Assembly: GCF_021869535.1 (NCBI RefSeq)
Contig: NW_026262701.1
Span: 110,918,001-110,982,000, forward strand
Length of the DNA: 64,000 nucleotides
Source of the DNA: Mytilus californianus
Taxonomy: Eukaryota
Reading direction: 5' to 3'
Of the stretch, positions 1-64,000 are shown in pieces. Numbering within the stretch: position 1 is the first letter of the stretch; every line of letters starts with the position of its first letter. Made by a program: the position numbers and the translations under genes. The notes beneath the pieces are model-generated. The model had not been told where the DNA came from. It searched no databases and saw only the letters and a program-made list of their open reading frames with translations.

Positions 1-534
1 ATTCAAAAAGGCTTGTAATTGCATACACACAACTACAGCAATTGTCAAAAGAATCAGAACAATACACTTGGTAGGATTATTTTAAACATATTTTATATGC
101 AAAAGTAGCAGAAGGAATTGGACACAAGTTATACCAACATTAGTGACGTCCTTTCTCCTGCTTGATATGAACTGCATACCCTTCCGAATTACCAGAGTTC
201 CTGATTTTACGAGGTTTGTGTTGCTCAATATTACTTTCCTCTGTACAATGTTCTCTTTACCACTTTTTTTCTGTTTGTGTTATTGTCTTTTGATCATAAT
301 ATCGGCTGTTAAACTTCGATCTTCAGTATCTGATTGCTCTTTGATAAAAATCGTTATAGGGTTTTCAAAAGATTACCTCATTGCAAGACAAGTTACAAGT
401 AACTTGTATTGCGTTTCTTCACAAAACCTTTGCATCATTTGAAAATAAATAGAACGTTTCAGATTTAAGCATTTCGTGCCATAATGAAGCCTCATTTATG
501 GAGAAATAATACGCTGGATATAAATAGCATATTA

Positions 535-2356
535 AAACTAGAGGCTCTCAAGAGCCTGTGTCGCTCACCTGATTTTACTGTGGTTTTGGAAATAATGTAA
601 AAATAGATTAAAATCATAACAGATACCCTAATAATGATTGAGGCCAAATTTGGTTTAATATTGGCGCCGTAATTTAATCAAAAGCAGAAGATTTTTGTAA
701 AGTTTACAGAAATTACCAATAAATTAATTGAAATTGTAGAAAATGACTTTATAAGGACAATAACTCCAACAAGATGTAAATTGACAATTTTGCTCATGTT
801 GACTTATGTGTAGATCTTCTTTTCTTGAAATTTTTGCAGTTTACAGTATATCTCCATCTATAAAGATACATGTATTAAGGTCTTCATCAGCACCTCATAA
901 GGAACATTTATGCCATGTTTGGTTTCATTCCATTTAGTGCTCCTCTAGAAGAAACATTTGTATGTATTTCCCATAGGGTCTTATGTTAAACTAAGTCCCC
1001 TGCTGGCGGCAATCTTGGATGTATTTCATATAGGGACCTCATAAGGAACATTCATGCCATGTTTGGTTTCATCCCATTTAGTGGTTCTCTAAAAGAAAAC
1101 ATTTGTGTGTGTTTCCCATAGGGTCCTATGTTAACCGAAGTCCTCGCTGGCGGCCATCCTGAATGATGGATCGCCTACACATTTACAACCATGTTTTATT
1201 TCATTCCATTCAGTGGTTCTCTAAAAGAAGACATTTGTATGTTTTTCCCAGAGGGTCCTATGTTAAACTAAGCCCCCCCTCTAGCGGCCATCGTGGATGA
1301 TTGATCGACTTCAAAGTAACAACACTTGGGGTCAACACCTCATAAGGAACATTCATGCCATGTTTCGTTTCATTCAATTCAGTGGTTCTCTAAAAGAAGA
1401 CATTTGTATGTATTGTCCATAGGGTCCTATGTTAAACGAAGTCCCGCCGCTGGCGGCCATCTTGGATGATTGATCGCTACAAAGTTACAACACTTGGTCA
1501 GCACCTCATAAGGAACATTCATGCCATGTTTTATTTCATTCCATTTATTGGTTCTCTAAGAGAAGACATTTGTATGTATTTCCAATAGGGTCCTATGTTA
1601 AACGATGTCCCCGCTGGCGGCCATCTTGGTTAATGAATCGGCTTCAAAGTAACAGCACTTGGTCAGCACTTCATTAGTAACATTCATGCCATGTTTTATT
1701 TCATTCAATTCAGTGGTTCTCTAAAAGAAGACATTTGTATGTATTGTCCATAGGGTCCTATGTTAAACGAAGTCCCCCGCTGGCGGCCATCTTGGATTAT
1801 TGATCGCTACAAAGTTACAACACTTGGTCAGCACCTCATAAGGAACATTCATGCCATGTTTTATTTCATTCCATTTATTGGTTCTCTAAGAGAAGACATT
1901 TGTATGTACTTCCCATAGGGTCCTATGTTAAACGATGTCCCCGCTGGCGGCCATCTTGGTTGATGAATCGGCTTCAAAGTAACAGCACTTAGTCAGCACT
2001 TCATTAGTAACATTCATGCCATGTTTTATTTCATTCCATTCAGTGGTTCTCTAAAAGAAGACATTTGTATGTATTGCCCGTAGGGTCCTATGTTAAACTA
2101 AGTCCCCCTCTGGCGGCCATCTTGGATGATGGATCGGCTTCAAAATAACATCACCCGGTCAGCATCTCATAAGAAACACTCATGCCATGTTTTATTTCAT
2201 TCCATTTAGTGGTTCTCTGAAAGAAGACATTTGTATGTATTTCCCATAGGGTCCTATGTTAAACTAAGTCACCCTCTGGCGGCCATCTTGGTTGATGAAT
2301 CGGCTTCAAAGTTACAACACATTGTCACTTGGCCCTTCCTGCCAGGTGAGCTAATA
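535..2356 (-). mobile_element. Helentron-type non-autonomous element (HINE) carrying an approximately 165-bp satellite array
   Basis: Subterminal inverted repeats GCTCACCTG (563-571) / CAGGTGAGC (2343-2351); terminal hairpin AGGCTC..GAGCCT (542-557) next to an A-run; internal tandem units at about 890-2330. Confidence 0.75.
890..2330. repeat. Satellite array of about 9 units of roughly 165 bp with an A/B 330-bp higher-order dimer
   Basis: Unit starts near 1336, 1501, 1666, 1831, 1996, 2161; units 330 bp apart (1501/1831, 1666/1996) share diagnostic variants. Confidence 0.9.
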
Positions 2357-2800
2357 AGAAGATGTAGTATAATTGCCAATGAGACAACACTCCACCAGAG
2401 ACCATATGACATAGAAGTTAACAACTATAGGTTACATTCGGCCTTCAACAATGAGCAAAAACCCATACCGCATAGTTAGCCATAAAAGGCGCAAAATGAC
2501 GATTGTAAAACATTTCAAACGAGAAAAATAAGGGCCTAATTTATGTCAAAAACAATGAACGAAATTCAAATATGATATACAGCAACAAACGACAGCTCCT
2601 GACTTGGGACAGACACATACAGGATGTGGCGGGGTTAAATACGTTAGCGGGCGTCCAACCCTCCCCCTTACCATGAAACAGTGGTGTAAAAGTACAACAT
2701 ATAAACAAACTATAAAAATCAGTTGAAAAGGGTTTAACTCACCAGATCGATACAAAGCAGAAAAACAAGTAACGAAAATACAGACCGGACGTGACAAGGT
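2354..2800 (+). repeat. Interspersed repeat family 1 (ATAAGAAGATGTrGTAT.ATTGCCAATGAGACAAC...GGCCTTCAACAATGAG)
   Basis: Related copies in the window at about 4520-4790 (-), 40790-41125 (-), 46580-47000, 52885-53110 (+), 53650-53790 (-). Confidence 0.75.
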
Positions 2801-3305
2801 ATATATACATCCCTAAAACAAAAATAGACACCAAGTACAGACCTGAGAGTACTCACAGTTACTGACAGCTAGGTCAATGCCAATAACAACTAATAAAAAA
2901 TCGTGTATCTAAGACTAAAGCAAGAATGTTTCAAGCTTTTCCTTGTTTAAGAAACCTCTTAATGGTGACTTTCTAAATTCGTATGCGCTTTTTTGAATCA
3001 GGGTTTCGACATGCTTATATAACGTTTTGCCAGCTTTGAAATTAAGCTAGTAATCTAAAATATCACTTGTTCAAGTCACATTTGTCTGACAGATCTCAAT
3101 GTGATTGTGGTGATGCAGTGAAGTACAGTTTCCACTCCTTTTGTACGAGACTGGCGTACAAAATCATAAACCTTGTATCAATGATGAGTTTATCAACAAT
3201 CCCTGGGTCGATTCCAGTGCTGGTGGAGGATTTCTCCCCGAGGGCATCACCTGCCCAGTAGTCAGCACTTCATGCTTTATTTTGCCTTTTTAACGTTTTT
3301 GATTC

Positions 3306-3349
3306 GAGCATTACTGATGAATCTTTTGTAACGAAACTCACGTCTGTCG
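3306..3349 (+). ncRNA. Degenerate minimal type I hammerhead ribozyme motif (family A)
   Basis: gagcatta CTGATGA atct tttgt aac GAAA ctcacg TC tgtcg: core intact, stems I-III mismatched. Confidence 0.55.
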
Positions 3350-3522
3350 TACACAATTTCAATCCTGGTATCTGTGGTGAGTAAATTTATGTTTGTCTCC
3401 TCTGTATGAGACAACGGATACACCTTTTCCGTGACATCAGTAAGTTTAAAGGTAATCAAGATATTGATATACTCTTAAGTGGTTCACCTGACTAAACAGT
3501 ATATGAAACTATAGAAATTACT

Positions 3523-3697
3523 GTTATAGTTCAAGACTACATTGACAGTTATAGTTCAAGACTACATTGACAGTTATAGTTCAAGACTACATTGGCAGTT
3601 ATAGTTCAAGACTACATTGACAGTTATAGTTCAAGACTACATTGACAGTTATAGTTCAAGACTACATTGACAGTTATAGTTCAAGACTACATTGACA
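3523..3697. repeat. 25-bp minisatellite x7 (GTTATAGTTCAAGACTACATTGACA)
   Basis: Seven units read directly; one A>G variant in unit 3. Confidence 0.97.
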
Positions 3698-5679
3698 GTA
3701 CTAGGAGATTCTCAAAATTTGATCCGTTTCACGTTTATTTACCTTTTTGAAAACCTTTTAATCTATTTGTTTATTTTGAATATTTGTTCAGTTGTGTATC
3801 TCTCTCTTTCCATTTCACTAAATTATATTTTTCTATCATTCTTACCAGTCAAATTCAATACGAAACATTAAAATTTTTAAACACCTCAAATTATTTGCTT
3901 CAATATGGTGGACTGTCTAATATTATATAGTGTTTGACATTTTATGTTTTGTGCACCATGTGTATTAATGTTATGGTCAATCCGCATCAACAATATATCC
4001 ACTTCGATTCTCATTTTATGGATTTATAGCGATTGCATATATCCAACTCCATTATACTTAAACTTTCAGTATAGTTGGATTTACATAATCCCTGGATTGA
4101 TTTTCGGTGGGCAGGACTATTTAGATGTATTTTATGTACATATAGTTATGTCGTGTCCTTCTTGTATATTTGGACAGGATTAGTAAATATATTTTGTAAT
4201 TGTTTTCCAGTCCATTTGATTTGATTATCATAAAATATTTGAAATTTAAAATTTTGATTGACCTGGAATGTCTTACACTTGCCAAGCTATACTTGGCTTA
4301 TGGGACAATTCGCACATTACTGTGTCAGGGAAAATATTACAAATCTAATTGTTAAATCCACGCAAGCGTTTTCATAATAATTTTATAGACATGCACCATA
4401 TGGCCATTTTTATAAAGAATAAAAAGAAATAACTGCATGAAAATATGCTTAAAATAAACATTGTGATTTTTTTTTACAGTTTTATTAGTTGTTATTGCCT
4501 TTGAACTAACTTTCAGTAACCGTCCCGGGTTAGGGAGCGGGCTGGGCGCCCGCAAACATGTTTGAGGCCACCACATTTTGTATGTGCCTGTCCAAGGTCA
4601 GGAGCCTGTAATTCATTGGTTGTCGTTGGTAACTGTTTATCATATTTGTTTTTCATTTATTGTTTTGTACATACATCAGGTCATTAGTTTTCTTGTTTGA
4701 ATTGTTTTACATTTGTTATTTTTGGGCCTTTTTAGATGGCTATGCGGTATGGGGTTTGCTCGTCGTTAAAGGTCTTACGTTGTAAACGTCAATAGGACAT
4801 GACCTCAAACATAACAAAATTAAGATATCTATAGTGAAAAAAGTCTTCAATAATAGACAAATGCATATACATGTATATGTCAAGCTCTAAATCTTCTCGA
4901 CCTTTAACTCGTTTTTCCCAAAAAATTATTTTATAGTGGTCTTTGAACAATAACTTATCAATATAAGTAATTTCTATTTCTGTATTGTTAATGATTTGTT
5001 ATTCTGTAACTTCGTTGATGCCATAAATTTAATACTTTTATGAAATAATATTAATTTAAAGGATTTTAATACAAAAAATGAACAATAAAATATAAACAAT
5101 AACGTTCTTTTCCTAATATTGATATCTATAATAATACAAACATTTTTCCAGATCTATAAATACAATAAAATAACGTTTAATTTCTATTTTCCGGTATAAC
5201 GTTAGTTGTAAAGAGCAATGCAAAACACAAAAATCGATACACAACAACCTCATCACAGGGGAAAAGATAGGAGGGGGGGGGGGGTCTTAACATGGCATTT
5301 TAGGGCACAGACGTGCGGCTGGGATTTTGAAAACACCCTTAATCATATATTGAAGTCTTGTGAAAATCACAACTCATAAATATACTTCATATTAAAATCA
5401 TAACACATTCAAATATTTTGATTTGATTTAAAGGATAAAACAGCATATATACAAATATCTAATCAAAAGATGAAAATTAATGACCCATTGACATTTGTTC
5501 GTGGTGAAATTGTAACCCATATAAAGTTGACATTTCAAAAAGGGACCCATTCCAGAGGCACGTATGTGTATACCTTCACAAAGGAAGAAACAACCTGCCC
5601 TCGAAAATCAGATACATTTTGCATTCAGCTTGCAACACAACAACAGAGTTCGTCAAACACTTTTTTCCAGTACATTCTT

Positions 5680-8363
5680 TTATATCCGTGTATATATGTT
5701 CCTACGTCGTGGGCGGCAAATCAAGCACATAATTGCTGTCGCGATACAAATGATAGCCAAAATTGTGCCAACTATAATGACGACGATAATGCCCGCAGCT
5801 AATTCTACCACGCATGCCAGTTCGTCGATATCGTTTCCACAGTTGTTGTAACCATTACATTCTAGATGTCGTCGGATACAAAAGCCATTTCCACAACCAA
5901 ACTCACTCTCTTGACATGTACCTAGGAAAAGTAATAAACAGTTGACAACGGACATTTATATTCAATGGTTATTGAAATTAGCTCCTTGAAAGCTTTATCA
6001 AAATTTGGTCTATACATGTATAATTCACAAACTCATTATAGATACCAGATTAAAATTTTGTGCGCCAGACTCGTGTTTTGTTTACGAAAGACTCATAGGT
6101 GACGATCGAAACAAATAATAGTTCAGATATGAAAACTGTCATAAATGTATAACATTTGTGGTGGAAGGTGGTGTTAAGTAACCGTGACGAAATTCAATGG
6201 AAAAAAACTCTTTACTTTGTGGATCAGGATCTGCTTACCCTTCCGGAGCACCTGGCGTTGTCAGTTTATTTTCGACTTATGAGTTTGAATGTTCCTTTGG
6301 TATCTTTCGACCCTCTTTTACTCAAAATAAGCAAATGTTACATGTGACTTAATTGAACAATTTGATACTAATTCAAATACATCTAAAGGTTAATACCTGT
6401 ATGCGCTGCTGTTAACACGACTCTGAAGTTTGATGTTTGGTTCACGTCTCTAAACTTGAAGGTCATGTATTGTTGTGTAGAATTATAATATAAATCAAGA
6501 CTCTCCTTATTACCACAAACACCATTTGGACCTATAAAGGGAACAAATATAATACTGGTATAATATAAGTAAGTGTTTTATTCAGAGTCACCACATATAT
6601 ATCAATTTAACAATAAAAATGAGCTATAGACATGTATTTAACAAAAAAACTGCCTGTATATGTTAATACATGTAGATATTCTAAACAAAATATGGATCAG
6701 AAACTGACTGCTGTTGTAAATTTACTTGTCATAAAGAAGATTTTTAGAACTATTTTGGTATGAAGTATTGCATGTTTTGTTTAGATTTAACATTATGCTA
6801 ATATATTTCACTCAGATTATCATTAAATATATATATTGTTAAAACGGTCAGACTCTTTAATTTTGTACTTTTCAGTGGAAAGTAGTGTTTTTCTTCTAAT
6901 TTGTATATAAATCATATATTATTTTAACCAATAAAGCTTGTTTATTTTTTGTTTATTTGTTTAATATCAATTCAAATTTTGGATTTTAAATCAATGGGAC
7001 TTTGCTTGTGATCTATTGACAAACTGCAGTTAATATAATTGTTTTTAAAAATAATGTTTAAGCCTCATTTAGTAATTATCAATCTTTTATAAATTGGATA
7101 GATGTAAATAATTCTATCAGATAGCTGAAGTTTTGTTTTAGAGGCAGTACTGAGATCATATTCATAGTTATTTTTACTATGGACAAGTAATAGAAATACA
7201 GAAAGTCAAAACTTAATTGATATTGGTACCAACATTATTATCATCTATGTATATAAACCCATATATCTATGGTATTAGTCTAACCTGTAAGAGCCTTATT
7301 TACACTTGTTCCTCGTTCATCATAAATATCCAAACGAGAATTGACACAATCTTTACTTTCATCTGTAGAAAATCTTTCAAAATATGCCAAGACTCTCCCA
7401 GGATACTTTGTCATGGGATTGTAAATAGACACAACACATGTCATATTAGGTAAAAGAGGATCTGATGAGGATTGTGTTAGTAACATGTCTCCATCTGTAG
7501 GTATTGTTAACATCTGTGAAGGACTACCACATACAGATTTCAATTCATCTGAAAGATAAAATAAATTTCACAGAAAAAGAAAGCATAATAAATATACATA
7601 TACATGAAAATTGTGAGAAGATACTAAAAGGATCAAACTCAAATCGCAGAGAAACAGTCCATTAATAAAAGGGTCATAAAAGAAATAAAAAGACGAACAA
7701 AATAGTATATGAACAATTAACATATGAACCCATGCGTAATATTCTATTTATAGTGTGATATTGTACATAGCTTTTTACTATCTCAAAAATATGTATCTAA
7801 AATATGACAAATTGCTGTTAATAGGATTCAATAAGATTGAGAGCTTGATGTACATATGGTATAGACATTTGTCATTAAATGGAAACAATTTGTTGACTTT
7901 GACATTTTTGAATGTTTCTTTTTATTTTTGTGTTTTGTTTTGTTTTGTTTTTTGTTTTGTTTTGTATGTGTGAAATGGAAAATAAGGGAATTGCTGACAG
8001 AAAATCCCTACACGCACTTGAAAAAATTTTAGTTTTTATTGCTATTCTTCATCCCAATGACATAGTGATAGTGAACTTTCAACAATCAGTAAAAGCTCAC
8101 ACCTCACTGTAAGTTCAAGACGGTCACAAGCACAGTTTTGAGTGGAATATTCTACTTAAGATGTCGACTTTTTTTCTCTCATTTGTTCCACATACGTTTA
8201 ACCCAACTGTTTTGGTTTTAATTTGGTACTTTCGTTTTGTAAAATTGGTATATACATATTTATAAAGTTTCTTCTTTCGTATTGACATAAACTTACATTT
8301 TGTGATAGATGAAACTTCCACAATAAACACTAGTAAACTAATCACCGAGTAGAACTTCGCCAT
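5680..8363 (-). CDS. Small type I membrane protein: signal peptide + one CUB domain + one LDL-receptor class A repeat + TM helix + short basic tail (about 235 aa, 4 coding exons)
   Basis: Exons 8363-8297 (MAKFYSVISLLVFIVEVSSITK, signal peptide-like), 7548-7285 (YELKSVCG...NMTCVVSI...DCVNSRLDIYD), 6531-6397 (GPNGVCGNK...YMTFKF...SNFRVVLTA), 5921-5680 (GTCQESEFGCGNGFCIRRHLECNGYNNCGNDIDELAC, hydrophobic LAAGIIVVIIVGTILAIICIATAIMCLIC, RPRRR, TAA). All introns GT-AG and phase 1, typical of CUB/LDLa modules. Confidence 0.88.
6063..6104 (-). ncRNA. Inactivated hammerhead ribozyme motif (family A) in intron 3 of the CUB gene
   Basis: Reverse complement: cgtca CCTATGA gtct ttcgt aaac AAAA cacgag TC tggcg. 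Stem I intact; the core CUGA and G12 are mutated. Confidence 0.55.
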
Positions 8364-11300
8364 ATTTGTCTTCAATTTTTCGTATTTGTTGACTAAATTG
8401 GACTTTGATCCGGTTTATTCAACCAGAAATAGTCATGTGAAAATGTGTAATCTACTGTGACCCAGACTGTGACAACTACCTCATATCTATATTCTACCCG
8501 ACACTCAATCTGTTAAAAAATTTGGAACCATGTGATAATTTGATTGACTTTATCAATACAAACAGGGATTTTGTTTAAAAAAATATAAATAATATCAAAC
8601 GCGGAAGTGAAAGTTTGACCCCATTTATACTATTTATATAATAATTGTCAACTTGTTACAGCTATTTTTATCTTGTACTGCTCTTTCATTTTCAAGTATA
8701 AAATTAAGATTGAACGAGGTAAAGGTTAGCTTTCATTTTAAATTCAGGGTTTATACAAAAATCCAGCTGGAATTATCCCTGGAGACCATGCATGATTGTT
8801 TCTGAGATACTGTAAAGGAAAAAACTATAAGATAAATAATTTTGTATTGTGCATAAAATTTTATCAATTAATATTCCGGGAAATAAAACACTTTTCGTAT
8901 TGTTTGTTAAACATGTGTTGTTGCTTTTTTTAGACATATTCATAAGTATTTTTTGCAACGTATGTGTATATAAACTAAATTCGTTCGAGGTGTAATGTTT
9001 ATTTTCTAAGTTTTCAGGAACATTGTTTAATCATAATATTTTTTGACCTTATCTTTTGGTAACTGCGAGAACTCTTAGATTGGTAATTTGTGTCTTTGAT
9101 CTGTTTGTTATTTGTCTTTGTGCTTTAGTACCGATCTTGTTTTTACTGTTTGCTCTTATGTTGTTCTTTCACACCAATGTCCCATGTTAGAGGGAGAAAC
9201 AAGGGCCTTTAAACATAATTTACCAGCCACATTCTTTCAGTACATTTTCCATACCAGGAGCCTACAATCCAGTGGTTTTCGTTGGTTGCGGTATCCCGTA
9301 TTGTTTTTCGTTTATTCTTGTAGTATAATATTGATATTTTTTTCTTTTTGAATTGTTTCACATTTTGTCACTACAGAGCCTGTCATAACTTACTATATGG
9401 GTTTTACAACGAGGCAATCTGAGTGTCAAGAGTAAACTATAGGTATATTCAACAAGACCGTGTATCGCTGAAGAACACAAAACGCCAAAGGGAATTGTCT
9501 GACTATCTGTGTATCGTTAAAGAGTTTTTATTTTGATTAACTTATATGTCAAGTGATGTTTTACATGTGTTATAATATAGGGGAAAAAAACCTAAAACAA
9601 TACAGCAAAAAAAAAACAAAACCACTAAAAACACACACAAAAAACATACAAGAAACAAAATAAAATTTGCAAAATTTGTGAATATTTTATAGATTGACTC
9701 AAATAATGGTGCGAGTGCATATTTTGGCTCATTAAATATTGAAAAAATCAATCTCACTTCTACTTCATTTAACGAGCGCTTCGAATAGTTAAGTTTTTAC
9801 TGAGTACACATAGGTATCTCCCCTGCTTTATTACAAGTTTGTGTGCTTATTGTCCAAATTTCATGGGATATTTTTAGAAACTAAAATAGAATTCAAATAA
9901 GGTCGATCAAATCGCACTATGCAAAACCACTTTGATTTGAACAAAAGTTTTTATTAAAGTGACGTCATCAAATCTTTTATTTTCAAGTAACTACGTTTAT
10001 TTCATTCCAATGTGCTCCTCTTCTTGCGTACTTGTTCCTTTATTCGTATAGGGCATATTCACACAAGGACTTCTAATGGTGCACAAAAAAATAGAGCATT
10101 ATTCTTTTACTTCACTTTCTACGGTTTAGACATTATCCTTACATTTAATAGTTGAATACGTTGGTCGCATCTATCCCATTGGTATTCTTGAAGGATACCA
10201 TAATACACTGATAGTCAGTAATGTCTTCTCATGCCTGATTTGCACATATAAATCAATAATGAATTACTTTCGAACGAAACTTTGCAATAAAAGAGGTAAC
10301 CTCTAAGAAGTTAAATTGGTTGACTGCTATAGAAAATTTGAGTTACACATTACCTCTAATATTTTCTATTTGTCGTAGACAAATTCCCGTCTTTCTTCCC
10401 TTATTTATGCATATCGCCATATTTGTACTACTCGTGAGAACACGGAGGGTGTAACTTTTTAGGCAGTAACTAATAAACCCTGAAGCACCTGCAATTCATT
10501 CCCGCTTTTTTTGTAAGTTTTATGTCGCTATATGTGTAGTTTTCTGTTTAACATTTTAAAGACTTTTGACGGTCTTAATCTTTGATTTTTTATATTTGTC
10601 ACAGTGTTGCCTGTCCGTATTCGAATTATGATTTACCTTCCCCCCTTTGACAGCTTCTTACTGTTCTAAAGAACTTATTCCAGATATAGAAATGAATAAT
10701 TTCTAATAGAGATTATAACTGTTAATAAATGCCCTAGAGGAGAAAAAATATCTGACTAGAAAATTAAATATATCGTCTTAATTTGACAAATATTTCAAAG
10801 AATATTTCTGCAAATAAAGTCAAAGAAATGGTTAAGTTTGAAGTTTTCAAAAATAAATATAAGGAATGTTCAAATTAAAAAAATACACGAGCAGATTATT
10901 TTTCTTGTAATTGACGTCAAAACACATGGTGTGAAAGTTCTACAAGTCGTCATTTACAATATAATTGAGGGCGTAAAATGTAATATCTATTTTCGAGATT
11001 TTCACACTAGGTGATTCGTGATCAGGTGTTGTCATTGAAATAGAAGCCGATTTATTGACCAATCATTCAAAATCTATGAAGAATAATCCCACGTACAACT
11101 TAAATAGGGAAATACAATTCTTTTTTATGAGTGCTTGCAAACCGCTGGAATAAGAACGAAAGATATCAAAAAGTAAGTTGCACATTTTATAATGCTCTCG
11201 AAATAGCAAAATTCTATATAAATGCATTATTTTATTTCTTCATATAAAACATGAGACGTTGGATTGTTTTAAAATGCATACTTAGAATTTTTTTATTTCA

Positions 11301-13898
11301 CTTTTTTCATTTTTCTTTATTTTCTTTTTTTCTCTCACTCTCTTTTTGGAAAAAGGGGGGGGGGGGGGGTGATTGAGGTGTATGGAGGATGTTGAATTGT
11401 TATAATTTACACGTATTTAAAAAGGCTAATCATAAGAATCAAAAGTGGAATTCAAAATCCCGTTCGATTTAACTAATTATCACAAGATCTTACATGTTGT
11501 GAGCAACACAATGGACGTCACTAGAGGAGCAGGAACTTCTTTGTCCTGTGTGACTCCTGTCCGTATTTAAATGGGGCTCGTATCGTCTATCTTATGTATT
11601 TTCTTGCTTTTTTACATTCATTATACTTATCGTCTTTTGGCAATATTTTTGTCCGCTTTGCTTGATTTTCGATTGACCCTTCATATAATTTAACTGAAGA
11701 AAGAAACAGTAGCATGCAGCCGTAGACAACAAGGATACATTACTACACAACAAAGGACAAAAATGTAAACCCATACAACTACTTACTCATTGGCAATTAT
11801 ACTACATTTCCCATATTTTTATATAACAGTATACGCTTACCCTTTGGATACATCTGGTCTCACTCCATTTGGATACGATACTGCGTTTTTTTTTTACCGC
11901 AATGTATTTTTGTTTCACGTTTGTTTTTCTGTTTCTGGACTTAGGTTTCAGCTCGTCGGTACATATGCCACCTTCATATTTGAAAAAGTCTTTTTAGAAA
12001 TTTTACGGTCGCAATTATTGCTCATTTGATCGTTACTGAGTTTGACCAAGGATTTGTTCCTATTGTCGTTATCACAAACCGGTTCTATCACAAAGTAGAG
12101 CTTATTGTCGGATTTTTAATTGTTATGATCAAATTTATGGATGCTACTAATGACACAAGGCGATACATGCTTTACCTATCCGAAACAACTGGCGGCAGTT
12201 TTGGTCTAAGTAACGTGTTTTTGTTATGTTTAATAGACTATTATTTGTTTTTTTCTCTTTTTCTTTCAGCTATATTACACTTTTGCATGTTCTGTCCTTT
12301 GAATATTGCTCTTTGATTATCCACTTTGTATCTTCTATTTCATCCGCTGTACATTCGCCCGTGTTTACACGGCATTCTTCGCTACATAGAAAAAATTACT
12401 GATCAATTTAATTTACTGCCACCATCAAGACAAAGGGTACTGGTGGCATACTAGTGGGGCAGGAACTGCTTACGCCTTTAGAGCACATGAGTTGACACTC
12501 TCCTATGGAGGAGTTCGTATTGCTCGTTCATTTATTTCAATGCAGCGGATTTTTTCCTGTCGTTTATGAATTTCGTAGCGGCATCGTGTTGCATGCTTTT
12601 CTTCGGCTTTTGATGCTTGATTGTCTCCTTTATATCTTTTCCCCCTTTGTTACCATTTGTTTCCACGAAATAACTTTTCCCAAGGACGTTTATCCATTAA
12701 ATTTGCACGTTCCCACTGCGTGGCCAGTAATTATAAAGAAGGTGAGAATACATACAAAAACGAATATACAATGGAGGAAATAATATTCCTTGAATCTGAA
12801 ATGTCAGCAAAATAGGTGAGAACTTTCACGGAAAACTTGAACCTGTCTCTCCACATACCATATAAGTGAGTCTTTCACTAGTTCTTGGACGTCATGGAAA
12901 TCAAATTATCAATCATCAAAATCAGAACGAGGCGATACTAAAAGGAAACAAAAGGAAGACAACAAACACTTGAGACACAATTATATATCTATTTAAGCAA
13001 TTGCTGAAAATCACGAATGATCTCATTTTCAAGATCAGCACTTAGACCGGAAAATTCCTATGAACCTTTGTAAATATTTTAATTTGTTGTCGTGGTATGT
13101 AAAAACAGATTAAGTTCAAACTTAATTTTACACATTTTTTGTTTGTTTTCCATGTTCTTCGACTTACAATTAATTAAGCCCACCAACTGTTGTGATTCGA
13201 TCGCAACTGATGAATATATATGAAATTAATTACAAACGTATTATCTATTCAGTTTTTGCTGACCTAATTAGGATATGGAACATCGAAAATTTCTTGAAAA
13301 CACATGTTGTATCCTTCGTTTTCAACCTTTGCAGAAATTAATGTATGATTAAATCTCATTCGGGAAAACAAACTTTAGACATATATGAAACTTATGTTTG
13401 TTTTTATAGACGGGGATCAATAAGAGCTTGTTTATTAGATAAACAGCTTTGTTTGGCTAAGTATGGGCTCTGTTAATTTTTTCTGAGAAAGGTTTGGAAC
13501 CCTTTCAACTTCCATTGCATACTTTTTTTAAATTATTTTTTACTTCATTAAAATGAAAATGTATTCATCAACAAGAATTTTACAGACAAATATATGCATT
13601 GGTAATTAGAGATTTGATGATGATTTTAAGACAAATTTATCAAAGAAGGGTTTTCGCCGATTTAATGTTTTCTATACAAATGTGCATTTATTGTGAAAAA
13701 ATTGATTCAGTAATATTTCAGAATAAAATGAGATATATGCGTTATATTTTAGATTTTTGGTTATTGTTGAACGTGCCAAAGTTGTATGCAAAACTTTACA
13801 AAAATCCGTGACATAGTCAATTTACTGTTCATTGACCTGTATATTTAACATATTGTTTCGCTAGTTAAAACAACGTTTTCTAAATGTATATTTATAGA

Positions 13899-16800
13899 AT
13901 GGCCATGAAACACGGTAGCAAACTTGTTCATGCATTGTCCAGCACATCGAAACGAACGGAATCAATAAAAGCAACTGGCACAGAAGTGGTTCATGTTCAT
14001 ACAGCGACATTAAATGGCGTATGTTTTATTACTGAGAAATAATTGGAATTTAATTGAAATGCATTTAGTTTTATCCTGGATGACTTAAATTCATTCAAAG
14101 GAACTAAATATTTAGCAAAGCCTTCTTTACTTTAAATATGCTCTCATCGAATGTTGGCATGTAAGAAAATGATAATACATACAGTTACTTACCTTATTTG
14201 AAAAAAACAAATTACAAACACTAATGTAAAACAGAGGCGGAAGATAACAATGGGATATTTAAACTCATAAGTCGATATTGCCATGGCAAAAAACGAAAAG
14301 CGACCAAAGACAAACAACAGTATGCTGAACACAGCATCATGAACATAGAAAACTGAAGACTGAGCAACACGAACCCCATCAAAACAGGGGGTGATTTCAG
14401 GTACTCTGGAAGGGAAAGCAGATCCTGCTTTACATGTGGCACCCGTCATGTTGCTCATGTAAGTACAAACTCAGTGGTAAGTCTAATTCGGCGGTGTCAA
14501 ATTCGAATTGTTGCAATTTTATTTTGCAACATGGAGTGAGCAAATCAAGGCTGCATCGAACTTTAAATTGTTGATTCTCTGACGGAAACAGTTGGAAATG
14601 TTCTTTTATTTAAACTGTTATTTATTGATGTATGAACAAAACGAGATACTGACACAATTCATCTAATATTATTCTTTGTTCAAGATACTTCCAATACGAC
14701 ATGGGAACATAAATAAACACAAGCAGAAGAGGTAAATTGATCCTGAGATTGCCTCCATGATATAATTCAACAGTCTGATTCTTATAAAGTTAATATTCCT
14801 TCGTTGTTTTGGAGACAGCTTTGATACCTTAGGTAGCAATATACAGTTAGGAAAAAATAAAAATCTACCCTCATAAATTTTACCATCCCCTTTTCCTTGC
14901 TTTCTTACAAATTTAGCTTACTGGTTATATGACATATGTGCATATGTATGTAATACTTATCTTCCATAGATTTGATTTCCTGTAGTTAAAATGGTGGAAT
15001 ATAATTTCTGTTGGTGTATCCATGGCAACAATCTGCATTTATTTGCTATCAAATATTGCACAAATGGGTGTGAAGGAAGATGCCACATATTTCCCCAAAA
15101 ATTGTTTAAACGTAGAATTTCAACCCCTTGGAGTGATACCTTTTCTGAAACTGTTTACATATATCTATATATATACAAATAAAAGTCATATGTCTTTCGT
15201 AAAATTGCCTCAAAAAGTTTTTGTGAAAAAAAAGTGTTTGTAAACATTACAATAATTTCTGGACCTTTGGACGGTTGGGATATGCAAATACGTACAGCTA
15301 AACAGAAAATAGCCCAATAAACATGTAAAAAATAATCTTGATGTTCCTATAAACCCACTTTGAAGGCTTAATTAGTCATCAGCTGTCTAAAAATAAATTT
15401 TATTGCACAATAACTTTCATATTTGTAAAATCCACAGGGGCCAAAATGCGAAACCACACTCCTAACTGTGTATTGCTACCTTAGTAAAATTTAAGTAAGA
15501 TACGTGTACCAAGTCAGGAATATAACCGTTGTTTTCCATTCGTTTGATGTGTTTGAGCTTTTCATTTAGCTATTTGATAAGGGACTTTCCGTTTTGAATT
15601 TTCCTTGGTGTTCGGTATTTTTGTTATTTAACTTTTTACATTCATTGTCTCCCGACACAAAATGAATAATCGTCAAGCGAAAGACAATACTCAAAACGTT
15701 GCTCAAAAACGATTTTGTTTAGAATATTCTTCCTTTCATTGTTTATATAAAAACATTGTGTTCGATTCCAAATATCTACATTTTGACTGGGTGTAAATTC
15801 GAATGGCGGGTGATGCATGCGAAGCAGGAGACGTTTAACATGTCAACGCACCCGATTTCAGTCTGTTTGGAGTTCATACGATTCCTTCAGTTTTTGTTTG
15901 TTACCTTGATTTGTACCTTTCTAATCATTCTCTAAATTGGTTCTACCTGTTTTTCCTCATTAGGATAAATAAACTTTAGTCTGTAACCTTCTTTCAATAC
16001 CGGCAAGAAAATTTTGAATATGATATTGTTCAAATTGTAACAGATATATATTTTGATAATCATATGATGTAATACTAGATATAACTTTAATGCTGATTTT
16101 AAATAAACATATAATGTCGAGAGTGTTGAGCTTTTACACGATATAGATGCTTACGGGTGTGAGCATGTTGACATGAAAGTACTTTACAGTTCCTTAAGTC
16201 TTAGTAATACATGATATTCTACTAAATGGTATAACATAACAAAATTGAACAGGACCAATATTTTTTCATGTTGTAGTGTCCATTCAGAAAAACACATACA
16301 CTACAAACAAAAGATCCAACGACTTCTATATCTCAAAACAAAACCCAGCTGTTTGAAGATATTCCAGGGCCTAAAGGGCTGCCAATCGTGGGAACTTTGT
16401 TTGATTACTTTAAAAAAGATGGACCTAGATTTAATAAAATGTTTAAAGTAAGTACTAATAATTGATTCTTAAGTTTTAATTTGATAATATCACGTGATAT
16501 TCTTTTCTTGTAAAAATATTCTTTTTTTATATCAAGACACACATGCCTTGTTTCATTGGTTATTTCATTTGTCTTGATTATTTCATATCCAATGAACCAA
16601 GTAAACTGTAACTGTTTATCTTGTGTAAAGAACAAACTTCTGTCCGAGGAAAGGGATTAGGTATCTATAAAAATAATAAAATCTGTTATGAATTATCACT
16701 TAAAGTATATCTGGATGATTTTTACAGTCCTACCAACAAAGAGCTTTCGAATATGGACCAATATATAAAGAGCAAATAGGAGCAATATCAACCGTAGTAA

Positions 16801-19800
16801 TCAGTGACCCTCTTGAGTACAACAAGGTAATCCGTTCAGAAGGGAAATATCCAAACAGAAGAGAAATGGAACCAATGGCACATTATCGAAGGAAAAAGGA
16901 AATTGGACTAGGGCTGGTTAATGCGTATGTATACTGAATGAAATACATACATTTTGATTTGATTTGGATTTGCCAAATGCGCGTATGAATTTTGTCGCGA
17001 ACCTTTACACCATATTCCTTGCTTTCCATTTCATCGACCGAGTTTGTCTCTCGTGCTGTGTGGGGTCATAGAACCTAGAACTTGTTCTCGTTACGTACTT
17101 AGTTATATGTTATCATATTTGTACAATTATGAAGTACTTTCTCCTAGCTATCTTCTCTTATGTGTACTACTGCAGTTTTTTTTTCTATTTCGGTCTGAAT
17201 TCTTATCGCAAATGTTAATCAATTCATCTCAACTATTTTGCCTATGAATACAATATTTCCCGATGTGTCCCGTGTTCGCTAATTATGATAGTATTGGTTA
17301 GATTTCTTTCCCTGTAGTACAATATCCTAAATATGTGTTCTACATAGCACAGATCGATAAGAGTTTTGATAAAACCCGTTCAAGTGACCGTCTTTGATTT
17401 TTTATGAGGTGTGAGCTTTTTTTCCTTGTCAAAGGCCTCACATGAACTATGTGATCAATAAATGTGATATTTCATTGCTTTCACTTTTTTCAAATGCATG
17501 TTAGAACTTTGTCGTTGCTTAATACACAAAATTCCTTATTTGTAGGGAGACTTAGACATACAGGAACTTCTAAAATGAATGAAACAAGGCTAACGTTAAC
17601 TTAAACTTCAAGTTTCAATATATTCATTATATTCTCTCAATCATGAAGTTTGGTGACTATGTTGATTGCATCTATCCCTTTACAATCAAAATAAAGGTAA
17701 CAACAGATGTGTTAAGTCTACTACATATCTCGAATTACATCTAGATATTGTAAATTAAAGAAGATCAGTTGAGAAGTAAACATTACAACGCGATGATTGT
17801 TATATTTTTTTCACTATAAACTTCTAATTAAGCAATACTAGTATTCACAAGCACCATTAAATGAAGAATTTATTTCTTAGTTGATGTGTCTGTTTGGTAG
17901 CATCTCCTCCTAAAAAATCTTTTGAACATCGGTGAACTACTATTGCGTATATTAAACATTTGTTAGATTGAAATGAAATATTTCTGTCTATACCATTTCA
18001 TTTTTGAATCAGAATATTTTTTTAGACTTTCCGTATGAAAAGATGCAGTTTGCAATACGAATACAAAAAATACAAATGCGGATAGGAGGGGACTGTGACT
18101 TTGTAAGTTCCGCTCGTTAGTTATTCATTTGAATCAAAAGTTTATCAATTACACGTTTGTTCCCTCAGTTTTAGTTTGTAACCCGGATTTGGTTTTTTTC
18201 TCAATCGATTTATGAATTTCGAACAGCTGTATACTACTGTTGCCTTTATTTTTGAGGTTGATGCTGCTTTTGAAGTGAAATAATTAATATCCTTGCCTAA
18301 GATATTGTCAAATATGTGAGATGAATGTGGATCTTCAATCAGCTTTATGTTATGAATAATAAGAAGGTACACATCAAGTTAAAAAAAATGAGGGAATCGC
18401 ATAAAACCAAAACTCGGGGGATCGCATGATCTCTCAAGGAGCGAGACCAGCTACGTCGACAGAGTGAACGCCTCCTGCTATGCATGTATCACCCGCCATG
18501 CGAATCCTGACACTCAGTAAAAATGTTACAATCGGGAATAGGAAACAATCGTTAAATCAACAGATCAGACGACTATTCTGGCATCTAAATATCTATGACC
18601 CCGAAAACATGTCGACAATTACGGGGTTGTACCAGCTGTGCCTTTCCAAAATCAGGTGCTTTGTCACGTCCGACATGTCTGTATCCTAAGAGAATCTACA
18701 ATATACTTGATTTCCGCCTATTTTTTTCATTATTAATTTAAATCATACATATATAGACAGGGAGAAGAGTGGCACAGACACAGAACTGTGGTCAGTAAGA
18801 AAATGTTGAAAATGAAAGAGGTGTTGGCATATTGTGAGGGATTGGACGTAGTAGCAGAAGACTTTGTAAAACATCTTATGGCCAGGCTTGATGAAAAATT
18901 CGAGGTCAAAGGACTAGAGACAGATCTATTCAAGTGGTCCATGGAATGTAAGCTTAATACCTTAATTGACCTATCAGAATTTCGGGTTATACCACTCTCT
19001 ACTAACTATATTATTACACAGAAGTTTCCCCGTAACTTAGCTTTAATAACTGATAATCATTAAAGTCAATCTTTTGAGAATATGAAAATTAGTCATGATA
19101 AAAAAAAAAACTAAACCTTAAATATATCCTACAATAAAATTGCACCACATGAAATTATTATAGATCAATGGGAACTTTTCAAAATCAAATTCCAAGTTCT
19201 GAAAAGTATACTGCAGATTAAAATTCAGGCAGGTAGATTAATAAAAGGTCAATATTATTAGTTCTTAAATCAATTCCAATTGTTTCCATTATTAAATACT
19301 GCAATCATTTTTGTACGTCATGTTTTTCAAGAAGAATATGTTAAAACGAAACTACTTAGCATACAACGCCAGTTATACGTTTCTTCTTCTTCATTTAAAT
19401 GTTAACTAGCTCCAATGTTTAAAATGTGTAGTAACCAATTTTAAATAAATTATACGTTTGTAGCTTACTGTACCAAGTCAGGAATATGACAGTTGTTTTC
19501 CATTTGTTTGATGTGTTTGATCTTTTGATTTTGCCATTTGATAAGGGACTTTCCGTTTTGGGTTTTCCATGGAGTTCGGTATTTTTGTTGTTTTACTTTT
19601 TACATGTACATATATAAAGTTATGTTACGTTTCTCCTTCTGAAATTCTGTAAATTAAATTTTACCAACAATACCTGTATTAAATGATGCAATATTTCAGC
19701 AATAGGAATTTAAATTTTATCCACATTATCTAAGTTTTGTAATATTTTAGCAATAGGAATTTTTTTGTTTGACGAAAGAATAGGATGCCTTGGAGATAGA

Positions 19801-22800
19801 ACACCACAACAGGCCCAAGACTTTATCATAAATCTACATGGTTTCTTTAAACTGATGCAGCCGTTGATGTACAATCTGCCAATATATAAATTATACCCCA
19901 CTAAAACATGGAAACAGTATGAACAATATACAGACAATATCCTGAAAATAGGACGATCTTATGTAGATAAGGTATTTATTTAATGACATTGATACCTACA
20001 GAGTAAGCAACATTTAAGTTATCGACAGCGCCAATCATTGTTTATTGAATGTTATTATGACCGAGCACGCATGCTGATATGGCGTAAAGTGCTTAAATTT
20101 GATTTATATATTATGAATCTATAAATTGTAGAAAGATGGAAAGAAAACACATGGTCATGATGTTTTTATTGTTTTCTTTCATGTTTTTTTGTTTCTAGTG
20201 TTTTCTCCACCCAAAAAGTATAAAAAAAAATTCCACATTGTTCAATTATCTATTTTGAATCATATAAAGAGACAAGATGTACATAATAAAATCATACACA
20301 AGAATCGCGGACAGCTCAGCTGGATGGCTTTATCAGCTACCACACAGAGAACCGTAATCATTGAAAATTTTTTAACGTTATTGTCTATGGGGAATTATGA
20401 CCACTAGCTAAATAAACGAATACTATGTCTATTTTATAAATCTCATATAAAATAAATAAATTATAGAGATCTCACCACTTTTTTAGCTTTGAAATGGTGT
20501 AATAAAATCCACTTTATCTTGATATTTACTGGTGTCCCTATCATGTTGAAAGTCGGGTTCTCTTTTGGTTGAGATGTGTTAAATTACGAGGTATCCATAT
20601 TTTATAAAAAATCATATTAAATTCATTTTTTATTGTAAATCAAATTAACAAATTATACAGTATTGGCAAATAATTTTCCTATCAAATGGTATAAGAATCG
20701 TCATTTTAAAATAATGTTTACTGTAGTAGTAAATGAAGTAAATGCAAGTATTTTGAATGTATACAGTAAGATATCATAGCATCAAAATCATTGTTAGGAT
20801 ATGCTATCTTTATGTTCTCCTTCATACATTAATCTTATTGTTTAGTACAAGGATTTGTATAGTACTATACAAATCCTTGTTTAGTATATTCATAAAATGT
20901 CGTTTAATAATACAAATGACGAAAAACATCGAAGTCCTTTTTAAGAAAAGCTCCATAATTATCGATCTCAGCTAACATATAAACACGAATGTGTCAATAT
21001 TTACATAGTATATTGTATAAGCGTCCCATGGTGCCACGGCAAATCCTTTCCGGTGCTGTATCACTATTCAATACCATATGTTACTATTTTATCTTATCAT
21101 TTAAGTATTATATTGAAAATATAGTAGTCCATACACAAGAGCTTGTTGGGAGACCCCCTTTTTTTTAATTTTTTGCGGTTAATCTATCAAAATAGTCTTT
21201 TCACATCAGCTTTTTTACCTTGTCTAAAGTGTTCAAACTCTTATCAATGCGATTTAACAATAATAATTTATGTATGTTGCCCTCTATTCTTATGTTTACG
21301 AGTATTCTACACATACGAATATAGGGTAATACATATAAACTAATTTTATAAAGTAAAAAAAAAATTGAGATACGGCTGAAATATGAACGAATATTTTCAA
21401 ATAAGATTAATTACAACAAAAAAATAATTATAAAATTAACTAGACTAAGTGATGCCCCGCACTTCACTCTGACTGTATCATTACAAAGATAATGTAGAAC
21501 TTTATCTGAGATTTAATTGTGTCTGGGAGACACAAATGATGCCCCAGCAGATGCAAAGTGTTATTTTAAAATAACTTCAACTATCTCTCAAAAGAGCAAA
21601 TATTAAACCCTGACCACATGCACACCTTCAATATATGTACAAACCACTAAACTTTAAGAAGAAAGTCTGCGGTTTTATTTACTGATATCTATGTCTAATT
21701 AAGGGTAGTGAATTATTTAAGTTTTATGTTCCTAGAGGACAGGAAAATATTACAATTTAATCCACAGGTGTTAAAGATTTTACGTGTTACCTAGTTCAAA
21801 TAAAATCCAGCATGGAGTATACATCTGGCTTATACAATGTCAATATCGAATACATGTGACCTACCCATATCAAATAAAATCTAAAATTGACATTGCCTTT
21901 CTGTAGCTTTTATTTATATGTTTTATGAGATTTCAACCCTCCCTCTATACCTCTAGCCTATGTAGAATAAACAAAACACAGCAACACGCACAGTAAAACT
22001 CAGTTTAAAAGAAGTCCGAGTCCGATGTCAGAATAGATAACAAAAGACACTAAGCAAAATGACAATGATACATGATAAATTAACTAAAGGACTACTAGCA
22101 ATAACTGACATGCCAGCTCCACACTTCAATTAAACTGATTGAAAGATTATGTCTTCGTCATATTCATAAATTGTCTATCCTTTTCCAGAATCACGTTGAA
22201 GAGTTAAATGCTATTTTTTTTTTGATATAAAACATAATCTAGATAATACTCAAGCCTACTCAATTAAAAAGAAATATACAAGGATAGATCAGTTTGCCTG
22301 TGGCTTTAAAATGTTTCTTTTATTGAACTTGTTAAAATCAGAAACACCGATGATAAATTATTTGGACTATCTTAAAGCTTCCGAAAAGGTCGTGTGTAGT
22401 ATAAACAGGGTTACAAATTTCATACAATAAGAAAATTTACTAGATTAAGAAAAAAAAATTAAAAAAAGTATTGATCAAGAGATATACATATGTTATAAAT
22501 ATAGGAAATATAATAACATGTAAACGTATCTCTTTTGAACCATCCTTAACAGAAAATATTCTTTCTACATCATAGGGCATGCAAAACTTTTCTTTTTTAG
22601 ATTATTTCTTTTCTATCGGCAATTTCTTCATCATTCATCTGTGTATAGTGTACGCGGGGTTTCTTTCTTAAATCCAACTGCGTTCGGAATTATCGTAAAA
22701 CTGCTAATATCATAAATTACCCTATAGGCATAACGTCAAAGTGACATCTATTGGCGGGGTGTTCGTTTAGGGGAGTTATCTATTCTTATCTACTGGTCAC

Positions 22801-25800
22801 CAGACAATGAGAACAAGATGGGAACCAGAATAGAAAAGTAACACGAGTTATCTCGCCTTGAAATGTCCGTAATTCTTGTACATTAGGAAAAAGAACCGTG
22901 AAAGTAAAAAGTAAAATCGAGACACACTGGTCCACAAGACATAACAGAGAAAAGAGAAGATCGTTTGTGAAAGAGTATAAATGAACAAAAAATTAACATA
23001 ATGTTACAGAAAAAAAATGTTTATATTTTAAAAGAAAGCTGAGCAGCTTCAGTTTGCAGAGAACCAGAGCAATGACCATGTACCATTCCTAACATATTTA
23101 TTGTCGGATCAATCCCTCACCCCAGAAGAAGCTCTGTCAACAGCGACCGATCTTCTAGTCAGCGCAACGGAAACGGTAAGAACTAAAAAAATATTCATAC
23201 TTAATTGACTTTATCACTAAAACATAAGTTGCTTGTTGACTGAAATCGTCCATCTTTATTTATTTGACTTAGTTATAATGCAAAAAAGCTCCTTATTCAT
23301 TGAATAGTAAAATCTGTTTTTTTTTGTTAATTTATTATATAATGAATATGCATGTAAAATAGGAAACCGCCGATGTATTTGTAGTTGAGAGTTGAAGTTG
23401 AAAGATAAACATTGCATGCAAAAGAGAGGCGAAAGATACCAAAGGGACATTCAAACTCATAAGTCGAACATAAACTGACAACGCCATGGCTAAAAAAGAA
23501 AAAGACCAACAGACAAAAAATAGTACACAAAACACAACATAGAAAACTAAAGACTGAGCAACACGAACCGCACCAAAAACTAGGGGTGACAAATAAGTCA
23601 GGATCCTGAACATATTAAATCATAACTAAACGAATAATGATAGTCACGTTACTGGCTTCAATGGAAAGCTGTATGTTTACTTAGGTTTTATGATCCCGAA
23701 CCTTATGCATGTGTTTCCATTGATCATAATATCTGTAATTAATTCACTCCAAGTGTACAAGAATGAGGAGTTTATAATAGGGAAAATATTCAAATTTTGT
23801 CACTGTTTACATTATTTATTAACCATTTTCAATGCAATGCTGTATAACCTCGTGACAAAAACTTTTTTATAAGTGTAACCAAAACAAGGGTGTGAATAAC
23901 TTGGATATATGCAGATCAAACAATATCATGTGTACTATCTTTTGAAGTAAACCCCACATTTCTGTTTATGCATATCTAAGTTGTTAATTAAATGTATATT
24001 TTACCCAGACAACGACCAGCTCTTTGTGGATACTATACAGCTTAGCAAAGAACCCTGAGGTACAGGAAAAGCTTTACAAAGAAACAATGGATCTGATACC
24101 AAATAAAGAACCAATAACACCTGAAATACTAAGTCAACTATCATACCTTAAAGCTGTTGTAAAGGAAACCTTCAGGTGAAATTTATTACTGTTACATCGC
24201 CCCTGTAAACTATAGGTTGCAGAAGGTGCAATGATACTGCATGTCTGCTTGAAATTTCCATCAATAATTTGACTAATGATATGAGAATTAATTACACTTC
24301 TTAAAATTAATCCTATCACCTTATGGAATTTGAAATACTTATGAATTAGGACATTGTTATTGTGACAATTCGTTTCGTAACAAAAAATCAAATTTGTGTT
24401 AAGCACAACATTGCTTTCAAACAAAAGAAGATTTTCCAGAAAACTCCATTGATAAAAATCAACGTCTTGAAATTGTTTTGAAAAAGTGGTTTACGTGAGG
24501 TTTATCGCAAAGAAGTTGGACTAATATTCCCTGAATTTATTTCACACCGGGTCATTTTCAAAAGCCTTTCAATCTTTACTTAAATTCATAGTATCAAAAC
24601 CCAATGTGTGTACTTAAAAGAGAGGCGAAAGATACCAAAGGGACATTCAAACTCATAAGTCTAAAATAAACTGACAAAGCCATGGCTAAAAAAGAAAAAG
24701 ACATTCTAACAAAAGACCCTGTGAGTAAAAACAAATACAGGGGATATTGGTTCTTCCTCTTTTCACATGATGAAATCGCAGTGTAAGTGTGAACAATATT
24801 TACTTTTGTTTTAGATTGTATCCTATAACATTTGCCACAAGCAGACATATAGATGATGACTTGGAAGTCAACCAATACATGATCCCTGCAGGGGTTTGTA
24901 TTTTTTTTAAAGTTTATATAAAATGTTCTTGTTTTTGTCGTTTGTGTAAATAAAGATTACTGAGTATATATCTTCGACTGAGATCGAAGTCCTATCCTCA
25001 AATCGGAGATCGATCTGACGTCACAGTCTTAAATCGAAGTCCAAATATTTCAATACTCTAATTAAAATCTTATTTAACCAGATGTAAGTCATGGTAGCTG
25101 CCTATCGGGTCACTCAAATGTCTTAATATCTGAATACCAGTTAAGTCTATATTTCTGTTCTCTTTAGTGATCTTTTTGTCTTCATATTATTCTTTCTACA
25201 ATAGTCTATATGACAAATAAGATATCGTGATGAGTTGACTTACGAAAATGAACGACAGAGGAGACAACATCTAATTCCAAAAAGAAGCAACTAAAACAAA
25301 ATAAAAGGACGTCACGGATTGCGGGTAGATAACAAGTCATCTACAGACTACATATTATAATATGGACATGGATATTTTGCGTTCAAAATAAAAAACACTT
25401 CAAAGACACCAGACTACAAATTTGGGACGCCAGACACGTGTTTCTTCTACATAAGACTAATCAGTGACGCTCGAATCAAAAGAGTTGGAAGGCCAAAACA
25501 AATACGAAATTGATGAACATTGAAAAACCAATTATTTCGAAAAGTTGTGTCAAATACGTCGAAGCATATATATGCCTGGTGGTATATTAACCTTACTATT
25601 TAGAATATTTCAACATTCTATTTTATTGACAGTTGATTAACAAAAATAACGTACCAATGGTATTTCATGTCGGCACACAAGTGCTGAATCTAGGGCTGGT
25701 GATACCACAAGGAACGAAACGTCCATCACCAGTGACTAAGGCTATATATGACTGGGGGTAGATAAACCTTAGTGTTTAGCATATTTACATTTGAAGTCGT

Positions 25801-28800
25801 TGATCCAGTCTATGTGCATTGTTTCATTCAATTCTTTTTGTTGGTCGTGTAGTCCGAGATTCAGACGTCAGAGCAATTTTGTACTAGAGATCGTGTTGCT
25901 CAGCCTTTAGATTGCTATGGAGTGTTTTGTAGACTGTTGTTTGTATTTACACCAAATTGGTAATTATGACTTCGTCATATTTGTAACAACTGTGACCTAT
26001 ATATGTTACAGTGAATTTGTAAAATCAGGGATTTTGTAAAATCCCTGGAATAATTAGTGATTTTGTAAAACCACAGTTTAAACTTGATATTAGAAATTTG
26101 TTTTTCTTAATATAAAAACAGACTTTGAAATACATAAAACTTTTGTACAGTGATTATGAATTTGGGTGACATCTACTGTTACATAATTGCCCTGCTTTTC
26201 GACAGGCACACCTATTTTGTTCACATCTATTCTTTCCAGAACATCCATATTTTAAAAAACCTTGCCCATCGCAAATGGAGGACAGTTTAACTGCTTGTCG
26301 AAAAGGTATGAAATTGCCAATAGATACATCTGACGGACTCAAAAACAGGGAATCAGTGGGTTCAAACTGGTTTCTTGAGTATGACAATAACAAAATGCCA
26401 TATTTGGTACCAAGACGATAACCTTTCTCTTACTTTCCATGGACAATTGCCATTAAATTGGATCACCCTTTCCACAATCAACAACTGTAATAGGAATAAC
26501 AACATTACATCTAATGCTTACTTCTTCTAAAACTTTATTAGTCAGACGTAACATACGATTGGCTTGTTTTATTATTGATTGAGAAGCAATGACCTGAAAT
26601 TTCAGGGATTTTACAAAATTCCTGATTTAAAAAATTTACTGTAACATATATACCGTGTGCGCGTCTTTTGGAATCAAGCGCGCTAATATTAATATTTTAA
26701 CAACATAATTAATGATTTGGCAAGTATTAAATCAAGATGCAGGAGCCAAAAGCTAGCAAAACATAATATATCAGATAAGATTTTTGGAGGAAAAAAAACC
26801 CCAAAACATCTATTTATTTCCTTTTTTGTTTGCGCTTGTTTAATTAAATCTAAACGATAAAATATGGACAAAGTTTGTTAATATGTTACTTAATCTACCA
26901 AACATTTAAAAGTGCCTTGTTCAGAATTAGAGTTCTCAACAGTCACTACAAGACGTCATTACAGCGTCCAGAAAGAAGACATCGATCAGAGAAGTCAAGA
27001 ATTTGACGTCGATTTGCACCAGAATAAAAGAGGCCATGAACCCATGTTCAAATCTGGTGAAACTATTTAGGATATACAAATCAACATAAAAACAAAACCT
27101 GAGGGAATTTTATCACAAGATCTAAGACAGAGAAAACATGTCGCGTGTCATTTGAGACATAGACACGTCGTATCGGTCAACGATTAGTGATGGTTACCGT
27201 GTTGATTCCAGTCGTTCTTCATCATAACTCTGTGGAAGCAGTTTTATGTGTAATGAGCACACCCCTGTTAATGTATGTCCGTATCATATTGGCATGCACA
27301 CGCGTGGCGTATCAAATAAGATACGTAAACACATATAAAGGGGCAGCGGTCATATTTTACTGCTAAAATTTACTCGAATAATTCAATCCCTCTCCGTGTC
27401 CGATTTTCTTCCATGCGATGCCGCCACCGTAGAGCAGCGGAATATAATGACTATATTATTCGGTTTATGCTGAAATGGGAAATTGATAATGGGAAAGCCG
27501 AAATCGTCACGTTTGTCATGGATACTAGTGTGAAGTAGTCCATACGTGTTGATACTAAGAACATGAACCAGCATTGAAGCAGGCCTTCTAATTTCGGTAA
27601 TATCCTTAATTTCAAGTTAACTGGATAGAGTAGATGCAAGCACTCACTAAAATGTGGATTGGTGAGTGACAGACATCATCATTATATCAAAGAACTTGGA
27701 TGTAACGTATAATAATTAAACCTGGTGAGATAAAATGGAATGACATTTTTGTATCTGTGTATTAAGGGGAGTCGTTGCAGTTTCCCATATAAGAATACTA
27801 GTATTGTCAATTCTTAAATGATTTTGAGATATGCTGTAGATCGAGATTGGTATTTTTGAAACACATGAAATAAAACAGAGGTAATAGTATTTGTTTTCGA
27901 ATAAAGTGAGATTCAAACTTTTGTTATTTCGATGAAATTTAATAAAACAACTTTAAGATTTAAAAAAGAGATATCAGTTTTAGCAATGAAAATAGCGAAC
28001 TTGGTTTATTTAAAAGCTTTTATAATGTGACTAGTATTGTTTCATTGCATTACGTGTTTGAATTTTTGTTTTTCTTACCAAAATAAGATAAAGCCGACCT
28101 TTATTTAGAAGTTTGACAAATGCATTATGCGTTATGTTCTTGAAAATGTGTTTCATGCACCGGAATTGTCACATTATATTTTGCGGGAAAATCATTTTTC
28201 AACGTTCGGAAAAAAAGTGCATACATCAAAGAAACAAGGGGAGAAATGCATCACTTGTATGTTAACTACTATGGTATAAATCTGATAAACATATTTAAAT
28301 AAGTTTTCGTATTTACTCACTTACAACATTTCGATAGTAAAGTTTCTACGGGGAAAAGAAACGTAAAACCATTTTACAGGAAAATAATTTCGTAACAAAA
28401 GTTTGTGTTGGTTGCATTACAAAGATATATTGTTTTGAGTTCAGGAGAATAAAGGATTTGCTTATTGAAGTTAGTTTTCGAGCGTCACCCTTTTAACACC
28501 TAAATTAATTGACTTAGTGGTGTTAATCTTACTGAAATAATTTCAAGAAAAATATCGTTGTATCTTATGTTTTTAATTTCTTTTTCCGTCACTCACGAAC
28601 GTGCATGGGTTTGTTTTAATTTGATTTTTCATCTTCAGTTATATATTTTTTTTTTTTCCTAAATAAAGACGCATGTCCAAGGGAACTTATATGCTATGTA
28701 CCATGATCCAAAACTATATCCAGATCCAGAGAGCTTTAAACCAGAAAGATGGATGGACGGTAAAATGGATAGGAAGCTCAAATCACTGTCAAACTTGGTC

Positions 28801-30780
28801 TGGGGTCATGGAGCAAGAATGTGTATTGGCAAGTATATAAAGTAGATATGTGTGCTTATTTCAATTTTTATTATGCCCCACCTACGATAGTAGAAGGGGC
28901 ATTATGTTTTCTGGTCTGTGCGTCCGTTCGTTCGTCCTTCCGTCTGTCTGTCCCGCTCCAGGTTAAAGTTTTTGGTCAAGGTAGTTTTTGATGAAGTTTA
29001 AGTCCTATCAACTTGAAACTTAGTACACATGTTCTCTATGATATGATCTTTCTAATTTTAATGCCAAATTAAGAGTTTTGACCCCAATTTCACGGTCCAC
29101 TGAACATAGAAAATGATAGTGCGAGTGGGGCATCCGTGTACTATGGACACATTCTTGTTGTATGCTGTTTTTATATTGATATAATAGGTGTTCCATGTCA
29201 GCTGACTTTTCAGTAGATAGGGGGAATTTGTAACTTTTGACTCTCTCTTTGTTTACAATTGAGCAAAGATCAAACTAATTCATCGAATACTAAATGTAGT
29301 CTAGTTTATAATTTCAAGCAGTTTTTCATACTAATATCTAGTCAAGATTGTTGCTTGTAATCTATCTGAACGTAATATTTGTTTATTTTTAGGTAGAAGA
29401 TTCGCAGAACAAGAGATGTATATAATGTTGACCAAGGTATTAGTTATATTTCTGTGGTCATGTTAAGAACTGTAATAAAAAGGGAATAAAAAGAGATGAT
29501 GGTATAAGTCAATGATAACTCATCCAATTTTGTTGATATAACGGAACTATAAGCAACTGTCATATGGCAGGTTTAGCTAGCTATAAAACCAGGTTCAAAC
29601 CACCATTTTATTCGGAAAATGCTTGTACCAAGTTAGGAATATGGCAGTTGTTTTTCACTTGTTCTGTTGATTGATAGCGTTTGATTTTGTTGTCAGTTTT
29701 TATGGACATCCCTTTTGAATTGCCTTCGAATTCGATATTTTTGTTATACTTTTTTATGCAACAACCAAATGACACAAATATCTAAAAGGACATCTACGCT
29801 ATCCATTTCTTGTTCAGTGCATGTAATGATCTTGTGTAATGAATTATCTGGTATCTATCAAATTTCGATATTGCCTTTAGGCATAAGATTTTGATAGATA
29901 GATAGATCGAGCATTAGCAAGAAATTAAATTCCAAAATTTTTCAATATGATCCAGCAATTTCAGTGATAGAATTAGAACTTATCTTGTGTGGAATCTCTT
30001 CAAATAGCAAATCATTAATTAAAGAGTTTTTTTTTTAAATATTTCCTCCCTGTCTTATTAATTCAATTCCAAGTTTGTTGCAGTGGTTTTGGTTTGATTA
30101 CCAGATTCTTGTTCAAAGCTTTCCTCGAACAATTCAACAGCTCCATAAAATAAGCAGTTCCAGCTCGCTTATTTGATACAATGTTGTTCGTTATATTATA
30201 TATTGTATTATACCGCTTCTTTATAATATTCAGTTGAACAGGTTATTTTCTCGAGTATGAGCCGAATCTTCGGATACGGGGCTTGGTTAGGTAGGTACTA
30301 CTGTATTGTTGCAGTTACAGATTGTCTTCAAACATATATATATAAATAAAAAAGATACAAGGTTTATAAATTGTTACGCAGAGGCGTATTTCGTCTACAT
30401 CCGACTCATCAGTTGCTTTAGAATCAAAACAGTTGAAGGGGGCAAATCAAAAACAAAGTTGAAAAGCATTGCAGGCCAAGTTTCAAAAAGAAATTCCAAA
30501 TGCAGCTAAGGCAATCTATGCCTGGGGAAGAAAAGTGTTATATATTATATAAGTTAATGTTTCAGGACCTTTATACACCTATTGAATAGTGGGAATTCGG
30601 ATTTTTCATCATTAATCGAACACTTTTTTTATTTCCATTTTCAGACATTTGACATTTCTATTTCAGATAATTCAAAATTTCAAATTGGAATACCACCATG
30701 AAGATATTGAACCTATCCTGAATACGGTAATGACACCCGACAGACCACTCAGACTGAAATTTATTCCTCGATCGGACTGA
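13899..30780 (+). CDS. CYP10: Mitochondrial-clan cytochrome P450, CYP10-like (534 aa, 11 coding exons)
   Basis: Exons 13899-14018, 16277-16447, 16728-16924, 18757-18947, 19751-19971, 23035-23175, 24009-24175, 24815-24893, 28669-28828, 29393-29436, 30667-30780 sum to 1605 nt, in frame. Motifs: PGPKGLPIVGTLFDYFKKDGP, GEEWHRHR (helix C), SATETT (helix I), KETFR (ExxR), KPERW, heme motif WGHGARMCIG. From memory these closely match Lymnaea CYP10; subfamily assignment needs BLAST/phylogeny. An acceptor-like TTTATAG just before the ATG implies a non-coding first exon upstream. Confidence 0.9.
14230..14480 (+). repeat. Interspersed repeat family 2 (GAGGCGAAAGATACCAAAGGGACATTCAAACTCATAAGTC...)
   Basis: Related copies at about 6230-6320 (-), 23420-23590 (+), 24618-24720 (+). 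Confidence 0.75.
15505..15640 (+). repeat. Interspersed repeat family 3 (TACCAAGTCAGGAATATGACAGTTGTTTTCC...GGTATTTTTGTT)
   Basis: Near-identical copies at about 19470-19600 and 29625-29760, all on + within CYP10 introns. Confidence 0.8.
17645..17900 (+). mobile_element. Degenerate Penelope-like retroelement RT C-terminal fragment
   Basis: Frameshifted translation gives KFGDYVDCIYP..IK.TTD..KSTTYLELHLDI, the IYP-ELEIKDTT-SASYLDL type region; aligns with the 27472-27660 fragment. Confidence 0.55.
25428..25469 (-). ncRNA. Hammerhead ribozyme motif (family A) within a roughly 390-bp retrozyme-like unit (about 25400-25790)
   Basis: Reverse complement: cgtca CTGATTA gtct tatgt agaa GAAA cacgtg TC tggcg. 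Stem I of 5 bp, palindromic stem III CACGTG; G8>T and a broken stem II closing pair. Confidence 0.65.
26004..26646 (-). mobile_element. Internally deleted Ginger2/TDD-type DNA transposon with integrase C-terminal remnant
   Basis: About 45-bp TIRs starting TGTTACAGT / ending ACTGTAACA, TATA on both sides (4-bp TSD). Disrupted coding sequence VDCGKGDP..GYRLGTKYGIL..YSRNQF..GQGFLKYGCSGKNRCEQNRCACRKAGQLCNSRCH, the Cys-rich tail of KRBA2/SCAND3-like (Ginger2) integrases. Confidence 0.75.
27472..27660 (-). mobile_element. Penelope-like retroelement RT C-terminal fragment
   Basis: Translation with one frameshift: NPHFSECLHLLYP..IKDITE..PAS...GLLHTSIHDKRDDFGFPIINFPF; DKRDDFxFxIxNFPF is characteristic of the post-RT region of these elements. 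Confidence 0.7.
28868..29158 (+). mobile_element. Short HINE/pearl-like element
   Basis: T-rich start, subTIRs TATGCCCC / GTGGGGCAT (29125-29133), CGTy/GTCT microsatellite, 3' hairpin GTGT..ACAC; degenerate relatives at about 56016-56330. Confidence 0.75.
30376..30417 (-). ncRNA. Hammerhead ribozyme motif (family A), core intact
   Basis: Reverse complement: agcaa CTGATGA gtc ggatgta gac GAAA tacgcc TC tgcgt. 3-bp stem II intact; stems I and III imperfect. Confidence 0.6.
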
Positions 30781-31710
30781 CATCAATACTCAATACAATG
30801 ATAACAGTGTGTTCAGGAGGAAGAAGTGTATACATGTAGTTTGTCGGATTACGTATGACTCTGTGATATTCTATTTCTGTGATATAATAAACTTCAAACA
30901 TTTCATTTATAACATAGACTGATCTTTTAACAATGTGGTAAAGCTGTTCTCTTGAAAAAATATTTCTGCTCATTTCTTAACTTTTCATGACAAAATTCCG
31001 ATGTTCAAAAAATATTTGAGAATAGTTTACAGTAAAGTACTTCCAGCATTTTTTTTAATATTTCAACTTTAGTAAAAGAGTTAACATGTCTCTTTAGTTA
31101 TGGATAACAATAATACAAATGCATAAGGAAATAAAAGAAGTTAACAGTATTTCAAAAGTATGTTTTATTGTTGGTATCTTTGCACTTTAATTATGTGTTT
31201 CTTCCAATCTGAATGCAGTTATATAATTAGTTCAATGGGAGAAATTGTAATTAATGACAACACTTTATATATATCTCATACAATTAATAATATGATATAA
31301 AAATTAACCAGAACAGACAAATGAATAAAACAGTATACTGTAAAGGGGAAAATAAGGGACAAGAAAAAACGGATATTAGAAATTGCAAAATGTAAACCCT
31401 TGGATAATAATCATTTAACAGTATTCTCTCTTCACCCTTTTTAAAGCAAGGGAATGATAAGCTTTTATGTCATTACTACCACTGGGTCAAAACCTCTGCT
31501 GGTGAACTGTTAGTCCCCGAGGGTATCACCAGCCCAGTAGCCAGTACTTTGGTACTGGCATAAAAATACAGATATTGTGTGATTAAATTTATAAAATTTT
31601 GGAAATCATCTTAAACTAGATATGGACAATCCCCTCCCCCTTTCTGTTCTGCCATATGCATGAGTATAGTTCCACATATTTTAGATTTGACAAACAGTGA
31701 TGTTGGCATA

Positions 31711-32070
31711 CAACTTGAAATTGTTACGCCGTCTGTAAGACACAAATTATGCCCCCGCCTGACCATAGAAAATTATAAATTTAACACTCTGTATGATGAT
31801 GTAACTGTAGGAGGAGATAACCGGACAAACCATGATCTCTTTATGCTAGTAGCAAAAAAATGACCAAGTCCAACTACCTGTCATTTTCAGAATATTTAAA
31901 AAAAATCAAAATCCTGTGGCCATGCACACCTTCATTATGTGTATTAACATCCTACAAAATATTAAAGTTGTACCTCCAAAACTGTAGGAGGAGATAGCCA
32001 GACAAACAATGTATCTTAATCAAGACTCCCCACCCGCCCCCCGCCGACATTTTGTCGCGGGGGCATAATA
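31711..32070 (-). mobile_element. Short HINE-type element
   Basis: Inverted TTATGCCCCCGC (about 31747) / GCGGGGGCATAA (about 32057), A-rich ends. Confidence 0.65.
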
Positions 32071-32208
32071 AAGGAATATATCTCCCTTATGCAAAGCTCT
32101 GATTCCTTGTGACGTCCGAATTAGGCTATGCTTTAAGTCCTTTTTTGGTTTCATCCTCTCTTCAACATATGTATTAGATTTTGGATATTCCAATATATTT
32201 TGGCCTCG

Positions 32209-32253
32209 AGCATCACTGAAGAGACATTATTTGTTGAAATGCGCATCTGAATC
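32209..32253 (+). ncRNA. Near-intact minimal type I hammerhead ribozyme (family B)
   Basis: gcatca CTGAAGA gaca ttatt tgtt GAAA tgcgca TC tga: full core (32216-32222, 32236-32239), 4-bp stem II, palindromic stem III ATGCGCAT, AUC cleavage triplet, 3-bp stem I. Confidence 0.72.
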
Positions 32254-33996
32254 ATCAAAATTGGTACCTTTTATGTTATTAGCTGATAATAAATTAAGAA
32301 AGTTATATTGAACACAAGTGCTGGATTATCATACTGTGGGATTAGGTAGTATTTCTTATGTGGACAAAGTATAAAAATCATGAACAAATATTTGTCTTTT
32401 ATTGTGTGAAATCTCTTTTAACACACAGGAAATAATATATTTTGCACCTAAAATAAAAATAATGCATAATCATAATGTTTCATCAAATAATATTGGAAAT
32501 AAAGTACATATTGATGATTGTAACCAAAAAATCATCTGATTGATAAAATATCACAATATTCAAAGTACTACTGTAAAAAAAGACATCAGAAGATTATGCA
32601 GAGTTATCAATTTGTCCCTCATAATGATGCTTAATCCAGATCTAAGATTTCCAAATATTTTATTTGATCATTCAGTTCTGTAAAAAAAAATCAAAACCCA
32701 ATCTCCATAAAAAAAAACCACAACACTGGTACCTATTTATAGAATAATAAAAATTTGGGGAATGATTTTCCACACAAATATTTAAAGTAATAAAAATAAT
32801 TTCTTCCTGATTAGTTAAAAAAGGTGAAGCTTGAAAAAGTACGACATTAAAAAAAACATTGCATTTTCTGTCTAGTAGCAAAAAAAAATCACATAAAAAA
32901 ATTTCTTACATAACTATTACTCATTCTGTAGAGGTAAAAAATCAAAAATATTTACTCGCTGAACTCTTTCCCATATTTATTTTTTTGCATAATAATTCAG
33001 ATAAACTATCACAAACACATGTGGGAATGTAAAAATTTGTTTCCTCAATCTGCTTGCATCACTTATCTTCAGTTAATGATCCTTTTTAAACTTTATCTTA
33101 TATTGACTAGAATCCTTTAACTCCTACACTTTACAATCATTCAATCTACTAAAATGGTAAACATGAGTGGATGCACTAAAATGTCTCACCAGTTCAACTG
33201 ATTTATGTTAAAGTCGTATTATACAGGTATCATATGGTAAACAAAACATTAATGATCCATGAAAATGAGGTCTTGCCAAGGTGAACCCTCTCAGACAGGT
33301 TGTTCACTTTTCAATGATTCTATTCACCAAAAGTTAGTAGGATTTACATGTACTTTTATTAAGTAAGATTTGCATGAAATCACAGAAACTTAACATTGAA
33401 AAATGGAAAATGAGATCAAGGTTAGATGTATGCAGTCAGACTACACTTTTAATATATCATGTAGTGTAATTGTCATCTAACAAAGAATTCCACTCAAATT
33501 TGTGCTAGGGGTCATCTTGAACTTGAAGTGAGCTTAGAGGTTTTTGCACTATGTTGAAGGCCTCACTGTGACTTTGAGATAAAGAAAATAAGGCAGTCAA
33601 AATGCTGTTATTTACTTTTTGTTTTTTATAAGCATATTGTTATTTTGTGTCTTGAACTGATATGCCTTATCCTTCCTTTTCCACATGTACTTGTTATTCA
33701 TTAATTATGGTGGGCCTATAACTTAGAGAAACTGACCTTTATGCTAAAATGAACCATGAAAATAAGGGTCCTTGTCAAACAGGCATGTTTCTAATTGACA
33801 AAATATATTGGATGTGATACAGAAAATGACTGAAAACATAACCTGTTGACCAATCAACTATGAAAATGAGTTCATGGTGAATTCATATGTATACCTTGGA
33901 ATGATAATGATTCTATATACCAAATTTTGTGGACCTATTCCTCATAACTGAAAAGATCATTTGATAACCATACACATGTAGTCAATGCACTATAAT

Positions 33997-34958
33997 AAAC
34001 TGTTATCACAGAGATATGTCTCGCCTTTTTGTAATTTTGATAATGCAAATGTTGAAATTAAAATAGCAATACTTTATCATGTAAGTTATGCAAATATTCA
34101 AAGTTGATGAACCATGACTGAAGATACATGGCTAAACAATCTCCATGGAATGAGATGTGCCAATGCTAATACAACTGCATACCAAATACCATTGACTTAT
34201 CATAAGTCGTTCCCTTTAAACAAACCTAAACACAAACATTAACTTGTAAACTATGTAAAAGTTTCAAAATCAGGGGTGGGGCTATATAATCTCCATGGAA
34301 ACGATACTTGAAAATGCCAATAAATTTGCTTACCAAATATCATTGACTTAACATTAGCAGTTCATCTTAAACTGATCTAATGACATACTAATACATGTAA
34401 ACTAAGCAAAAGTTTCAAAGTAAATAGACCATGACTGAGGGGTGGGCCAAATATTCTCCATGGAAATGAGATGTGCTAATGCTTATACAACTGAACACCA
34501 ATTAACATTGGCCTACCACTAATGGTTCCCCTTGAACTGACCTAATCACAAACTAATACATGTTAACTTAGCAAAATTTTCAAAGTCTATAGACCATGAC
34601 TAAGGGGGCGGAGCCAAATAATCTCCATGGAAATGAGATATGCCAATGCTTATACAACTGCATACCAAATATCATTGACCTACCACTAGTGGTTCCCCAT
34701 AAATTGACCTAATCACAAACTAATACATGTAAACTATGAAAAGTTTCAAAGTCAATAGACCTTGACTGAGGGGGCAGGGCCAAATAATCTTCATGGTAAT
34801 GAGATGTGCCAATGCTAATACAACTGCATACCAAATATCATTGACCTACCACTAGTGATTCACCATGAACTAAACCTAATCACAAACTAATACATTGTTG
34901 ACGCCGGAAACAGCATACCTATGTCTCGCTTTTTGACTCCATCAAGATGAGACAAAAA
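33997..34958 (-). mobile_element. HINE-type element with an approximately 170-bp internal tandem array
   Basis: Repeated TGTGCCAATGCT.ATACAACTGCATACCAAATATCATTGAC units at about 34157-34850; TGTCTCGC / GAGACA terminal motifs. Confidence 0.6.
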
Positions 34959-35164
34959 TGATGTCACAGATAATATACATTCTCAAGATGGAAATTCCAC
35001 ATCAAATCTAGCTTTTCTATCTTCTAAAAATTCAAAGCTTTATAAAGTTTTTTTATGTTACAGTCCTCAGATTAGCACCCCTATCTCTCATAATTTGCTA
35101 ATTCTTTTTAGGTGGGATATTACAGGTCACAAGTATACACAACGTTCCGGCCTGTTCTGTTATT

Positions 35165-38100
35165 TTAGAGATCACAGTGTACTATTGTCCAGAACATCAA
35201 CCATGTTGGCAAAACTGTAAAACAAAATAAGCCATACATCCATGACCCAAACAAATATCTGTCTAAGATTGTCAAAACTAGGCCATGTTTCATGCTCTCA
35301 AAGGACTTCTGTATTAAATCCCATGATCCTTTGTAACGTCCTTCCATTGTTGAGATCATTGATGCTATACAAATTTGAACTGCAGGACACAGGAGTAGAA
35401 GTAAAATCTTTTGTAGCCAACAAAATATTCTGAAACAAGATGTAACATATATATATATATATATAAAATACAATTTTCCAAGATATTTTATAATTGCATG
35501 ACAAATACTGGAGTTTTTTCAATGATTATTCTGACTGATTTTAACATTTTTTTCAAGATTAATCTACATTTACCTATCAATTCACCAGACCAGTATGGTG
35601 TCGTATCTCTGATCAATTCCATAGGGTGTTGATGTTTGTTCACTGTTGAAGGCCGACTTTTAGATGTCTTATCTGTTTAATGGGTGTTGATGGGTTACTT
35701 TACACATTTTTTTGAAATCTCCTTTTTTCAAATTTGAATTCATCTACTCATTTATCAAAACACATATTCAAACATGTGGAGGGATGACAAAAACAGATTT
35801 TATTGTAGCTAAATTGGGTTTTCCTAAAGTGTATGCAAGTATTTAGCCTTATCACATATCTTATATGTTATGTTAATTTCGGTCAAACTAAAAATGTAAA
35901 CAGTTTGTTTTCTGTAATATGGATTGAATTAGTTTTGTTTTCCATTGGTTTATGTAATAAGAGAAAAAAAACTTACAAATAAATCAGCTTAAATTTAAAA
36001 AGAGACAATTCAATTTCCATATATCATAACAAATGCCCACTCTTTCTTAAAAAATACCTTAAACAGTAGTTTTTGTAAAATCACAATTCAAATCAAATTC
36101 AAAATTTCACTTTGTAAAAGTAAAGAGAATGTTCCAAAATGTAATACTTTTTTCCCAACTTTACAACCCTAACTTTGCAGTCCATGTAATAGGCATTTTC
36201 TGTGCTTTTTCAAGAAGACACTGGAAAAAATTCCCTGTATTGAAATCTACAGCATCAGACATTTTAAAAGTGAAGTTTTATAATTAGCAGTCCTTACCTA
36301 TTTTTACAAGGATGTGTAATAACTGTTACAGGTATTATAAATACTGCTAAGAAGAAGGCTAAAGATATGTTCATCAATGATATAGAAAAAAGTACTAATG
36401 ACTGGAATATCAGGCCTATACTCTTCAGTAGTTCCCAATCAAATATCAACCTCTTATCAGATGACTGGGATTTTCTGAAAAATAATAAATCACTGTCTTC
36501 AAAGGAAAATACATGTGCATTAAACAGAAACAAATTATCTCATCTTATGACTAACAAATATACACAAACATTTTTTTTTCTCAAAACAACATAATGTTTT
36601 TAAAAATCAATCTTTTTAACTATTCAGATTACCTTTAATAGTTTGCTGGCTTGCTTTTTTGAGTTTTTGATTAGTATCAAACTTAGATATTATCTACTTT
36701 TCATATCTTAGCTATGATGGACATTCTAAATACAAAGCATGAAGACAGCACTTAATACATAAAGATAGGTATAACCTAGTTTGACTTTCGAATATTCTTA
36801 TTACAAAAGAAATTATAACTTATTAAGTTTTCCTAAATCTATCTGGATGTGCTTGTAAGAAATTAGTACCCCAACTGATGCCAACTTTCAAGGGTTGTAA
36901 TTCCATGAAAATTATGTCGTTTGAAACACAACTCTATTTGTAACTCAAAATTTATTTCTTATAAACCAAATAAAACACTTTTATTAGCAATTATTACATT
37001 TTCCCTTGGATCCTACTGCCTAATATTTTTTAGATCATGGATAAGACCTGATACTCGAAAATATTAGGCAATGATGTCATGTATCAATGAAACAAGGTCA
37101 AGTATTCATGTCCATCCACATCAATTTATCAAGGAAATGCAGGCAACTTCATTCATTCAACGAACAACTATCACAATATTAGGTACGCAAAGAAATAGTT
37201 TTACTAATTTTTTCATTTATTTCATATTCTCAACCAAAAAAAAACATTGTTATGACAAATTAAAGACGAAATTAATAATGGCATTTTATTTTTTATACTT
37301 ACTTTATCAGCTCAAATAATAGCTTGCCCTAGAGGGCTTCCTTAATATTCTTGCTGATAGTCAGTTTCAAAAAATAAAATGCCATTATTCCATATTTATT
37401 ATTAGTTAAACCAAAAATCAGCTCAATGACTATAGGTATAACTTAGAAGTCCAGACAACTGTGTAATTTAGGAATTGCATTAGGACAGTCATAGGTAATA
37501 CTACTTGCCATGACCGGGTAATAAAAGATTAATGGTGAAGGTCTATATCTTATCTATTTACACAAGTTACTTACTTTGCTACAGTCCTTGGTAATAAAAG
37601 ACAAGCAGAGAACAAAGCCAGCAGTCCAAAGAAGACTGTATCTTCTACCCCAATCCTGAATGATGGAGACATAGTTGTAACAAACTCTGGTCCAGTAAAA
37701 CAGAATACACCCATCAGAAAACTAAATAATATTAAAGGTAATACTGTTGATACTCCTTCTCTAGAGGCTTCCTACAATAATTAAAATGTATTTTTATAAT
37801 AAAAATACAATACAAAAACATCACACACATTTGTATTTATGCATTACCCTAGTAGTTTACACACATACAAATTTCAAGAACTAATGCAATTAACAGCTAT
37901 TTTGTCAAAAATATGTAAATGCAATAAAATATTTCCAGTGTTGCAATAATAAGCTTTATTTGTTCACTTCTTAACTTTATAAACTTTATGGAATAACTGT
38001 TGTGATTGTTGAGAGAAAAGAGTGTCCTGTTTTTACATTAATAATTTTGAGTTGATTATAGTTACTTATATATTTCTGATCCATCATTGTAACTATACAA

Positions 38101-41100
38101 GAATTGTCTCACCTGCTTAACTGATTACTCTTTACACATTGGAGGTATACTTATTGATATTTTAATCTGGCAAAACTTGGTTTATGTTTGAATTGAAATT
38201 GCGCTATGAAGTAGCTTTCAGTATCTATAAGTGCACTTAGGTTGGTACTTTGTGCCATTTTTGTGCTTGTAAATGTGGATATATTTATCATAAAGATTTC
38301 TAATCTATCTATTTTATTTCTACTTGATGGTGAACCTATATAAGCGAGCTCCCTATTTTGGCACAACAAAATACATCTTAGATAATTCTATGCAACCAGT
38401 AAGAATGATAGTGAAGGACAGAAGTCCTTATTCTATATACCTCAGGAGAATCTTCATCCTCATTATCTGTGTCAGTCTGTTTAGTATCTTCTTTCTCTTC
38501 CTTGGCTTCACTTTCTTTTTCTTCCTTGGAGTCACTGGTATTATTTTTTGAGTCACTGGTTTTATTTTCTGAGTCACTGGTAATATTTTCAGAGTTACGT
38601 GTACTTAATGCTATCCATATAGCAACAGCCTGCATGATGGTTAAGGTATAATTTTTTTAAAGTTACAAGTCATATTTTCTAATGCCTATTTCATAATGTG
38701 CAATCTTTTTCTTAGCTGGGTTCCTCACAGAAATAAATTAAAATTGTAAGACCCTATTTTTCATTTATGTATTTAACATGCCAAAATGCGAACATGAAAC
38801 ATTTATAGAAGTCTTACCAATTTTGTGAAAAGACCGTCAAGCCTGCCATACGCACTGTACAAAATAAGTAAACAATGTGAATTTATCCTTAAAAAAACTA
38901 GATGTGCAGCCTTATTGCAAAAAGTCAGTCAATCAACTTGAATGAACTGCGAAATTTAATCTGTAATTCAGCACTATGCACTAATGTACAAAAATCAGCT
39001 CCAGATCTGCAGGCACTACATTATCTTTTAGTCATCATTATATACTTGTGAATCTAAAATCATATCAATGTCTGCAGGCGTAATAAAAAACACAAGCAAT
39101 GATGAAAGGAGGGATGTGGAGATTGCTCTTATGCCTGGTCACTTAACATTAGGGGGATAATAAGAAGGCTACACTGAATTCTTTCATATCAATGAGGATG
39201 CACAATTACATTACTATAATCTTACAAACTAAGAAAAGGATACTTTGATGAGACCAGCAGCACATATGAGACCAAATGGTGGCATATACAGTCCTATAGA
39301 GATGTATCTCTCCGTGGCTGGTAAAATGTAGAAGAAGAAAGATTGGTGAAACCTCTCCAATAAGTTGTTTAGACTCCTAAATATACCCTCTATAACTCTG
39401 TAAAATACAATAAATTAAAACTTTACATAAATAAACCCTCCATAGCGTCCTTAATATATTACATTATTTTTTATTCCTAAATACACTTTCTACAATTGCT
39501 TCAAAATATCTATTTCATTATGGTTTCAAACAAGTCATGATGACAATAATTTTAGTCAAAACATCCAACAAAACACAAAAAGGTTCAAGATGTTTGTTGG
39601 ACATTAACACAAATCACCAGCCATGTCCTGTACAATGTAAACATTTTTCTAGCAGTTTTGATGCTTTTTTGGGACAGAGCAAGTTGCAACCTAAGTGTTC
39701 TTCACAGTATTTTCAAATAGCAACAGGGATTTGAAATATCTCTGCTTCCCTAAAATTACAGCTCCACTTACACAATACATTCTATAATCAAATCTATTCA
39801 GATGGTACCATTGCAAAATTTGATACCATGGTGCTATAAAGACCTGGATAGATCACTGAACTCTAGCTTAAGTAAACATTATAATTTTTCTCTTATGAGA
39901 AGTCAGATCTGGACCTTTTATTCTCATAATATTGCCTGTAATCAGATATTCACCTTCCTGTTTTTGCCAAAGAAATGTGATGTCCTTTTCTCTTTGTGAT
40001 CCCCTCAATAGTAACAGCCTCAATGTGATATCTATGGAAGAGTCCATGATTTCCTGTAGGGACACCAGAAGCATGGGACCACATCATTTTCATCATGGTT
40101 TTCAGTGAGTGCTTGTATCCATCTACAGATTCAGCATCATAATAATCTTTCTGTTAAATCAAATAAAGAAATTAAAGATGTGTAAAAGCCTTTTCAAATT
40201 TTTTACTTTCTAAGAAGGAAAAGTTTCATTTATATATTACTCATAATTTTCCATAGCAGTCAGGATATCATTCCAATACTGACAAATAAACCTGAGGTTT
40301 TAGCTGCTGGTCTGATCAGATGTTGGTGGTTGATGTCGGGACTGATCAGATGTCGGGGGTTGATGTCGGGACTGATATGCTAAATGATGTGTCATAATCC
40401 CTTTATCATATAATCCCATCACAAAATGTTTTATAAGTTGTAACATGGACACATTTAGTTAGAAACTTTACTTTTTACTGAATATAGACTTTTAACCAGG
40501 CAAGTTCCATTAAAGAATCATTTAAGTGTTCAATTCTGAAGCTATATTTTTTTTGCCATGGTACTATAATACTTCAAGCATTTGAGTTACATTCTGTACT
40601 TCTGTGCTCAAGTTTGACATCTATACATTCCATATCCCAATAAAACCACATTGAAAACATTACTTTGTGTCTTCTGTCTTTTTGATAGTTGTTTTTTATA
40701 CTTTGTGTAGATCTGAGGCGGCAAGCCTTTTTCAACTGATTTTAACAGATTATACTTATGCAATTGTTGTGCTGTTACAACACTGTCCACAGTTAAGGGA
40801 GCGTTGACAGCATGAAACAGTCATGTTTAACCCAGCCACATTCTATATGTGCCTGTCCCAAGTCAGGAACCTGTAATTAAGTGGTTATCATTAGTCACTG
40901 CCTATCACTTATTTTTTGTTTATTGTTTTGTACATAAATCAGGTGATTGGTTTTCTTGTTTTAATAGTTTTGACATTTTGTCATGTTGAGGATTTTTATA
41001 GCTAACTTTACAGTATGGGTTTTGTTAATTGTTGAAAGCCATATTGTGACCTATAGTTACTGACATCTATGTTATTTGTTCTCTGGTTGATAGTTTTCTC

Positions 41101-44100
41101 ATTGCAATCATACCATATCTTCTTTATTTCATATTCTGTACGAATCATCGACACATAGCAACATTATAAGCTGGGTCTTATATAAGTCTGCATCAACTTG
41201 TTGCCACATCATTAGCAGTGCACAATATAAATATCTGTTCAGTGGTATATTTGTCATACTTGCTTGTGTATTGACACTTCCACTCTTTCCCTCTGACATA
41301 ATCTGACCACTAGGTTGACAAGATCAAGGTTAGGTAGTTGTCCATTTAATCCCTGTATCTTGATATCTAGATGCTTCAGGTTAGAATCTGGTATCTCTAG
41401 ATTTAAAGCTGCTTGTATAGATCCACTTCTACCCATTAGGTCTCCTGGGGATATGTCTGAAAGTAACAATCATGTTTACTGACCCAAATATTTTCTACAA
41501 CAAATAAACAAAGGCATTTTTCTGAGTTTCAGTTAGTTTTATTGTTTTACAAGAAAGTTAGACAATTAAAGAAGTGACATATCATCAAATCTAAAATATT
41601 GTTAATTTTGTAAATATTCTATATGTTATAATGTTTACATGTCTAATATACTGTATATATTTGTCTTCTGGTCTCCACATATTTTTTAATTTCATGAGCA
41701 AAACACTTCTGTTTATGATCAAAAACTAGAACTTTGAGTGAACTTGAAAAAGGATACCCCAATCCCATAAATTTGATTATCTTAAATTTAACATATTCTT
41801 TATGAACATCCTCAAGTATTGTTCTACAACTGTGTAAAGTTTCATCAATATCTGTCTACCTGTTAAGGAGAAGTTGCAATTACAAGGAAATTGGACAGAC
41901 AGACGGACAGTTAGATTCTTTGTATCTCCAAAAATTTTGTATGTGGGGGTAAAATAAAAGGTGAATACGTACTAATTTATGTATATATGTATGTATCTTT
42001 TTCAGATAAATATAAGAATAAGTCACTGTACACGGTAATTCTTCCAAATATTTGTCACAAAATTTATACTCAGAATCAAAATATTTCTGTATTTTTGTAT
42101 TTAAACATTCACCATTTATAACATAGACTACTATCAGAAGCTTTGAAACTGTCAAACTTACAATCAGAGCTGATGTCATGGTAACCATTTAGCCACGCTT
42201 GCATCCCAAATTGTTCATGATCAGTGGCAAGAAATATTATATCCTTGGCCCAATATGGTTTCTCTGAAAAAAATATCTGGGATGTTCAATGATTAAAACC
42301 TCATTACTGTAAATTCAGAAATTATTGCGTGCATTTATTATTGCGATTTTGTCATTTTAGACTAAAATGCGATTTTAATTTTTGCGTTATTGAGAAAAAT
42401 CCTGTTTAATTCATATAAAAAATTTCAAAATGCGAGTTTATATTATTGCGATTATAACCATGTCGCATTTTTCGCAATAATAAAAACATCGCAAAAATTT
42501 CTGAATTTACAGTATGTGGATATAAATATAACAGGAGATCAGGTGTAAATTTCAACAGATGTTTGTTTGCTATTACTCTAAATGTTGTTACTACACGTAT
42601 AAGCAATTGGTTTGGTTATAAAGAAAAGGGATCATAGACATAGTGTAGTTATTGTTCTTTTTCAGTAGTCAAGGTCATTAAACACCCCCTAGTAGAAGTT
42701 TATTTCATAAATATTATACTTTATCATATAGTTGAGCAATTTTGTCATTTTGGTTAATGTTTTATATGTGTATTTATTATATATAACAATTTCCTATAAG
42801 GCACCAAATAACGACTACAGCCAACTTATGGCAAATTTAAGCTAAACTTACGTCTGAAGTATTTTGCCAGGGCAAGCATTAACACCATACTACCAGTGGT
42901 TGAAGGCATATCCGACTCTTTTTGACGAAGGGGCATAGAGAGAACAATAGACTCTGTACTGCTGGCTCTCCTAGCTCTCAATATTCCATAGACATTCTGG
43001 CCTGGTACACTCTGCAGAAAAAATTCTACGTTTTTATTCTTGGAATCATCACTCAATGTTTCACATGCATTTCTTACTGTGTTAAAAACTCAGTACATGT
43101 ATATTAGTTTTTTTTACTATTATGTTGATTAAATTATTTATCAAAATGTATTTAATGGTGTAATTAAATATTCTTTTAAGGATTTAGTCTAGTTTCACTT
43201 ATGAAAGATGATTACCTACAATCAGTTAAAATTCAAATGAATAGTGCAACTAGTTTGGATGGACTATGTAACAATTTAAAAAAAAAAAAAATTTATAAAA
43301 GAAAAGAGTGAAATCTTTGGACTAAAAATGCCATATACATAAAAATTTGATAGAATAAACCTTCAAAGACAGCATAAGTTTCTAGGGTATAATGTGGTCA
43401 GTTAATTACAGTGAATAGTGCAACTAGTTTGGATGGACTATGTAACAATTTAAAAAAAAAAAAAATTTATAAAAGAAAAGAGTGAAATCTTTGGACTAAA
43501 AATGCCATATACATAAAAATTTGATAGAATAAACCTTCAAAGACAGCATAAGTTTCTAGGGTATAATGTGGTCAGTTAATTACAGTGCTTTATGTATATT
43601 ATTTGCAGATCTTATACAGACTTTGTTAAATTTATTCACAATTTTTCTAGACTGTGGGGATTCAGAGCTCGACTTATTGTTAAGACAGTTTGGCTATTGT
43701 TAAAATCTATGTGTCGACTCCTAATTATCATTTTTTGTGTGTCTCATTGAAGTTTAATGGACAACCTATTATTAATAATTACTAATTACTACATTAATCT
43801 GTAGAAAAAACTTTTGTGGAAAATACTGCTTCGCTTCGACACATTTTTTTCTCTCACTTTATAAGACTTTTTGTCATTGAAGGAAATCACATACTTCTAG
43901 AATTTAACAGTACAATGCACATATCTCAATATCAAAATGTATTGCAACAACTCAAACTAAGTTAATATCAAAATTCATAGTACTTTAACCATCAAGGTAA
44001 TATTGAATCTGTAGCCAAAGGTTAATTAATACTATACCTTTCCCCTAGTTAATTGTAATGGATACAGTATAGTGTAGTTCTGTATATAAGTATCTAAACC

Positions 44101-45440
44101 CAAAGCTATGAACTGGTCTGCAACCCATTTTCTAGGTACATTGCTGAAATAATATATTGATTAACAAATAAAGATAAAACATTTGACAAAAATAATATGC
44201 AATATTACATTGATTGCAGTGAATTTCAATGATTTCCCAGTGAAATAAAAACCGATAATTTCACTCCTCTGACGTCATACAGTAGGTGTTGTCAAGACTT
44301 TGTGGATGACGTTGCATCAAAACAAATTGTGAATGTGTAGAAAAAGATATAGTTCCTTGCATTTTCTACTTTATTTCCATTAAAAAACCCATTGTCAATG
44401 TAATAAAAAGAATAACTAAAGAATTCAAATATCGAAAAATATTCAACTCGTGACAGAACAACACTGATAATTAACTCATGCGCTACGTGCATTCGTGAAT
44501 TAATGTGTTATTCGGTCACTTGTTGAATATTTTTCTATATTTGAATTCTTCGATTAGTTATTCTAGAAAATAATTATTGAAAAAATTGATAATTTTTATT
44601 ATTCTTTTAACTGAAATATTATGGATTGTGTTTATATTTCTTTATTTAATCATTAATCTCGAATTTAATGTTCAACTATTTTATAGATTGGTAATGCAGT
44701 AACCAATCTCCCCATTATTTAAAAAATAGTTAGAAACATTTGCAAAATACATGATATAGAAATACGTATTCCAAATATAATATCTTACTTTTTTTCCTTT
44801 TGAAGCTGTTCATTGTACTCTTGTACCAGGGATTCCATATCCAACTCTGGGTAAAACTCATTTTCTACTAGACCTAAGTGATATATGAGTTACAAATCCA
44901 TAATTTAAAGTCTAAAATCTTGGGCACTTCTAAATTATTTCTCAGATTTAACTCAAAAGCTTTGTTACAATTATCATGTAGAAAATCTTTTTAAAGCAAT
45001 TCAGAAATCCTGTCAGATGTATATTATATACATGTATATTATAATTATTGCAAGGTTTTTATAAATGTGAATTTTGCGACTGGATAAGTATCGCAATAAT
45101 AAGAACTCACATTCTGAATTTGATACACATATTTGTATAAAGATTTTCCTGAAAGCGCAATAATTAATTTCACATTTTAGTCAAATTCTTTAAAAATCGC
45201 AATAATAAACATGATAAATGCATGCAACAATTTCTGAATTTAAAGTAATCAGTTCTAGGGATACCTACCTGGCAATAAAGCATTTTCAGAAAAGTAGGTA
45301 CGAGCATTGAGTGGTTGGTAAGCTAAAGCCAGAAACCATGTGACCCCAGCAATGTAACATAGAACAGATAGGTGGTTGTTATACTTAGATATCACATCTA
45401 ATATTTTCTGCCTTTTCTTTGGATCTGACAGAAGTCCCAT
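35165..45440 (-). CDS. GPAA1: GPI-anchor transamidase subunit GAA1 (666 aa, 12 coding exons)
   Basis: Exons 45440-45269, 44873-44789, 44143-44038, 43011-42852, 42263-42162, 41456-41260, 40150-39954, 39397-39244, 38629-38441, 37771-37575, 36474-36298, 35429-35165 sum to 2001 nt, in frame, all GT-AG. GAA1 motifs: [61 protein letters not shown], then several C-terminal TM segments. Confidence 0.96.
42305..42514. mobile_element. TA-flanked MITE (Tc1/mariner-pogo-like ends)
   Basis: TIRs TACTGTAAATTCAGAAATT / AATTTCTGAATTTACAGTA; an eroded relative at about 45042-45246 in GPAA1 intron 1. Confidence 0.8.
43238..43585. repeat. Perfect 174-bp tandem duplication in GPAA1 intron 3
   Basis: 43238-43411 equals 43412-43585, including an identical A14 run. 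Confidence 0.92.
44409..44564. repeat. Foldback palindrome with roughly 50-bp imperfect arms in GPAA1 intron 2
   Basis: AGAATAACTAA.AGAATTCAAATATCGAAAAATATTCAAC pairs with GTTGAATATTTTTCTATATTTGAATTCTT..TTAGTTATTCT. Confidence 0.8.
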
Positions 45441-45742
45441 TTTCCTGCCAAAAAAAAAAAATTTATGTGAAAAAACTTATATTGAAGAATAGTGCTAATT
45501 TATCAGAACATGTATGAGGGTAGAAATGCCCTTTAGCGTCAAGTGTGAAATGTCCGTTTAAGTCAAATGAGAATTAATTTTTTATCGTCATTTGTCAAAT
45601 CTCATTTTGAAGCTACTGTTAGCCTCAAATAGAGTAAAAGGTGTATCTTTAACATTATTTTAACAAATATTGTACCGTCATTCATCATGTGGGGTACCCT
45701 ATTCCTACCCTCATGTATGTATATATACATATATATATTTAA

Positions 45743-46445
45743 AGGGGCATTAGCTGTCAAATTCATGTTCACCGATTTGACTCAAATTCTCACATTTAAT
45801 TTATAACATACTAAAACGTATATCCAAATTATAAAAAGTCTAAAATAAACAATTTACGATGCATGGACTAGATAGTATGTATCAGCAGTTTGTGTGTATT
45901 TTAGTCTAGACGCCATCTAATTAACCATCAAGATTACCTCTGAAGACTGCCGACAATCATATAACCCGATATAAAACATAAATATAGATATAAATAGATA
46001 GCAAATATGTGCAATTGGACTTTTCTAGGTCTGTTTGATTTCATATTAAAGGTTAAAAAAATGTGTTAATCATCAATGCTACCCGGCGTACCTGTATAAT
46101 AATGAGTTTTTGTGGATTGAATCAGTCAACCAAATGGTTTACCCTTGTTTCACTTTCAATGTGGGCATTCTTTTCCTTTCAATAGATGAGCACACCTACT
46201 TTATGCATAACCCATCTCCAGCTAAGGGGTTTAATTGAAGGTTACATGAATACGGATTCAATGAGGTCGAATTATTCACTTGCAAGTGAATAATTCATCA
46301 GCTATGTTTCTTAGCTTATTTGGACAAAATTGAACCAAACTGGCTGCTAAAAGCAAATATTCATTTCACTAATTACCTTTCATTAATGATTGAACAAAAA
46401 AAAATCATATTTTATATTTTTTTATATCTCGCAGCTAATGCCCCT
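45743..46445. mobile_element. Kolobok-type MITE
   Basis: TIRs AGGGGCATTAGCTG / CAGCTAATGCCCCT flanked by TTAA on both sides (45739-45742, 46446-46449); RR termini plus TTAA TSD fit Kolobok. Confidence 0.75.
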
Positions 46446-47664
46446 TTAATCAACAGTATATATAAATAGAAAAATTTATGTCAGTCTGTTGCCTGGCATA
46501 AGAAATTTTGATATTCGTGTGTTGTAAATATACTTTAAGCTTTTATTGGTGGAGGATTGGAGAAAGAAATTTTTATACGGGCAGTCCCCAATAACAATAA
46601 GGAAATCAATAAAACGAAAAATCAACTAATATGTTTTTCTTTGTATCGATCTGATGAGTTAAGCCTTTTTCAACTGATTTTAATAGTTTGTTCTTATGTC
46701 GTGCTATTACACCACTGTCCCAGGTTAGGGGGAGGGTTGAGCACTCACAAACATGTTTAACCCCACCACATTCTTTATGTGCCTGTCCCAAGTCTGGAGC
46801 CTGTAGTTCAGTGGTTGTAGTTGTTTCATGTCCGTCATATTTGTTTTTCGTAAATTGTTTTGTTATAAATTAGGCCGTTTCTCAATTGAATTATTTCATA
46901 TTTTTCATGTCCCGACCATATGGTACCGGGTATGGATTTTTCTCATTGTTGAAGGCCGTACGGTTGCTTATAATTGCTTACATCCACTTCATTTAAACTT
47001 TGAAAGTTGAGGTTGCGCATTACCCTGTTCCTGTTCTATTGATGGACACTGTCAAGTCATACATTAAGAAAATCAATAAAATGAATAAAAAAAAACAAAT
47101 AATAATAAACTCAAAATTGTTAACTTTTTTTCAAACTTTTTTATTTTCCCACATTTGCTCAGAAATCTCTTTCTTTCATCCGGTCTCGTTTGACACAAGA
47201 CTTTGAGTAAAATATAGGAAGGAGCATCATAATGTTTCCCGCAAAGTTGTTGTTTTTGATTCCCGAAAGAATACAGCCAGTTAAACAATTAATATAAATT
47301 CCTTATATTACTTATTCAACAAACGATTTTTGTCAGAAAAAAAATGTGTTCTCTTGGGAAACTCACCCTCAGTCAGATTGCAGTATCTGATAAGAATAAC
47401 AAGCCAACTTGGTATTTTCGTTGTTTTAAAAATATTATAAAACATTACAATTTTTTTTTTTAACAATTCTTTGATATGAAAAAAAAAATTAACTGATGAT
47501 AGCGTTTCTTTGATTACATAGAGAATGATGTCACAACTAAAATCCATAACAACAGGACCAACATCGGAACGTTTCCGTATTTCCGTTTCTTTTTCAAGTT
47601 TCTGAGTTAAAATATGCTTGAATTCAAAAAATAATTTCCGCAGACAACTGCCTCGTATTATATA

Positions 47665-48154
47665 TGTAACACTCCCAAACGTGTCCATCCCCCCAAACGT
47701 GTCCATTTCCCCAAAACGTGTCTATTTCACCCAAACGTGTCCTCAAAATCCCAAATGGCCCCCAAACGTGTCCATTTCCCCAAAACGTGTCTATTTCACC
47801 CAAACGTGTCCTCAAAATCCCAAATGGCCCATATGTGTCCAATTTCACTTCCCCAAACGTGTCCGATAATTGTCATTCGCCAAAATGTGTCCACTTTAAA
47901 ACACCTGAACGTCTCAAAACTTTTAGCGCTAATATGTCCTCAATGAAGTCGATAACGTCTATGGCAATTCAATTCTCGGAGATACGATTTAAGATGTCGG
48001 GTTTCGATTATATCCTATAAAAATATTAAAGCTGCATTCAAAAGACATAAATGCTGAAGTATTTTGGCACAATTACTGGAAATTAACAAAGGAACAGAGT
48101 TTAAAGAAGAAAGTCCAAAACGTTTTGGGGATGGACACGTTTCTGAGTGTTACA
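47665..48154. mobile_element. TGT-ended MITE (Ginger-like ends) with subterminal CCAAACGTGTCC repeats
   Basis: About 35-bp TIRs TGTAACACTC..AAACGTGTCCATCCCC / GGGGATGGACACGTTT..GAGTGTTACA, TATA both sides; more than 10 AAACGTGT-type motifs in the left half, including a duplicated block of about 66 bp. Confidence 0.75.
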
Positions 48155-48779
48155 TATATAAATATGCTGTAATTTGTAAACAGGATATCGACTTATCGTC
48201 AAGTATTGTAAAGGTTTGCAGACTTTGTCACCCTTCACAGGTATTAACACCTGCCTCATATCATAATAGATTGTGAAATTCGTGCTGTATAAATTAATCA
48301 AGTTTTTAGTATATATGTCTCTGGTGGAGGATTAGGAATTTAATTACTCCCAACTTGTGGAGGTGTGCCTTTACTGGCACAACTAATGCCCAAGTAAGAC
48401 AGATTCAGGTGGCCAGTAGTGAGTACTGCCAGTAGGCTCGCTGCGCCAGGGTTCATGATGCAATTTTTGAAGGAATATCTTGTTCTACTGTTAGAAAAGA
48501 CGATAAAATAACAGTGAGAAAACTGTCAGTTGAAATAAATTTACAGTTTCATTTAATACCTATTGTCTATTGATTTTGTTTGGTTTAGCCGGGTTCTCTA
48601 TTTTTTCAGGTAAAAGCACTTAGAAGATCAAGATTTCGATTCAGTTTTTACCACAAGTTTTACAGACCATTAAAAAATATCAAAAAAAGAAAAGAAATTA
48701 CTATTATTCTTTATACCTGGATAAAGAAAACCATTCTCTCAACCTTATTCCAAAATATTTCGAATTGTTTTAAAATGTT

Positions 48780-48832
48780 AACTTCCGTTTCGAAGTCTTT
48801 AGACTAAGGTACAGACAAAGATGGCAGCGGTT
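48780..48832 (+). promoter_or_regulatory. Candidate CYC1 proximal elements: ETS/GABP-like ACTTCCG and YY1/TISU-like AAGATGGCAGC over the start codon
   Basis: ACTTCCG at 48781-48787; AAAGATGGCAGCGG spans the ATG at 48821. Motif match only. Confidence 0.35.
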
Positions 48833-51800
48833 GCTGGCAGGCTCTCGCGACAAGCTCTTTTAAAGACAAAATCATTGACAAATACACAACAGGTATTGAA
48901 ATCACTATGCAGTCATAACAGTTATATTCATATCTTTAAGATGTGGAAGTTATTTGCTTGTTTAAGCTTGAATTTAGGAGAAAACAGCAATTGTTTTTCA
49001 AGGTGAACTGATTGACAAGTTGTGTAACCCAAGTTGTGTAACATAAAACATGTTACTTAATCAATTTTGGATGTCTTACTGAAAAGTGATCATATATATA
49101 ATGTTTGTTAGAAGTTAGGCTGACTGGATTTCAGCTTTCTCAAGCAAGTGGTTCTTGCGGATCTTATAAATGTCACTTTGTTGCACCTGTGTCAGAGTTT
49201 TTTCTACACTATGGTATATGAATATTTCATTTACACTTACATCTTCAATTAATATGTACAATTGAGAGTGAAAACAATCCAGATTTATGAGTAAAATATC
49301 TACATCCAATCATTAGTTTACTACTTTATTTAAAGTATAGTTAGTTGTTTTGTTGTGTATCTGTTTTTTATGCATCTTTAATCAATATGAAATGTTCTTT
49401 TACAAAAGCCTTATGGGGTTAGTGTCAGTAACACAATATTGGCATTTCCAACTTTCTTTCTCAGGATTAATTTGACGTGTAATAATTTGATCAGATGATG
49501 GTCTACTGGTGTTACCTAGACAAGTCGACTCCTGGTCAATTTCCCGTGCAATACACATGCCATGTTAGGGGATGCATTTAAATAGCATTTGTAAATTTAA
49601 CTTATCAGTATAGTTCGATATCTTCACATATACCATGCCGAAGTTTAAGCTTACACATCACGACAACCTAGAAATCATCGCTTTGTATAGACAGAGCTGG
49701 CCAGTTCATGCCATTGTAAATAAATTAGCTGCCCGAGGTATAGATGTTACATGGGGGTACCGTTAAACATGTCATCAAAAGATACCAAAGCGGCAAGGTA
49801 GGCTACGAAAATTTGAGCAAGGAAGAAGAAAAACTACCAACTTTCAAATATATCACTGATCATGACGTCCACTTTGTAAAGAATGCACTAGCAAAAAAAC
49901 CTACTCAAACGTCTACCGATATGCAGCGTCTTATAGTAGACAAGGGTTCACACACAAGCAAATCAACTGTCCAAAAAGTCATTAAAGCAGCCGGTTATAC
50001 AGCTTCTTCACCTAGATATGGACAGATGGTTCGAGAACCAAACAAGTTAAAACGGGTTCTGTTTTCTAAGGCCTTCATTGCCGACAATGATAACTTCGAC
50101 AATGTAATCTTCACTGACGAATGTTCCTTGCAGTTATTTAATTTATTTAATCTTTTCTCATCTCCACGATCCTGTCTTTATTCGGACACCTTCTTTTAAG
50201 TTAAGTTCGGAAATACCCATCCCCAAGAAATTGAAAGCCAAATAATATGATTGAATACCCTCCCCCGCTTCCGTTTTTCTTAAATTTTACGAGTTATTTT
50301 AGTTTTAATGAATAATTTAAATACATTTTTTTTTTAAATCGGCAAATCATGGTTAATTTGAATTCAAACAAATCAACATCAAAACTGAAAACATTCGTGT
50401 ATTGATTGGCACAATTTGTAAAAATTGTTTATAAAAACATGATTTCATCAAAATTTTAAACATAAAAATCGAAAGACAATATCTTTGTTATAATACGAGT
50501 GTCAGCAAATTTGTTAATTCCATTACATGTAAATTTATAAATTTTACAAACAAATTTCTAAAATAATACTGGGACATCATATGAAAGTTTGTTTATTTTT
50601 TTTATAAATACTAGGATCCGAAACATGTTCATGGCTTTATAAATATTGTAATAAAAAAAAAATAATTGTTTAAAAGATTGACGGGAAATGTGTTTAAATA
50701 GTAATTAAGCATTAGTGATCTAGCTGACCAAAATATTACACTTGTGAGTAATAATTGACAGGTATAAACATTGATGAATAGATGTAGAGGCTCCGGCGGG
50801 GAACGTAATGTCGAATGGAAAATGATAGTTTAATTAATATGTTTATAAACTTTAGACATACTACAATAAACTATTGAGACTTTTTTTATGAATACTAGGA
50901 TCCGATACATGTTCATGGCTTTATAAATATTGTAATAAAAAAAAAATAATTGTTTAAAAGATTGACGGGAAATATGTTTAAATAGTAAGCACAAGTGATC
51001 TAGCTGACCAAAATGTTACACTTGCGAGCAATGATTGACAGGTATGAACATTGATGAATAGATTTAGAGGCTCTGGCGGGAAACATAATGTCGAATGGAA
51101 AATAATAGTTAAATTAATTTGTTTATAAACTTTAGACATACTTCAATAAACTATTGAAACTTTAATACGGGATCAATTTGTTAACTGACCGCATAAAAAT
51201 GAAAGGAAGAAAGACGATTGAAAACTGTGTGTTTCTGTTAAGAGCAAAAAGGAATAGGACGTTAAAAGGGGGAAATATTATAACCATCAATTAACAAAGA
51301 CTCGTATAATTTACGGGATTGATGTCTCAACATTTTTATGAAAACTTCAATTGAAAATCGTCCTGGTTGTTATTATTTTGAATAATATGAAATATTTACA
51401 GTTAGCAATACATTGTTAAAAATCGTCTTTCTTTCATTTTTATAACAACTTCAAATACATGTAAAAGTTGATCTCTTATTAAATTTTCAATAGTTTATTG
51501 TAGTTTTATTCAATATTTTACATGTATCTATCCTCCATAAATAATAAAATATATGTACAGGTAAAATTTAATTCTAATCAAGCTAGTACATATTTACGAC
51601 CTTCCACTGATATTGCACAGGTAATATCACAGCAGGTGTTAATTACACTCAGACAACTGTCAGACCAGTCAGACATCTAGACGGAGTCAAATCAAATGTT
51701 AGAGATGTGGTTTTTTTATTTTCTGATGCATTCAGACAACTTTTCTACAAATTCCATCAAATGCATGAAAACAAAGGGTCTGAGACAGGGGTGTTTGGGA

Positions 51801-54800
51801 GGCAGGAATCAAGCATTCATTTTTATGGCTACATGTATCCAAATTATCCAGATTAAGAAAAATATATCATCCTTATTCAAATTCTTGAAATACACTTAAT
51901 TTCTGTCAAAGGTTTTTGTAGGGAGGGGGGGGGGGGGGGGGGGGGGTAAAAAGGAAATGCACTTCATCTAATTTTTCTCTGCAAAGTTTGCTGAATTTTT
52001 CAGTTGCTAAATTCTTTGGTTTGCTGTACATCCCTTTTTTAATAGCAATGTGCACCAATTCTAATTTTTCTAAGAAGTGATCTCTACTATGTTGGCATTT
52101 CAAAGCTCATGAAAGCTTTATTTAAGTCAAATGATGAGCAAATTTTACTATAAAATCTGAGTTTCAACTGTGTTATTACTTGTTAAAATTTACATGATCC
52201 AGTTGATTTAATATTTTGCATTTTTAAGTATTTTTAGTGAATCCTCAAACACAGTATACACTGTAGGATACTGAAAGTGAATGCAAATTAAATAATGTTT
52301 TTAGTTTAATTAATGATTGCAGCCAGCAAGAGCTCTTCTGTGAATACACATTTTCTAATCAATTGCTGTCTGTCATCATCCGTTAACTTTTACAAAATCT
52401 TCTCCTCTGAAACTACTGGGAAAAAATTTAAAAAAACTTGGCCTCATCATTGGGATATCTTGTTTAAAAAGTATGTCCAATGTCCCTGTCTGTCAACCAA
52501 GATAGCCAACATGGCTAAAAATAGAACATATGGGGTAAAATGCAAGTTTTGTCTACTTTTTGAAAACCACTATAAGGAGAGAAAATCTGACCGGGGCAGC
52601 AATGTTCAGAATGTTGAGCTCTATCTATTGTTCACAGTTAAAACTGTCAAGACGACTTCTTATAGGAGTTATTGCTCTTAGATGAAATTTTACCATTTTT
52701 AGGCATTTTTGCCTATCTATAATAATCTTTCTTGTAATCTATAAAAGATGGAGAGAAACCTTAACAAGCAAAAATGATCAGCAAGACAAGATATACTGTC
52801 AGGATGGCCAAAATCGTCAGATGACTCCTTATTAGAGTTATTGCCCTTCAATGACAATTTTTACCAATGTTTTTATAAAAATAAGGAGATGTGTTATGAT
52901 AGCCAATGAGACAACTATCCACAAAAGTTCAAATGAAGTGGATGTTAGCAATCAAATACAACTGTATGGCCTTCAACAATGAGGCCCGACATGAAAAATA
53001 TGAATCAATTCAATTGAGAAAACTCACTGCCTAATATATAACAAAACAATTAATGAAAGACCTGAACCAACGACAACCACTGAACTACAGGCACATAAAG
53101 AATGTGACAGGGTTGAATATTATCTTGAAAACCGCTATGAATAGATAAATTCTGACAGGGCTGAAATGTTAAGAATGTTGAGATCTACCTGCTCTGCGTT
53201 GATGTCAAAACTGTCAGATGTTTTCTTGCAGGAGTTATTGCCCTAAAATGTAAAATTTTACCTTTTTTTTTCATTTTTAACTGGATTTTCGAAGGAAAAA
53301 TCGGTTATTGATTTGGTTATTGATTTGGGGATGTACATGTACAGCGGGCGGCTGCCAAACAGTGCATAAAAAAGACAAATGTAGATAGACACTTTTAAAA
53401 GCAAAATTGATCAGCAGATCAAGATCTACAAATATGTCAACAAGACTAAAATTGTCAGTTAACTCTTTATAGAGTTATTGCTCTTTATAGAGTTATTGCT
53501 CTTTATAGAGTTATTGCTCTTTATAGAGTTATTGCTCTTTATAGAGTTATTGCTCTTTATAGAGTTATTGCTCTTTCATGATGATCTTTACCAAAAAGTG
53601 GCCATTGTTGAAGATGCAGATGAGTGACACAGTCACACAGGCTCTTTAGTATCTTGTATCAATTCGGTATGGGTTTTGTTCATAGTTGAAGATCGTATGG
53701 TGACCTATATTTGCTAACCTTTTAAGTCAGTTGGTCTCTGATGGAGAGTTGTCTCAGTGGCAATCATACCACATCTTATTTTTATTTGTGTATGTTCTGT
53801 AACAAAATATTTACGTATAGCAACTACGTGTATTATTCTAAAATGAATTTTTTATTTCAGGCAAGCTTCAGTTTCAAATCAGCATCAAGAGGGAAGAAAG
53901 CTGTAAGTTGATTATGAGTACAAATAACTTACATTTTATTGTATTCCATTTTATGTAATTAAAGTTGATTGTTAATACTTGACCAAAATAAATTTTTAGG
54001 GTTAGTTACTGATCAATAAACAAAGGTAAGAATGAAACAAATATATATGGAGACATATTAGCAATATTGTAGCAAACACCTAAAAGTTTATTTGATTTAA
54101 AAGCTGATCATTTCGTGAATCTGTATTGTACAGTATGTGATTTCATTGTAAATTTGTATTTGATAGGGTTATGGATTAGTTGGGGCAGCTACCGTAGATA
54201 GTATTGGAACAGGGAGAAGCATTAGCCTTCCTTGTATTGTATGTGATTTCATTGTACATATATGTGTTTTCTTTATAGGCTTATGGATTTCTTGGGGCAG
54301 CTACCGTATATAGTATTGGAACAGTGGGAGAAGCATTAGCCTTCCTTGTATTGGTTGTGATTTCATTGTACATATATGTGTTTTCTTTATAGGCTTATGG
54401 ATTACTTGGGGCAGCTACTGTAGGTAGTATTGGAGCAGTGGGAGCGGCGTTAGCCTTCCCTGTATTAGCCAGTGAACTAGAGTTACATCCCCCTAAATAC
54501 AAGTGGAGTCATCATGGAATGTTCAGCTCAATTGACATGAAAAGGTATGGCTCTTATTTAAGAGATTTTTTATGCCCCCACCGTAGTGGTGGGGGCATTA
54601 AGTTTTACCCTTTTCCGTCTGTACGTACGTACGTCCCAAAATTGGTTTCCGTTCTCTAACTTGAGTTTGCCTCAACCAAATGTTATGAAACTTATACACA
54701 ATGCTTATTACCACAAAACACAGATTAATTTTGGTGGCGTCACTTTAACCGTTCTAGAGTTATGCCCCTTTATAAATGCAAAAATTGCAAAATTTTTAAT

Positions 54801-57800
54801 TTCTGTTCTCTAACTTAAGTTTGCTTCAACCAAATGTTATGAAACTTATACACAATGCTTATTACCACAAAACACAGATCAAGTTTGAATTTTGGTGGCG
54901 TCACTTTAACCGTTCTAGAGTTATGCCCCTTTATAAATGGAAAAATTGCTAAATTTTTATTTTCTTCTAAATATCAAGTAATTTTTAAAATTGGAGTTAT
55001 CTTCCTTTGTCCATGATTATAGTTGAATCAACTACAATAAATGCTTTATACAATGCAATGTTTAATTTTGACTTCCACTGATAAAACACAGATCAAGTTG
55101 AATTTGGGTAGTGTCACTTTAACCATTATTGAGTTATGCCCCTTTATAAATCGAAAGATTGCAAAATTTTTAGTTTCCATTCTGTAACTTAAGTTTGCCC
55201 CAACCAAACATTATGAAACCTATACACAATATTCATTACCACAAAACTAAGATCAAGTAAAAATTTTTTGTTTCTGTTTTCTAACTTTAGTTTGCCTCAA
55301 CCAAATGTTATGAAACTTATACACAATGCTTATTACTACATAATACAGATTAAGTACGAAATTTGGTGGCGACACTTTTACCATTCTTGAGTTATGTCCC
55401 TTTATAAACATAAAAATTGCTGAATTTTTTGTTTCCGTTCTCTAACTTTAGTTTTTCTCAACCAAATGTTATAAAACTTATACACAACTGTTCTAGAGTT
55501 ATGCATGTTTACAAATAGAAAAATTGCTGAATTTTAAGTTTTTGTTCTCTAAAGTTAGCCTCAACCAAATGTTATGAGACTTACACACAATGCTTATTAC
55601 CACAAAACTCAGATCAAGTTCAAATTTGGGTAGCATCACTTTTACCGTTCTTCAGTTATGTCCTTTATAACTATATGATATGCAAGCGGGGGCATCATCT
55701 GTGTCCACATGTGGACACTATCCACATTTATTTACACAATACTCAGGCAGGTGGCTACTTGAACAACAACTCATAGGAGTTGTTGCCCTTAAATGATGAT
55801 TTTTAACCAATTTGTTTTTGTTTTGCCTGAGAGGGAAACTAATCTTGTTCCAACAGCTTATGTTTTTGTATATGACTTCATATTTCAGAATATAGAAGAG
55901 CTGGATAATTCCTATCTTGTTTACAGCTGTCTTATGATCAGATGTTTATGTCTGACAGTGTCTGTTTTTCTTTAACTCTTGTTAATGACTGCTTCAAAAA
56001 CTGTTTCATTCTTTTTATGCCAGGCCTAGGATAGTAGAGGGGCATTATGTTTTCTGGTCTGTGCATCCATTTGTTAGTCTGTCTGGACTCTGGTTTAAGT
56101 TTTGGGTTATGGTAGTTTACCATGAAGGTGTTTTACATCAACTTGAAACTTTGTACACATATTCATTATGATATGAATTTATTATGCCAAATTCCAGTTT
56201 TGGCCCGATTTCACAGTATACTTAACATAGAAATGTGATAGTGAGAAATCAGTACATGCTCTGGTTAAAGTTTTTGGTTAAGGTAGTTTATCATGATGTT
56301 TTGGTACATCAACTTGAAACTTCAACACATGCTGTTGTTTGGTTATCTTTTTATACGACCGCAAAAAAATTTTGTGGTCGTATATTGGTATGACGTTGGC
56401 GTCGTCGTCGTCGTCGTCGTCGTCGTCCGGCGTCGTCGTCCGAATACATATTGGTTTTCGCACTCTAACTTTAGTTTAAGTGAATGGATCTTTTTGAAAT
56501 TTGACCATTAGGTTAAATACCACAAAAGGAAGGTTGGGATTGATTTTGGGGGTTATGGTACCAACAGTTAAGGAATTAGGGGCCAAAAAGGGGCCAAAAA
56601 TGAGCATTTTCTAGTTTCCAGACAATAACTGTGGAACGGTGTATGGATCTCTCTGAAATTATACTACAAGTTTCCATACCACAAAGGGATGGTTAGGATT
56701 TGCTTTGGGGGGTTATGGCTCAAACCGTTTAGGAATTAGGGGCAAAAAAGGGGGAAAAACAAGGTTGTCCTGGTTAATGGACAAATACTTTAGTACAAAA
56801 CATAATTTAAAGCAGTGTAAGGGAGATAAATCAAATACATCATTGAAATTATCTCCCTTACACTGCTTTTAAATTATGTATAAAGTAATGGTTAATGAAC
56901 AATAAAGATAATCTAAAACAGTGTAAGGGAGGTAATCCAAATACAACGTTTTGGTTACTTCCCTTACACTGCTTTTAAATTATGTTTAAAGAAATGCATA
57001 TTTATAAAGGAAGACCAGTAAAAATATCTGCAAATGTTTTCATCTTTTTTTTTTACCAAAAAATCCATATGAAAGATTTGACACTATATTTTTATTAATT
57101 CTATTATAAAATAGATTAAGTTAGCACTATGGTAAATTTAAATGGGTAATTATGGTTGCCAACTCCATTGGAAATTTGAATTGAGATTATGACCATATCT
57201 TGAGGGAAAGAATTTTTTTGGGGGAAAAAGGGGGGGGGGGGATAAAAAGAAATTGTGGGGGGCCAATTTTTCTCATTTCAGATTTCAGAAATTAAAAAGA
57301 ATTATTCTTCAAATATTTTTTTTTTTTCAAATTTCAAATATTGAAAAATTTCAAGAAGTAATCTTTAATTGCACAGTATGGCGCATTAGATTTGTAAAAT
57401 CTTTGATCACATTTATTTATTTGTTATGCCGAATCTAACAGTGTATTTAGATTTTTAATTTTGGGTCCAGTTTTCAAATTGGTCTACATTAATGTCCAAA
57501 GGGTCCAAAATTTTAACAAAAATTGAATTCTTGGGGTTCTTTGATTTGCTGAATCTAAACATGTGTTTAGATTTTTGATTATGGGCCCAGTTTTCAAGTT
57601 GGTCCAAGATAGGGTCCAGTATTTAAACTTTGTTTGATTTCATCGAAAATTGAATTATTGGGGTTCTTTGATATGCCAAATCTAACCATGTTTTTAGATT
57701 TTTAATTTGGGTCCCGTTTTTTAAATTGGTCGTCATTGAGGTCCAAAGGGTCCAAAATTAAACTTAGTTTGATTTTAACAAAAATTGAATTCTTGGGGTT

Positions 57801-60800
57801 CTTTGATATGCTGAATCTAAACATGTGTTTAGATTTTTGATTATGGGCCCAGTTTTCAAGTTGGTCCAAATTGGGGTCCAAAATTAAACTTTGTTTGATT
57901 TCAACAAAAATTGAATATATGGGGTTCTTTGATATGCTGAATCTAACCATGAATTTAGATTTTTTATTTGTGGGCCCCGCTATCAAATTGGTTCATATTG
58001 AGGTCAAAAGGGTCCAAAATTAAACTTTGTTTGATTTCATCAAAAATTGAATTATTGGGGTTCTTTGATATTCCAAATCTAACCGTGTATTTAGATTTTT
58101 AATTTTAAGTCCCGTTTTTTAAATTGGTCTACATTAAGGTCCAAAGGGTCCAAAATTAAACTTAGTTTGATTTTAGCAAAAAATGAATTCTTGGGGTTCT
58201 TTGATATGCTGAATCTAAACATGTGTTTAGATTTTTGATTATGGGCCCAGTTTTCAAGTTTGTCCAAGTTGGGGTCCAAAATTAAACTTTGTTTGATTTT
58301 AACAAAAATTGAATATATGGGGTTCTTTGATATGCTGAATCTAACCATGTATTTTGATTTTGGACATTGGACCATAATAGGTAAATTAAAAAAAATTCAA
58401 GTTCTTAGACCACATTCTTTCTGTGTCAGAAACCTATGCTGTGTCAAATATTTAATAACAATCCAAATTCAGAGCTGTATCAAGCTTGAATGTTGTGTCC
58501 ATACTTGCCCCAACTGTTCAGGGTTCGACCTCTGCGGTCGTATCAAGCTGCGCCCCAGCGAAGCATTTTATTAGAATATATGACAAATTATGATCATGAC
58601 CCCTCAGGGCCTGTTTTATGGAAATTGGATATTTGAAGCTAGATTTGTGTCCATACTCTTGTTATTACTTTTTTCCCTCCAACATAGAGAACCAGTATTA
58701 GGAACATCTCAAAATTATTTATGTCTATCAGACAGGGTTCACCTGACAATGACCACATTTCTTCATGTTTTCTTAAGTTCAGTGATCAACATTAAGATTT
58801 CAGGATCAGTCCCATTTCTCATCTACATGCTATGTAAGTTATAGGTCACCTTCTGTTTGACTGGAAAATCTGTGACTCAATAGTATTTCAGGATACTGAA
58901 ACCTGAATGATTGTTTAACATTTTAGACTGTATCATGGATCTATAAAGCTACATAAGTTGCTTTGATTACTAAGATATTAAAATGTTGAACTATTCAATA
59001 TATAATAAATCCATTATTTTATTACAGTGTACGGAGAGGATATGAAGTCTATAAACAAGTGTGTGCGGCATGTCACAGTCTGAAATATTTGGCATACAGA
59101 GAAATGGTGGGATCCTTCCTATCAGAAGATGAGGCTAAAGAGGAAGCTAAATCGGTAACAATCATAACACAAAACTAAATGAACAATATGAAAGTTAAAT
59201 TTTTAAAAACCTTAACTCATGTCTAGAACTCTAGATATTAGAAATTACTGTCTCAACCAATTGAAAATCCACTGCCAGAATGGACAAGTTATTATGATAT
59301 AAATGTCTAAACATTAAGGTATATGTAGAATTATTTAATGTGAAAAGAGCATTAAAAAATAAGAATGTTTACTAAAGTTTTGCGGTTAGTTGATAATTGA
59401 TGCCTCCTGTGTAACATTTTCTCTAAAAATCCTCAAAACAGTTATTTTAACATACATTTTGATAGGTAATGGTATGGGATGGACCAGATGATAACGGGAA
59501 CATGTTTGAACGACCAGGAAAGTTGGCAGACTATATTCCATCACCTTATAAAAATGAAGAAGCTGCAAAGGCTGCCAATAATGGAGCAGTGCCTCCAGAT
59601 CTTACCTATATTGTCCCTGGTGTAGAAGGTGAAGAAGTAAGTATAATTGGAGCAATGTCTCCTGATCTGATCAAAAGATATATCTCTGTTACCTCTGGAC
59701 ACACCCTGTTTTTTGCAAACAAACCTAAATATTTTATTACCTTGCCCAAAATAATTAAGAAATTGTGTCATCCCAGTAGACTATGAATCCTTTTCTCTGA
59801 TGACTTAGTTATATTTTGGTAGCAGGATAGCAAAGCTGTAGCGACACATGGAAATCACTTCTATTGTCATTGTCTCGTCATCCTTGTAATACTTTCTTAA
59901 TTATAGTTCCCTGAAAAACTGATGGACAGAATTCATCCAAATTTGTACAGAATCTTCTGCAAGACATGAAGTTGTGCACCTACTATTTGAAGCTTTCATC
60001 TGAGTGGTTTTTGGGGTTTTCCATACCAAAACATATAACAAAGTTATTTCTGGTCAGCAACACACACACACATTTATTTTTTTGACTCCCATTAATTTAT
60101 ATACATGTAACTTTATATTTTATCGTAACTTTAAGACCACTTCTGTAGGTATGTTAGTATTGATGTATGATTTTGTTTCAGAACTACATATTTTCATTAC
60201 TAACTGGATATTGTGATGCCCCAGCAGGAGTAGAGGTGCCAGAAGACGGACATTTTAATCCTTATTTCACTGGTGGTGTGATAGCCATGGCTGAAGCATT
60301 ATATACTGACATAATTGAATATTCTGATGGTAAGTATATTGCTTGTGTTGTTTATAGCCTTGTCTAAACTTAAACTGATATTACCTGCTTTGAAGAAATT
60401 GTACTTTGTGAGTAATCTTTCATTGGCATGCAAAGGAACAATACTGACATGTCTACTTTACCAACACAAAAACAAATGCATTTTCTTTTTTTATTTGATA
60501 ACTAAACTTGTTGACAAAAAAGTTGTAAACTTGCTACTTTCTTAATGTCAGTAGTAAAAATTTAGGTTAAAGCTCTATATTTCAATTAAAACTCTATTTT
60601 GGTTTGCAACAATTACTCTCAAGCCATTTCAGTCTTTAACACCAGAATACAAAAAATAAAGATATGTGGTATGATTTCCAGTGAGACAACTACTCATTAA
60701 GACTGAAGGTACAGCAGTTTGCTAATTGATATTAACATTGTATAGAACAACTGTTGTATCCTGTAATGGCAGAGAAATAGGATCAAGGAGTATAGAAGAC

Positions 60801-62175
60801 ACTTCAATAATTTCCGTAGTCTTAAAAATGAGAGAGAGATTAAGTTTTGATAAAAAATGCATGAAGACTATATTTTTTTCTTTTTTTTTTTCTATCTATA
60901 TTCTTACTAGATTGAATTTGAGGACATGAAACATTCAAAATTTAAAACAGAATTTAACAGGTTGCATTTATTAATTTTCAGGTACACCAGCCACAAAAAG
61001 CCAGTTAGCTAAAGATGTTGCTACATTTTTAGTGTGGACATCACAGCCAGACTTTGATGATAGAAAGAAACTTGCTCTAAAGGTATTTTTTTTAAATATT
61101 TTCTAACTGTTCATTTTTTTTCAAAATAGTGTATCAAAATGAGGAGTGTAATAAGAAATAATATAAAGATCTAAAATTTCGAATAGCGAAAAAAAATCAT
61201 TCCCTTCAAAATTATTTTATTTTCATTTACCAATATTATGGTTTTTTAACTACAAAAATGTAACGTATGATGTCCCTCTGAAAAAAACAATATAATATTA
61301 AAGATTATGTTGAGACTTTGCAAGTCTGATTTTGGTATGTATATATGTCAAAAGGCATAAATAAAAGGAGATGATTGGTGTATAAGTCAATGAAATAGCA
61401 ACCCAACAATGAAAATGAGCAAAAGACATCTGGAGGAAAACATTCTGTCTTCAACAAAAGACAGATGTCAGTTACTATATATTAAGTTTATTTTGGTATA
61501 ATTACATTACATGTACGTTTCATTAGAATCTGTAATTTGATTGGCATTCCAATATCAAAGTTTATTTCTGTATAAAATACAACTGCTTTAACTGCATGTG
61601 CTATCTATGATAATGAAACAATGCATAGAAAAACCTACGATAAGCTTTATATAACACTTAATTTCATGGTTGTACCATAAAAATGTAATTATAAGAATTG
61701 AATGCTTCTTTTTATAATGTTTCTTTGGGTTGTTGATTGTGAGCACATTTTAAATATGAAGCACTTCTACACTTCATACAAAATGTGCTTCTGTCAACGC
61801 TTTTACACCCCAATAAAATCTTAAATAGAAGCAATCAGTTCTTAAACATATTTCATATTGGAAAAGAGAAGATATCGTGTATCTATTCATTACACAAAAG
61901 TACTACGCTTATTGCTGTATTATATCTCAAGTTCACAACAAGGCCTTTAACCTGGATAGTCTGATTAAGATTTTTTTATTTTAACCTTTGTAAACATAGG
62001 AAGTAATCTTTATAATATTGCTGTCATACTTTTAGTTTGTTATTATTAACATTGATTTATTTACTTTCAGATTTTGGGCTTGTTAGGAACAATGTTATTC
62101 GTATCATACTATGCTAAGCGACATTATTTCACAGTTCTTAAGGCAAGAAAGATTGCACTACGAGAAGGAAAATAA
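48821..62175 (+). CDS. CYC1: Cytochrome c1, heme protein, mitochondrial (305 aa precursor, 8 coding exons)
   Basis: Exons 48821-48892, 53861-53902, 54393-54544, 59028-59154, 59466-59636, 60182-60329, 60982-61082, 62071-62175 sum to 918 nt, in frame. Basic presequence, hydrophobic sorting segment, [23 protein letters not shown] (CxxCH), PPDL, NPYF...IAMA (axial Met), C-terminal TM and KRH..TVLKARK. AATAAA near 62275 and 62313. Confidence 0.97.
49635..50136 (+). pseudogene. Truncated Tc1/mariner transposase in CYC1 intron 1
   Basis: [20 protein letters not shown]... joined by a frameshift to TVKHVIKRY...[14 protein letters not shown]...KRVLFSK...FDNVIFTDE (HTH region plus first catalytic D), then breaks off. 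Confidence 0.8.
50606..51165. repeat. Imperfect 284-bp tandem duplication
   Basis: CTAGGATCCGA at 50611 and 50895; both copies continue to AATAAACTATTGA. Confidence 0.88.
53463..53576. repeat. 18-bp minisatellite x6.3 (CTCTTTATAGAGTTATTG)
   Basis: Six perfect units plus CTCTTT; amplified from an AGAGTTATTGC motif also present at about 52665, 52835, 53235. Confidence 0.95.
54130..54465 (+). repeat. Tandem triplication (about 112-114 bp) of the CYC1 intron 2 acceptor and 5' part of exon 3
   Basis: Acceptor + G.TTATGGATT..TTGGGGCAGCTAC at 54167, 54279 and 54393. Confidence 0.95.
54566..55730 (+). mobile_element. HINE with internal satellite-like array, about 20 bp downstream of the CYC1 exon 3 donor
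   Basis: SubTIRs ATGCCCCCAC / GCGGGGGCAT (55686-55695), GTAC microsatellite, repeated CTCAACCAAATGTTATGAAACTTATACACAATGCTTATTACC, 18-nt perfect palindrome GTGTCCACATGTGGACAC (55701-55718). Confidence 0.8.
56348..58570 (+). mobile_element. Large HINE with (GTC)n microsatellite and a 126-137-bp alternating array
   Basis: SubTIRs TATACGACCGCA / TGCGGTCGTAT (58533-58543), 3' hairpin, GGGGTTCTTTGAT repeated seven times between about 57530 and 58330. Confidence 0.8.
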
Positions 62176-62402
62176 CCTCAAGACGTTGTTAGATGATAAG
62201 TTATTCTCAAGGCTATTTTGTGTATTTATGTAAAAAATATGTCCAAAAATGTTTTACTTTAGATTATAAATGTGAATAAAAGAAGCTATTAATGTAACAT
62301 CAATTAATATAGAATAAATGTTATGGTTTTATCTGAACAAAACTTGTATGTTATTTGAAATGCCCACCATTTATTATATAAACATAGAGTATCCCTTTAC
62401 AT

Positions 62403-63098
62403 TTAATTAGTCCCCTACCGACAAAGTTGAAGGGGACTTTAGGTTTGCATTCAGTCCGTCTGTCTGTCTGTCCATCTGTCAGTCCGGCAAATCAGTTTTC
62501 CAGACTTTTTTCTTCATGCTTGAAGATATTGATTTGATATTTGGTTTATTGATTTACCATGACAAGTTACAGGTCAAGTTCAATTTTCGATTTTAGCTTT
62601 TCTCTTTGTTCAGTTAAAGCCCTTTCCCTAGAATTAAATTTATGATGAAAAACTTATTAATTAGTAGATTTCCGTTCAAAGGGAAATAACTCATTTTTTA
62701 AAAGACTTTTAAAAGACACAATGACATTTTGGATTTTTTTTCCCTTTTCTTTGGTAAATTGTTTGAAGAATTTAGTGGTAGGTTTGTTTGTCATTCTTGA
62801 AGATATTGATTTGATAATAAGTATATAGTTTTGACAAGTTACAGATCAAGTTGGAATTTTGTTCCAGTCTGATAATTTTGTGCAGAGTTATGGTCTTTGG
62901 ACATGGAAAATTCACTTAAATAATCAGTTTTCAACAGTTTTTTTTGTCATGCTTGAAGATTTTGACTTACTATTTTTATGTAGTATAGTTTACACCATGA
63001 CAAGTTATAGATCAAGTTAGAATTTCGTTCCATTACAATGAATTTGTAACTGCTAGGGGACTATGTATTGCCATGCAATACTCACAGAATTCTTGTTT
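62403..63098 (+). mobile_element. HINE with (TGTC)n microsatellite
   Basis: SubTIRs TAGTCCCCTA / TAGGGGACTA (63054-63063), hairpin GTATTGC.ATGCAATAC (63065-63081). Confidence 0.75.
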
Positions 63099-63436
63099 TA
63101 GTGAATTTAAACATGGGGGTGGATCCAATGTCTGATGAAATGAGATGGGGTGGGGGCTGATAAACTGTCCAAAATGGTAAAATTCCTTGAGAGTTGTGAG
63201 GGGAAATATACTTGACTATTGCTAAGCAACAAAAAAAAAAATATTTTTTTTGTTTAAAGAGAGACATGTACCCCCTGAATCCACCACTGGTAAAAGTCTG
63301 TCACTTCTGAATACATATAAATAAAGTACTCTTTAAAAAAAAAATTTCATCTGGTTACAATGAAAATTATCAAATTAATATGTTGCATTATTAATGTTGT
63401 TGATAAGTCTTATTTTGGTTGCCAGGCTTACATTCA

Positions 63437-64000
63437 TTTTTGTCGAGCCTGCGACTTTTGTCGCAGAAAGCTCGACATAGGGATAGCGATCCGGCGGCGG
63501 CGGCGGCGGCGGTGGCGGCGGCGTTAGCTAACTTCTTAAAAGCTTTATATTTTAGAAGATGGAAGACCTGGATGCTTCATACTTTGTATATGGATGCCTC
63601 ATGTTACGAAGTTTCCGTCAGTCACATGTCCAATGTCCTTGACCTCATTTTCATGGTTCAGTGACTACTTGAAAAAAAAGTTCAGATTTTTTGTAATGTT
63701 AAATTCTCTCTTATTATAAGTAATAGGATAACTATATTTGGTATGTGCGTACCTTGCAAGGTCCTCATGCCCGTCAGACAGTTTTCACTTGACCTCAACC
63801 TCATTTCATGGATCAGTGAACAAGGTTAAGTTTTCGTGGTCAAGTCCATATCTCAGATACTATAAGCAATAGGTCTAGTATATTCGGTGTATGGAAGGAC
63901 TGTAAGGTGTACATGTCCAACTGGCAGGTGTCATCTGACCTTGACCTCATTTTCATGGTTCAGTGGTTATAGTTAAGTTTTTGTGTTTTGGTCTGTTTTT
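63437..64000 (+). mobile_element. HINE with (GGC)n microsatellite, cut by the window end
   Basis: T-rich start, inverted TGTCGAGC..GCTCGACA, (GGC)n tract, repeated GACCTTGACCTCATTTTCATGG-type units. Confidence 0.65.

What the first reader, a model, noticed from the sequence alone, without database searches (positions are those of the whole stretch)
32209..32253. Near-intact hammerhead ribozyme in sense orientation 1.4 kb past the CYP10 stop, between convergent CYP10 and GPAA1
Seen: a complete catalytic core (CUGAAGA, GAAA, AUC), a 4-bp stem II, a self-complementary stem III (AUGCGCAU) and a 3-bp stem I. Known: minimal type I hammerheads with palindromic stem III occur in Penelope-like elements and retrozymes and work as dimers. 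Inference: CYP10 read-through RNA could be cut here, giving a ribozyme-assisted terminator or insulator between the convergent genes. The short stem I and G-U closing pair may make it weak or dead.
Basis: partly seen in the sequence, partly recalled or inferred. Interest (0 to 1): 0.7.

Follow-up and report, generated by a model that had tools for sequence, protein, structure and literature searches.

The report
Worn hammerhead in a retrozyme copy
The hammerhead self-cutting RNA motif is really there, but it is a mutated, single, interrupted copy of a very common non-coding jumping repeat (a retrozyme), so it is an ordinary passenger and not a purpose-built transcription stop between the two genes.

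Summary
Window 32209-32253 (+) has an intact type I hammerhead core (CUGAAGA / GAAA / AUC), a 4-bp stem II closed by G-U, the palindrome AUGCGCAU and a 3-bp stem I. It lies 1,429 nt past a P450 stop (30778-30780) and faces a convergent Gaa1/GPAA1 last exon.

The motif sits near the 3' end of one copy of a dispersed ~350-bp non-coding repeat, 31461-32283. A younger SINE-like insertion (about 31613-32066) splits that copy.

The same hammerhead type occurs 866 times exactly and 19,968 times with up to 3 mismatches in this 1.65-Gb genome, against 0 for the reversed control. That is about one per 83 kb. It often stands in 348-352-bp tandem arrays, as in published mussel retrozymes.

Intact relatives have a 6-bp stem I and a G10.1-C11.1 pair. 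The window copy has a CpG-to-TpG change at 11.1 and two stem I mismatches. It is about 10% diverged and scores 16.8 bits on Rfam RF00163, against 33.0 for an intact sister copy.

It is a solo unit, so it cannot release a circular RNA. This scan has already reported other retrozyme families elsewhere in this genome.

The parts
31455..31460 (+). Candidate 5' target-site duplication, TGATAA
   Evidence: The same hexamer stands at 32284-32289, directly outside both ends of the repeat copy. It is short and AT-rich, so chance is not excluded.
31461..31475 (+). 15-nt tail of a preceding unit (GCTTTTATGTCATTA); the insertion is about 1.04 head-to-tail units
   Evidence: It matches the unit's 3' end (CCTTTTATGTTATTA, 32267-32281). 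It shares that end's G-to-T difference from the family majority CGTTTATGTTATTA.
31476..31612 (+). 5' half ('A part') of the ~350-bp retrozyme unit
   Evidence: It is 82-87% identical to many genomic copies (3,294 first-look candidates). In other copies it continues directly into the B part.
31613..32066 (+). Nested younger SINE-like repeat that splits the unit (boundaries +/- 6 nt)
   Evidence: It is 88-93% identical to at least 677 candidate copies elsewhere. Those copies start AAACTAGATATGGAC and end GGGGCATAAAAAA. It is absent from uninterrupted copies of the retrozyme unit.
32067..32283 (+). 3' half ('B part') of the retrozyme unit, carrying the hammerhead and a 34-nt tail after the cleavage site
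   Evidence: It is 81-88% identical to many copies (1,478 first-look candidates). Those copies share a constant 3' end at 32280/81 and have variable 5' ends.
32202..32268 (+). Full hammerhead including the upper stem I and loop 1
   Evidence: GGCC (32202-05) pairs with GG..CC (32263-68) in 90% of cells across 37 copies.
32209..32253 (+). Flagged hammerhead core: stem I (degraded), CUGAAGA, stem II with G-U, GAAA, palindromic stem III, C17, cleavage at 32247|32248
   Evidence: RF00163 gives 16.8 bits (E 0.083, model positions 4-42 only) on a 101-nt search. There is no hit at gathering threshold.
32284..32289 (+). Candidate 3' target-site duplication, TGATAA
30667..30780 (+). Context: end of the P450 last exon, with stop codon TGA at 30778-30780
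   Evidence: The translation ...IIQNFKLEYHHEDIEPILNTVMTPDRPLRLKFIPRSD* comes. The heme exon is confirmed by Pfam.
35165..35473 (-). Context: convergent Gaa1/GPAA1 last exon, with stop codon TAA at 35165-35167
   Evidence: PF04114 Gaa1, profile positions 423-497 of 497, E 4.8e-6. Coordinates.

Best explanation
The motif is the hammerhead ribozyme of one old, solo, interrupted copy of a non-autonomous, non-coding retroelement of the animal 'non-LTR retrozyme' class. The unit is about 350 bp, the GC content 34-38%, and the genome is evidently a mussel's.

In active family members, tandem units are transcribed and each type I hammerhead cuts after C17. The resulting ~350-nt monomers are thought to be circularised by a tRNA ligase and copied back into DNA by Penelope-like-element enzymes. 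These last steps are inferred from the literature and were not shown here.

This copy landed between the P450 and Gaa1 genes as about 1.04 units. It then drifted about 10% from the family majority and lost C11.1 by CpG deamination. It also lost two stem I pairs and was split by a SINE-like insertion.

With one weakened hammerhead and no second cleavage site, it cannot release a monomer. At best it nicks read-through RNA inefficiently. It is a passenger, not a device serving the neighbouring genes.
For: Repeat membership:
- The B part matches 1,478 first-look candidates and the A part 3,294.
- A and B are contiguous in other copies.

Tandem arrays with a 348-352-bp period, each unit with a hammerhead:
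- L022 has hammerheads at 980, 1332, 1809 and 2160.
- G000:C2 has them at 35225361, 35225711 and 35226059.

Copy number and copy structure:
- The exact core occurs 866 times and 19,968 times with up to 3 mismatches, against 0 for the control.
- Copies share a constant 3' end and have variable 5' ends.
- No RT or endonuclease ORF lies beside 30 sampled copies. The one exception is a weak RVT_1 hit downstream of L019.

The hammerhead fold is genuine across related types:
- 6 pairs show compensatory double changes and 97.6% of cells are paired.
- The only two unpaired cells belong to the window copy.
- Intact relatives score 29-33 bits on Rfam RF00163.

Decay of this copy:
- U11.1 is the minority state, 53 copies against 866, and the site is a CpG in the family majority.
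- Stem I is degraded.
- RF00163 gives 16.8 bits here against 33.0 for the sister copy L015.
- The hammerhead fold is about 10-13 kcal/mol less favourable than in intact copies: +8.1 against -0.2 to -4.9.
- Divergence from the family majority is 9-11%, and 4 of 10 majority CpGs read TpG or CpA.
- A nested insertion splits the unit.
- This is the only hammerhead of its kind found in the window.

Literature:
- Mussel genomes carry about 5,000 type I hammerheads in 350-390-bp repeats expressed as circRNAs (PMC7229834).
- Retrozymes are considered non-autonomous derivatives or parasites of Penelope-like elements (PMC8557442; bioRxiv 10.64898/2026.07.22.740005).
Against: - No RNA data could be obtained. 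Neither transcription across the site nor lack of cleavage is shown.
- All invariant core nucleotides are intact and the upper stem I is preserved. A G-U pair at 10.1/11.1 may be tolerated, so residual activity cannot be excluded.
- The autonomous partner was not identified. The sampled Penelope-like elements carry a different hammerhead.
- Within the family there is no covariation; the copies are simply similar.
- That the genome is a mussel's rests on a match in kind to the published retrozyme consensus and on other agents' notes, not on a taxonomic test.
- The 6-bp target-site duplication could be chance.
Confidence: 0.9

Rival explanations
1. Exapted ribozyme terminator or insulator. P450 read-through transcripts are cut at 32247|32248, alone or as a dimer through the palindromic stem III. 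This would limit transcriptional interference with the convergent Gaa1 gene.
For: - The motif is in sense orientation 1.43 kb past the P450 stop, between convergent genes.
- The core and the stem III palindrome are intact.
- The palindrome is identical to that of thousands of family RNAs, which could in principle pair with it in trans.
Against: - The same element occurs about once per 83 kb, so its presence here needs no explanation.
- The copy shows unconstrained decay in exactly the helices needed for activity.
- Its unit was split by a later insertion.
- Six poly(A) hexamers precede it.
- From general knowledge, not tested here: hammerhead cleavage leaves a 5'-OH, a poor substrate for the 5'-monophosphate-dependent torpedo exonuclease, so cleavage alone is not expected to terminate Pol II.
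Confidence: 0.03
2. Remnant of the pseudo-LTR of an autonomous Penelope-like element, rather than a copy of a non-autonomous retrozyme.
For: - Penelope-like elements are abundant in this genome: at least 1,480 GIY-YIG candidates, with ORFs of 755 and 911 aa.
- They carry hammerheads in their 3' regions (PMC4209133, PMC8557442).
- The partial-tandem structure and the 30-40-nt tail after the ribozyme resemble Penelope-like-element insertions.
Against: - No RT or GIY-YIG ORF lies next to the window copy.
- None lies next to 30 sampled family copies either, apart from one weak RVT_1 hit downstream of L019.
- The sampled Penelope-like elements carry a different hammerhead and share no other similarity with the unit.
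- The family forms multi-unit 350-bp arrays with no coding body.
Confidence: 0.05
3. Chance resemblance to a hammerhead in AT-rich intergenic DNA.
For: A descriptor loose enough to accept this copy hits 11% of shuffled windows. Rfam gives no hit at gathering threshold.
Against: The motif is homologous, base by base, to thousands of copies whose intact members are canonical hammerheads. The reversed control finds 0.
Confidence: 0.01

Closest known systems
Metazoan non-LTR retrozymes of the mussel Mytilus galloprovincialis (Cervera & de la Pena 2020, PMC7229834)
   Same: - Low-GC, non-coding repeats of about 350-390 bp, often in tandem.
- Each unit has a type I hammerhead with a 2-bp/palindromic stem III (A-N-GCGC-N-U), stem I with an internal loop 1, and thousands of copies.
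- The published consensus hammerhead (GAGCGUCA CUGAUGA GUCU..AGAC GAAAC GCGC GUC) aligns position by position with this family's hammerhead.
- A decayed copy of the published type is also in this window.
   Different: - This family's hammerhead has N7 = A and differs by compensatory changes in stem I (A-U for G-C), stem II (A-U for U-A, twice) and stem III (U-A for C-G). It is therefore a distinct ribozyme lineage, not obviously the published HHR A or HHR B.
- The window copy is a single, interrupted, mutated unit, not an array. Expression as circRNA is untested.
Minimal hammerheads of Penelope-like elements (Cervera & de la Pena 2014, PMC4209133; PMC8557442)
   Same: Type I topology, a very short palindromic stem III suggesting action as dimers, location near the 3' end of a retroelement, and partial-tandem insertions with a short tail.
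   Different: - No RT/GIY-YIG ORF is attached.
- The Penelope-like elements sampled here carry another hammerhead (CCUGAUGACGGUGCC...GGCACCGAAAC).
- This family has a longer stem I with loop 1.
Rfam RF00163 Hammerhead_1
   Same: Intact family copies align over the full model (1-45) at 29-33 bits with E down to 4e-7.
   Different: All stay just under the gathering score of 34. The window copy reaches only 16.8 bits over model positions 4-42.

Membership tests
Hammerhead ribozyme, type I | Conserved core C3-U4-G5-A6-N7-G8-A9, G12-A13-A14, A15.1-U16.1, H17 (not G) | tested here: met
   CUGAAGA at 32216-22, GAAA at 32241-44, U16.1 at 32246, C17 at 32247.
Hammerhead ribozyme, type I | Helix II closed by a G10.1-C11.1 pair | tested here: not met
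   The window copy has G-U (C11.1 to U at a CpG). The family has G-C in 866 exact copies against 53 with U.
Hammerhead ribozyme, type I | Open helix I of sufficient length, flanking the cleavage site | tested here: inconclusive
   Three contiguous pairs, then two mismatches, one pair, loop 1 and a 4-bp upper stem. The family has 6 contiguous pairs.
Hammerhead ribozyme, type I | Score at or above the Rfam RF00163 gathering threshold (34 bits) | tested here: not met
   The window copy scores 16.8 bits. Intact relatives score 28.8-33.4 bits, also just below.
Hammerhead ribozyme, type I | Site-specific self-cleavage after H17 | not testable with these tools
   Needs in vitro transcription or 5'-OH RNA-end mapping.
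Metazoan non-LTR retrozyme (family level) | Tandem head-to-tail repeats of 150-450 bp, each with a type I hammerhead | tested here: met
   Periods of 348-352 bp in several arrays.
Metazoan non-LTR retrozyme (family level) | Non-coding, low GC, no LTR/PBS/PPT, high copy number | tested here: met
   GC 34-38%. No ORFs in or beside the units. About 20,000 hammerhead copies. PBS and PPT were not searched for explicitly.
Metazoan non-LTR retrozyme (family level) | Expressed as linear and circular RNA monomers | not testable with these tools
   No RNA data were available. The published evidence concerns a related mussel family (PMC7229834).
Metazoan non-LTR retrozyme (this copy as a working unit) | Two hammerheads flanking a monomer, so that it can be excised | tested here: not met
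   There is a single unit with one hammerhead. No second copy lies in the window.
Penelope-like element pseudo-LTR | Adjacent RT plus GIY-YIG ORF belonging to the same element | tested here: not met
   There is no such ORF near the window copy. None lies by 30 sampled family copies except one weak downstream RVT_1 hit. There is no similarity to sampled Penelope-like elements beyond the ribozyme.

The most novel reading that the evidence does not exclude
The weakened solo hammerhead might still cut P450 read-through RNA when its unchanged palindromic stem III (AUGCGCAU) pairs in trans with abundant retrozyme RNAs of the same family. Dispersed dead retrozyme copies would then act as trans-activated RNA cleavage sites that trim read-through between convergent genes.
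Probability: 0.02. Interest if true: 0.75.

Novelty: new member of a known kind. Interest (0 to 1): 0.15.

Why it matters
As a gene-regulatory device it does not matter: it is a decayed transposon copy. Two modest points remain.

First, the family it belongs to is a very abundant retrozyme lineage, with about 20,000 hammerhead copies and 350-bp units. Its ribozyme differs from the published mussel consensus by compensatory changes in all three helices. It keeps the stem III palindrome, including an AUCCGGAU variant in a sister repeat, which supports dimeric action.

Second, it illustrates that isolated hammerheads near gene ends in this genome should be checked for repeat membership before a function is proposed. 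At one copy per ~83 kb, nearly every 64-kb window will hold one.

Tried and rejected
- Rfam at gathering threshold on the whole window gave nothing. Rfam at E<=10 on 1.1 kb gave only noise. The hammerhead appeared only on a 101-nt stretch. The speed filters also lost an intact sister copy in a multi-locus search, so a blank from Rfam here is weak evidence.
There is no RNA evidence either way.
- Within-family covariation gave none: 0 double changes and shuffles equal to the observed value. The copies are too alike, so I used a cross-type comparison instead.
- Nearest-neighbour probabilities of the hammerhead fold are tiny even for intact copies. They are not informative in absolute terms, so only the relative energies were used.
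- The search for an autonomous partner used GIY-YIG loci. The sampled Penelope-like elements carry another hammerhead. The two loci with a near-identical hammerhead (L068, L043) turned out to hold a different non-coding repeat next to Penelope-like-element fragments.
- The published supplement was searched for this family's hammerhead string and it was not found.
- The search of earlier findings by sequence was blank; per the operators this means nothing.
- I did not test whether the P450 is CYP10. I built and printed no full-length consensus of the element.

Full report
**What is at the coordinates**

Window 32209-32253 (+) reads AGCAUCA-CUGAAGA-GACA-UUAUU-UGUU-GAAA-U-GCGC-A-U-C|UGAAUC. In hammerhead numbering:
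- C3-A9 is CUGAAGA.
- Stem II is G10.1-A-C-A / U-G-U-U11.1, four pairs whose closing pair is a G-U wobble.
- G12-A14 and A15.1 are GAAA.
- Stem III is A15.1-U16.1 and U-A around GCGC, which together form the 8-nt palindrome AUGCGCAU.
- H17 is C at 32247, so cleavage would fall at 32247|32248.
- Stem I is only U1.1-A2.1, G-C and A-U, followed by A-A and U-C mismatches.

The gene context also holds:
- A P450 heme-binding exon lies at 28696-28845 (PF00067, E 4e-12).
- A Gaa1 last exon lies on the minus strand at 35165-35473 (PF04114).
- The P450 reading frame ends ...KFIPRSD* with TGA at 30778-30780, 1,429 nt before the motif.
- I did not test whether the P450 is CYP10.

**Is it more than chance?**

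Taken alone, only weakly. A descriptor loose enough to accept this copy (stem I >= 3, stem II >= 3, stem III >= 2) finds exactly one site on both strands of the window. It finds a mean of 0.11 in 300 dinucleotide-preserving shuffles, and 11% of shuffles have at least one.

Rfam gives no match at gathering threshold and none at E <= 10 on a 1.1-kb stretch. On a 101-nt stretch, RF00163 Hammerhead_1 matches at 16.8 bits (E 0.083), covering only model positions 4-42.

**What makes it real: it belongs to a repeat**

A BLAST of 32100-32400 against the window's own genome (1.65 Gb) returns many copies at 81-88% identity, all covering about 32100-32281, from 1,478 first-look candidates. Extending the comparison shows that 31464-31618 ('A') and 32067-32281 ('B') are two halves of one unit. 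In other copies these halves are contiguous and repeated head to tail:
- L010 and L014 show the tandem arrangement.
- L022 has A/B/A/B... with hammerheads at 980, 1332, 1809 and 2160.

The A part alone has 3,294 first-look candidates.

The family's hammerhead core, written as a 32-nt pattern with the stem II loop free, occurs 866 times exactly. With up to 3 mismatches it occurs 19,968 times. The reversed control finds 0 in both searches. Several exact hits lie 348-352 bp apart, for example G000:C2 35225361 / 35225711 / 35226059.

Further family properties:
- The unit has 34-38% GC.
- Copies share a constant 3' end (...TATGTTATTA, 34 nt after the cleavage site) and have variable 5' ends.
- In 95 kb around 30 sampled copies there is no reverse transcriptase or endonuclease ORF. 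The one exception is a weak RVT_1 hit downstream of L019.

This is the anatomy of the metazoan non-LTR retrozymes described by Cervera and de la Pena. They report about 5,000 type I hammerheads in 350-390-bp repeats in Mytilus galloprovincialis, expressed as abundant circular RNAs (PMC7229834).

**The ribozyme is genuine at family level**

Intact copies read GCAUCA-CUGAAGA-G-ACA...UGU-C-GAAA-U-GCGC-A-U-C|UGGUGC. Stem I is six contiguous pairs, 10.1-11.1 is G-C, and an upper stem I (GGCC with GG..CC) follows an internal loop 1. They align to the full RF00163 model at 28.8-33.0 bits, with E down to 3.7e-7, just under the gathering score of 34.

Within the family there is no covariation, because the copies are simply alike. 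Comparison with related types does show it. The other types are:
- the published-type mussel hammerhead, with an intact genomic example at L064:748-791 (33.4 bits) whose sequence agrees with the consensus in the paper's supplement;
- a variant found in a different ~425-bp repeat (L068, L043).

Across these types 97.6% of cells pair and six pairs carry compensatory double changes: two in stem I, two in stem II, one in stem III and one in the inner palindrome (GCGC to CCGG). In the shuffle control, no shuffle reached the observed paired fraction or covariation score, and 1 of 500 reached six double-change pairs.

The palindrome being kept through a double change favours the view that stem III is completed between two ribozymes. 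The only two unpaired cells in that comparison belong to the window copy.

**State of the window copy**

It is a worn, solo unit.
1. U11.1 is the minority state, 53 copies against 866 with C. It is spread over several subfamily backgrounds and lies at a CpG of the family majority, so it looks like ordinary deamination.
2. The stem I 3' strand is UGAAUC instead of UGGUGC, which removes two pairs.
3. The sister copy L015 has the same stem II loop and scores 33.0 bits on RF00163 under identical search conditions, against 16.8 bits for the window copy.
4. The hammerhead fold evaluates at +8.1 kcal/mol for the window copy against -0.2 to -4.9 for intact copies. The absolute values are unreliable for three-way junctions, so only the difference is meaningful.
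5. The copy is 9-11% diverged from the majority of sampled copies, and 4 of 10 majority CpGs read TpG or CpA.
6. The unit is split at about 31613-32066 by a copy of another dispersed, SINE-like repeat. That repeat has at least 677 candidates at 88-93% identity, and its other copies start AAACTAGATATGGAC and end GGGGCATAAAAAA. It is absent from uninterrupted units.
7. The insertion spans 31461-32283, about 1.04 units. Its first 15 nt repeat the unit's tail and share that tail's private G-to-T change. It is flanked by a candidate 6-bp duplication, TGATAA.
8. No second hammerhead of this family lies in the window, so no monomer can be excised.

**Mechanism**

Shown here: repeat membership, tandem organisation of relatives, a hammerhead fold supported by compensatory changes, and decay of this copy.

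Inferred from the literature:
- transcription of arrays, self-cleavage after C17 and circularisation by a tRNA ligase (PMC7229834);
- reverse transcription by Penelope-like-element enzymes (PMC8557442; bioRxiv 10.64898/2026.07.22.740005).

Penelope-like elements are plentiful in this genome, with at least 1,480 GIY-YIG candidates and ORFs of 755 and 911 aa. The ones I sampled carry a different minimal hammerhead, so the helper of this family is not identified.

**The terminator/insulator idea**

Nothing singles this copy out.
- At about 20,000 copies in 1.65 Gb, one is expected every 83 kb, or about 0.8 per 64-kb window.
- Sense orientation has even odds.
- The helices needed for activity have drifted freely.
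- Three canonical poly(A) hexamers lie between the stop codon and the repeat, and three more lie inside it before the motif.
- From general knowledge, not tested here: hammerhead cleavage leaves a 5'-hydroxyl, a poor entry point for the 5'-monophosphate-dependent exonuclease that drives Pol II termination.

Residual cleavage therefore cannot be excluded, but I put a biological role at about 3%.

**Relation to earlier notes of this scan**

Other agents have already described retrozyme arrays (539-544-bp and 750-bp units, and a 350-nt unit) and Penelope-like elements elsewhere in this genome, and call it a mussel genome. I did not test the species assignment. One note pointed to another hammerhead-bearing repeat at 25400-25790 of this window. 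I confirmed a decayed copy of the published mussel hammerhead type there on the minus strand.

**Verdict**

It is a decayed member of a known class, belonging to a ribozyme lineage that differs from the published mussel consensus. Interest is low.

Noticed in passing
window 25400-25470, minus strand: A decayed copy of the published mussel retrozyme hammerhead type lies inside a P450 intron. It reads GAGCGUCA-CUGAUUAG-UCU..AGA-AGAAAC-ACGUGUC, with core positions G8 and C11.1 mutated. It is a second, different retrozyme family in the same window.
   Followed up: partly
window 31613-32066: A SINE-like repeat is nested in the retrozyme unit. It has at least 677 candidates at 88-93% identity. It contains two direct copies of ACTGTAGGAGGAGATA..GACAAAC and an internal ~180-bp segment that forms tandem arrays at other loci. 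Other copies carry a (GGACG)n-like stretch that is missing here and end in a short A run.
   Followed up: partly
L068:2413-2837 and L043:106-527 (minus): A different ~425-bp repeat starts with a near-identical hammerhead whose stem III palindrome is AUCCGGAU instead of AUGCGCAU and whose H17 is A. It lies next to Penelope-like-element fragments. It may belong to one of the larger retrozyme families reported by other agents.
   Followed up: partly
G000:C110:55838761-55861102 (L044, L056-L059): A Penelope-like element with a 755-aa ORF stands in a head-to-tail array with a 3,927-bp period. Its own minimal hammerhead (CCUGAUGACGGUGCC CUA GGCACCGAAAC AUGU) lies about 870 nt 3' of the GIY-YIG match.
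   Followed up: no
L022:1430-1473: An extra hammerhead (RF00163, 28.8 bits) lies between two regular units, which makes one 477-bp period in an otherwise 351-352-bp array. It appears to be a partial unit duplication.
   Followed up: no
window 3203-3270: A weak match (78% over 68 nt) to the A part of the retrozyme unit, probably an old fragment of the same or a related repeat.
   Followed up: no
L030:370-819: An ORF with a DAN domain (PF03045, E 3e-7) lies beside a retrozyme copy. It is probably an exon of an unrelated host gene.
   Followed up: no
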